NCBI GenBank assembly: GCA_026023565.1
Contig: JAPETS010000011.1
Span: forward strand, 434,001-498,000
DNA from: Cirrosporium novae-zelandiae
Lineage: Eukaryota
DNA: 64,000 bases
Reading direction: 5' to 3'
Made by a program: the position numbers and the translations under genes. Within the stretch, counting starts at the first letter, position 1; each line of letters opens with the position of its first letter. Below are positions 1 through 64,000 of this stretch, one piece after another. The notes beneath the pieces are model-generated. The model was not told the origin of the DNA. It did no database searches and saw nothing but the letters and a program-made list of their open reading frames with translations.

Positions 1-1226
1 GTTGATTATGACCAAGATGTCATCGAGATTGTACCCGAGAAGGGGGCCGATAAGGTCAAAACTTTCGTTGTGAAATCCAGAAATAGTGCTGGAGAGATTA
101 CCACCCGCAGAGCCAAAAATGTTGCTATTGGTGTTGGAGGCAGGGCAAACATCCCTGCACCATTCCCTCAAAACCACCCTCAGATTCTCCACTCTTCGTG
201 CTATTCCATGACCGTTCAAAAAGCACTTCCAGACCAAAACAAGAACTACCGCATTGCTATAATTGGCAATGGTCAAAGCGGTGCGGAGATTTTCAATGAT
301 CTCCATACCCGGTACCCCAATGCGCATACAAAGATGTTCATCAAGGGTCCTCATCTACGACCAAGTGATGATTCACCATTGTGAGTATTTTTCTGATTGC
401 CTCTACATTTAGACTTTTACATTTCCAACCCCTTGACCCTACCAGTTTGCTCACCACGTCCATCTGGCGTCATTCTTCCCTGTTCCTCATGACCCATCTT
501 AAAAAAGCCAAAGCTAACAAATACTTTTCTAGCGTAAACGAAATCTTCGATCCCGACCGTGTCGACCCCTTCTTCAATCAAACGGCCGAAGAACGTGCCG
601 TGGCACTCGCCTCCGACAAACCCACCAACTATGGTGTGGTGCGTCTAAACCTCCTCGAGCACCTCTACAGCACCATGTACCTCCAACGGCTCCGCAACCC
701 CAACGAAGAAGAATGGCCGCACCGCATCCTCAGCCGCCGAACCGTCACAGGCTGCACCGTAGACGCCTCCGGCAAAATCCACCTGCAGGTCGAGAACAGC
801 GCCACTAAGGCCGCCGAACCGGAAAAATACGAGTTCGACGCCGTCTTTGTGGCCTGCGGATACATTCGCAACGTGCACGAGGACCTCCTACGCGACGCTC
901 GCGGTCTGATGCTAGGTGGGGACGTCGCCGACAACAAATGGCAAATCAACCGCAACTATCGCGTCAAGTTCCAGGATGGCGTTGTGAGCGATGATGCCGG
1001 GATTTACCTACAGGGGTGCAATGAGAAGACTCATGGCCTGAGCGATACCCTGTTGAGCGTGCTGGCTAATCGGAGTGGGGAGATGGTTGAGACTCTGTTC
1101 GGAGATAAGGCGGGGGACTTCGGAGCTGCGAACGGTACCGCCGAGGCAGCCGCTGTAGCAAGCAAACTCAAGAGTGAAGCCAACGTTGCTGTCAGCAATG
1201 TGGAAGCCGCTACAACGACTGCATAA
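1..1226 (+). CDS. sidA: L-ornithine N5-monooxygenase (siderophore biosynthesis), 5'-truncated by the window edge; intron 381..532
   Basis: Motifs IAIIGNGQSGAEIF, LRPSDDSPF|VNEIFDP, TNYGVV, ACGY and LQGCNEKTHGLSDTLLSVLA are typical of SidA/PvdA. The GTGAGT..CTAAC..TAG intron joins ORFs 70..384 and 381..1226 in frame. Confidence 0.95.
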
Positions 1227-1770
1227 AGTCACAAAGCGAAAGTAAAAGGAGACTGACATGAAAAAACTTGACTACACACATATACATCATTACCCCCAAA
1301 AGAAGAAGAAGAAGAAGTAGAAGCAAAAAAGAAACCCCCCAACCCCAAAAGTCAAAACCCAAGAAGTCGAGACTCGAATGTCTCCTTCTCTTACATAACT
1401 TCACCGTCACCATGATAATCATACTCCCCCATAAAAAAACACAACCCCCCTTATTCCCCTCCTCCTCCCTCCTTCTTCTTCTTAGTTATTTATTATTTAG
1501 TTAATTAGTCAGAGCTAGCCAGTCAAAGTCCACACCCCCCAAAAAGTTAATAGAAACATCTATGATACCCCCCCCTTTAAATATTTTTTTCTTTGTTCTC
1601 TTGGTTTTTTAGCAACTGTATAAAGTCACCTACACATATATATATGCATCATGACCCCCGACCCAAAAAAAGAAGCAATTAAAAAAAAAATCGAGATTTG
1701 AATAATCCAAGACTTGCTCTCTCTTCTAAATAAATTTCACCGTCACTATACATACCCCTATAAAAAAAAG
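1224..1770. repeat. Degenerate tandem duplication (~397-bp period) of the sidA stop/3'UTR region
   Basis: TAAAGTCAC at 1224 and 1621; TTCACCGTCAC at 1400 and 1736; TCGAGA and CCCC(T/C)ATAAAAAAA appear in the same order in both copies. Confidence 0.65.
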
Positions 1771-2770
1771 TTATATCTCCCCCCCCCCTATTTTTTTTCT
1801 TTTCTCTTTCCTCATTTCCGTCCCCCATGTCACAAATAAAACAATCTAACTATCCAAAAAAAAAATTCAAAAATGATCTTCATCTAATTTATTCTACTTA
1901 CATCATTTCCTAAACAATCAAAAAAACAATTCTATTCAAATAATCTCTAATTCCCATATCCCCTATATCCATATCCATATCTTCTCATGATCACCTGGGC
2001 CCTTGACAAAAAGGCAAAAAAAAAAAAAAAGGTTTGATAGAAAAACAAATGAGAAAGAGGGAGCAAGCAGGCAAGCAATGGCGTGGCATGGTATATATAT
2101 GGATGGATTGGATGGACTCAACCAATACATATCATATCATATCAGCTAGATATGCTATCAATCGATCAAGCAATTGATCAAGCAATCGATCATTGACGAC
2201 ATGTCATAGTCCCGGCTCAGACTGGCCTGACAAATCCCGTGTCGAATCATATCAGGTCACGTCATGCCATGCCATGTTCCCACACATGTTCCATTTATAA
2301 CATATCAAACGTATAACCCATCCATCCATCCGTTAATGATGAACTGACCGCACTCCCAAAAAAACCCAGACCCAGCCCAGGACCAACCAAACCAAATCAA
2401 ATGCCCAAGCGTTTGTACCCATATTGATACCCGTTCCTATTCCATATGAATCCGATGGCCCATGTGCGCTAATAATCGACATGACCATAAAAAATGAAAA
2501 AAAAATGATAAACATATGAAAGGTTTATGTGGTGGTGGCGTATCAAAAAAATGCCTGCCTGCATGTACATACAATTCAGTGTAGCCGAGAGGTTGGAATT
2601 CCGGATTCAAACGCGCGGGGAGTGAGGGGTATGATAACAGAAGAAAAAAAATCTGACAGGGGTCAAGATGCTAGCTTCCCGTCTTATCGTAGAGTAGCTC
2701 TGCCACTCAACATCACAAAATTGTTTCAGAGGTCAAAACGAAAAGAATCCCCCCACTATCACACCATCAT

Positions 2771-4891
2771 TCACATAACAGTGCACCCTCCACTTCTAGC
2801 CCTCCTTCTGCGTCCTCCGCCAGGACCACCATCATCTCCCTCCTCCTCTGCATGCAATAATGCTGCTTCCCTCAATCTTCTCCTTCGTCTTCTTGCACCG
2901 GCGCCACCCCCACCAGCACCAACCTCCTCATTCGCCATCATATAAGCCGCCCATTTTCTATCCAGTCTACTTGCGGCCATCAATTCCCCCCTCAATACTC
3001 GGTTCGTATGCTCTTCGACCGTCTGCATCCACCCGAAGAAGCATTTCAATGAAATGATTTCTGCCGGGAAGGACTCTGGGGAGGACGTGTTGACGTCTGT
3101 GAATGGGTGATGCGTTTCGCTATTGCGCGCCAGAACCTCACGCACACCAGCCCAAGTCACATTTTGACAGTCATAGCAAACCATGCGCATGCCAATTATG
3201 GGGGCACCAGTGTGCGGTCGCCCTTTGTTACGTTTAGCAACCTGGGATGAGGCTTCAGCAAGGACAAGATCTGATATGCGAGTGTTGTCCATATAAAGGG
3301 TATGGAGGTTGGGAGAAGCTTTGAGAACAGCAAGCATGCCCAAGTCGCCAAGGTTTTCACAGTAGGAGATGTTAAGATGTGAGAGGTGGGGTGCACAGGG
3401 GGAGCGGGCAAGGGTTTGGAGGAAAGCGTTGGTGAGTTCATCAAACTCTTCAAGGTCAAGGTGGGTTAGATTGGGACAAGTAGTCACAACGTGGCCGAGG
3501 GTATCCTCGGTGATGCCCTTGATAAAGGAGAGTTGAAGGCCTTCCATATTAGGACAGTTGTGTGCAAGAGTTTCGATGCCTCTGTCCGTGAGGTCAGTAC
3601 AGCCGCTGAGATCTAGATGTTTAAGCCTTCGAGGAGGGACAATTGGAAGGTCGGTCAGGGGATCCATGTCTGGGTTTTGACCCTGCATAAGTACAGAGAG
3701 ACTTTGATCCGTCACGTCGGTGTTGATCAAAACGAGTCGTTCCAGCGAGTTTTGCTTGAAGAGCTCCAACATAAGTTCCTCGTTGTCGAGTTCCTTCACT
3801 CCTCCAGCTCGAAGCTCACTCAGCAATGGGCAGCATTCAACTACTCGTTTCAATCCTTTAGCGTCAATGTTGCAACAAAACGAAACATCCAGATATTCCA
3901 GCTTTGAGCATTTGCTCGCCAGGATTTTCATGGCTGAATTGTTGGCTGCCGAAAGGGCAGCAAGGTTCACCCATACGAGATTTCGATTCCGCAGGAAGAA
4001 GGAATGCATAGATGCTCTATCGATCCGGCTACCCTCTACATTAAAATATTCGAGATTCCGACACAAATCCGACAACGTACTTGCTTCCCTGCCCCAAAAG
4101 TCTTTCAATTGTATACATCCTCGCATATTTAATTCTCGAACAAAGGGTCCGGCATGTGTAATAATCTTAACCAAGGCTTCTGCTGGAATATCTTTGTAGA
4201 ACTCTGTAAAGTCAAGGGTTTTCCAAAGCTGACCGTCGAAGCACATTCGATGCCATGCCTTGGACACACCCGAACATTGAACAATCTCCTTCGGCTTTAG
4301 ATATTGGAATATATGAACTTTAATTTCATCTGGCATGTCTTTCCAGAAATCAAATAACCTCTTCTTCTTTGGTTTTGGTTTTGATATCGGTCTCGTAAAG
4401 TAGTCGCCCCCTTCCCAATTCTTCATTACCAGCATACCCTTGGATCCAGACCGAACATCGGCTGGCAAAGGTATTGTGTTCCCCAGCGTACCAATACCCT
4501 GTCCTACCAACCGTACACGTGCCATCGAGTCGAAGAACTGGGCGTCTAGTCCTGGTGTGCTAGAACCGGAGGTAGGAGCAGTTGAATAGCCCGACATCTG
4601 GGATGAATGGGAGTTCCCATAGGAATGTCCGTACATCGACGGTGAAGAAGCTAGAGAAGCACACGACATTGAACCTTTGCCATTGCTTCTATAGTCCCCC
4701 GATTTTGATCGTCCCAATTTAGCCAGCGCCGGTGAGGATGACATCCGCTGAAGGCGTTGTATGATTCGTTTATGTCCCGAGCGTTTTGGAATCGGGGCTT
4801 CGTCGTGGGGGATTTCGATTAAAGGACTTCGAGGAGGAATATTTCCTCCACCGGTTTCGAGGATAATCTCTCGAGCTGATATTTCCACCAT
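2771..4891 (-). CDS. F-box/leucine-rich repeat protein (FBXL2/FBXL20-like) with C-terminal CaaX
   Basis: 706-aa ORF with an F-box (MPDEIKVHIFQYL...VSKAW...LW), multiple LxxLxLxxCxxL/ITD LRRs, and the end RRRRARSGGCTVM. Confidence 0.9.
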   Translation of the reverse strand: MVEISAREIILETGGGNIPPRSPLIEIPHDEAPIPKRSGHKRIIQRLQRMSSSPALAKLGRSKSGDYRSNGKGSMSCASLASSPSMYGHSYGNSHSSQMSGYSTAPTSGSSTPGLDAQFFDSMARVRLVGQGIGTLGNTIPLPADVRSGSKGMLVMKNWEGGDYFTRPISKPKPKKKRLFDFWKDMPDEIKVHIFQYLKPKEIVQCSGVSKAWHRMCFDGQLWKTLDFTEFYKDIPAEALVKIITHAGPFVRELNMRGCIQLKDFWGREASTLSDLCRNLEYFNVEGSRIDRASMHSFFLRNRNLVWVNLAALSAANNSAMKILASKCSKLEYLDVSFCCNIDAKGLKRVVECCPLLSELRAGGVKELDNEELMLELFKQNSLERLVLINTDVTDQSLSVLMQGQNPDMDPLTDLPIVPPRRLKHLDLSGCTDLTDRGIETLAHNCPNMEGLQLSFIKGITEDTLGHVVTTCPNLTHLDLEEFDELTNAFLQTLARSPCAPHLSHLNISYCENLGDLGMLAVLKASPNLHTLYMDNTRISDLVLAEASSQVAKRNKGRPHTGAPIIGMRMVCYDCQNVTWAGVREVLARNSETHHPFTDVNTSSPESFPAEIISLKCFFGWMQTVEEHTNRVLRGELMAASRLDRKWAAYMMANEEVGAGGGGAGARRRRRRLREAALLHAEEEGDDGGPGGGRRRRARSGGCTVM

Positions 4892-6124
4892 CTTGAAGGG
4901 TTAGAAAGTCGCTGTGCGTTTGAAAGGGTTTGATAGATGACTAGAGCCTCGTGCTCTGCCCCGTGTTATCGGATATTGGATCTCGTGCTATTGAAAAGCT
5001 TATGGTGATTTCTTTCAAGTCAAAGGGTAGTGAAAGAGAAGTTGCAACAGGTCATGAAGAAGGCATGATTAATTTCAGTGGAACAGTCGACAACTCAGTG
5101 GTACAATGGACGCAGGAACTTATGAGTATGAGGATTATGGTTCGTTCGGAGAGTAAAGTCACTCCACTAGAAGTTTGCGGGGATAGACCTTTCACGATCA
5201 GTGGACTGGTTTCAGTTGACAAGTGGAACGAGGATGAGTGTGTATATGTAGATGGTCATTCAGAAACATTGGCAAGGCGGTTTCTTGGGCTTCTGATACG
5301 AATTGAAGATTCAAGAAGAAAGAGTTTTTGGACGGGTGATCTGATTATTTTGATCAGATGAGAAGAATGGGAATAAGTTGAGTTGAAAAGATTTGGGCCA
5401 TGAAGGGTCCAAAGGGTCGGGTGAACTCTGTGTGTCTGTTCTGTGTCTGTTGTGTGTTTATCTGACTGTCTACCTTTACAATACAAAGGTACATAGTATA
5501 TAGTACAGTACGAATACACATAACATTCAGCTTGACATTCAGTAATAGGCACCATCCATCATCATCCATCATCATCCATCATCAACAAATACCTTCCCCC
5601 TCTGTTTGGTACAACCAACAAAGCGGCTTTTATCGATTAGCGATAACTACATTGATAAGTGTGTAGCTAACGATAACCTAACACCACCACCCTTACCCCC
5701 AACATCGTCACCACCCAATGGCCTTTTTATTTATTCCTCACTCCCCACATATCCAACCTCCTCGTGACTCGATCAATTCATTTATTATTTCGGTTTTATT
5801 ATTCTTGTTCAAAACAAGTTCGGTGGAAGGAGGGTAAGATATTATTCCAGCTGCTTCTGACCGCTGCTGATTGACTGATTGCAAAAGCCTCCAAACCTGA
5901 CAGCTGCAAGCAATCCTTGTTGCTGCTGGAACTATCGGTCGTCCTTCCAACACGCGCGGTTGGATCAGAAGATGCAGCGTCGTATTTGTTTGCCAACCCG
6001 CCATCTAAGACAACGCCTAAGTACCTTGATGAAGTACCGAGGAGAGCTTACTTTCCTTTTCAGAGTTCAGGTGCCGCTTAATATAGTACCCTGATCCATT
6101 CATTATTCATTCATTTATTCACCT

Positions 6125-6760
6125 CTAGTCCTTTGTCGTACTTGTCTCATTGTCTCGACAACCTTCTTTGAACTTGGCCAAAAACAACGTGTGAATCCCT
6201 CGCAAGATATAGACTATCCAGCTAATAAATCGGTTTCAGTAAAACTCTGCTTGGATACTCTGATACAGGACTGGCTCCGAATGTCCAAGTTTCGAAACCC
6301 AAAAATCCAAATCCCATCCAATAAGCCTGTCGTGTCTACCTTTTCAGACCAGTAAACCCAATCATGATTATCTCTGCCAAGTTGACCAAGCCGATTAAAC
6401 ATGCAATGAACATTGAAAGTTATCCACAGCTTCCCGAAAATCGCCTCTTCCACCAATCCATGTTCATCGGGATCCATGCTGAAGGCGAACCCTTCAAACC
6501 AGTTGGTCGGCTCGTTGGGGGCCACGGGGGGGCTTGTTCGGGCTCTCCCAAGTGGTTCGGGGCTGCCGTTCGGGGTTATTGGTTATTCCATGCCTCGGAA
6601 AAAGAAACCCCTAAAAATGAAATAAGCCCAACTTAATTTTGCTTGTTGTTAGGATTTTGGTCTTTTAAAAATTTCTTCCTTTGGCTCTGAATTTTCAATC
6701 CTCTCTAAGTAATGTTCCAGAAGGATGAATAGTCTAGACTAACCCTTAATTGCATATACA
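6125..6760 (-). CDS. Small hypothetical spliced gene (tentative)
   Basis: The frame of ORF 6214..6525 stays open upstream to a CTAAC..TTTTAG acceptor at 6611; candidate donors and acceptors lie on both sides. No family recognised. Confidence 0.3.
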
Positions 6761-7223
6761 TGTCACCGACTTCTAGTACAGAAGTCCGGTGTAATATTTC
6801 CAGGTACCGGTAGCTATGTTTTCATTCATACATAATTGTCTAGCTAAGCTCCTATATAAAGGAAGACAGCCAACCATATATATCTCATATCTATTGAGAT
6901 TATCGCATGAAGCATGCATCTAGATTTATTCGTAGCAAGGCCCCGCACTCCATCTTTGCCAACATTATTGACTCTCCGCATATCAATCGTTGCTTCTCAA
7001 GGGCCCTGGGTATCTCGAAACTAGTAAAACACTTGCCAAAATCCCATGCTAATTGTAATTCAAATTCCGTCTAAGCATGCCTGCTCCCATCTAATGCTCC
7101 TGCCATTCCGTTGCCGTAGTTTTCGTCGCCTGCATGAATTTGACACTCGCATAATGTAAACGATTGAGGATTGCCTTGAGAAGTCCCCTCGCTCCGGTTT
7201 CTACGACCCCTACCCAGTACTCC

Positions 7224-11095
<3,872 letters not shown>

Positions 11096-13294
11096 GGCGT
11101 TGGAACACGGCGGAACCAGCTGAATGAGCGGGGAGGGGGGGAACAACCGGCGAGGACCTCCCGAGGAATTGATTCCGAACTTGATTGATTTCCTCGAGAC
11201 TCGGGTGAAAAAAAAAAAGTGAAGATTATGTAAAGAACAATGGAAACCAGAGTCCCAAGGCCTAAGTAGACATTAATGTTGGTCTAGTATGACTGTTGAA
11301 AAATGTGGAAGGAATCTATCAAGGGTATGAATTGTTTTGCAGGAAATTGTGTCCACAAGTCCATGAGCTTGCAATACAATACCCGTAGTCAATATGGACC
11401 CTGAATTGTATGTATGTATGTATTGTGTGGTATGTATGTACTGTATAAAGGGTTATGACTGGGTGGTTTGTGACTTTTTTTTTCAGTAGTCAAACGGCGG
11501 AAGGGTGAAGGCTCGTCCTCATAACATGATCTGCATCACAAGCTAGGGCGTCAGGATACGGAGGGAGAGAATGGGTGCTAGATGCACCGTGTATGGTTAG
11601 ATGGATTCAAAGGGAACGAGGAGCTTTTTCCAGCAGACCATCAAGAAAATTCTCGACGAGGGCGTTGGGAAAGATAAAGGTAAAGATTGTAATTTCTGTG
11701 TGGAGAAGTGTATGATGGCCGTATCATTTAAGACGATTGGGGAAGGGCTTTTTTGGCGAGTGTTTGATCCCGACTGTGAAATAGCGAAATAGCGAAATAG
11801 CTTTTTAGGTCCAGTACACAGGTACGGTGGTAGAGTCTCCTGTAGGCTGTTGGCTGTTGGCTGTTGGCTGTTGGCTGTAGCCTCAAGTAGGGAGTGGTAG
11901 GCATGGTCGGCGTGGCAGGTTAGGTCGGCTGGGTAAGGTAGGCTACTACTTTTTTTGACTTGGGCCTTTTCGCTGGGTTGGTCACTGGGCGCTGGGCACT
12001 GGACAAACTTGGGTTTAATGACTGAATCTGGGCGGACGACTGCGTTGGACTATGCCCGGCATTCCGACATTCCGGCCAAACTCCTCCTCGGGTCAATCCC
12101 CCCCCCCCATTAGCCTTTTTCTACCCTTAACGTCACCGTCACCGAAATTCTTCTCATTCTGTCTATAGAGCTTCTTGCATATCAGGCCGCAACATCCAGG
12201 TCAAAATTCCCTTGAAATTACTGATACAACTACTATCTGCTAGAACCTTGTCTTGTGAGCCTGTGAAAGCTGTGAGGGTTGTCAGATTTATGGTCATGGT
12301 GCTGATAGTTCTTTCATCCCCTCAAGGACAAGCAAGGTACAAAGACCAAAGGTCCTCTTCGGTTACACTGAGCTGTTTGCATCCCCCCAAAGTCTCAAAT
12401 ATGAAAGTCCTAAGGCTGCTATGAAATATGACGCCCATCATGCACCCACCCTCTTGAGTCGATCCCGGAAATCACGCGGCGAGGCCATGGATGACAGACG
12501 ACAGAATAACATCATATTGAAAAGAATATCATGAGACTCATCTTAAACCCCAGGCTTCCTTTGTACCGAGGGAATTTGGTATTGTTGGAGGGCATGGCAT
12601 CAATTTAATTCTCAGTGGTGTTGCTATCATTTCCGGTCTCTATCTGCTACAAATAACCTAATAAAGTTCGTTCAACGATCAGGTTACTCCACACTTTTTG
12701 ACAATATTTTTTACTGGTGAATGAGCCTACCAATCCCTAGGGCTTGATTTGTACGCATCAAGGAAATACAGGCGGTGGTGATTAATCATACCGATTCTTT
12801 TTCAACCTTTTTACTTGTCATTCAAACTCCTTTCCTTCAGGTGTTCAGCGAATTTTTCTGCGAGACCGCCGGGATCCGGATTATCCATTCGTCGCTGATA
12901 GGCCATCTCTATGGGCCATCATGAACGAATTATGACTACACGTGGTCTTGGTATAAATTTGTAAGTATTTTGATAATTGATTCATAGTATTCTGAATCAA
13001 TGCATATAAGATGCTGAGTCAAAGATACAGAATTCCTGCTGCATTCTCTTCTAGCCAGAGAAGTGCCCTTAAGAGCATGCTCAAAGGAAATGAAAGTGTT
13101 TCACTCTCATCATGGTAAATAATTCGTGCTATTTCCATCCTAACTCATAAAGTCGCATCTTTTCTTCGTCCAGTTTTTCGTCGCCTCCACTCGGAAATCG
13201 TAATGGCTCGAATCGTCGTGGTAGAGGAGTAATTCTCCTATGTATCTTTCGAAGGTCCAGAGTTCACCTAATTAAGCTCAATGCTGTCCAATCC

Positions 13295-16200
13295 TCACTG
13301 ATCACAAACACAACCACACTCCGGAACAGGGCAAACACTATGTCCTTTGAACCACTCCCTTGCATGCGCAAAGTGGAATCCGTGTCTGCATCTCACACAA
13401 ACCGTAACAAATGATTTCATGATATCCCCAACTTCAGTCTGCTGTTCTTGCTCAGGGTCCTGGTCGTTTGTACCTGCATTGTTCGTGCCATCCTTACTAG
13501 GGTTAACAGCATCTGAACTATTCGTGTTATTTATGGCCGTGGACATTGATGACGAATCCATTGGGATCCCTTCGCCACCCAGTTCCATAGCACAAACTCC
13601 ACATCTAGGCATTCGCCTCCCACACTTTGGACAACTGGTTTCCCCACTCAGCATCCTTGTTCCGCTCTTCCCTCTCCTCCCAGCTTTAGGTGCAAGAGGA
13701 TGTCCCTCGGTTCTTTGCCTACCCTTTTCAATACTTTCTCCTACGTCTCCGACGTCGTCATCAAACCCATTATCTTCCTTGGAGAGGTCAGAGCTACAAT
13801 ATGCACATGCGAGACTGACTTGGCGCGGAGGGGGTGGGATAGAGGTGTTGTGGTGGGCAGAACGGGCAAGACGGGAAGAAAGCACATCGAAGCGAACCCG
13901 TGGCAATGGGAGTGAGATGGTTTGTAGATATTGGCGGTAGGTTTGACGGGCAAGGAAGAATGGAAAGGGTTCCTGTGTCTTAGGGTCGGTCTTGGCGCAT
14001 GTAGTTGATATATATCTGGGGCATGCAAACGAGAGCGCAAGAACTGGAGTTTGGAGATCTGAAGTCTGAACGTGATAATTGTGGAAAAGAGCGAGAGCTT
14101 GTGAAGTTAATCCGGTAAGCGGTAGGGCTGATATGTCACCATGGGATATTGCGTCGGATGTTGTGATTTCTAGCCATGATGTCAGTTGTTTATCAGGAAG
14201 ATTCCGAACTGCTACGATTATACGATCCAGCAGTGGAAGAGACGTCTCGCGGAGGACGTGGGCCCAGCTATTAGAAGAAACCAGCGCCATTATAGCACGA
14301 GCATATGGATCAGAGAGTTCTCGCGCAATATCTCTACAGGTAGAGGTCCAATCGTCAAATGCGTCGGTATTTGATAAGGTAGAATGGGTAGCCACGACAG
14401 CAACTCCCAAAGCAAGTGTCTTATGCGATTGTGTTTTCCCAGCTTTAAGAATACGGTAAGCTCGTTTAGTTTCGTCATGTACAAGAGCGATACATGCGGC
14501 TTTGGTGTGTTGGTTTTTAGAGATTGCTTTTCCAATTTCAGAATCAAGAGAGGAGGGATCCAGAGGGGCACCGCAGGTATAGAGAGCAAGTTGCCTGTTG
14601 ACAGGGTAGGATGTTGAAATTCCGTTGAAAGGAATGAGGTCAATATCTTCCACCAAACCAAGAATTGCATCAGAAACGGAGGTAGTAGCATGGTGGAAGT
14701 TGGAGGTTTGACGGAGACTAAGATCAGGACCTTGTATACGTTAATAGAGATAATGAAAATTGGAATTGTGAAGGATATACCGAGATTTTCACTCCATATT
14801 AGGTTGACGCCAGCGAAGCTCAGATCCAGGCCTTTATGTACCATACCCTCGTCAACAGCCTGTGTCTCAGCCCCTAACAAGGTGTTAGCATTGTACATCA
14901 CCATCTCATCAAAGAAACTTACGTCCAATCCACTTCCACATCTCCTTTAACCAGATGTCATCCTCAACTATCTGCTCATTTTTCTTGCAATCAAAAAGAT
15001 ATCCTGCCTCGCATCGACGTCTTATGATGTCATCGAGAATCAAAGCATCTCCCAATCTTCCCTTTGATCCCGGAGGACCAAATGAAAAAAGTTCTTCGTG
15101 CATTTCACGACTTGACCTTGGATCGATTGCTTTGGTTTCCTCTTCTTCAACAGAACTCTGTTCTAGGGCGGCATCCTCCTTTACTATATTTGCCTCGGCT
15201 AATCGTCGAGCTCGGATGGCGTTGAGTGTTTGAGATATGGGCTCGTCTGGTATGTTGGGTTTGATGACAGTAAATAGCCTATTTTTATGGATGGTGACCC
15301 CTTCTGAAGGGTAATCAATCGCGACAGCTTCCTCGAGCTCAGTATTTCCCTTTCCAACAAACAACTCCCCTCGGCTAGACCAATCTATTGAGGTGGGTGT
15401 AGGTAAAATATCACAAGTCTTGATTTCATTGTCTCCAAGTAAAGTAATTGCTCGATGTCCACAATATTGACCCTCGACGTTCATAAAATCGAAGGATACA
15501 ACACGTTTTTCTTCTTCACAACCGTAATGTTGATGATAAAAAGGATACCGCACCTCCTGGACACGTTTTGTGGATATCATTTCGGGAATCCCCTGGTCAG
15601 CCTGTTCACCTGCTATTTCTTGACGTTTTTGACGAATTTCATCATCAATAAAATCCTTGGTCATTTCATATACTTTGAACTCTCCGGTACTGGATAGGAC
15701 ACCTAGGCAGCCCCTCTTGGCCCTGCTAAAGCTCAGCTTCCAAATATTGGGATGGTGTTTTGGCACAGCTGTATCAATAACATTGTTGAATTCCAGTAAA
15801 GGGGAAAATGGATCAAACTCCATAACTGTGTTTTGAGATATAGCCTTATACGTAAGTCGAGGGCCAGTCCGGATGTCCCAGATACAGACACATGTATCCT
15901 TGATAGGAGCACAAGAGGCAAAATAATGCTCATCCAAAGGATCTATAGTCAGATTATGCACACACCGAGTGGGGAATTGCACCGAAGGACTCCCAGGAGG
16001 CTCCCTCAAATCATACACCCTGACAAACTGACCCTTCACACCTGCTACCAGCAGATCTGGCTGTGCTGCAAAGAACTTTACGCTCGTAATAGGTTCCGAG
16101 CTTGCGAGTCTCCTTATGGGGTCTTCCCTATGTTTTTTTGTCCCAAATCCTTGCTCAGGAAGGCATTGATTCAAATCCCAAACATTCAGGCAGAAATCGT

Positions 16201-16699
16201 TGCGCACGCGATCTAGACCCGCTGCCAACAAATTGGTGGTACTGAACGCAACCGAGTTGCAGAAGCGTTGGCTCCGCACAGGAAAAGAAAGAGCATCTTG
16301 AGAACCCTCTTCTCCAAGACGTAAAACAGTAGCCTCGCCAGAGGAGATTCCTACTGCAACAAGGCGATCATTTGTAGGATGCCAATCGAAAGTCCTGAAG
16401 ATGGGTACTTTTCCATGGGTTGCTAGGGTATCAAAATGCACCTGTTGGTTCGTCTTCAACGGGGACGTCGGACGACATAGCTTGAGCTCCCGGCGAGGAA
16501 CATCCACAAGAAGAAACCTTTGGTCGGAGGCCGTAGAGTGCGGCGACCATCGAATAGCTGTTTCCATCTCTTCCGAGTCGATACAATACCCCGTACTAGA
16601 TTTTACTTTTGTAGCAGAGACAGGACCCAAGGTCCGTCTTATGAATGTATTGATTACATTTTCCTTGCTGGGAGAGGAGGTTGTCGGTGGTCGGTCCAT
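13295..16699 (-). CDS. SEA4: SEACAT/GATOR2 subunit Sea4/MIOS (WD40 + solenoid + C-terminal Zn finger/RING); introns 14874..14922 and 14731..14780
   Basis: WD40 region LAAGLDRVRNDFCLNVWDL and C-terminal CPKCGRRMPRCGVC...CVRCRHGFHFAHAREWFKGHSVCPVPECGCVC. The three ORFs join in frame across canonical introns. Confidence 0.9.
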
Positions 16700-17115
16700 T
16701 TCGAAGGTTGGGTAAGGCTGAAGACTAGCGTCAGGTATTGCGTGTATGACGTGTTTCGATCACCGTAGAGATATTATTTTCTCAGGTTCATTCCATCATT
16801 GATATGGATTTCCATTTCTTGAGTAACTAAAGTTCAGTGCAACAAAACAAAACTGGTGATTTTTTGTTAAAGCTCAAGTAATTGAAATTTGAGTATCTGT
16901 TTGTGTTTGTCCTGCAAGAAGCCTTATTTATAGTACAACGGAAAAGATATCAATCCTTTGCGCCTTCCTACGTTGAAAAGACTTAGGGGAAACCGTCACC
17001 GCGGCTCATATTTCGAATGAGAGGCTTCTGAAGAAAACTCTAGTACAGAGTTCCCTAATTCTTCTTACGGAAGGAACTTGACATTCATTCTACTACGACC
17101 CAAACAGCCACCAAG

Positions 17116-17985
17116 ATGCCTCCCCCCACCAAAAGACGCCGTATCTCCTCCACCTCCAATACCCCTCTCGAAGCCCCCGCCCCGCTCTCTACCAACAAGC
17201 TCAAGAGACAGATCCGCTCTCTCATGCGAGTACTCGAGAACCCCGATTCAAAGATTCCCGCAACAGTACGCCAAGAAACCGAGCGGGCGCTCGCAACCTA
17301 CAAGTCCGACCTCCAGGCTTTGGAGAAGGCCACAACAAGGAAACGAATGATTAAGAAGTATCATATGGTGCGATTCTTCGATAGGAGAAAGGCCGAAAAG
17401 GTTCTGAAAAAACTAAGAGCGGAAAAGAGAGGGCTTGGGGACGACAAAGAGGACAAGCAGAAAAGTGAGAAATTAGAAAAGAGAATCAGCCTCGTGCAGG
17501 TGAATTTGAATTATGCCATCTATTACCCGCTGGACATGAAGTACATTTCGCTATATCCCAAGACTGAAAAAGATAAAACGTCCTCCAAACCTTCCTCCCT
17601 CTCAACAACAGCAGCAGCTTCTTCAGAAGTCCAGCAGTCATTATCACCTCCTCCCCCAACAAGCTTTTCCCTACCAGACGCCTCAATCCCAGAAAAACCA
17701 GAAATGTGGTACCTAGTCCAAAAATGCATGGCCAACAACACTCTCCCCGCACTTCGAAACGGCGAACTCACATCATCATCGTCACCACTATCTTCATCAA
17801 AATCGAAACTCACAAATAAGAAGAATGGGAAGCAGCAAGGCAATGCCGCTAGCAACACGCAAAGCAATGAGAACCGGAATAAAAGAAAACGGGCCGACGG
17901 TACGGGTACGAGTGCATGGAACGAGGCCAAGGATATGGATGGAGCTGACTCGTACTCTTCTGATGGCGGGTTTTTTGAAGAATGA
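17116..17985 (+). CDS. EFG1: rRNA-processing protein Efg1
   Basis: MIKKYHMVRFFDRRKA, VNLNYAIYYPLDMKYISLYP and the C-terminal SDGGFFEE match the fungal 18S-processing Efg1 family (not the Candida APSES factor). Confidence 0.88.
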   Translation: MPPPTKRRRISSTSNTPLEAPAPLSTNKLKRQIRSLMRVLENPDSKIPATVRQETERALATYKSDLQALEKATTRKRMIKKYHMVRFFDRRKAEKVLKKLRAEKRGLGDDKEDKQKSEKLEKRISLVQVNLNYAIYYPLDMKYISLYPKTEKDKTSSKPSSLSTTAAASSEVQQSLSPPPPTSFSLPDASIPEKPEMWYLVQKCMANNTLPALRNGELTSSSSPLSSSKSKLTNKKNGKQQGNAASNTQSNENRNKRKRADGTGTSAWNEAKDMDGADSYSSDGGFFEE

Positions 17986-18581
17986 ATGAGTGAATAAATG
18001 AATATATGTATGGCGAGCCATGGGGATAGCTTGTTTTTTCCCGGTCATTTGTGTCCAGAATGGAGAATCCCATATATATTTGGACCGAGCGGTCCCGAGG
18101 AACGTTGAAGGGATTTGCATGGGAAGTGCATCGCTCCTAATTTATCCCCCCCCTTCGATAATCACTGGCCTTGGGATATAGTTCAGGGAACAGGAGAGGA
18201 GAACTACGAGGTGCCGATAGGAGATTAACTGGAAGTTTCGTTTCGGGGGGGAGAGGATGTCGAAGGTGGAAGTATTAAAAATGTGCAATAATGAAAGGCC
18301 TAATGAAGGCCATGATTAAATAAGCAGGCTCATAATACCATCAAAACCAGAATTATATATAACTGAAACCGTGGAGATTTTATTATTAAAGTATGGTCTA
18401 AATGCATCATTACTATTATCGCTTTGCAATCCCCAGCCCCTTGATCCCTTATCCCCCACTCATGCTGTGATGTCAAGAAACAGAGTCAAACACCTCATCC
18501 CATATAGCTAACCATCAAAAACAACCCTATTATGCACCTCACTTGACTCCCCAATAGAAACCACATCTTCACTCCAACATT

Positions 18582-20201
18582 TCAATAAGCTCTTTCACCG
18601 ATAGCCCAACTACTCAAATCCCCTATAACCTCAAACTCGCTGATTTCGTTCCTCTTCCTCCTAGCATACCGTCTCTTCTCCCCATTACTCCCTATCGAGG
18701 AAGCTATGCTTCCGGCACTGTTCTGGAGCTTTTGGCCTTGGTGGGATCCTCCTTGCAGCGTTTGGATTTGGAGGGCGCTTCGACTGGCCACAGCGGTTGC
18801 GGAGGCTGTGGATGCGGATTTGGGGGAGAGGTTGGGTCTGGGTAAGGGGGTGGGGTAACGGAGGTCCAGGCCGGAGTGCTTGGTGTAGCTAGGGGCTGTG
18901 AGAAAGGGAGTTGATTGTCCCTGAGGTTGGAGTCTTGATGAGGAAACCGATGGGGGTGTTGGGGGCGAGGATCGTGTTTTTCGTGAAGCTGTCGAGGGTG
19001 CGCGCGAGGGCGCAGCTACGGGACTCTCTTGAGTTCCTTCATTAAATACGAGTCCGTCATCGTCCTCCTCGTCATCTTTTTCTTCTACGGCAGCTTGTAG
19101 ATCCTCGTCTATACCTCCAATACTTCCTTTTGATCCCATACTCACTTTCTTTCCATGGGGCTTTGCTCCATCTTTTTCACGAGCCCATCCGTCTCCACCA
19201 GCAAAAATACTCTCCACACATTTGTCGGCAGGTAGTTCCCCTTTCATTGCTGCCCAACTCGCCGCCAATGTTCTTCTATACATGTCCTGCAACTCGCCCT
19301 GCTCCCGCATCTTACTACTCATGCTCGGCAAATGACCCACATCATCTGGAGATCCTTCACGCTGCTCGGCAGTCATTATGCCGGCAATTCCACCAAAGAC
19401 CGGGGCAGATTTGAGAGGAGGTGCGATGAAGGAACGGTCGCCATCGATCTGGTGAAGATTGATGCTTATCTTGAGAGTCGAGTTCACCCGTGAATCTTGG
19501 AGGAGGTAACGGCGGGTTATACCTTCATCGGCATTCAAGAGAATTTCATCACGAGCAATACTCCCGCGGGTGGGGCTGGTAATGGAAGCACGCAGTTGGT
19601 CTTCGCCACCACTAAGGAGAGTGCTGCTTTCCACATATTCGGCTAAATTCAACTTCACATTTCCCAAAATAATGCGATCACCCCGAGTTCCAGCAGAGTA
19701 TTCTTGGATCACTTCGAAATGGAGTTCCTGCGATTGGAGCAGGCTGTTGCGGTCAATTGTTAAGCGTACCGGTATTATTTTTGTGTAGTCAAATACGGCT
19801 TTATGGTCACGAACCGGAGATTTCTCAGTTCGGCCACGATGTTCGGCGCTAGGTGAGGAGAGTATGTTCCACTTTACGTAGGCGCAACCTCGAACCAAGG
19901 GAATATTATTGAGGTCTTGTATCTAAGACAAAGAGGTTAGTGGAGGAGGAACCGATGAGAATAGTCAAGACGTACTCTTAAAGTAAGTTCGAATTTTGGC
20001 TGGGTGGAACGAGCACGCGGGGTCAGTTCATTGTTTCATTTTCAATTGGATCAGTCGTCTCGGGGCTCACTCTTCGATTCTTGGGTACTGTGAGAGATTT
20101 CATCAGCGATGCTGACATTCGTCTGGCAGAGGAAGCCATTGCTGTTGAGCAAGAACAAAGCGGAAGCAGTGGCTGCGATGTAGCTCACCAAATGCCTGCA
20201 T
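18582..20201 (-). CDS. NT-C2 (EEIG1/EHBP1 N-terminal C2) domain protein with three 5' micro-exons
   Basis: Exons 20189..20201, 20071..20087, 19976..19999 and 19922..18582 give MQAFVPKNRRPKFELTLRIQDLNNIPLV; also LGNVKLNLAEYV and RRYLLQDSRVNSTLKI. Confidence 0.85.
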
Positions 20202-20797
20202 CTTGAATAGGTAGATAGCCAAAGATGGCGATAGATTGCTGTGTACGACTGGTATGCAATTACAGCGGCTGGCAATTGCATCGGGCAATGGAATGCGATG
20301 ATGATTTGGCAGTCGTTCCGAAGGCTAAGAAAATGGGCGCATGCTTGGGGAATCGGGTGGTAGATTTCCGGGGTTTAAACAGGCGCCTATATGCAATCAT
20401 TTATTGTTCCTCGAATGACAATGGAGACAGCCGCTACAACTTGATGAGCTATTACAAGGATGCACTATTAGAGTTTTCAATTGGATTGTTATAAATGGTC
20501 GTCTGTATGCTAGTTGAGGACTAAAAACGACTGAACAGGGCAATCTTGCCTAGGAGTCAGGTGACCACACTACAGCACAGACTTGAGATAAGCTATATAT
20601 TTAAGGTAACCACTAACCTTTCCTCTTTGGGGAGTAAATTAGGGCAAGCAATTGTAATTGCATTGATACATTTGTGTATATCAAAACTATGATAATACAG
20701 CCAGTACAAGGTAATTAATGTTCAATTGAATTAGATTTTATTAGGAAATAAGTCATGCAGCCACCAGAAGCTACTAACAATCAAAGTGTCTGTCTGT

Positions 20798-21304
20798 TCA
20801 CTCTTCCAGCATCGCTTTGAATTTCTTCCCAACCACAGCCTTAAGAGCGCTCAATGGATCCGCCCAGATCTCCCAATGTCCAATTCTGCCTTGCTCATCC
20901 CAATTGCTTAACAAATATGTAAACTCCTCTTCCCAGCTTTCCCCGGTTCTTATAGCTTCGAACTTTCCATGAGCCTTCACAGACACTACTCCCAATTTCG
21001 TATCGATCACGATCTTTTCTGGTGGTGGAAATGTATCAGCAGCTGGATAGAACTTGAGTGACTGACCTAGGAGGTCGAAGTAATCATCACAAGTTGGACT
21101 GGAGGAAGTGGACGAATTGCGCCGGCCCGAAAAGGTTTGGCCTAGGAAGGGTAGAAATCTGCTTGCCCATTGGGGGCCATGTTCGGTAATTTTGGGATCT
21201 TCCTCTCGGAAAAATGATAAAATAAATACTGAATCTTTGCCCTGTTGAAAAGCGGCGCAAAAATCTGCCGTACGAGAGCGAAGTAGGTCTTCAGATGGTG
21301 GCAT
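20798..21304 (-). CDS. Hypothetical protein, NTF2/SnoaL-like fold
   Basis: 168-aa ORF; EHGP..LPFLG..F.G, YFDLL, VSVKAHGKF...TGESWEEEFTY..DEQGRI..WEIWADP resembles SnoaL-like beta-meander proteins. Confidence 0.65.
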   Translation of the reverse strand: MPPSEDLLRSRTADFCAAFQQGKDSVFILSFFREEDPKITEHGPQWASRFLPFLGQTFSGRRNSSTSSSPTCDDYFDLLGQSLKFYPAADTFPPPEKIVIDTKLGVVSVKAHGKFEAIRTGESWEEEFTYLLSNWDEQGRIGHWEIWADPLSALKAVVGKKFKAMLEE

Positions 21305-21741
21305 TTTGGCAATAGAGATCTACCTAGCTGCTCTCTCGTTAGTACAGTATATTTGTGCAAGTGTTTCAGTTGAACAATCAGCTCTTCAATGTGGGAAATA
21401 ATGTCAGTCAAACAACACAGTTTCTGTTGTTGTATGAAAGATTTACCGGATAGTAGTGGATCAAATTGTTGTTAATTTATGATGTCAGTTGTATCAGTTG
21501 TACTACTAAGTATAGTACACGGGTAAAAGTATTCTTGACAGCTATATTACATACCTCCAAACGCGCATCTTCCAATTCTCATTAGCTAAACTACACGCTT
21601 CAATCATTCACTCTGAAATCTTCCGACGCGAAGTCAAACACCTCACCAAAGATATTCGTCGCGTTAAATTCCATCGATTTACCACAGTACTTTCGAAAGT
21701 ATTTATTTCTCTAATTATCTAAATTATCAGCCTCGCCTAAT

Positions 21742-22338
21742 ATGGCTGTCTCTCCAAAAACACAAAAGCCCCAAACTCCTACCAACGACCAACCTCCACC
21801 ACTTCCAAAAGGTTCTACGCTTCCACAGAATCGACTCGACCCGCCATATACTTCTCATGTCGAAATTCCACGCGCTGAGCCTGGCGCGCCTTGGCCTCCT
21901 TTGGATTCTAAGGACCGTAACCAACTATTCTCCTCTTCACTACCATGGCTAAAAACAGTCCATTCTCCTTCAACACACAATCCTCTTACAAGCAAGGAAT
22001 ATACGGCGTCCGAGCTACAAGGACAGGCGCAAGTTACGGAAGCTATACGAGGGAAATATGTAAAGGAGCATTCAAAACACAAGGATAAGAAAAAGGACAA
22101 GGAAGTGCGCAGGGCGGCTCTAGTAAAGAAAAGAGATGAAATCGCCAGAAGAATTGCAGAGGAATTGGAGAGAGTGAATAAGGAAAGGAACGAAATGGAC
22201 AAGAAGATTTCAGAAATGAACTTGCAACACGAGCTGGAGAAAAAGGTTTGGTTGAAGCAGAGGGAGGCTAGGGAAGAAAGGGAACGGGAAAGGGAGAGGA
22301 AGAGGAGACGAACGACTAGGAAAGAGGATGAGACGTGA
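21742..22338 (+). CDS. Hypothetical protein with C-terminal coiled coil
   Basis: 198-aa ATG ORF; P-rich N-terminus and charged E/R/K-rich C-terminus. Confidence 0.7.
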   Translation: MAVSPKTQKPQTPTNDQPPPLPKGSTLPQNRLDPPYTSHVEIPRAEPGAPWPPLDSKDRNQLFSSSLPWLKTVHSPSTHNPLTSKEYTASELQGQAQVTEAIRGKYVKEHSKHKDKKKDKEVRRAALVKKRDEIARRIAEELERVNKERNEMDKKISEMNLQHELEKKVWLKQREAREERERERERKRRRTTRKEDET

Positions 22339-23020
22339 CAAAAAGGGATCAAGAAATGAATCCAAAACAAGACTCGTGAATGGCTACGATTACGAACCCG
22401 AGTGCAAGGTCACGATCAAACGTGATCATATGAGATAGGGTAGACTACCTGGCTACATGAGGCACCCACCAACCGACATGGAACAACAGTAGCGAAGACC
22501 CTTATTGATGTTAAGAAGTTGTGGCGAACTATACAAGCCTAGCCATCATCTACTGGGAAAGGACTCTAATACCTCGGCTACATTATTGTCCCGATTGATT
22601 CCAAGCAGCCGTCGTATCCAAAAGAAAATTAAATAGACGGCCCAGCAGACAGTCTTCAGGCACTCATATCATTGCTCTGATAGCCCAAGAACATATGCCA
22701 AACTGCGACCCCGGAAATCGCCTCCCATTCGACATTGAAATATTGCCATCTCCGCCGATTTTTACTCGGTTTTATTGCATGGCCTTGTTTGCTTTCCAGC
22801 TCCCGTCTCCTGAGAAGGAAGCTCAATATTGTTCTAGGGAGGACATGGAATTAGAATACCTCGATGTTTTAGGCCTCAACGCGGCTAGAATAGAATGGAT
22901 GACCTAACCACCGAACAGAGCTCAGCCAACCAGCCAACCTAACCCCTGGCCCGCAAAAGCAGGACATGCACCAAAATGTGTCCTCAACTACCAAAGCAGC
23001 ACTACCATTTTCTAATGCAA

Positions 23021-23121
23021 TCCCGCATTGGCTCAGTGGTAAAAATCACTTTGCGCACTAGTTAGGTTTTAAAAGCTAGTTGTTCTACCAATAGCTAACA
23101 AGTTTGAGTCTGGCTGCGGGT
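23021..23121 (+). pseudogene. Degenerate tRNA gene, possibly intron-containing tRNA-Thr(AGT)
   Basis: CCCGCA (23022) pairs with TGCGGG (23115-23120). A box TGGCTCAGTGGT, anticodon-loop-like CTAGT, T-loop TTTGAGT (one C>T from TTCGAGT). The D- and T-stems are broken. Confidence 0.45.
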
Positions 23122-23307
23122 AAATTTCAAAGCGGGGTCTCTCTTGGGATGAATGTGAGGACGGAATGAGATTGATGAAGGGTGGTGAATAGGGGGAATG
23201 AAAAAGGAGGGCTAGGAACTGGGATAGGGGGAAGGGCACCTACAATAATCTGGGGGCAGGATGGGTCAGAGCTAGAGACTAGGGCTAGGAACATAAAAGC
23301 CCCAAGA

Positions 23308-24140
23308 GATATCTAAGAAAAAGCAAACCCCCCCAAGTCTAGAAATAGGGAAAGGGAGGACGAAGAACAACATGCCTAAGATGAGAGCTTTTCATAAATT
23401 ATCACCATACATGGAACATCTAAAACTATTTTCCCATTCCTATTCCCATTTTTTCCTATTTCACCTCTCCATTCTATTCATTCTACTTCTATATTTCTAA
23501 CTACCAAAAAAAAAAAAAAAACGGAGGGGAGGAAAGAAAGGGGGGAATTATGACAGAAGGAAAAAAAAAACAAAAGAAGAAATCACAAAAACATATCTTT
23601 CAAGCCCTTCTTCCCAACCCAATCCAACCCCAATCCAACTTTGCCCAATTCAAAATTTCGAACATATCTCCATACCAAATTACCAATCAACTTGATATAT
23701 AAAACCCCCCCAAGGGATATGATATCTAAGAAAAACCCCCCAACCCCCTCCTCTCCCCCCAAGTTCTAGGATAGAATAGAATACGGAAAAAGGGGGGATG
23801 AAGAACAACAGAGCATTAAAATGAGAGCTTTTTATAAATTGTTTAATATATATATATATACATGGATGGAACTTCTATTTAAAATTGTTTTAGTCTTTTC
23901 CTTTCTTTTTTTTGCGTCTACTTTTTATATTTTTGACTACGAGGAACAACAACAAAAAAAAGGGGGAGGGGGGGCATACTGTAACGGAAGACAGAAGGGA
24001 GAACGTGGGATTAAGAAACATATCTTTTTTTTCTAAGCCCTTCCAACCTCAAACCAACTTTGTCCAGTTCAAAATTCCAATTTCAAATATCCATCTCCGT
24101 GTCTAATCAATCAACCCAATCAGCTTAATATAAATATAAA
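23308..24140. repeat. Degenerate tandem duplication, ~413-bp period, 2 copies
   Basis: GATATCTAAGAAAAA at 23308 and 23721; GAAGAACAACA, ATGAGAGCTTTT, AAACATATCTTT, CCAACTTTG and TTCAAAATT are shared in order. Confidence 0.8.
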
Positions 24141-24702
24141 ATCTTCGTCACTCATCTCATCTCATCGAAACGAAATGAAATGAAAATAAAACAAACATTT
24201 TTTCCTTTTTCCAATGTTTTTTTTTGTTTCTGCACATCACCACTTAAAAAAACAGAATACGGAATAAAAGCCTCCCCTTCCCCCCTTAGATTCAAATTCC
24301 CATCCGCCCTTCCATCACCGTTTCTCCTCTCTCAGAGCTTTATTCTAGTTAATTCATTAATTTTCCTTTTACCTTTTTACTCATCCATATCGTGGGTAAT
24401 ATTTTGATCATTGATATTGATGTTTACTGACACCCACTACGTTCAGTTTATCGAGGGAGAAGGGGAGGAGGGGTTGGGTTAGATGGGAAATGGGATGTTT
24501 TGGAGAAGAAGGAGAAGAAGGGGAAGAGACTGGAGTGAGTGTGCGCAGGATGGATGGATGTGGTGCATACATGCTTTGGGCGAAAGGCGGGGACGGATCG
24601 ATACTACATCTTCGGGAGGTCGGGAAGAAAAGGGAAAGGAAAAGGAAAAGCGAGTTCGTGGATGGGGGGATTTAGATATGGTGTATAAGTGTTCGACGGG
24701 AT

Positions 24703-24966
24703 ATAAATACTAGGTTAGGTTCGATTCCTAAGAGCGCTCGCTAGTGATTGGTCAGTTACACTGGTATGTATCAATGTTCTTTTAGTAGCACTTCTTGCGA
24801 TTTATTATTGTATTTTTCGGCGGCCGTGGATTCGAATCACCTACGGGGTCATGATTTTGTGGGAGCCTAGATGTAACATCCATAAATACCAGGTTGGGTT
24901 CGATTTCCCAAGAGTGCTCGCTCGCTAGAGGATTTGTCAGTTACACTGGTATGTATCATTGTTCTT
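24703..24966 (+). repeat. Two copies (24703..24780, 24882..24966) of a ~75-bp B-box-containing dispersed repeat
   Basis: ATAAATAC(C/T)AGGTT(G/A)GGTTCGATT..AAGAG(C/T)GCTCGCT..GTCAGTTACACTGGTATGTATCA; a third copy lies at 51619. Confidence 0.8.
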
Positions 24967-26310
24967 CTTCTTCTTCTCAGCTGTGCCTGGAACGGATCAT
25001 GCAACACGCGCTGCGCCGCTTGTCGTTTAAGCATAATAGCCCCAGTGATAATTGACTGACTGGCCTCTTCTATCTTGAATAAATGATAAGGCGGCCTATG
25101 AAATGAAAAGAGGGATGTGAGGGGGGGATACAAGGCTCCCTTTTACTGTTGTACCTTGCTTACTAAACCCATACTGAGGATTACAATCACGAACGCCTCT
25201 TTTTCGAAAAAAATCCCAAGGAACAGCCACTTTCGGCTATCGAAGTACATCGTAATCTTGGATATTCTCATCAATCATCTCTTCATTTCTCCCCCCCCCA
25301 AGTTTGTCGATGGACGCGCTAAGCAGATTAGAGATTCAATCTGCCTCATGAAGGGACAAGGCTTTCAAATTCATAAGGCCTCAAATTATTTGGCCCAATA
25401 ATCTATCATTGTTGTCCCCCCCCCCCCCCATTATTGTTTATATGTGTTGCCGGGCCCCGGGATGCGTTGGTCTTCAGCTGTCGTTGACAAAAAATTGTAG
25501 GAATACTGCCCAACCCTAACAGGGCTGTTCAAGAAAACAGAGGCTTGTCATTAGATGATAGGCCTCGACGGATGGTCTCCGGTCTTCTGGAGATAGATAA
25601 AAGACGTGCCGTAATTGTAAAATGTTCTTTCATTATTGATTATAACTTAGATTTGACGCTCTTCTAAATTGGAATCGCAGGTTTTGAACTTACCTGATAT
25701 CCATGTTCTTTTGCACAATCCTCAAAGTTAGCCTGAAGCAATCAAATATTCGTAGGTATCTGCTGTTACTCTGCTTGTTTCAATGTTGATCCGTCAATAG
25801 AACTTCAGTGAGCATCCTTCACTCGTGAAGGGCCGACCAGAAACTCGCCGATAAAAAGAATCTCGCGGAATAACTCCTGGTTAAGTTAGGATTACTAACC
25901 CTTCTGAATTGCTTAGCAATTGCTTTGATTTTCGTTATCTTTGAATTTCGTTTGAAACATCTTGATGTATGTCTCCTTCTTTTCCAGCCTAGGAAGGAAA
26001 CCAGTCCATGCCAAGGATACTATCCACGCCAGGGTTACCATCGATGCATCCAAGGAACTTTGAACCAAACCTCCAAACCAAGCGCCCCTTAAGAACAATT
26101 ATATATCCAAACACATGCAGCCGTATGTGAGGTTTACCAAGACATAGCCAACAGTGAATGACCTTCATATGTGCCAGTTATATTTGGCCAGTCTCACCAT
26201 AATCGGAAACCAAAGGATCTCCAGCTCCAAGGGAAACAGCCGGAACAACAATTTTTACCACCACATTCTCACTGTCCTGACATTTATAAACAAGAAGACA
26301 TTCTGCTAGA

Positions 26311-27324
26311 ATGTCTTCACAGTCTCCTTTAGTTAATGACCCAATTAAATATTGGTCTAACCCGGGAATTTCTGCTGTTGATTCTATGAATGGGCCTTTC
26401 ATGAGGACTTCACACATATTTGGTTGTCATGGCAAGCCTGCCAATGGGCATGCCTTTAATGAGTGTGATGATCTGACAAAATCCCAGCTTCACAGTCGCA
26501 TTAATTCTCGCAAGTCCAATGCAAATTCTCGCGTTGTGACCAACGTTCAAGCGGTGCCATCGCAAGAAGTATTGACATATAACATTAAGAATGATGGACA
26601 AACACAACTTCAGACTGATTTTCTTATCCAACCCTCGAATCCAGTGTACTATACGCCCCCTAACTCAAGTCCACTTACGCCAATCAACTTTTATCCAGAG
26701 GAAGCAGCGCAGCCATCTGTTTCATCTGAATTCGGCCATCATGAGTATCTCTATTCTCGCTATTCAGAAAATGATCAATTTACTATGGATAACATGCATC
26801 CATTGATATTTGATAACAAACAGTTCTCGACTTTGATGATGTATAGCGATATGGGACAGAAAGATGAGACACAGCATTATTCCCATGAAGCATATCTTCC
26901 AAAAAACTCACCTAGGCAGAAAGTTGCAGGCAATAGTCCAGCAATGGCGAACCGGCCATGGATTTGTTTTGAATGCGATGGTCACCCTCAATTTGAGAAA
27001 AGGCATTTATACAAGTTAGTGTATTGCACCAATTTTTTTCCGTCCTTTATATTGACGGTAAACAGCCGACACATGAAGAGACATGAACGTCCTCATCAAT
27101 GTTATATCGGTTCCTGCATATCGGCATTTGCTTCAAAAAGAGATCTCACTAGACATCAGGCAAGCAAGCATAAAAATGAGGTGGAATCAGAAAGATATTA
27201 TTGCGAACAACCAGGCTGCAAATTTTCTCAAGGCAAAAAAGCAGATGGATTTGCTAGGAAAGACCATCTCCAGAGACACCTGAGTACAAATCATGGTAAT
27301 GATCGATTCAATGTGATAACTTGA
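26311..27324 (+). CDS. C2H2 zinc-finger protein, probable transcription factor; in-frame intron 27015..27065
   Basis: Three C-terminal fingers: CFECDGHPQFEKRHLYN|RHMKRH, CYIGSCISAFASKRDLTRHQASKH, CEQPGC...FARKDHLQRHLSTNH. Removing the GTTAGT..CAG intron restores finger 1 spacing. Confidence 0.85.
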   Translation: MSSQSPLVNDPIKYWSNPGISAVDSMNGPFMRTSHIFGCHGKPANGHAFNECDDLTKSQLHSRINSRKSNANSRVVTNVQAVPSQEVLTYNIKNDGQTQLQTDFLIQPSNPVYYTPPNSSPLTPINFYPEEAAQPSVSSEFGHHEYLYSRYSENDQFTMDNMHPLIFDNKQFSTLMMYSDMGQKDETQHYSHEAYLPKNSPRQKVAGNSPAMANRPWICFECDGHPQFEKRHLYKLVYCTNFFPSFILTVNSRHMKRHERPHQCYIGSCISAFASKRDLTRHQASKHKNEVESERYYCEQPGCKFSQGKKADGFARKDHLQRHLSTNHGNDRFNVIT

Positions 27325-27744
27325 TTCCCATATTTGTCTGTTTCAAACTAATATCTGACAGAATCCTGCTGAGACAAAAGAAGAACAGGAATATTGATCG
27401 GTGGAAGAGAAGAAATTGGCTAGAGGTGGGGATTGTATGATGGATAACCTGCATGAAAAGACAAGAAATTGGCGCAATAACTGGGTACATAAGAATAGCA
27501 GATCGATAGGTAGTGGGCAGTAGTGGATAGGAGTGGACCGTAACTTATAAAAGGTTAGCGCAGTCACAAAAAGCGCACGGAGAGTCATCCAAATTCAAGT
27601 TCCGAATGTTCCGATACAGGACAATGTGGAGTAAAATAAAGATGGTGAACCTGAAAGATCGATCATCCGTCAAGGCGCGATATGCGAATGATTATCTCAT
27701 AGGGAACTCTTAGCTCAACCATGAAAAGTCCCCCCTCGTTTCAT

Positions 27745-27805
27745 CAGCATAGCATAGCATAGCATAGCACAGCACAGCACAACAACACAACAACACAACA
27801 CAACA
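27745..27805. repeat. Compound pentanucleotide microsatellite (AGCAT)n(AGCAC)n(AACAC)n
   Basis: Read directly from the sequence. Confidence 0.85.
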
Positions 27806-28371
27806 AAACATTTCGAGACATCTGAATAAAATGAATAGGCAAGTAGGTACCTAGGTATAGTATATAAAAATAATAAAAATAACTAAAAAAGTTGTTGGTG
27901 AAGAAGAAAAAAAAAGAATGGATATCTAATTGGATTGAAGAAAAGTCTGGGCTGGATATGGGAAAAGTAGATGGCGGGGGGTCCCCCTCGGCCGCTATCA
28001 GCAAAGTGCAGGGTAACAAACATAACGAAGCGCATCGTAGGTTGGCACACTCTGACTGACTTGTCTATGCAAGTTGCAACCAACCCTTCGATAACTAAGT
28101 GCGCCATGCCTGTCACTCCAAATTTCTAACTTGACCCTTCGCTTCTTGATCTTCTTCTTGCCCAAGACCCATCCTCTGGAAGTCTAGAGACAATCCCTCA
28201 TGTCTTTCTCTTGATTTGTATTCTATTTACCCTCCCCTTCCCTGCTATTATTTCCCTTGGACTTGTCGCCTATCGATCACCGACCGAAGCCGGGTGCGTG
28301 CATATCTCTAGAGCAGACACCACCTTTTAATCATCTCAGAGGCGAGAAGCCTCTGTTTAATACTGTGAAAC

Positions 28372-29082
28372 ATGCCTCCATTGCCAGCGACAAAGAGTGC
28401 TGCAGCCAAACGATTTCTACAACTCCATCATCTTCTTTCCTCGATACCAAAACTTCCCAGTCGCAACATTACCCCTTCAGCCGAAATCGCAAACAAGTTT
28501 ATTAGAAGATTCTCAGCTATACCACAAACTATCAACCATCCGTCCGAACTCAACCGTCGTCAAAGTACTACAGTTGATATCCCTGCTACGTATGATCTGG
28601 ATCCTGGCCCTGGAGCTGGCGCTATTGTTGGCATTGTTCTCGGGTCTCTTGTGGGGTTTCTTCTCCTCTGCTGGTTAATATATGCTGTCGTTGGAGCTGC
28701 AAATCGACGGTCTGTAGTGTATGAAGAGGATATTGTGCATCGATCTCGAACATCAGCACACTCCAGGTCACCACGGGCCCGATCGCATCGCCATAGTCAT
28801 GCTCATAGTAGCCGTTCGGAAATGAGGGATATATCGGTTAGCAGAAGTCCTACTCGGCCAAGGAGAGAAGCAAGGACAAGAGAAACAGTTATAATCGACG
28901 AGACAAGAAGACCACCCCCACCACGAGAGCGAGAGGAGAATGTCATTGAAGTGATTGAAGAACATTCACCCGAACGTCCAAGACGAGCAGCAAGGACATC
29001 CCATCGCAACAGTGGGTTCAGAGACGTTGACCCCGATGCCTATGCTGGGGGAAATAAACCGCAAAGAAAAGTACGACATTAG
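28372..29082 (+). CDS. Single-pass membrane protein with an R/S/H-rich cytoplasmic tail
   Basis: GAIVGIVLGSLVGFLLLCWLIYAVV transmembrane segment followed by a low-complexity basic tail and IEVIEEHSP...SGFRDVDPDAYAGG. Confidence 0.8.
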   Translation: MPPLPATKSAAAKRFLQLHHLLSSIPKLPSRNITPSAEIANKFIRRFSAIPQTINHPSELNRRQSTTVDIPATYDLDPGPGAGAIVGIVLGSLVGFLLLCWLIYAVVGAANRRSVVYEEDIVHRSRTSAHSRSPRARSHRHSHAHSSRSEMRDISVSRSPTRPRREARTRETVIIDETRRPPPPREREENVIEVIEEHSPERPRRAARTSHRNSGFRDVDPDAYAGGNKPQRKVRH

Positions 29083-30307
29083 GTTAATGTTATTAATTCT
29101 ACACCTTCAGTTGGCTTCTAGAGTTTCTTAGGAGGATCTCATTATTATCCATGTAAGCTGGACCTATACGACGGAATCAGAAGATCATGAAGGGCTTAAT
29201 GTACGCTATCGACGATTACGCATTCTGGGGTGGAATGATATGGATGAGTGGGAATGGTATTAAGGGTACACGGGAACTTTTCGGAGGGAAAGAATTTTGG
29301 GAGGATGGCATCTATATGGCGTCCTACTACGGTAAATATATTTTAGTTGTTTTTGATGGTGTTCAATTGCTACGGGATACCTTTTTGCGGTGGTTTGAGC
29401 CCTCTTTTTGAGAGGATTGGCTCAAGCAGTGAGCATATTTTTTGTCAGGAATACGAGATGGGGTTCTACGTGAGAGTTGCTGGAGAATATGATGGATCGT
29501 GTATGACCGTTGCTACTTTCCAGATAGTATATTCCAAAACTTACAATTCATAATAAATAAAAGTGACTTTGACTTTGACTATGACACATTTAGGTACTGT
29601 ATCATATCAGATATGAAGTATTAGGGGTAAAGGGGGGGGAAGGAGAAGGGGAGTGTTCGAGTTCAAGTAGCATTAATTAAAGCTTTCAGCTGAAACTTGG
29701 TCTGGTACGCGGAAGGTTGGAAGGGAAAGATGACGCAAAGAGGCCATGTCACGTGAGTGTCTCAATGAGAAGAAACTTTCCACTCGGCAGTAAAATCCTC
29801 CGAAAGCCGCGCGGCGTTAACCCAATTGGGATGCTCTGATAGCTCTTCCAACAAAGGGAGCTCCATGCACACCATTCGAACCATGACCATGACCACTCGA
29901 GTATAACCCATCATCCTCGTCTCCCCGGATTTCACTTATACGACTTTCCCATCAATCAATGCAAAGCGACTTTTGTGCAACAATTCCCTAAACCTTCTCT
30001 TTCCTATAACTTCGGTCATCAGCTTTAACCTACAACTAGAAGTTTCTAATTCCTATTGTCATTTATATACGTGGCACTTATTGACCATCCACAACCAATT
30101 CAAGAAGAAATCATTGCCACCAGTGCGTGCTGCGCCACCATCTCACCTCACCCCGCGAGGCTAAGCATTATTCAACAAATAAATTCATTAAGCCACTATC
30201 CCGAGACATCTTTGAAATAAAAATATTTCAACATCAAGCCCCTTAGTTGTCTATCTGACTCTTAATCCCACCATCTGCACCACAAAGCTTCAGAATACCT
30301 CAGCAAC

Positions 30308-30842
30308 ATGGCTGACAACCAGAAATTTGTAGGTTTCTCTTTTACCTGCGTTATCTTTTTGCTTGTGTCTTCCTATGCTGACTGGTAATACACAGAACCC
30401 GCCCCAGGGTCCACCACCTCAATACCCAGCTCAATCTCACGTTGACCCTAATGCCCAAAACTACAACAATGGCCCATCTCCCTCTCCCTCTCCCGCCCCC
30501 TACGGTCCTCCAGCAGTAATCAACGACCCTAGCAAAGGACCATATGGCGCGCCAGTTCCCTACGACCAACAGCAGCAACAACAATATCCTCAAGGTCCTC
30601 CACCACAAGGTTATTATGGGCAACCACCACAAGGCCAGGAGGGCATGTACTACGGCCAACAACAACAACCTTATGGCCAACAGCCACCTTACGGCCAACA
30701 GCAGCCTTACGGAGGACAGCCATACGGAGGATACTACGGCCAACAAGAGCAACGACAAAGGGGAAACGGCGCCACAGATGGACTATGTGCAGGCCTGCTT
30801 GGTGCGCTAGCATGCTGTTGCTGCCTAGACTTCTTGTTCTAA
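30308..30842 (+). CDS. CYSTM (cysteine-rich transmembrane module) tail-anchored protein; intron 30329..30395
   Basis: Starts MADNQKF|NPPQGPPPQY, has a P/Q/Y/G-rich body, and ends GLCAGLLGALACCCCLDFLF. Confidence 0.9.
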
Positions 30843-32349
30843 GGGAGGGAGTACATGGGAGTTGAAGAAGCTAGCTGAAGCCAAATACACACACACCTAT
30901 TTCCACGGCCAGCTTTTCCATCTAGACACAGTTTGCAAAAGGCGCATGACTTTACAGGGGGGGCAGGATTATATTAGCATTATGGCGTTTCGAGGAATGA
31001 AAATTGCGAACCCACCCAATTGGCGTTGGCGATTTGGAGGATAATATGTACACTCCATAATTGTATGTGTGGAACAAAAAAAGGCTCATTCGTTAATTCC
31101 ATTTCCTTTTTTTTTCCTTCTCTGTGTTTATTCCCGCTACGCAATATCATAATGTCTCTCTCCAACCCTCAATCAGTTTAGATGATTTAAGCCATACAAA
31201 GCGATAGATATACTAGAACCCCCCTCCCCCTCTTAGGGGTAGAAGTTCTTGACATTATTATTAGGTGTTAAAATACAGATACTGGCCCCCAGGCCCAAAC
31301 CCAATTCCCGCATCACATCGCATCATCATCATCAATTTCAGATCCAATCCTCTATGGAAAAATCCAGATAAAGTCCCCCCCCCCTACATCCTAGCATATG
31401 TTTCCCTTTTTTTTTTCTGTTGTGATTTAACGATCGAAATCAAATAAATCCTAGTTGTATGTGTGTGTGTGAGAGAGAGAGGGAGAGAAAGCACACACAA
31501 AAATATGAAACCCCTTTTTTTTAGAAACATATCAATCTATGTCCCGGCCATGTATGGCCTGCTTGTATGTAGGGCGACATGCGGGATAATAAAATGAATA
31601 ATCTTTGGATCTCACGAGAGAGGGGGGGGGGGGTGAATGAGATAAGATGGATATATATCTATCTATCTAGAGGTGTGATTGTATATGAACTCGAAAGGAA
31701 GGGGGGGGTTCCCACTTTTTAGTACACACAGTAAAGAGAGTGCCTATGAATATATATATATACAGTATCCCTTGGAGCAGTTTTAATAGCAAATACCAGT
31801 TTAATAATTCTTAGAAAGAAGAGGTAAAAATCAAGAATATATTAATCCAAAAAGCTGGATCATCCCGTCCAATCCATCTTGTAAATCTAAAGCTAGAGGA
31901 AGCCAGCCCCTCCTTTTACTTTTTTTTTTTTAAAAAAAAGTCCATCCCAGGGGTTTTTCCCATTCTCACTCTCTCTTTAATTAATACCTTGTAAGAGTGT
32001 ATGACCTTTTTTTTTTTAGAGTGAGTCACGACTATTTTCCTGAAAGGTATACCATAAAAAAATGCACCACATTGTAATCACTTCTGTTATCCATGTTTCT
32101 GGATCCCTCCTGCCCATACTGAGTTCCTAAGGGGGCATAATGCACAAAGTTGTGAAGCATTTCATCATTTGTCGTTAGAAAAAAGAGTGATGAGAAAAAA
32201 AAAGAGATGATGCATGGGGGGGTGGATCAACAGGCTTTTTTTGAGACAATCATGAAAATTTGTTGGTATTTTGAAAGAATGGCCGTAGGATTTTTTTCCT
32301 TGGTAAAGGCCGGAAATATAATCGACATAGTCGCCCATGCTTTCAATGA

Positions 32350-34043
32350 TTATTCTGCCTTATCTTCAATTGCGGCCTCCTTCATCTCATCAACAACATC
32401 AGCAACAGCATCTACCTCCTGAGCATATTCTGCATCGGCAGAGACATGGCCGTTGACACCTGCATTGGCAGAGGCGGGCTTCTTTGAATTGTCATGAGCG
32501 CGTCGATTAGCCGGTTTGGAGGAAGAGGCAGTGGTGTTAGATTCCTCAGCTTCCTTCTCAAGGCGTTCAATTTCCTTTTGTGCCTTTGCAATGTTCTATA
32601 ATAGTTAGTTAACGTTCGTCTGGATAGAACAAAAGTTTGAGCCCTTACCTCTTTCGTCTTCTTCTCCTGATCCTTCTTCCAGGATTCAAGCTTTCCCTTG
32701 AGCTTCTCGACCACAGCAGGAACATCAGCATGGCTTGCAGGTGGCTCAATGTTGACCCTGGCAAAGTCTTCAATGACACCAATGCTCAGGTTGATGGTAG
32801 TGCTCGTAGCTGGAGACGCTGCTTGACCACTGTGTCCCTTCTTACCCTTCTTTCCTTTCTTGCCTCCACTACCAATAAAAAAGTCCTCTTCAGATTTCTT
32901 TAATACTTTCATACCTTTCATGTTGGAATCATCAACATGTCGTTGTGCCTGCGCAGCGAACTTGGATTCCTCCGTTGTAGTGGTTACCGGGAGTGCCGTA
33001 GGGTCAAGATACCGTATCAAACCCTCTGCGGTTCCAATTTCATCAGCGAATGCAGGTGTACTGGCTTCCTCCAGCTTTTGCTCCGCAATCTTTCTTCGCT
33101 TATCCTTCTCGTAAGCTTCTCGTTCTGCCTTTTGCCTTTCTCTCCTTGCCCTGTAGAGTTCGTCTTCAAATTCCTTGTAAGCTTTTCTGGCACCGTAATA
33201 CTTGTCCTTGATTTCTTTTATGGCAGTCCACTTCTTGTTTTGCTCATCGTGGATCCTGGTTCGCTCATCCCGTAGTTCGTTCAAATTTTGGAAGGCCTCG
33301 TTCTTCTCACTTCTGATCTGGTCAAGCTCTTTCGCAATGGCGTTGTATTTTTCAGCGAGGGCCTTGGATTCAGGATTGTCCATGCCTTTTTTGAGCTCCG
33401 AAATCTGTTTCTTGACTTCATCGATGCCCTTTTGTGCCTCATCGAACCCGGCAAAGCCTTTCCGTTGCTTTCTCAAGCTAGATATCTCGGAGAGAGCCTT
33501 TTTCTCATCCACGAGTTTCATGGTTCCAGCATCGACTTGCTTTTCCAGTCTCGCAATTTCACGGTCAACTTCCTCGACACTTTTGAAGGGGACACGGCTT
33601 CGAGCATTTTTCTGCTCTGCAATTCTAGACTTCAGGTTGGTATCTAAAGAATTGATCTTTTCCTGTACGCTTCCTCTTGATTGTTTGAAGCCTGCTTGCT
33701 GTTCCCGGATTGCAGTGAGCTGCGAGCGTAGTTCTTGTTGTCTGGTGGCAACTGGAGAGTCCTTATCGCGATTCCTGGTGAGATCAATTTTGGCCTTGAC
33801 TGCATTCTATATAATATCATATGAAATTAGCAATATATCAACGAATAGAGGCACGTGCGTTGGATTGGCTAATTGTTTAAAAAGCATCATGGGGAAGCTG
33901 TAGATAGGGAGATGCACAGAACCCTCAAGACTTACCAATTGTTCTTGTACAGCAGCATGTTCCTTTTCTGCTTTTGCAAGGTCGATTTTGAATTGATCCT
34001 CATCGGGCTTTTCAGGCCTGGTTTTCTGAGCAGTCTCCGCCAT
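32350..34043 (-). CDS. BFR1: Nuclear segregation / RNA-binding coiled-coil protein Bfr1; introns 33807..33935 and 32596..32648
   Basis: RPEKPDE N-terminus, GTMKLVDEKKALSEISSLRKQRKGF, PAFADEI..AEGLIRYLDP and EEDFFIGSGGKKGKKGKK; splices are in frame. Confidence 0.85.
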
Positions 34044-34390
34044 GATGAGAACAGGTGGCCAGTTCTCTAACTATGTTGAGCAGAAAATGGCTATGGACAA
34101 AAGTTTGAGAGTAAGAATATTAAGAGGAAGAATAATACAGTATCCTGAAGAATGTTAATGGGCAATCGTGGGGTTTAAGCGGTGGGCCCAAGAGCCAACT
34201 CTGAATTTGATTTGGTCGAGTGAGTGCGTCGGGAATTTATTATTTCGAAGCGACGCTAGTTTCGGCCGGTGAATATTCTGAGAATTGCAACCATCAACAC
34301 AATTCATTCATAGCTTGAACTATTTATTTCTGCACCTACCCTTTACCACTTTTCCTATCACCCAATTCACATTGTTAACATTCGTACAAT

Positions 34391-35207
34391 ATGGATTCAG
34401 AAAAAAACAAGGATGCAGAACGGATGTTGGTAAAACTGTGGCGCGCATGGAGGACTTCAAAAGAAATGTGTCTCGACAGAGTATGCGCCTTAACTCTTAC
34501 AAGCACGCACCTGAAGTATTCAAATACTAATCTGTATCTTTTCAGGGTTATGAACTTTCCGAAGAGGAAGTCAGCATATCACTCGATCAGTTCAGAAACG
34601 AATACTCAGATCCATTGGGCTACCCAGAGTCGGTTCTCAAACAACTTTATAGATTATCTACCTTGACTACTAACACTGCAATAGCCGCTCAAAGATGAAA
34701 TATACAGCTCGGCCTTCTGAAGCTATGATAAAGAAACACACACCTCTTCCCACAGTCAAGAATCCAGACCCAGCACCTGACTGCGGTACCATCTGGGTTG
34801 AATTCTCCCATCACGATTCGATCGGCATCAAGCAAATGAGAGACTTTTGTCAGCTCATCTCCCGCGAATGTTTCCATACCGGTATTCTCGTCACTCAACA
34901 AACCCTTACGGCAGCTGCACTTAAGATTATCCCAGCTGTCCTCCCAAGCGTCATCGAAGTCTTTCGAGAAGATGATTTGCTGGTCAACATCACAAGGCAT
35001 GAATTGGTACCAAAGCATGTTTTGCTAAGCGCAGAGGAAAAGAAAGCTTTATTGGAAAGATATCGGTTGAAGGAAAGTCAGTTACCTAGAATCCAGGTTG
35101 GAGACCCGGTGTCCAAGTATTTGGGATTAAAGAGAGGAGAGATTGTCAAGATCATCAGAAGGAGCGAAACTGCAGGACGGTATGCAAGTTACCGATGGGT
35201 CATATGA
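34391..35207 (+). CDS. RPB5: RNA polymerases I/II/III common subunit RPABC1; introns ~34481..34544 and ~34629..34684
   Basis: LWRAWRT..EMCLDRGY, LLVNITRHELVPKHVLLS..EK, QLPRIQ.GDPV, SETAGRYASYRW. Confidence 0.97.
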
Positions 35208-35472
35208 TTCAAAGAAAGAAATATTCTCTTCTTTGAAATTCTAATTCTGGCGCATATACGGTGACTGGCTATTTTGGATTAGGGGTGTAACAAAAGTGAG
35301 GCTGGGAGTCTGGAATAGATTTACCCAGAGTGGCAAGCTGTTCCTTTGAAAGGAATTAGTATAATTTGAAGATATAGCAAGTTATGGTAGGCATCCAGCA
35401 TGATTATATTTCCTGCCATACCAAACTTGACAGATTATTTCTAGCATGAATAAGAAATTTGGTCAATAACTA

Positions 35473-37312
35473 CTACAACTTGGCCTTGTCCTTGACGGCA
35501 TCTCTAACAATCAATCCCTTGTCCGTTCCTTTGGCCATATCCCTAAGCACTCTTCTCAAAATCTTTCCGCTTGCGCTCTTTGGAATCTCTTCGACGAACT
35601 CTATCTCAAAGACCCATTTATGCTTTACCTTGCTATCTTTGACGTATTGAATCAGATCCTTGCCTATAGTCTCGTTTGCCTCGGTACCCTTTTTCAATAC
35701 CACATAGGCTTTTGGCTTTTCCCCGGAGTATTCATGTTGAATCCCAAGTACGGCGGCGTCTTCCACCTTTGGATGACCGAGCAGGCAGTCTTCGAGTTCA
35801 GCAGGTGCCACTCCAATGCCATTGACTTTGATCATCTCTTTAATGCGATCGGTGATGAATACCATCCCTTCGTCGTCGATCTTGCCTTGGTCCCCTGTAT
35901 GGAGAAATCCATCATTATCAAAGGTCTCTGCTGTTGCTTTTGGGTTGTTCAGATAGCCCATGACAATTTGTGGACCCTTGGCAAGTATCTCCCCTGGCTG
36001 GTTGACGCCAAGCTCCTTTCCATCGGGGTCAACAATTTTGACTTCGGTTGACGCAACAATAGCACCGCCTGAATGGGCATATTTATAGTCGAATCTCTCC
36101 GGTGGATGGGCCGTGATGCAGGAGCATGACTCGGTCATACCGTACCCCTGTTTAAAGCCTGTTTGAGGAAATTTCTTCTTTAGCAATTGGATTATTTCTT
36201 CCGAGAGAGGAGCTGCCCCAGACGAAAAGCGATCTACATGACGCAAGTCATACTTATCGACAATCGGATCCCGTACTAGTCGTATTAAAATTGGTGGGAC
36301 AAGAAGAAGCTCCCTGACTTGATACTCTACTATCATGTCTAGCATGCCTTTCATACTGAAACCTGGTAGCATGTATACTTCTGCATTGAGTAAGATGGGC
36401 AGATGCAGCTGATGTACTAGCCCAGTGACTACGAGCAAGTTAGCGTTTTTGTTTCGGCGTGAATCAATCAATGACATACTATGGAACAATGGTAGAACAG
36501 CGAGGATTTTTTTCTGTCCAGGTGGAGTGAGCTGTTGAACTTGCAAGCATTGCCCAATGACATTCTGATGGGAGATCATAACCTATATAAAAGCATCAGC
36601 GTAAGAAGCTTTTCTTCGGTCTTACTTAACTTACAGCTTTCGGGAGCCCGGTAGTACCACTACTAAAGCTGAGAAAGCCACAGACGTCTCCATTCTTCTT
36701 GCCAGGCGGCAGCTTAAAGCTCTTGACCTGTCCTCGCGCTCCATATTTTTTCCCCGTTTCAAGCAGTTGTTTCATGGTGATAAATCCTTCCATCTCTCCT
36801 TCTAGTAAGAAGATCCGGTCATTTGGGATGCCAGCTTTCGCGGCAGCAGCGGCGGCCACCTTCATTGAGCTAGGAACAGTCATGAGAAATCTAGCTTCTG
36901 CTGTCTTCAGTGCGTATGCCATCTCCTCCGCATTGTATGCCGGAGAAGCTCCAGAGACTACTCCTCCGGCACGCAAAGCCCCGAGCATTGCAACTGGATA
37001 CCATACCGTGTTAGGGCTGAATAATGCTACCTTCTGGCCTTCTTTTAACCCATAGCTCTTAACGAGAGCTGTTGAAAGATAGGTAGTATATTCTTTGACC
37101 TGCGCGTAGCTAACGCGCTCTTTTGTCGTAGCATTTGTATACCCCCCGACAGCAGATGCATCATTTTTCACTAGAGGGGAGGCGGGAGAATCGAAAAGCC
37201 AATTCCAAACGGTTAGATCTCTAGGAACTAGATGATATATCATCAACGTTAGTTTTGAAGCAGTAGGGCTTCACGTACCACTAATCGGGGGCTGTTTTGA
37301 CCTAAAAGGCAT
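35473..37312 (-). CDS. Aryl/acyl-CoA ligase (4-coumarate/phenylacetate-CoA ligase-like) with PTS1 (-AKL); three introns
   Basis: AMP-binding FSSGTTGLPKAV, QGYGMTES, GFLHTGD, DRIKEMIKV, IPKSASGKILRR; C-terminal AKL. Confidence 0.92.
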
Positions 37313-37432
37313 GGTTCAATATAAAAGCTCTCAATTAAAATATATTTTGCTATTCAGACGCGGCCTACCTTCACCAATATATACCCATTATCAACTCAGT
37401 ATGACCGAGTCTGAAGCACAACCGTCATCGGT

Positions 37433-37438
37433 CCTCGG
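37433..37438. promoter_or_regulatory. CCTCGG, candidate FarA/FarB (Ctf1-type Zn2Cys6) site in the divergent promoter
   Basis: Exact CCTCGG in the ~400-bp divergent intergenic region; TGACCGAGT also occurs twice (37402, 37518). Confidence 0.4.
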
Positions 37439-37718
37439 CACGACTGGTTATTGTTGAATCTCTTTGAAATGAACCTGATAACCAGGGGAGTGAATGCGGG
37501 GTAGATAGACATTGATCTGACCGAGTACGGACGGAGTATCGATATTCCTTTGATTTTGGTATTCTTGTACGACGAAACTTAATCTTGACCCCCCCCCCAC
37601 ACCCGTGAATTTGTACATTTACCTAGGTAACTATCAAACACCCAAACAACCCAACCTCCAGACGAATATCAGTTAATAACATTGTATCCACTGGAACCTA
37701 TCTTACACCTAGCTCCCC

Positions 37719-38802
37719 ATGGACAACCAAGCACCTGTTCGCATAGCACTAATTGGTGCCGGGACTATCGGCACTTCCTTTGCTGCTTTACATTTAGGGA
37801 ATGTTTCTCCTTCAAAGCGAGTCTTATTAACCATATACGATACCCGGCCAGATTTGATTGATAATGTACGACGCAACTTTCCTCAAGATATTTCCCCGGA
37901 CCACTTTGGGCTTTTTCATCCAAGCACAGGTACCCTGAATTTCTTACGACCCGATCTTATAAACCATCTCATCACCACCAATCAACTCAAGTTTAGCAAT
38001 AATTTAGAGGAAGCCTGTTACGATGCGGATATAATTCAGGAAAGTGGTACGGATAAGCCCAAGTGCCGCGTCCAAAGACGCAAAGTTGAAGAAGTGTCTG
38101 TCCTAACATCATTTTCATTGCAAAGGACCTGAAAATGTGGAATTCAAGTCTTCTCTATGGCCCCAAATTGAAGCTATAGCACCGCCAACTGCTCTTTTCT
38201 GGTCTTCGACTTCAGGTATCCCAGCCTCTGAACAGGCATCGAGAATGAAAGATCCATCTAGGCTTGTGGTAGTACATCCATATAATCCACCACACATTAT
38301 GCCATTGCTCGAGATTGTACCGTCCCCTGCAACAAGCCAAGACGTTATCAATAGAACCATGGAGTATTGGAAAGGAATAGGACGCGAGCCTGTCCTTTTA
38401 AAGAAGGAATGTATTGGATTCGTTGCTAATCGACTCGCCTTTTCCATGTTCAGAGAAGCAATTCACCTCGTCAATGAGGGCGTCGTATCTGTTGAAGAGC
38501 TTGACACCATTGTCCAGAATTCTATAGGTCCTCGATGGGATATTGCTGGTCCCTTTAAAAGCTACCATGCCGGGGGAGGAGAAGGTGGTCTTGCGGCCTT
38601 TATGAAAAATATTGGAGGCACCGTCCAGGCCTGTTGGAACGATAGTGGGAAGCCCAGAGCCACCGGTCGGTGGGTACCGAAAATATGTGAACAGACCACC
38701 AAGGCTTATGGTGTTGTTGATATTAATGAAAGAAACACCACAACTCGCAAGGTGCTCCAGGCCGTGCGGGAAGAAAAGGTTGATATAGCCCCACATCTTT
38801 GA
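37719..38802 (+). CDS. 3-hydroxyacyl-CoA dehydrogenase family protein (lambda-crystallin/carnitine dehydrogenase-like); intron 38047..38125
   Basis: Rossmann motif IGAGTIG, IQESG|PENVEFK, SSTSGIPAS, HPYNPPHIMPLLEIV, GFVANRL, SIGPRW...GP. Confidence 0.92.
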
Positions 38803-39462
38803 ATATCATCATTTATTTGCCTTGCATAAATATTACCACCAGAAATTTGTCCACTCCTACAGATGAATATCAAGTGTTTAACTCTTGATAGGATACATTC
38901 GAACCGATGGTAATCTCTTGAAGATGTCCTAGAATTTCTCGTGACGCCTTTAGCAAATGACCTGCTCACTCTGGTTCCCAGATCATGTATGGCTATGGTG
39001 CTTCTAGATGATAATTATTTATTTTACTGTCCGCATGTCGCCTTCAGGTTATGGCGAACATAATATGCTGCTTCTAGAAGAAGACCGGTAACCTGGGGGT
39101 GAGAAGAAAAAAATATTTCCGAGGCCAGTGAGTAAGAGTGGTTGAATCAACGTGCTTCATTTACAAAGAAGCCTCCCCAACATGCTATATTAAAAACCAT
39201 TTTGGATATTTTGCTGTGGTTTAGGTACATGTGCAAGACGCCAAAGAGGCCAAAGCTGTTGCAGAGGCATAATGTTCATTCTTGTGGTCTAAGAACCTAA
39301 TATACAATTTTTGGGTTACCTGATCAAGGTCATCACAACACTCTCCAACAAGAGAGCTGGAGGCTATATTGAACATAGTAGGACAAGTATATGCATTTCT
39401 GATCTATTCATATATCACCAGAAAGCAATACCAATTTCTTGCCGCACATCCTAAAAAAATTT

Positions 39463-41634
39463 CTAATATATATACCTGAACCCAACAGCTCGGGCATCAG
39501 GATCATCAGCATGAAGATTCACAACATGGCCCTCTTCATCAAGCGTCTCCTGCTCCTCCAACCTTTTATTAATTCTGATGTGCCAAACCCTCAGAGCAAA
39601 TGTTTCTACTGCTACCAGAACCGTCAACACCGCCGTGGCCGCACCCCCCGGGATATACCGTGGTGAATCTGAGGAAGGCCACATATACGATCCATATATC
39701 GACGCAGTATTTGCAATCATATTTGCAATGGCAATACACGCGGACCGTTTAACCAGGGGTCTAGGAAAGGAATTTGCGACCCAAGCCACGATGATCTGAT
39801 ACGCACTGACGGCCCCCATGGGCATCAAGAACATTGCAAAAAACCTCGCGCCGACCACGGTTGTCGCCACGCAGATGATGCACCCGACGCAGCTAATGGT
39901 CATCAGACACATGATATGAATGCTCCGATCCCCCGTTTTTCCAGATGTCCACGTAACCAGGAGGGAGACCAGAAACGTCGCCATCCAGACCGGCGCAGTA
40001 ACCAGAAGGGTTTCGATGTTGGGATAGCCAAGGGTCTTGACGATGGTTGGGAAGAAATATTGGAAGTTTTGGGCTAGGATGGATGTATGCTGTAGCAGGA
40101 CGAATACATAGACCCTGGGGTCCTTTAGGGCTAGCTTCGCACCGGTCCAGAGTGTGGTTGATCGGAGTTCATCTGCTTCCCCTGTGTCCTGGATGAGACG
40201 CCATTGTGCGTACTTGCGTTGCGTTTCGTCGAGCCACTTGGTGTTTGCGGGGAAGTTGGGGAGAATCATCCTACAATTTCACATTATCAGCAGGTGGTAT
40301 AAGCAAATCTTATCAAGAACATGTGTTTCCTTACGCAGCAACCAATGCAACCCCAACAGTGATACTCCCCTCAATAATAAACAACCACCGCCACCCCGCA
40401 ATACCATGGGCGCCTTCCAAATTCCCCAGGACGCCAGCGGCGATAAGCCCACCAAATGCATTTGCGAGTGAGCTTCCGGAATAAAACCATGCGATTCGAT
40501 AAGCGAGCTACAGTATCCATATCATATCAGCAAACAAACCATGAATGAATGGATAGAATAAAAAAAATTTCTCTCATAGGGCGTGGGTGTAAATTTGAAG
40601 AAGAAGAAGAAGAAGAAGAACAACAACAACAACAAGAAGTTGAATGGCCTTTATATATATATATATGCATATACGTACCTCTTTCCTTGTATACCAACTA
40701 GACATGAGCATAATAGCCCCAGGAAAAAACGGAGCCTCCACAAATCCAAGAAAAAATCTACACATGACCAGTCCGACAAAATTGTGGACGCTGCCTTGGG
40801 CTGCGGAGATGGCGCCCCTATAATTTAATGAATATATGGGTTAGTTAGTGTCAGCTTTAATTCATTCATTCAATCCAAACATTTCCTCCTTTTCCTCTTC
40901 CTCTTCCTCTCCCCCCCCGGAGGGGCCAAAAAAAATCTTTATATAAATCATACATACGTACCAAACCGCCATAGCCCCCCCCAAAAAAACCGACGGCCTC
41001 GTCCTCGTAAGCACCAAATTCGAAGGCAACTGCATGAGCAAATATCCCACAAACAAAATACTCGTCGCCAAGTTGAAATCCGTGCCTTGCATATTTAAAT
41101 CTTCCTCGAGGGAGCCGAGACGGGCTTGGGCGAGATTGCTATTTCATTAATTAATTTGGGTGAGTGAGTGAGTATTGTATGTATGGTGTTCAAGTAACCT
41201 TGCAACCTCCCCCTACCCCCACCCCATCCCAGGATCAAGGACATATAAGACACATACCTCCTATCCAAAAAATTCAACAAATACATAAGTATTAATAGTG
41301 GGAGGAGATGTAGGTCCACTTTTCTTAGTAACCGGTTTGTTTCTTGTGAGTGCCATTCTGGGGTTTTGGTTTGGAAGAGGGCGTATAGTGGTGATTCCTC
41401 CCCCTCTTGCTGCGCGATAATTGTGTGGACCTTTTCTTTTTCGTGGTGGTGGTGGTGATGATCCGGAGTGGAAGTGGTGGAAATGGGGGACGTAGTGGCG
41501 TATTCGATATAATCGTAATCTGGTACTGCTTCTTCCTGTTGGGGCTGTTCTTTTTCTTTTTCTTTTTCTTTTTCGGATTCTTGTTGTTTGGGTTGGGGTT
41601 GAGGTTGGAGTTGGGGTTGAGGTGGTGGTGACAT
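39463..41634 (-). CDS. MFS transporter, anion:cation symporter (Dal5/Tna1-like) family; multiple introns
   Basis: LLRKVDLHLLPLLILMYLLNFLDR, LFVGYLLMQLPSNL, RFFLGFVEAPFFPGA..LMSSWYTRKE, GWRWLFIIEG, and the C-terminal GFRYIY. Confidence 0.92.
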
Positions 41635-43560
41635 GATTACTTTATAAGCTCTCTTGAAAGTTCGGGGAGAGAATATATATATATATATATATATTTATAG
41701 TCTGTTGAGATAGGAAGAGGAAGGGGGAGAGAGAAAGGGAAAAGGGGGAAAAAAAAAAAGGGTCTAGGAAATCATGTATATATACATCTCTCTCTCTATA
41801 AGTATTACATCTAGTATATTTCCTACCATTCACCTCCCACCTCTAACCTTTCATGTCCTAAGTCCCTCCCTACATGTACATGTACTTAATACCCACCACA
41901 GCACCGTAAAAAAACTAAATCGAATAGAATAGCGGACCTTTTCCATCCATCCATCCACAACGCATACAGTAGATACAGTGTCAAGCCCAATCCAATCCAA
42001 CCCAATCAAATTCAAACCCTCAAGTTCGGTTAAAAGCTGAAAGTCGAAAATTGCAAAAGAATGACGTCTCCCCGTGCTCTCGCCCCTTTTTCCCCGCGTC
42101 CCCCCCCACGGCCCTGTTTCCCCGCAAACCTACACCTACATCTACACCTACATCTACCAAGCACTAAGTAGCTATCCCACAAGTTAGTCTACATTTGCGT
42201 TTTGGAGAATTTCTTCACAGTACTGTCGAAAGTACTTGTACCTGTACAGTCGCAAGCAAAAGCAAAAGCAACTAGCCAATTAGTACTGTACGATTTGCAA
42301 ACCTTTCCCCCCATAGTCTACCCCATGCCCAATTCGATAGCCTTGCCATGCCTCCCACTCACTCCTACTGTAGATAGTTGATAGTTCATAAGTGATTGTA
42401 ATTATTGTAGATAATGATTAACGAGTTTAGGCGTGGGGGGGGGTAGGACGTGGGACCGAGGATATATCTGCCAAGTACTCGAATAGGTAATAGGTGATTA
42501 ATGATTGGTTGGTTGGTTTGTTCGTTGGGAGGAAGTGGGTATTAAAAGTAGTCGTGGGTGGATTTTCGGGATATCTTTAAAAGCGGGGAGGCGGGAGGGG
42601 GGATAGAGGGCCGAGGTTGTGGTTTTTGTTTTCATGGTTGAGGGTTGTGATTTTGATAGCAATTAGACGAGCAGGGAGGGACGATGTGGGATGTTGAGGT
42701 GTCGAAATGTGAGTGGTCAGAGTGGTTAGAGTGGTTAATTAATTAATTACCTGAGTAATTGGGTGGTTTGGTAGTTAAGGCTTCTTTTTTTTTGTAGGAG
42801 AAGGGGAAGATGGGGATGTGGATGGGGGAGATGGAGATGGAGAAACTGTATTGAGTTCTTGGTGGTAATGGTGGTAATTATTGGTTGGCTGGTTGGTTGC
42901 TGGAGTTGGAGTTAGGGACATAATTTAACTAATAGTCTAAATGCCCTTTTCTTCTCCCTTCTGGAAATCTTTTTGTTCGTTCCACTTTCAAAGTATGTGC
43001 GATGTATGATGTGATGACATTGATCTGGGTGGAGCTGAGTAAGTTCTTCTATTAAGGGTATACATGTATATATACCATATACCTACAGATCCCCTTGAGC
43101 ATTTACCATCCCACGGCTATCCATCTTCAGTAAAAAATTCAACGAAGCAAAAGGTTAGAAAGATAGGTTATTACGTCGTTATCAGTTAAAAAGATACTAT
43201 ATCATAGCAACATACGGTACACACAGTTATTTCATCAAAAACAAAACGTGAAAAGTCCACCTTGTTCACCTGTCCATTCATTAATTTATTTCATACCAAT
43301 TCTCATCCCATCCCATTATCTCATTACCACCAAGAGAAAAAAAAGAAGAAAGATATCATAAAAGACAAGGGATAAACGCCCGCAGAGCGCTGCGCTTGTC
43401 GTGTATGTGTAATGGGTAATGTGCGTGTTGGTCATTATGTATGTAATCATTGTTTTAAAAGTATCTTATCTTGGTACCCTTTGTTGCTTTAGGGGGTAGG
43501 AGAGTTGGCTATCCGTTTTATATTCATCAATCAGTCTCCTTTCTGAAGTCCAGCTGAAGC

Positions 43561-45914
43561 TTAGGCACCCCATTCATCATCATATCCTGGATACCTCGGC
43601 GCCTGAGAGGGAATCGGCATGGTGGGTTTCGAGGGGTTTATGGGTTCCAAGGGTGCTAGGGGCTCCAAGGGCTTCAAAGGTTCCAAAGGTTCCAAAGGTT
43701 CTAGGGGTTCCAAAGGCTTTAAGGGCTCCAAGGCCTCTGGAGGTTCTAAAGGCTCCAGGGATTTTAAAGGGTCTAAGGGCTTCAGTGGTTCTAAGGGTTC
43801 CAAGGGTTTGAATAGCTTTCCCTTTTCCTCTCCATCGTCTTTGAAACTCCCCTCCGACCCTGTCAAACTCACAGATCCACTCACACTATGTAGTTTGAGC
43901 TCCTGATCGCCCTGTCCTCGTATTCCGTGGACAAAATGACCTACAAGGCGATGTTCACCAGACCGAATGACTCGAAGACCATCCCAGTGGACATTTAGGC
44001 TTCCAGAAATTGTCTCCGCGACCACATTTCCCTGCCACTGATCTGGGTATTTTATGTCCAACCCTCCACTGGTGGTGAAATGAGCTGCGCTGAGAAGTTG
44101 AAGTGGTGAAGTGTAATATAATCCCGGGCGCACTATCACGGTCTGGCTGCCAGATATGGTTTCAGTACGGATGATAGACTCGACCGAAGGGTGAGATACG
44201 GGAAGGATTTGGGCATCGATGGTACCAGAAGTGGTGTATAGTGATGTAGAGGAACCATGCAGGAATCTTCCGGAGACGGAGCCTCCCATTGTTTTGACGC
44301 GGGTTTGGTAGTCTCGAGAAGGAATAGGGATATCTACCTCGGACATGGGAGAATTAACCTCGATTGCACCAGACTTACTACCCACGATGAGGATAGCTGG
44401 TTTAGGTTCCAGGTTGGAGACTGGCTTGGGGATGACATTGATGTCAATGCTGCCGGTGGTAGATGAGACATCTAGACGGTCATAGAGTGGGTAACTACCA
44501 GATATCGATCCGGATTGAGTATGGACTTCTAACTCTCGAGAGTTAATCTGATGATCGTTGCTCTCTGGGTAGTTGATATCTCCATCGATGGACACATGCC
44601 AAGATTGATTTGTACTATTAAGACTTAGTCCGGAATGAAACACTTGGTTTAGAACTGTAGTATGAGTCTGGAATTCTGCGAATGAAGCTTCTTGTTTAAC
44701 CCAAATGGAAATGTCAAAGCATATCCAAGGCCTTGAACTCTTCGGAAAGCCTTCAACTGTTGATGGCACACTCAAAACCATATGGTTCTGATCTGTGATG
44801 ATTTTCGGCATCAATGATATATATGGAATAGAAGAGTGCATCCGTGTCCATACTGAGATTTTGTCAGTTTGCCCTATAGATGCTCGTCTAATAGTAACCT
44901 GCCCAAATGTCCGTATTGGGGCACCATCTCCGTTAGATGATTCGGGTGCTTCAGAAAACTGAAAGGAATCCGGGTTAAGAAAATCGTTTTTAAAACTCGT
45001 TTCGTAAGAGGAAGAAGGGCATATCAAGGGAATATCTGGCATAGGAAATGATATTTCCGGTCCTTCTGGGGAAGTGGGCATATCCTAATTATTATTAGAC
45101 TTGAATATCTAAACGCAAGAGATCTCAAACTCCAGGATAAACTTACTTTGTGGGATTTTGTCTCTGGAAACAGTGTAACAAAGAAGCAAATAGCAATTGC
45201 AACAGCAGAAGCTACTAACAACAGTCCAAATAAGGTGTCTGAGGTAGCATGTCTTCCGATATACCATCTCAATCTATCCCTCCACCCGTCACCATTGGGA
45301 TCCCTTCGAGTGTTGATATCAACCGGTCCACCCATACTCTCAGGTTCGTGGTTGATTCGTATTCCATGGGGAATGGTAATCGTATTATATCCTGTATTTG
45401 AATGGCCTAATGTTCGAGATCCCAAATTATTACCTGCCTGGAAAGACCTCCCAATATCCCCTGCTTCATAAGCTGGTGGTGCGGGTCGAAGTAAAGGAGA
45501 CACCTCGTATAGACTTTCGTCGTCGGCAGGCAACTCAACTCTTGTTTGAATTTGTGGTGGTCCTTTAGACTGGCTCTTAGACTGATTTCTTGGAATGGTT
45601 TGAAGGGAAGATCGTGATCCAGTGGAGCATATGCTGGAAGCGGGGGAGGAAGATCTTTGATTACCCGGCTTAAGGTTGTATTCATTTCTCCTGCTTGATT
45701 CTGCCTCTTGCCATACCTCTTGTGCTTTTGCTTGAAGATCTGTGGTAGGATTGGATGGATCCGGGACCATATTATATAGCGACCGAGAAGTAAAGTAACC
45801 ATTAGTGGGAGAGAATACATCGGACGATGAGTCATTGTCCGAATCAATATGAGTGTGGTGATCCATCATGAAATATCCATCTGAATCACTATGGTAGAGG
45901 CCGTTCGAATCCAT
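43561..45914 (-). CDS. Type II membrane protein with an adhesin-like (DUF4097-like) beta-repeat region and a (LEP/LKP)n tail; intron 45085..45146
   Basis: Cytoplasmic SPLL..APPAY, TM LFGLLLVASAVAIAICFFVTLF, repeated T.SGSI motifs, and an in-frame splice HK|DMP. Confidence 0.8.
43634..43812. repeat. Coding 9-bp tandem repeat (~19 units) encoding (L-E/K-P)n
   Basis: Variants of GG(T/C)T(C/T)(C/T)A(A/G) in tandem; the protein reads KPLEPLEPLKPLDPLKSLEPLEPP... Confidence 0.9.
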
Positions 45915-48673
45915 GGTAGGCCAATTTCATCAATACATTGGCTATACAAATAGACCTTGTTCCAAAGACGTCGGACAAGTCAGCTATGTGATGGGATAAT
46001 GCGATGAGGATGTAAAGAGAAGAGCAGACTTTGGAAAAACATGTTGAATCAAATTTAGATTACTTCGTCTCTTGAAGTCAAGCTAAGAATCCTCATGGTC
46101 CTACGTACAGTAGCCACCGAAAGAAAGCCCCGCATTAGTTTGTGGGGTCCTTAGGCAGCACAATTTCCAATCTGCCTTGAGGGAATTCGTATGCTGATAA
46201 GACTTATAAATTTCTTGTATTTGTGATGGAAAGGATATGATGAGAATGAGGATGCCTAATTTTTAATTAAAGATAATTAAAGGATTGAAATAGTCTGGGC
46301 AGATGTTTGGTGATAATGTCATAATTACACAATTGACGCCATATTTTAGTGTCGAGATATCTACCCGTAAATGTATCCATTTACATGTAATACCGCCAGA
46401 AAGCGCTTGAAAGTTGCTCACTCACTGAATCCAACATCTCAATCCAGACTGAATTATAACATTTGACCTCATGGACCGTTGGAGCCTATATTTTGACTTT
46501 TGAAAACCCTGGTTAGCTTGACTTGGACGCCGTTAAAGTAAAACTAGAAGACAATGTTCTGTAGCCTTGAATTTCAGGCAGCAAGATTCCAAAAAGCAAA
46601 AAAAAAGCTTCGTTTAAGAAGGATTGCTTTCCTTTCATTTCTTTTGATATGAGTATTCCAAGTGGCGTCAACATGATTAATATCATCTTCAATCCTTAAA
46701 GCAGAATAAGGTTTCTCAATTATTGCTCCACTACTATTTACATAGCAGAAACCCCATGAGTCCAACGATGTTAAAAACATGGCTCATCCGATGACAGGTT
46801 AGAGAATACTCCCGGCCGTTTCGGACAAGGGTTTGAAATTCCGGTTCGTTAGCTACCCTACCACATTTCCCCCTATTCACCTACGAACTTACAAATGGAA
46901 AATCATAGTTTTGAAGTATTATCACATCCTACACTACAAGAAATACAGTCCTTGATATTGACATGGCGTTGTCTTCTATATATACCATGTTTCTATGCCG
47001 TGTTTGAAGTCTACCGTGCGGTATCTGTGTTGCAAGATTAGCATCCCTGCATGTGTGAATACTACATGGCTATGTTTCTCAATTGGGCTCCGTCTGTATC
47101 TGGCCGTTCAGATCCAAAGTTAGGATCTTCTGGTTTGAGATGGTCTCTCTCCGATACCTGTGGGTCTAGAATTCCCACGCCCACCATGCTCTTCAAACAA
47201 AGACTTTCCGCTCTTGTCAGGAATCAGTATAGTAGTCTACGGATCAGTCTATGAGTCAGTTGCCTCGAATTATAGAACTGATAGGCACTTTATGGTGAGA
47301 TACAAGGCCAAGACTTGACTACCTAGATACTCAATGCCAAAGATAAAAATATGCTTCCCCAGACTTGATACCAAGTACCGTACCTCCTAATGCAATCGTT
47401 TCGGTACTTCAACCGATGCACATGTGCTTTGTTGATTTGGTATAGTAGACGACAGAGCTATGGAAATTCTCCGATTGCCAAGAACTGCGAGTCTAGGTTG
47501 TCAACACACCAAGGTAACCATTCCCAAGGATAACAAAAGAAAACGATTTTGTTGGTGTTTCCTTGACGGATATTTTAAGCAGAATACCTTTCACTGGGTG
47601 ACATTGCTCCAAAACCCGGTGTGTCATTATTACCAAGGGTCACAGTATCTAAGATTCTGATCCAAAGAACGGAAATGCGACGAAACCGAGGAAATGATAT
47701 GGTAATGTACGAAGAAACACGACATCGGGACTGAACGAGATGTTGGCGGCGCATAGTTGGACCATTCATGAAGAAACCCTCGCGATAGTAGAAGTGGGGA
47801 TGTTAGGCTTGGGTAATGAATGGCTCGAAGTCGCGAGGAAGGTTAAAAACAACCTATTGATCTGTCAGTCACATGTGGCATAGCTTTTGCGTTTTTTTCT
47901 TAACAATTCCTTTTCGGTAAGTGTAGATAACGGAGAGCGCCGAATCTGGAGTTTAGCTGTTACAGATGCCATGCTTAGTGCAGATATCCCACCTTTGGCC
48001 TCAACAACATGGCCTTTCAAAACAAAATGATTGAATACTGGGACTTTGTACTAAAATAATGTCCAAAACATTTTTCCTACTGATGTCAGATGAATCATAA
48101 TGAAGATAATATCTTCTTGGCAAGTTTTTTCGTGTTCTCCCTAGAAACAACATTGTTTTCTCAATTGCGCTGTTTGCGACAAAGATGCCTGTTCTTGATA
48201 CCTTTCAAAAAACTTGTCGGCTCCAGCGAAACAGTCTGAATAAGAATATTCTGAGCTCTATCTTATTGCTTTTCCCCGAAGATATAATGTCCATTTCTCC
48301 CCGGACCAGTTCAACCTCTACGTTTTTGTCTAGTTTTCAAACAATAGCTTCGTTACACCCAATCATTCGCTATACTACATTTAGATCAAACACGATTTAT
48401 AAATAAATCGCAACCACTTAGTCCATACTTATTTTTTTCCTGACCTTGCTAGGATATACTTTTTAATGTTTGTACTATTAATATTTTCGTGGGGTTTTTT
48501 ATATATGTCGTGCGTTGCGCATCATGGCATCTGCAGTCATGACCAGCTTTCTTTCGCTATCTTTATATCTCCACTCATTATAATAGAAATTCGCACCTCT
48601 TCGCAGGGCCGAAGTTACTTTCGTTAATATCATTAATCTATAAGATCGCCCTTGAAGGGAAAATCAGTCCAAC

Positions 48674-49522
48674 ATGCGTATATCTATTCTATCAGCCACT
48701 TTGGCCATAGCGGCCCTAGCAACTCATACACTGGCTCTCGCTCTTCCTGTAAACAAGGATACTTCTACCTCTACAAAGGTCCTACACGGTAGTCACCAAA
48801 CCACTACCTCCACATCTACATCTACAACTACATCTAAAACTCACTCACTTCATACTCTCACTACTTCCACCTCCAAAGGTATACACCGCGGCCACCGCAC
48901 CACTGTCTCGACATCGACATCTACATCTGTGACTCGTTCCCGCCATACCTCCACTTCCACCAAAGGCGCCCATCGTACCAAGGATAGCGACGCTTCCAAA
49001 TCTACTACTACATTAACTCATTCTCCCCATACTCCTACCGTTACCCCTTCCCCGACATCAAGCACACTCACCGTCTGGGCTATCCCCACCGGAAATTCCT
49101 CTTTCCCCTATACTCACCATTGCGTTGACACTTTCGAAGGAAGCACCTGCACATTCTATGCGGGTTCCTCTCCTTGGTCTGAGTGTGGTGTCGTTTTCGC
49201 CCTCGCCTGCACTGCCGGCATTCTAGAACTATGCGCCTGGGGCTTGTGGCGGCGGTGGTGGGAGAAAAGGAGGAAGGAAAATGCCTCTTGGAGAGAGGTG
49301 AATACGCAGAGGGGCCGGTGGTTTGGATTTCCCAATGAGTGTTGGAAATGGGAGAGCCTGAAGGATCCTGTGGAGCGGAGGAGTAAAAAACCGCAGAGGC
49401 CATTGACGACATGGCCGGAGCAGGAGGAGGGCTGGACAATGCCGAGTGTAAGTGGTGGCAGTAGCCGTGCTAGCACTCCAGTCCCAGATGGGAGGTTTAA
49501 TAGATGGATGCAGGGGTCTTAA
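48674..49522 (+). CDS. Signal-peptide, Ser/Thr/His-rich, single-TM cell-surface protein
   Basis: N-terminal hydrophobic signal MRISILSATLAIAALATHTLALALP, mucin-like repeats, a Cys-containing segment, then TM VVFALACTAGILELCAWGLW followed by RRWWEKRRK. Confidence 0.75.
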   Translation: MRISILSATLAIAALATHTLALALPVNKDTSTSTKVLHGSHQTTTSTSTSTTTSKTHSLHTLTTSTSKGIHRGHRTTVSTSTSTSVTRSRHTSTSTKGAHRTKDSDASKSTTTLTHSPHTPTVTPSPTSSTLTVWAIPTGNSSFPYTHHCVDTFEGSTCTFYAGSSPWSECGVVFALACTAGILELCAWGLWRRWWEKRRKENASWREVNTQRGRWFGFPNECWKWESLKDPVERRSKKPQRPLTTWPEQEEGWTMPSVSGGSSRASTPVPDGRFNRWMQGS

Positions 49523-50247
49523 TATTAACGTGAAAAGGAAGACACATACTCCATATGGTTGCGGCATTAATGTTTAATTACTATCTCAAGACATTTTCTT
49601 GATACGAACATGTATATAACGACAGAAGGAAAACAATTCCACTCTGCATATATCAATGGATTGTTCTCAATCAAAAGTTCCAATGAGTATTGTGAATTTA
49701 AAATGGCGTGAATATAAGAGTAATGGATGAAATTCTGGATAATAAAGAGTATGGCTCATAAAAGATAATAAAATCCTAACGGCATTTGTAACACGAGTAA
49801 CCATCCCATTATGTGTCTTAGTCCCATTTGAGAGTTGAGTTAAGATGAGTTCAGGTCCTGGAAGTCAACGCAACAAGGTTTAGATCTACTGATTGAGATT
49901 GGAGCGATTAAGTATATTTCGTTGATGATGGGAGATGTGCGAGAACAGGGGCTCGATGTAAAAAGAATAACTGTGTTCGTGTTGATGAGTAGTCGATGAG
50001 TGGTCGATGGTGGTAAAGTTGCAAAGAAAGTCAAAAATTACACCGGATCTTTCTACCACCGACTCCCGAACCGGCAATAACTTAGGGCTTCTTTTTGCTT
50101 AGGTAATTCCCACAATCGAAACTCAAGGTGAGAGGTTTGTGAAGCAAACATTGAACATTGATAATCTTGTTCGCTCGTCCACCTAATCCCCACGATCTCC
50201 CGCCATCACTCGACGACGACGATAGACAAGATCACAAAGAGGTCAAG

Positions 50248-51092
50248 ATGGCTTCCCTCAACAAGATCGCACATAACAGCCCTTCGCGGCCTAATCCCTC
50301 TGAGCTGGAAACCCAGATCGCTGGTGCTCTCTATGACCTCGAGACCAACATCCCTGATTTGAAGAGTGCGTTGAGGCCATTGCAGTTCATGTCTGCCCGT
50401 GAGGTGAGCACCGCTTTTTAATTCATCTATCTCGTGGGATTTACTCTGGAGGGTAAATTATGCTGGGCATCTCCAAACCAATGGAACCCAGGCGTCAAAC
50501 AAGCTATATTGGCAAAAGAAACCGAGATACAAACCAAGTCCAGCGCTAATCTCTGTCTCCTACAGCTCGAAGTTGGCCACGGCAAGAAAGCGATTGTAAT
50601 CTTCGTGCCCGTTCCTCTCCTCCACGGCTTCCACAAAGTCCAGCAACGGTAATTAGAACACCTTTCGCTCAAAAATCCCAAACCAAAAAGACCTTCCCAC
50701 TAACAAGAATTCCGCACTTCTACAGCCTCACCCGCGAGCTCGAGAAAAAGTTCTCCGACCGCCACGTCCTCTTCCTTGCCTCCCGCCGAATCCTCCCCCG
50801 CCCCAAGCGCTCCAACCGTTCCCATACGACGCAGAAGCAAAAGCGTCCTCGCTCGCGCACCCTGACCGCCGTGCACTCGGCCATCCTCGAAGACGTCGTC
50901 TACCCCGTCGAGATTGTCGGAAAGCGCGTCCGCACTAGGGAAGATGGAAGCAAGCTAATGAAGGTCATCCTGGACGAGAAGGAGAGAGGTGGCATCGATT
51001 ACAGACTAGATACCTACTCAGAAGTCTACAGGCGGTTGACCGGAAGAACCGTCGGTTTCGAGTTCCCCCAGGGTGGTGCTGCAGAATATTAG
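50248..51092 (+). CDS. RPS7: 40S ribosomal protein eS7; introns 50404..50565 and 50649..50724
   Basis: [70 protein letters not shown]. Confidence 0.98.
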
Positions 51093-51618
51093 ATAACTTT
51101 TTTTCTTCTCTCTGCTGATTGCTACTAACGGGAAACTTTGAAATGAACTTGGATGCGATAAAGGGAGCGGAGAGAGGGAGGTAGTTTACGGAAATTCCCT
51201 GATTTCTGCTGACCGGCTTAAGCATGGAATATGGGAGACCTTCAATGAATCGGGGGGATGGGAATTAAGATGGATGGATGGATGATGAGGGCCTATACTT
51301 TTTACTTGTAAGAAAGGGCTCGGCATGAGCTGGCTTATTTTCCCCTAACCCCCGGGTGTGACTTGTTTCCAAAAAAGATAGGAGCACTTATGCAGAGGAG
51401 ATGAAATCAATCATAAAACTATTGTGTCATGACTTTTTCTTTTTTTGCGGCATTGGCATGAACTGTTGGGGTCTCAGAGCCGACATATATTAATCCAGGC
51501 TCTATCTTCTCACAGCTAATAACATCTTGATCCACACATCTTTGTCCATCTATCCAACTTCTACCATCTCCCACAGCCTATCATGCTCCACATGTTCCTT
51601 TACCACATCTTGCATCGC

Positions 51619-51686
51619 CATAAATACCAGGTTGGGTTCGATCCCCAAGAGCGCTAGCGATTGGTTACACTGCTATCAGTGTTTTT
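51619..51686 (+). repeat. Third copy of the B-box-containing dispersed repeat
   Basis: CATAAATACCAGGTTGGGTTCGAT is identical to 24881..24904 and is followed by CCCCAAGAGCGCTAGCGATTGGTTACACTG. Confidence 0.8.
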
Positions 51687-51943
51687 CTCCGCAATCCACA
51701 GATTCACCCCCCCCCTCATATAACCCTTAAAGCACCCCCAAACAACTACCCCCAGCAGGGCGGGGTGAGGCGGGCCCAGAAAATTAATCCCCATAACCCT
51801 TCTTCCCATCCCTCACCAGCAAAAAAAAAGCTTGATGCTGGTGTCGATGCTTAAAGCCTAAAGCTACTAACTACCTAACTGCCCTGAAAATAGTATGGTT
51901 TGCTTATACATCATGACCCTGACATAACATCCCTACTTACTAG

Positions 51944-52069
51944 CAGCATTGTCGACAGACTAGACCAAATAGACCGTCTATAGACCTTAGACCGACCACA
52001 CCGAGCTTTTTGACAGATCGGCCAGACCAAGGAGGTCAGTCTGGTCGGTCTAGTCTATCGACAGCGCTG
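51944..52069. mobile_element. 126-bp non-autonomous hAT-type MITE
   Basis: Left TIR CAGCATTGTCGACAGACTAGACC versus reverse-complemented right TIR CAGCGCTGTCGATAGACTAGACC (20/23 match). 8-bp TSD CTTACTAG (51936-51943) / CTTACTGG (52070-52077). Confidence 0.8.
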
Positions 52070-53369
52070 CTTACTGGGCGATAGCTATACACCCCCTGGC
52101 TTCACCTGTCTTTCTAGTACCGTTCTTATATTCTTATATCACCCCCAACACACACGCATATATACACACACATACACATTACCATAATCCCTACTCCTAA
52201 CGCCACAATGCAATAATGAATCAAAACGGAAACCTCCCAATCTCCATCCTCCAGCCTCCATCATATATATATCTCTCTCTATGTGTATAACCTCCTCTGG
52301 AATACCATCATCGAAGGATTTAAACTCCAATCCGCAAAAGGTAGTCTTGCAATGGTTGGATAGTTGGATGGTTGGATGGTGTAAGGGTGGTATGTTATGG
52401 GATATGATGGGATGGAATATCAAGGAGTCTTGAGAAGTGCCGTGGTACCATTTATCCATCCCACATACCAACTATAGCTACAACCACAACTATAATCATA
52501 TCCATCCCCAGGTCCCTAGAAAAAAAAAGAGAGAGAGGATCATGTTGAATTCTCAATTCTAATCTCAACCTTCATTTCCTTTTCCTTTCCCTTTTCTTCT
52601 CCAACCCCTCCCCCCTTTCTTTTCAAGTGTGGAATATGCAGTACGATATATGATATGCTATGGCTGTAGCATCCAGTATCAGTTCTACCCATACATCCTT
52701 TCCATCTTCATTTTTACGGTTTTTATCATTGAGGGTAGGTATATTTATTTATGTTTTTGTATAGCCTTGTATATTCCAATAGACTTTCATCACTTTTATG
52801 ATATAGGATAGAGAATAGATTATGGATAGATAGCCCCCCTCCCGGCTACCTCCTTCCCCCCCTTTTCATTAACCAACCAACCAATTAACTAACTAATTAA
52901 CTATCCAACTATCCACCTCCGTATCTCTACCTCCCCCTCACTCCTAAACTCCATCCCATCTCATCCCATCCCTCCACTCCCGGCTATATAGATATCTCGT
53001 TACGTCCATAGTATATGTAACATCCACTTTCCTCAATCCAATCCAATCCACTTCAACCCACCCCCCCTTCCATCCAACCAGAGAAACAGAAAGGAAAATT
53101 CATGAAAGAAACAGACATGCATACATACATCCCAACTTCTTCCTTCGCCCTTCATGAACAAGAACAGGGCTTTTTAGGGGTAATAGTCCGTATGGGGATA
53201 TGGGAATATGTAGATATATAGAAAAACTGAGAGATTGTAGCATTTGTTCATTCATCCGTCATATTATATTATACGATATCGTATCATGCCCATCGCTGCT
53301 AGCTAGCCAGCCAGCTGTTAGGGGCTACCAAGGAGTGTTTGCACATGTATGTACACGGATTTCTTTCAT

Positions 53370-53650
53370 GCCGCCGAGAAATGCATACATGCTGCCGAGA
53401 TGCGTATCCATGCATACATTTAAATGAACTACTCATTCACTCCCCCTCCCCCAGCCGCCGAGAACATGCGTAGGAAAATTCAGATACTCATACGTACGCA
53501 TCCTTTTTGATTATTCATCCTTCCTACCGCCGAGAACCGCATGTATGTACGTCTGTAAAGGAATCACTAATTCACTCCCCTACCCCCTGTCGCCGAGAAT
53601 ATGCGTAAGAAAGCTCTAACACGCACACGCACGTATGCATGCATGCATGT
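53370..53650. repeat. Degenerate tandem repeat with five GCCGAGA cores
   Basis: GCCGAGA at ~53373, 53394, 53457, 53528 and 53592; ATTCACTCCCC..CGCCGAGAA(C/T)ATGCGTA repeated at ~135-bp spacing. Confidence 0.7.
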
Positions 53651-54599
53651 AAACGGAAAACATACCATAGACATGAGGACGTAGGGCCAGGAAGTGAATA
53701 GCCTGCTTACATACTAGTCCGTATTCATTCATCCATTCATCCATTCACCCGCTCACGGACTCTAGCTCTAGCCCCCCCCCCCCCCAAAAAAAAAACATAA
53801 ATATCCCTCTTCTTCTCCCTCCCTTCTCCAACTATCTTTCTTTTCCTTTTTTCATCAGACCCATAACCAGAACATCAACCACTCTTTCTTCATTCTTGAT
53901 TAGGGATATAATGCGGATATGATTATGCATCTTTGAGCTAATCACTTTTTCTCTTTCTTCCATGGCTAGATGGTTAGGATCAAGGACTAAGGACAACGGT
54001 TCATCTTTCAGTGGAGTACTCTTTTTTTCTCTCAGTTGGAATCAGAGTACTGATGTCAAATATTTAGCTTTCAATCACACCTTCTCCTTGGCTAGAACGA
54101 AAGCATATAGACCAACAGTTTATCTTTCAAATCAATCGAATTACTCTTTCTTTCTCCTTTGATGGTCGGAACCCTACCACAAATACCAACAGCAGTTGAT
54201 CCTTCAATAAATATATACCAATCCTTTTCACCACACCACAACGATATATACGACAGGTACCTTCCAAACCTCTTCAAGAGCATAGAAGACGGCCTATATT
54301 AAGACCACAGATACAATAACCAAAACACCATTCTTTACCGAGGTCACTGTGTGGTCAAGACACCATAATTCATCAACGCTAGGGACGACAATAAGAGCGG
54401 AAAGAAATAAATCTAAAAGGACGAACATAGCGAACTGATATGCTATTACTGTCTGAAAAATCTCCCACTCGATAGATTTTCAGAGGGAAATAGAGGCAAG
54501 ACTCGTGGATCTGCGAGTTCCCTTTTCAGGCGTTGCAAGCACTGTGAGATCTGGCCTCCTAGGACATGAAGGCAGCTATGAAAGTTATTTATCAACTTA

Positions 54600-54990
54600 C
54601 CTTTATTGCGCTCATCACATATTCTTAGGATTAGAAAAAGAGGTCTTTGTCGTGTCATTGTCAATGCTGGCCAGCCACCAAATAGCATTTTTGTCTTGTC
54701 TGGCTATGCTGCACAAGTCAAACGCTTGACCCGTTCGTTGCAGGATGCTGGTTTGAGCAAAGTCAGTGCCAATGTGACTAGCAACGATGAGGATAATCAA
54801 CCTCAAACAACAAGACTCCCGTGAGGCCTTCTCAAAGAGCATCAAAAAGCCAAGGACACAGACAACAAATAGTACGTAGGACCATGGATTAGGGAATAGA
54901 TAGCAAGGGGAAGTCGCCAGGTTTTACCACGACTTGACATTCTTACACGTGGCGTATCAGGAAAATGGTTATCTATTACTCACCTTTGGT
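54600..54990 (+). pseudogene. Decayed fragment of a Upf1-like SF1 helicase C-terminal domain (tentative)
   Basis: LCRVIVNAGQPPNSIFVLSGYAAQVKRL resembles the I(G/A)VI(T/S)PYxAQV..L motif. Broken downstream PGF..LTRG echoes GFL..LNVALTRA. Confidence 0.4.
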
Positions 54991-56099
54991 TCTTCTCCCT
55001 CCTTCTCGTGATGGTATTGGAGAAGCTAAATATACCCCAACATTGGGTCTCTTCGAAAAACCGCGGTGATGGTTAAAAGGTCATTATTTCACAAACGCTT
55101 AGGCACGATCCATTCCCACCTCCAGAAAATAACCCACCAAAGACGCCTAAACAACCATCCAAGAACAAAAAGGGAACCGGTAATCCGAAAAGCCAAAGTC
55201 ACAGCTCAAGGCCGCCACAACCTCTGGCCGTTTCGACTTATAGGCATGTATTAAGACCAAAAACGAGAGGATGAACAACGAGACTAAAGAGGAAGATCAG
55301 CCACAGAGCACAGCAGTACATAGCAAACGACAAGGGAAGAAGAATATATATAAAAACAGTGGTTCCAATTTCATATGGACAGCCTTCTCCAGCCATTGAA
55401 CAAGCCGAAAACCAACTAAACGAACACTAGCTTCAGAACCATTCACATACAGCACACAAGGCCACCGCAGTAGAGAAAGGGGTGGGCCAAACTCATGGGC
55501 TTCACAACGCGCAGAACAACTAGAAACCATGCAATCAGATCCCAAAGTGTGTCGGTCATAGTCAAAGAATATATTGCCCAAGCCAAAAAAGGGAGGGAAT
55601 AGCTATTAGAGGTTGCAACTTCCAACAGGTTATATGAGCCTAGGACAATTTCTCAAACGAAAATTGCTTTCTAGACAACTAAAATCACTTATTACTCAGT
55701 ATATTCAAGCACACTGATTTAAAGTGAATTAAGTGAAAAGGAAATTCCACTTAACAGACGACTCTCTGCGATTTTTCGCGTGCTGACATCGATACTTAGC
55801 GAGCTAGTCTCAGGATAGCTTAGGTTGGGTTTTACCCACAAACGACGTCATCCTAGCATGGTGGTTTACCGAGCGTACGGCATAAATAAATAAGCTCAAG
55901 GGAGAGCGAAATTATGCAGAATGATCTAGTCTATGGCACGGAATGTTTGATTCCAAATCGAGTTGCAACTTCCAACAATGGCGGGTACATACATAGGATC
56001 CTCCTAATACCTAGTAAAAAAAATTACTACAGCTCACTAGTGGAGTGGGTCGATGTTGGTGTTGCTACTGTTGTGGGAAAGGATATATCTATATATATA

Positions 56100-56370
56100 T
56101 TTACGAACTTACCAAGGTTCTTTTATGCTATTTCTTTCTCCTTCTTGCGCTCAATGATGATGGAAAGCAACTAGTTTCTACCCAGTGCAACAGAAAATTG
56201 GAGATCAGTCCAAGAGATCCACCACTGTTCAAGAACCTACCTAGGTTCTATTACACTCTCTTTCTCCCTCTTGCGCTCAACGATGAGGGAAAAGGAACCG
56301 AGTTTCCATTCAACACGACAAGATTCTCGATTGGTCTAAAAGATTCACTGTTCTGTTCAAGAACCCACCA
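56100..56370. repeat. Degenerate tandem duplication, ~130-bp period
   Basis: TTTCTCC(T/C)TCTTGCGCTCAA(T/C)GATGA and CTGTTCAAGAACC(T/C)ACC each occur twice. Confidence 0.75.
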
Positions 56371-56699
56371 TCTGATAGCTTGGAGCCAAAAACACACTTT
56401 CTAACAGCACTCTTTCACCAAGCAGAAGTGTGGCAGCTGGAAGATTAATCTAAGAATTCATGGACCACGGAAAAATCAGAAGAGTCCAATCTGCTACCCT
56501 CCTTTTCCTTATTTCAAAAGAAATCATAAAGTGGCATCACATCCAAATAACAACTAGAGAGACTTATATAAGACATGCACGAACTTGAACGGTGCAGGCA
56601 GTGTTGGGCTAGCGCCTATCTATAAAGCCCATAATCTTAGCCTTGATTAGACCAACCAATCTATACACTACACACTGCTCAGTTATCATCCTCAACGGG

Positions 56700-57810
56700 C
56701 TTGGACGCTGCAAAAACTCAAGAATTATATATATTTTTCTACCCTTGTTCGATTTTGGAAAGTCGAGTTTTGTATTGTATATACACTTCTCCCTCGAGGT
56801 ATATATCGCTCAAGGGCGTCGCACCCGAGATCTTCAGATGTGAGAGATCTATTCTGGCTTCCTTCTACCTAGTGAAAACCTCACATGGCGCATTTTATCT
56901 AGTTTCGCTATAATGGGACTTCAATTTCTCAACCACCCTAACAGCATGCACACACACAAGGAAAAGGCTACAAACATAAGTTGCATATACTGCAGGGAAT
57001 CCAACTAGGCTTCGGCCGGGCAAGCTTGTGAAATTAGTCAATTAATTAACACGAGATAATTCTTCGAGGAGGATTTTCATCCAGAGCTTCTTCATACCCA
57101 AGGATTCTCAGGTGCAAGAAAGATCTATCTATCTGACTTCTTCTTCTTCCTGGTGAAAGACCTCATGCGGTATTGTTTTTTATTTGGTTCTCGCTATATG
57201 TGGGGACTTTGATTTATCAAATATACCCACTAACAGCATATATACACACAAAGAAAAGGCCACAATCACTGCCTGCATACGCCATAGGGAGTCAGCTGGG
57301 CGAAAGAAACTTAAAAATTAGTCAGTCAGTTAACACAAGATAATTTTTCTTCGGAAGATATTCGCCCAAAGGCTTTGCATCCAAGATCCTCAGGTGGTAC
57401 GAGAGATATATCTATTCTGGCTTCTTCTTCTTCTTCTTCTTCTTCTTCTTCTTCTTCTTCTTCTTCCTAGTGAGAAACTTCATGTAGTGTGTTTTATTTA
57501 GTTTCGCTATCGGGGACTTCGGGTCTCGATTTCTCAAATACACCTCACTAACAGCGTGCACGCACACGAAGAGAAAGGCCACAAACATAACTTGTATATA
57601 CCGTAGGGAATCCAATTAGACTTCGGCTGGGCAAATTTTGTCAATTAGTTAGGGCTTCAGGCTTCGATTTATCAAATACCCTCCCAAACAATGTGTGCAC
57701 ATATAAATAAAGAAAAGACCACAATCACTGCCTGTATATGCCATAAGGAGTCGGGTGGGCGAGGGAAGATTTGTAACCCAGTCGGTATCCACAAAATAAT
57801 CTCTCGGGGG
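56700..57810. repeat. Degenerate tandem array, ~280-320-bp unit, 3-4 copies, one carrying an expanded CTT tract
   Basis: CTAACAGC, GAAAAG(G/A)C(C/T)ACAA (56961, 57253, 57573, 57711), GGGACTT, TCGCTAT and AAATTAGTCA recur in order; about 15 CTT units at 57421-57467. Confidence 0.85.
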
Positions 57811-58073
57811 GAGAATAGAATATCAAATAGCAAAACCAATTCTAGCACCACCACCGCCACCAGGCATTTTTTGACCTCTTTACGAAAGAAAGAAGAGACA
57901 AATTACCTGAATTTTTCACGAGAGAAGCTGACTGGCTTTTTCAGATGATGACGGCAGGCAGCAGCAGCAGCAGCAGCAGCAAGCACACCGGTGAAGGCAG
58001 CGATTGCATATGGAGATGTTCTCATCGATATTCAAAGTCCTAGAATGGAGTATAATAATACTATAACTAATTT

Positions 58074-58108
<35 letters not shown>

Positions 58109-60952
58109 CTCTCTGCTCCAATTTTTTACTTCACTTTTATTTTTGGATTAAATTTGTATAAGAAAAAAATTAGGCTTTCTTTCTTTCTATCTGTGTATGG
58201 AGGAAAATCTATATATGTGAAGATAGGATTAGGATATATATGTTGGAGGGATGGGGGGTTCTGGTCTGGGGATGAAGGGGGAACCACAGAGTTATTAGAG
58301 GGGGGGCACGATGTTCGAAAATTCAATCTCCCCAAACCATCTAAACCACTACAAATAGCGGTATCTTAGTTACCAAAAACCAATAATCCGAAAACCAACA
58401 GTAAGGAGAGGAGAACGGAAAAAGGAAATGAGGTTTGTGAAGTTTACCTATCTACCTAGGTACCTACCTATCCCTAGTCATACAGTACACACACAAAAGT
58501 CGATTAAACTGACTAGCTAGCTTAGCTACCAGTTGAATAAATGAAATGAATGAATGTTATATTATACTTTTAAAACTATATGCTCCATGTTCCATGCCCC
58601 ATACCCATGATTTTTTTTTTTTTTGGTTTTGTAATGCACAGAGTGACAGAGTCTGATAATGATAATACTAACCCCCCCCTCCCTAAGCCTAAGCTAAGCT
58701 GAGGGAAGAACGTAGAACAGTTGATAGTAGTGGAATGGAGGTGGAATGGGGATAATAATCCCAATCCCAATCCCATCCCAGCTCACAAAAAACAACACCA
58801 CCAACCAGGAGTTTATCCTATTTTAATTTAGGTCAACCTAAACTAAACTAAACTTCCTGCCCTTGAACTTCGCGCCGATTCGAGATCTTTTCCACTACGG
58901 CTAATTACTCAACTTACTTGTTTACTATATCAAAGCAAAAAAAATATCTAAAAAAATAGATGAAAGGGTAGAAAATAGAATAGAACGTTCCCTTACTTAT
59001 GATGGGACCTTTTTTTTTTGGAAAGGGAGCCATACTATTTGGTGATATTTTGTGGGTCGGTTGCATACTTACCTACCTACTTACCTACTTACCTACTTAC
59101 CTATAGGAATGAATGAATAAATGATAGCAAGTGATAGTGATAATATAAATTTTACCCAGGGTCAAGAAGGAATAGTCCTCATCTTTTCCGTCTTTTTTTT
59201 CGTGTTCCCCTTGTGTCTGTGTCTGTGTGTCCCTTCCTTACGACTTAAGTGAACACATCAAATAATAATAATAAGTTGGTACTTGGTAAGTAGGATAGAT
59301 AGAAATATTCAAAGCAGAGAAGAAGCAGGAAAAAAATACTTAAGCTCTAAGGTCTAAGGAATAAGCATATCTATAACCCTACAACAAACAAATATCAACC
59401 ACAGATAAATAATATCCCCCTTATGCCCCCTTACGGAAAAAAAAAAGAACTTCTCCAGTAATTAACTAGCAATCTAGATTTTGCATATTCTTATTCTGTA
59501 CCCTCCCTATCTTATCTTGTAAAGACCAAGTTCTTCTTCTCTTCTCTTCTATACGCGCAAAACCTGCCTATACACAAGACAGACCCCTAGCCAGACTATA
59601 TACAACTGAAGTCTTACATACTGAACACAAGGGAAATTTATTAAATTTAAAAAGAAGAATATCTTTGTTTCCAAATAAAAAAAAACCCCCTCACTTATCG
59701 AAAGTTTCTAATCCGTCCCTATTATTCTATTATTCCTTCTTCTTCAAAACTTCATCCAAATCATCCTCCTTTAATATTGCATGCGCTTTTTTGTCTTTCT
59801 TTTTATTGATTTTATTTTCTTCGATGGCATCACCCATCTCGTCCCAATTCGTTTCGATCGGTTCCGCTACCACAGAGTGCGCTTCTTTCGCATCACCACC
59901 ATCATTATCATCATCTAAACCGCATTTTCCCCCCCATCAGTACAGTAACAAGCCAAGTATCGATCATATATATAATGAATAAAACTAGGAACTTGTTGGA
60001 ACCAACTAAACATACCTTTTTTTTCGTCATCGTCGTTGTCGGGAGTACCTTGTCCCGAACATATTCAATTTTCTTTCCTAGAGTCTTTCCATAGGCTTTG
60101 AGGTGCTCTATATGGTTGTTCATTATGGACTGTGTGTGTATCTATCTAATGTCCTGGATTCGATTGTGTGCATAAAAGCGATGTCCTGAAAAGGAGAGAG
60201 AGAGAGAAAATCCAAAATATCCAAAATTCGTTTCGTTCCAAGGGTGCTTTGTGGAATGTTCTTGAATGGTTTATTTTTCTGTCAAGGCATGTTGTGTGAT
60301 TAGGATGATGGTATATGGGTTGTTTTAAAGGTTCCTGCTCATTCATTAGGTAGGTGTTTTGATGTGTAGCACCGAAATCATAAATCAGCCATCCTGAGAT
60401 CTGTACTCTTGTAGACCGAGATAGGCAACAATAAAGACTAGTCATTTCATGGAACGGCAAGCAAGTGAAAACTTTCGCGTTTGACTCTTATGAAACCTAT
60501 CAAACTAAGTTCCCCGAGTCAAAGCCGAAAGGTAATGATAAAGCGGTAGTAGCAAGAGTACTAAAGTTCTCCAAAAACCAGGATGTGTGGTTCTGTAAGC
60601 AGTGAGTCGTAGGCAGGCCGATTGTTGTAATAGATAAACACATGGCTTTCTCTATAATAGACTAGGATGATAGTGATTAGGATTATTTAGAATTCGACGT
60701 TGATAAAAAGAAGATTCTGATGCATGAACCAAAGAGAATTAATAAGGACTTCGAGAGTAGTTAAGGGCTTGGATGGCAAGTTGAAAACGGCAGGTCAGTG
60801 GCAAAAAGGAATCAGATTTTGGTGAATTTTGGGCTCCTTCCTTCATAATCATGAACGGGTTTCACAGAGCTAGAACCACTCCATCTCTTAGTATCAAAAA
60901 CATCTAGAATAGGGAAGCAGCAAATGCCAGAATAAAAGGTGTTTAACATGAC

Positions 60953-61428
60953 AAAAAAGTTCAGATGCCCATTGACATCTTATGAAAACTCCCACCTCGG
61001 GCCTGCTCATCCCGAGAGGTGTTCTTCGGCCTCCCCGTTCTTTCTTCCCCCTTCGGCATCGGCCATGTCGTGTGGATTTTTGTCACTGGTGGGATTCGAA
61101 CTCGTCCATGCCCTTCTTGCCTTTATTGCCCCTCCGATTTTTCTGCCCCTCTGATTTTTTTACCCATCTGATTTTTTTGCCCGTGCCCTTCCTGCCCTTC
61201 CTGCCCTTCCTGCCCGTGCCCTTCCTGTCCGTGCCCTTCTTGCCCCTCTGATTTTTTTACGCCTTTGATTTTTTTGCCGCCTGTCCCCGTGCTCAACTAT
61301 CCTATCCCCCCTTCCACTCTTCTACCCACCGCAGGATTCGAACTCGGCACTTCGTTTGGCAGTAGCCTTTTCGTCACTGTGAAATGTGCTAGGTCTACTG
61401 GGCGGGACCACTGAGCCACTTTGATTTA
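60953..61428 (-). ncRNA. Candidate Pol III type-2 transcription unit (tRNA-derived SINE or unknown ncRNA)
   Basis: A box TGGCTCAGTGGT (61418-61407), B box GAGTTCGAATCC (61345-61334) and an identical second B box (61103-61092). No T4 run on the minus strand until 60988-60985, then T6 at 60958-60953. Confidence 0.5.
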
Positions 61429-63200
61429 CCGCCGACAAGTTTCCCTTGATTGTAGCTTATCAAGGGAAGCACCTTCAGAATGAGCATGTGATTAGGGAAC
61501 CCGAAAGCAGGCTAGACCAAGGCCATAAAGCTTCATATCAATGGTTTGATTGCCCTACCCACCATTTCAAGTATAACCTGCGTGGCATCCTCTCGCTTAT
61601 AGCAAGAGTGAGCTACAGATACTCAATAAGTTTCTCTCCAGTTAACTATATTAAGTATCTTTTTGACTCGTCGTCCAAATCCCAAGTCCGTCGTTCCTGT
61701 CATCATGTCTACCTAGAGAATAAGTCATACCAGTCAGCCTCTATGAACATGTATGAACATGTATGAACATACACCATCTGGCATTCGAGGCCATGCCGCC
61801 GCCCATAAGCAAAAAATGATCCAAAACAAAAATAAGTTGATTCAACCGATGCAATGAAGTAAAATTACTCAAAAGCGACATGATCTAACCAGTTCTTCAA
61901 ATCAAAGAAATTACAACATGAAACAAGAACCTCAGGCTTCATAAATGTCTTTGGATGTTCATACAATATTCTTGTTCCGCTGGACATGACCAAAGGTCAC
62001 CTAGTATTTAGGTATTCCTTCCAAAGTTCCAGCAAAGATCCTATGAAGGATTGAGGGCTCGATCTAGAGGTTGTATATTTCAGTATCCCCTCCACACCCT
62101 CTCCGAAACAACATGCTGAATTGATGCCAGCAGGGTGCGAGTAATATAAATAATAACTACACCACCATCACTACCATCATCACCACCGTCATCATCATTA
62201 CCAAATCCCCAGGAACTGTAGGAGGTTATGCAGCAAGACGGTTGTGTATATAGTAGGTAATAATGTTAATTAATATAAACTGTCAGTGTCATGAATCATT
62301 GTTATGGAATTACCTAGTTTGAACTGTTTGACTAGTTTGTTTAGAACGCAGGCCTTGTCGCGGGATATATAACCAGTACTTCTAGAACTACCTAGGTACC
62401 TAGGTACTCAGTGGAAATCTTCATCCTTTTTATAACTGACCACGTTGCTCATAACAATGACCATTTTCCCAATAATCATTCGGAGGAGAAGGTGAAAAAG
62501 AGATAGACAAAGAAAGGAGCAATGCCAGTTTTAAGGAAGAGCTACAATGAAGGAACAGAATGAGGGGTTGTTTGCGAGAAGAATGAATATAATAGATCAA
62601 ACTATTATCAATTCACAACATTCTATGTTGGAAGAAATTAGCGCTGAGATTTGTAAGCCATATTTGGTTTAGCGAATTTGCAATCCCTGGCGGCATCGCG
62701 TCCTCTATAACCTTACCGAGACATCAATAAGAAGGTCATCTAAGTAACATTACTCGATATTATGTATTATATATACTTACCCATTTAATGAATCATAAAT
62801 CCTATATAGGTAATACGAATCTGGAACTTTTTGGTTGTGATAGCTGAAATGCGACCTCATCGATGCACTACTGTTTCCATTTTCAATAGTCTACTGCATG
62901 CAAATGTTAAGCTTACCGCAAGACCAAAAAAAAACGTGGAATATTATAGACAGCTTTACATGATATTGATCCTAACAAATTCTCTTCGATTTCATATTTA
63001 CTTGTCCCAACTAAATAACCCTACTCTTGGCGCTCCACAGCCACATCAATAGAACATTCCGGCAGAAGCACACCGCCGAGCAAAGTCAACTTACTTAACT
63101 CCATCCCCACCTCCCAAAATCACAATGTCACGTTCACCAAACATTTATTTCTCTACACTATTATCCCTAAGCCAAATATAAACCAACTTCTTCAGCCCTT

Positions 63201-63810
63201 ATGGATACTCCTCACATCGCGATGCCAGACCCAGACCCCGCGAGCCCAGATTCTTACAAGCGAGAATCTGCTGCTACAGTTGAGGAAGAAGAGGGAGAAA
63301 TCACTCCATCAGCTCTAGAATACACGGCACCGAAAGAAGGTGTGTGGGGGGGAGACAGCAGCGTGGACGCTGGAACAAGGCCCCAAGAGATCAAAGAAGC
63401 TGCCCAACAGGTCTTGAGTATGCACTTATATCCCTCCCCTCTCCCTCATCCCATCTTATCCCATCCCATCCCAAAACTAATACTAGCAAAACAGAAAAGC
63501 ACGTCTCAGACATAAAATTCAAAATGATGACTACACTCATCATCGGTACGTCTTACCTATCCATCCATATACTAACCTAATAATAATCCTTGTTTGTGTA
63601 TACATGCATGCATGCTTACTGAGCTACTAAGCTAATATAATATTCTCCTACCTCGAAACAGATAAAATCAACAAGACAGACGAGACAAATTTGTCAGAAT
63701 GGGCAAATATTAAAATGGAGATTTGGATGCTGGATACTTTGATTGATATGGCCAATCGGAGACAGGATTTTCATGTCGATATGAGGGAAAGGTGTACCTG
63801 GATGGAATAA
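63201..63810 (+). CDS. Hypothetical acidic protein, 3 exons (introns ~63418..63494 and ~63547..63661)
   Basis: GTATGC..CTAAT..CAG and GTACGT..CTAAT..CAG introns splice in phase into one reading frame ending RERCTWME*. Confidence 0.6.
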
Positions 63811-64000
63811 GTAGTCGTAGGGATGGGATCTCTATGGTGGTGGCATATAGTTTTTTTTTTTTTGGTTCAAAGCATGTGTGTTTATGAACTTGGATTCTTT
63901 TAAGAGATGAAACATTGGATATTTTCTCTGTGTGTACAATAATAAAAAATTAAGCCCCATCACCATAGAATCCCAATACAAAGAATACAAAAAAAAGCAA

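What the first reader, a model, noticed from the sequence alone, without database searches (positions are those of the whole stretch)
60953..61428. Candidate ~450-nt Pol III element: tRNA-like head, duplicated B box, internal repeat body and 3' hairpin
Seen on the minus strand: a textbook A box (TGGCTCAGTGGT) and B box (GAGTTCGAATCC) about 60 nt apart, with a stem between them (CAGTAG-A-CCT / AGGCTACTG) but no tRNA acceptor stem. The body is built from GGAAGGGCA and AAAAAAATCAGA units and contains a second identical B box. A hairpin (CACCTC..GGG / CCCGAGGTG) precedes the first T4, and a T6 follows about 30 nt later. The GC-rich body stands out from the AT-rich flanks and avoids T-runs on this strand only. 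Established: A and B boxes recruit TFIIIC, and oligo-T terminates Pol III. Inference: this is an undescribed tRNA-derived SINE or Pol III ncRNA. I saw no SRP, RNase P, MRP or U6 hallmark.
Basis: partly seen in the sequence, partly recalled or inferred. Interest (0 to 1): 0.72.

Follow-up and report, generated by a model that had tools for sequence, protein, structure and literature searches.

The report
Decayed tRNA-derived SINE-like repeat in fungus
The stretch is most likely an old, worn copy of a small tRNA-derived mobile element (a SINE-like retroposon) in a filamentous fungus, with a second diverged copy 38 kb away, which makes it an ordinary kind of genome parasite rather than a new RNA gene.

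Summary
The window is nuclear DNA of a Pezizomycotina fungus; the nearest protein, at 95%, is labelled Cirrosporium, class Xylobotryomycetes.

The element is not a tRNA and matches no Rfam family. Its full-length fold is no better than shuffled sequence (z +1.87).

It is not unique. A colinear, diverged second copy lies at 23027-23478 (+). Single-sequence nhmmer gives E = 3.1e-6, while 0 of 40 block-shuffled queries and the reversed query come near that score. The copies are 254/431 identical. Homology starts 1-2 nt before the shared perfect A box and ends in a T-rich tail; the 5' flanks are unrelated.

Copy 2's head has a 6-bp acceptor stem. In the probable source assembly only the tail (60955-61019) recurs, on 4 other contigs. 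No full-length copy reaches 80% identity.

Best reading (0.6): an old, low-identity tRNA-derived SINE-like family, with minisatellite expansion in copy 1. Target-site duplications, a LINE partner and transcription are not shown.

Novelty: a new member of a known kind. Interest is low to moderate.

The parts
60903..61420 (-). Copy 1 of the repeat unit, delimited by homology with copy 2. It runs from 1-2 nt before the A box to about 50 nt past the T6.
   Evidence: nhmmer with copy 1 plus flanks as query: model positions 201-718 (61420..60903) align to 23027-23478 (+), E 3.1e-6, 19.5 bits. Controls: reversed query best 0.2 bits; 0 of 40 block-shuffled queries reach 19.5, maximum 9.1.
61407..61418 (-). 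A box TGGCTCAGTGGT. It matches TRGCNNAGTGG at every specified position.
   Evidence: Identical in copy 2.
61360..61400 (-). Anticodon-arm-like extended stem, CAGTAGACCT / AGGCTACTG, with a 22-nt loop.
   Evidence: MFE -11.2 kcal/mol, z -2.64, 1 of 200 shuffles folds as well. Copy 2 has CACTAG / CTAGTT at the corresponding place; the arm-to-arm match is my own manual alignment.
61334..61345 (-). B box 1, GAGTTCGAATCC, 61 nt after the A box.
61109..61282 (-). Purine-rich body made of minisatellite arrays: 9-nt GGAAGGGCA, a 15-nt unit, and a 17-nt AAAAAAATCAGAGGGGC type.
   Evidence: TRF. The motifs occur once each in copy 2 (GGGAAGGGCAC; CAATAATCTGGGGGC). 56 body positions of copy 1 align to gaps in copy 2.
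61092..61103 (-). B box 2, GAGTTCGAATCC, a 13-nt exact repeat of the B box 1 region. It is present only in copy 1.
   Evidence: Copy 2 has no B box at the aligned place.
60955..61030 (-). Tail module: GCCGAAGAACA, then the hairpin CACCTCTCGGG...CCCGAGGTG, then GGGAGTTTTCATAAGATGTCAATGGGC. This is the only part found again in the host assembly.
   Evidence: 4 other X1 contigs cover 60955-60989 or 60973/60976-61019, 35-47 nt each, with 3-6 differences plus one 1-nt gap. Tail identity to copy 2 is 69/100. The hairpin's stability is not above shuffles.
60934..60988 (-). T-rich terminator zone: T4 at 60988-60985, T6 at 60958-60953, T4 at 60937-60934.
   Evidence: Copy 2 has T4 at index 371 (about 23389) and index 411 (about 23429) of the stretch from 23018 and a T6 near 23449-23454 (read).
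23027..23478 (+). Copy 2 of the repeat unit. It has the A box at 23029-23040, a decayed B box GTTTGAGTCT at 23102-23111, an acceptor-like pairing CCCGCA (23022-23027) / TGCGGG (23115-23120), and a tail with part of the hairpin deleted.
   Evidence: ARAGORN at its 90% threshold calls 23021-23122 a tRNA-like fold; it is 1 of only 3 calls in the window at that threshold.
23756..23900 (+). Tail-only third copy. It was produced by a local ~430-bp tandem duplication that also carries flank, so it is not an independent insertion.
   Evidence: blastn 23351-23400 ~ 23789-23840 (82.7%, E 6e-8) and 23589-23657 ~ 24016-24076. nhmmer E 1.4e-5 to 9.4e-8.

Best explanation
Window 60903-61420 (minus strand) is one worn member of an old family of tRNA-derived, SINE-like retroposons in a Pezizomycotina genome.

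In the standard scheme for such elements:
1. The tRNA-related head carries an internal type-2 Pol III promoter. TFIIIC binds the A and B boxes and TFIIIB/Pol III starts about 10 nt upstream of the A box.
2. Transcription runs through a tRNA-unrelated body and stops in the T-rich tail.
3. The RNA is copied back into DNA by the reverse transcriptase of a LINE that recognises the 3' tail module.

Copy 1 has since amplified two short body motifs into minisatellites and carries an extra B box. Copy 2 has lost its B box through three transitions and has lost part of the tail hairpin.

Shown: the motifs; the homology of two dispersed, oppositely oriented copies with unrelated 5' flanks; a tRNA-like fold in copy 2's head; recurrence of the tail elsewhere in the genome.

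Inferred: Pol III transcription, retroposition, and the LINE partner.
For: 1. Two copies. Copy 1 used alone as a query finds 23027-23478 (+) as its best non-self hit, colinear over the whole unit, at E 3.1e-6. The reversed query scores 0.2 bits, and 0 of 40 block-shuffled queries reach 19.5 bits (maximum 9.1). In the tile scan that locus ranks first among the tiles outside copy 1's own locus (624's count), for both the whole element (z 4.6) and the tail (z 4.0-4.2).

2. Boundaries fit a Pol III unit. Homology begins 1-2 nt before the A box and ends in the T-run zone. The sequences upstream do not align.

3. The head is tRNA-related. The A box is identical in both copies, and these are the only 2 matches in the window. 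Copy 1's B box is perfect. Copy 2's head has a 6-bp acceptor stem and is 1 of 3 ARAGORN calls at the 90% threshold. The inter-box stem scores z -2.64. In my manual alignment, its third pair is G-C in copy 1 and C-G in copy 2.

4. The tail is dispersed. Four other contigs of X1, each at single-copy depth (361-369 against 342), carry 35-47 nt of 60955-61019.

5. Size and style match published fungal tRNA-related SINEs: 140-493 bp, low copy number, degenerate boxes, no cloverleaf fold, and one family with an extra B' box (PMC5063351; abstract and sections 3 and 16 read).

6. It does not behave like a structured RNA gene: no Rfam family at gathering score in the window, none at E<=10 on the element, and the fold is no better than shuffles.
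Against: - No full-length copy at 80% identity or above elsewhere in the 35.7-Mb probable source assembly.
- The two copies are only 58.9% identical (254/431) with 108 gap columns, so any amplification was ancient.
- The heads alone do not find each other: E>100, z 2.5.
- No convincing target-site duplication. For copy 1 the best candidate is 9 nt, TGCTTCCCT; repeats of 9 nt or more arose in 22 of 300 shuffles; and its 3' copy lies inside the stretch that aligns with copy 2. For copy 2 there is only a 7-mer.
- The tail is pyrimidine/T-rich, not A-rich or a simple 3' repeat.
- The other contigs that carry the hairpin continue with sequence unlike ours but alike among themselves. They may therefore belong to a different repeat that shares only this module.
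- No LINE or reverse-transcriptase remnant in 51-64 kb: 0 of 77 frames.
- Neither head is recognised by Rfam's tRNA model at E<=10.
- Transcription is untested.
Confidence: 0.6

Rival explanations
1. Repeated but not retroposed. Both loci would descend from an ancient DNA-level duplication of a tRNA gene or pseudogene together with its downstream DNA, or would be fragments of a larger, unrecognised transposon. They have since decayed, with minisatellite growth in copy 1.
For: - A DNA-level duplication that includes tail plus flank is demonstrably present next to copy 2 (23351-23657 ~ 23789-24076).
- No TSDs.
- No full-length copies at 80% or above elsewhere.
- The hairpin module occurs in other contigs within a different shared context.
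- Homology runs about 50 nt past the T6.
Against: - The 5' limit of homology coincides with the start of the tRNA-like head, and the upstream flanks are unrelated.
- The copies are 38 kb apart and in opposite orientation.
- No transposase, reverse-transcriptase or other domain nearby: 0 of 77 frames in 51-64 kb apart from RPS7e and one sub-threshold AAA_12 match.
Confidence: 0.17
2. A working Pol III gene. Copy 1, perhaps with copy 2 as a paralogue or pseudogene, would encode a lineage-specific ~470-510-nt ncRNA. Alternatively it would act as a TFIIIC-bound chromatin element with one A box and two B boxes.
For: - Copy 1 has a perfect A box and two perfect B-box cores, at a spacing compatible with type-2 promoters, and no T4+ run before the tail.
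- The A box is 12/12 identical between copies that are otherwise 59% identical.
Against: - No Rfam family.
- No fold signal for the whole element (z +1.87) or for the tail hairpin (z -0.28).
- The body is an unstable minisatellite that differs by 56 gap positions from copy 2.
- Copy 2's B box is destroyed and a T4 lies inside its head.
- The absence of T-runs is explained by 13.8% T.
Confidence: 0.1
3. Other origin for the shared sequence. The two loci would share sequence for reasons unrelated to tRNA or Pol III, with the boxes as chance motifs inside an unclassified low-complexity repeat.
For: - Each box alone is within chance for the window: 20 of 100 shuffles give 2 or more A boxes.
- The relaxed B-box count is 15 against 10.6 expected.
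- Both loci are purine-rich, and purine-rich coding tiles score nearly as high in the tile scan (z 4.0 for 21801-22400).
Against: - The only two A boxes in the window both sit at the 5' edge of the two homologous units.
- Copy 2's head folds with an acceptor stem.
- B box 1 lies at tRNA-like distance from the A box.
- Composition-preserving controls do not reproduce the alignment score: 0 of 40.
Confidence: 0.08

Closest known systems
tRNA-related SINEs of filamentous ascomycetes: AfuSINE2 families of Aspergillus fumigatus, plus MgSINE, Foxy and nrs1 as listed in PMC5063351 (abstract, sections 3 and 16 read)
   Same: - Length class: 140-493 bp for AfuSINE2, 472 bp for MgSINE, 500 bp for nrs1.
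- A tRNA-related head with A and B boxes, followed by a long tRNA-unrelated region.
- Low copy number and heads that do not fold as cloverleaves.
- One family (AfuSINE2-1a) also has an extra B' box downstream.
   Different: - No sequence comparison was possible, because none of those sequences is at hand.
- Those families have 4-14-bp TSDs, and some have a 3' simple repeat (ACT)n or similarity to a Tad-clade LINE. Here TSDs and the LINE link are not shown.
- The extra B box lies about 240 nt downstream, not 20.
- The host belongs to a different class (near Xylobotryomycetes).
Stringent-type LINE/SINE pairs that share a 3' stem-loop (general principle; abstracts of PMC5135761 and PMC7245038 as seen in search listings)
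   Same: The only part of the element that recurs at high identity in the genome is a ~45-65-nt 3' module containing a 9-bp-arm hairpin. That is where a partner LINE's recognition signal would sit.
   Different: - The other carriers were not retrievable, so whether any is a LINE 3' UTR is unknown.
- The module is followed by different sequence in them, not by a common 3' end.
- The hairpin's stability is not above shuffles.
Genuine tRNA genes and pseudogenes
   Same: A box, B box and an anticodon-arm-like stem. Copy 2 has a 6-bp acceptor stem.
   Different: - Copy 1 has no acceptor stem.
- Neither T-arm pairs, by my own reading.
- ARAGORN default finds 0 tRNAs, with none even when introns are allowed.
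- No Rfam tRNA hit at E<=10.
- Homology continues for about 400 nt beyond the head.
Yeast Pol III genes with a tRNA-like leader promoter (RPR1, SNR52) and extra-TFIIIC (ETC) sites; recalled from general knowledge, not from any call
   Same: A and B boxes ahead of a longer non-tRNA RNA. Isolated B boxes can bind TFIIIC.
   Different: No RNase P or snoRNA model matches, and the downstream body is a minisatellite. No binding or expression data exist.

Membership tests
tRNA-derived SINE (non-autonomous non-LTR retroposon) | 5' head carries internal Pol III A and B boxes in tRNA-like order and spacing | tested here: met
   Copy 1 has the A box at 61418-61407 and the B box at 61345-61334, with 61 nt between them. 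Copy 2 has an identical A box and a B box decayed by three transitions.
tRNA-derived SINE (non-autonomous non-LTR retroposon) | Head demonstrably derived from a tRNA | tested here: inconclusive
   Copy 2's head is 1 of 3 ARAGORN calls at the 90% threshold and has a 6-bp acceptor stem. Copy 1's head is called only among 87 calls at the 80% threshold. Rfam's tRNA model finds neither at E<=10. The host's own tRNA genes were not available for comparison.
tRNA-derived SINE (non-autonomous non-LTR retroposon) | Multiple dispersed copies with common ends and unrelated flanks | tested here: inconclusive
   There are 2 full units in the window with unrelated 5' flanks, 1 tail copy made by local tandem duplication, and tail fragments on 4 other contigs. 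There are 0 further full-length copies at 80% or above in the 35.7-Mb assembly. A sensitive genome-wide search was not possible because no genome is held.
tRNA-derived SINE (non-autonomous non-LTR retroposon) | Target-site duplications flanking each copy | tested here: not met
   Copy 1: a 9-nt candidate, matched or exceeded in 22 of 300 shuffles and badly placed. Copy 2: a 7-mer only. Old copies often lose their TSDs (PMC5063351, section 16), so this weakens the case without excluding it.
tRNA-derived SINE (non-autonomous non-LTR retroposon) | 3' end related to a partner LINE, or an A-rich or simple-repeat tail | not testable with these tools
   The tail module recurs on other contigs, but those contigs cannot be fetched. 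There is no reverse-transcriptase domain in 51-64 kb. The tail here is T/pyrimidine-rich.
tRNA-derived SINE (non-autonomous non-LTR retroposon) | Transcribed by Pol III | not testable with these tools
   No expression or ChIP data could be reached.
tRNA gene | Cloverleaf with acceptor, D, anticodon and T arms | tested here: not met
   ARAGORN finds 0 in the window, both by default and with introns allowed. No Rfam RF00005 hit at E<=10.
Known Pol III or other RNA families in Rfam 15 (7SL, RNase P/MRP, U6, 5S, snoRNAs, telomerase RNA and others) | Covariance-model match at or near gathering score | tested here: not met
   0 matches at gathering score in the whole window. At E<=10 there are 5 weak matches in 60500-61900. 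None lies on the element's sense strand within 60985-61428. The best is Afu_335, on the opposite strand, at 19 bits against a gathering score of 50.
Named fungal SINE families (MgSINE, Foxy, nrs1, AfuSINE2, SINE2-1_BG) | Sequence similarity to the family consensus | not testable with these tools

The most novel reading that the evidence does not exclude
Copy 1 would be an exapted SINE-derived unit that is still live rather than a dead relic. In that reading it is a Pol III-transcribed, lineage-specific ~470-510-nt purine-rich RNA, or a TFIIIC-bound element with one A box and two B boxes. Its promoter would have been kept intact by selection while the body evolved freely. It would then be the first Pol III element of this kind described for the class Xylobotryomycetes.
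Probability: 0.1. Interest if true: 0.5.

Novelty: new member of a known kind. Interest (0 to 1): 0.25.

Why it matters
If the reading is right, this is the first pointer to a SINE-like family in a barely studied class of ascomycetes. In the library searched, one search listed only a taxonomy paper among the top 10 for Xylobotryomycetes/Cirrosporium, with no repeat description for that lineage.

Its practical value is modest:
- It gives annotators a seed (two copies plus a tail module) for building a repeat model.
- It flags a conserved 3' hairpin module that may identify the partner LINE.
- It warns that perfect A and B boxes in fungal intergenic DNA need not mark a gene.

It does not open a long-standing question.

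Tried and rejected
- **Whole-genome search.** No genome is held for this window.
- **Sequencing runs.** No RNA holder is listed. The only holder is X1, the probable source of this DNA.
- **Laying contigs of X2 and X3.** X2 had nothing laid. X3 gave one 39-nt contig on the (TGCCCTTCC)n microsatellite only. Neither says anything about conservation.
- **Metagenome scan with a 20-nt tail word.** The 3 loci are all chance matches. Two are high-GC sequences that look like bacterial coding DNA. One is a 44%-GC contig sharing only 22 nt.
- **Genome-collection scan with a 26-nt tail word.** 0 matches.
- **Earlier findings.** Look-ups by sequence, by place and by words returned nothing.
- **Protein Atlas.** Closed for new sequences.
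- **Rfam.** At permissive threshold there were only weak unrelated hits at both loci. These include Afu_335 snoRNA on the opposite strand over 60889-60984, at 19 bits against a gathering score of 50.
- **Stringent local alignment.** The first tile scan (+2/-3 scoring) was too strict to chain blocks. Heads alone do not detect each other.
- **Further copies in the window.** Head, tail and full-length profiles found none beyond copies 1-3.
- **RIP as the cause of divergence.** Rejected. RIP indices around copy 1 are ordinary, with only 58-60 kb borderline. The differences between the copies are 80 transitions against 97 transversions.
- **TSDs.** Not convincing.
- **Transposon or LINE remnants in 51-64 kb.** 77 frames scanned. 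The only hits were RPS7e and a sub-threshold AAA_12.
- **Taxon placement.** The first search used the wrong length band by my mistake and was repeated correctly.
- **Telomerase-RNA idea.** A CCCTAA lies upstream, at about 61497-61492. I dropped the idea: it is a single hexamer outside the homologous unit, and no Rfam telomerase model matches.

Full report
**What is there.**
- A box TGGCTCAGTGGT at 61418-61407.
- A 10/9-nt stem, 61400-61391 pairing with 61368-61360.
- B box GAGTTCGAATCC at 61345-61334, 61 nt after the A box.
- A purine-rich body made of 9-, 15- and 17-nt tandem units, 61109-61282.
- A second identical B box at 61103-61092. The exact repeat is 13 nt.
- A hairpin, 61021-61011 pairing with 61001-60993.
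- T4 at 60988-60985 and T6 at 60958-60953.

The window is fungal nuclear DNA, with intron-split ORFs and about 44% GC. A conserved acyl-CoA ligase fragment is 95% identical to a protein labelled Cirrosporium novae-zelandiae. All other listed hits are 79% or lower, most of them 68-74%, and come from several Pezizomycotina classes. Cirrosporium belongs to the class Xylobotryomycetes.

**More than chance?** Singly, the boxes are not remarkable:
- The A-box consensus has 2 matches in the window against 0.80 expected, and 20 of 100 shuffles give 2 or more.
- The strict B-box core has 3 matches against 0.52 expected, and 1 of 100 shuffles gives 3 or more.
- A relaxed B-box pattern has 15 matches against 10.6 expected.

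What is remarkable is the arrangement, together with what the second A box led to (see the decisive observation below).

- The 3' hairpin is no more stable than shuffles (z -0.28).
- The whole 476 nt folds worse than shuffles (z +1.87).
- The lack of T-runs follows from 13.8% T on that strand.

Only the inter-box stem stands out (z -2.64; 1 of 200 shuffles folds as well).

**What it is not.**
- ARAGORN finds no tRNA in the window, with or without introns allowed.
- Rfam 15 gives no match at gathering score in the whole window.
- At E<=10 Rfam gives nothing on the element, including no tRNA, 7SL, RNase P/MRP, U6 or telomerase model.

**The decisive observation.** The only other perfect A box in the window, at 23029 (+), heads a second, diverged copy with the same layout:
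- The A box.
- A stem, CACTAG / CTAGTT.
- A B box decayed by three transitions (GTTTGAGTCT), followed by TGCGGGTA, where copy 1 has TGCGGTGGGTA.
- A purine-rich body containing, once each, the motifs that are tandemly amplified in copy 1.
- The same tail: GGAGG.CGAAGAACA ... GATGAG ... TTTTCATAA ... CATCT.AAC, then T-runs.

The statistics for this homology are as follows:
- With copy 1 plus flanks as a single-sequence nhmmer query, this locus is the best non-self hit. It is one colinear alignment, 61420-60903 against 23027-23478, at E 3.1e-6 and 19.5 bits. The next hit has E 0.16.
- The reversed query reaches 0.2 bits.
- 40 block-shuffled queries reach at most 9.1 bits, so 0 of 40 reach 19.5.
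- Without flanks, the reciprocal E-values were marginal: 0.023 and 0.02.

Identity is 254/431 aligned columns (58.9%) with 108 gap columns. By segment it is head 54/96, body 107/189, tail 69/100 and post-T6 24/46. The differences are 80 transitions and 97 transversions. The divergence is therefore old and not RIP-like, and RIP indices around copy 1 are ordinary.

Homology begins 1-2 nt before the A box, and the upstream flanks do not align.

Copy 2's head has a 6-bp acceptor pairing, CCCGCA (23022-23027) with TGCGGG (23115-23120). It is one of only 3 ARAGORN calls in the window at the 90% threshold. Copy 1's head appears only among 87 calls at the 80% threshold.

A third, tail-only copy at about 23756-23900 belongs to a ~430-bp local tandem duplication that includes flank. 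It is not an independent insertion.

**Elsewhere in the genome.** Only one run holds the locus. It is the probable source assembly, X1, at 35.7 Mb. I laid its contigs on 60000-62400 at 80% identity or above:
- One contig covers everything.
- Four others cover only 60955-60989 or 60973/60976-61019, that is, the tail module with the hairpin. They have 3-6 differences plus one 1-nt gap, and each sits at single-copy depth.
- Beyond the module, those contigs run on with sequence unlike ours but alike among themselves.

So the tail module is dispersed, while head and body have no near-identical relatives.

Given 59% identity between the two window copies, an 80% threshold would miss most old members. 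Finding two in one 64-kb window suggests one of two things: either many very diverged members genome-wide, or a local origin. This last point is inference.

**Interpretation.** The layout is that of a tRNA-derived SINE: a tRNA-related head with a type-2 Pol III promoter, a tRNA-unrelated body, a 3' module shared with other repeats, and a T-rich end.

The published Pezizomycotina examples fit the picture. AfuSINE2 families are 140-493 bp, low-copy, have degenerate boxes and no cloverleaf fold, and one carries an extra B' box. MgSINE is 472 bp and nrs1 is 500 bp with 11 copies (PMC5063351; abstract and sections 3 and 16 read).

The A box is perfectly retained in both copies, and in my manual alignment one stem pair is swapped (G-C to C-G). 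Both facts fit copies descending from a master lineage whose promoter stayed intact. This is inference.

I put 0.6 on this reading. Four points count against it:
- TSDs are not convincing.
- No LINE partner was found.
- The tail is not A-rich.
- No full-length near-identical copies exist.

Rival readings are DNA-level duplication or a fragment of a larger repeat (0.17), a live Pol III gene or TFIIIC site (0.10), and an unrelated low-complexity repeat with chance boxes (0.08).

**What could not be done.**
- No fungal genome collection, Repbase, Dfam or SINEBase was available, so membership in a named family and true copy number are open.
- A metagenome scan returned only chance matches, and a prokaryote-genome scan with tail words returned none.
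- Transcription could not be examined.
- Literature searches surfaced no description of repeats in Xylobotryomycetes. The only listed paper on that lineage is a taxonomy paper (PMC6712537, listing only). Supplements were not consulted.

**Verdict.** This is most likely a decayed member of an undescribed but conventional tRNA-derived SINE-like family, a new member of a known kind. Interest: 0.25.

Noticed in passing
window 24703-24781 (+), 24882-24966 (+), 51618-51676 (+): A separate ~60-85-nt repeat is present three times, at 78-90% identity. It carries a TATA-like CATAAATACC, a perfect tRNA T-arm hairpin (TTGGG-TTCGATC-CCCAA, an exact B box GGTTCGATCCC/GGTTCGATTCC), and then GTTACACTGGTATGT. 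It has no A box and no similarity to the element studied. It could be another tRNA-derived relic or a shared promoter module.
   Followed up: partly
window 23351-23657 and 23789-24076 (+): A local tandem duplication of about 430 bp (74-83% identity) duplicates the tail of copy 2 together with about 250 nt of downstream flank.
   Followed up: partly
window ~51100-64000: About 13 kb has no recognisable coding domain: 77 stop-to-stop frames of 55 aa or more gave only RPS7e at the left edge and a sub-threshold AAA_12 match at 54582-54821 (E 0.0077). This is unusually gene-poor for the otherwise compact window. GC falls to 36-37% at 58-60 kb, with borderline RIP-type indices.
   Followed up: partly
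window 60955-61019, and four other contigs of run X1: The tail hairpin module recurs on other contigs. Beyond the module, their flanks agree with each other but not with this locus. This suggests a second repeat family, possibly the partner LINE or another SINE subfamily, that shares only this module.
   Followed up: no
window 61742-61770 (+) and 62160-62194 (+): Short perfect or near-perfect tandem repeats, (TATGAACATG)x2.9 and (CACCATCATCAC)x2.9, lie in the flank of copy 1. They are probably ordinary microsatellites.
   Followed up: no
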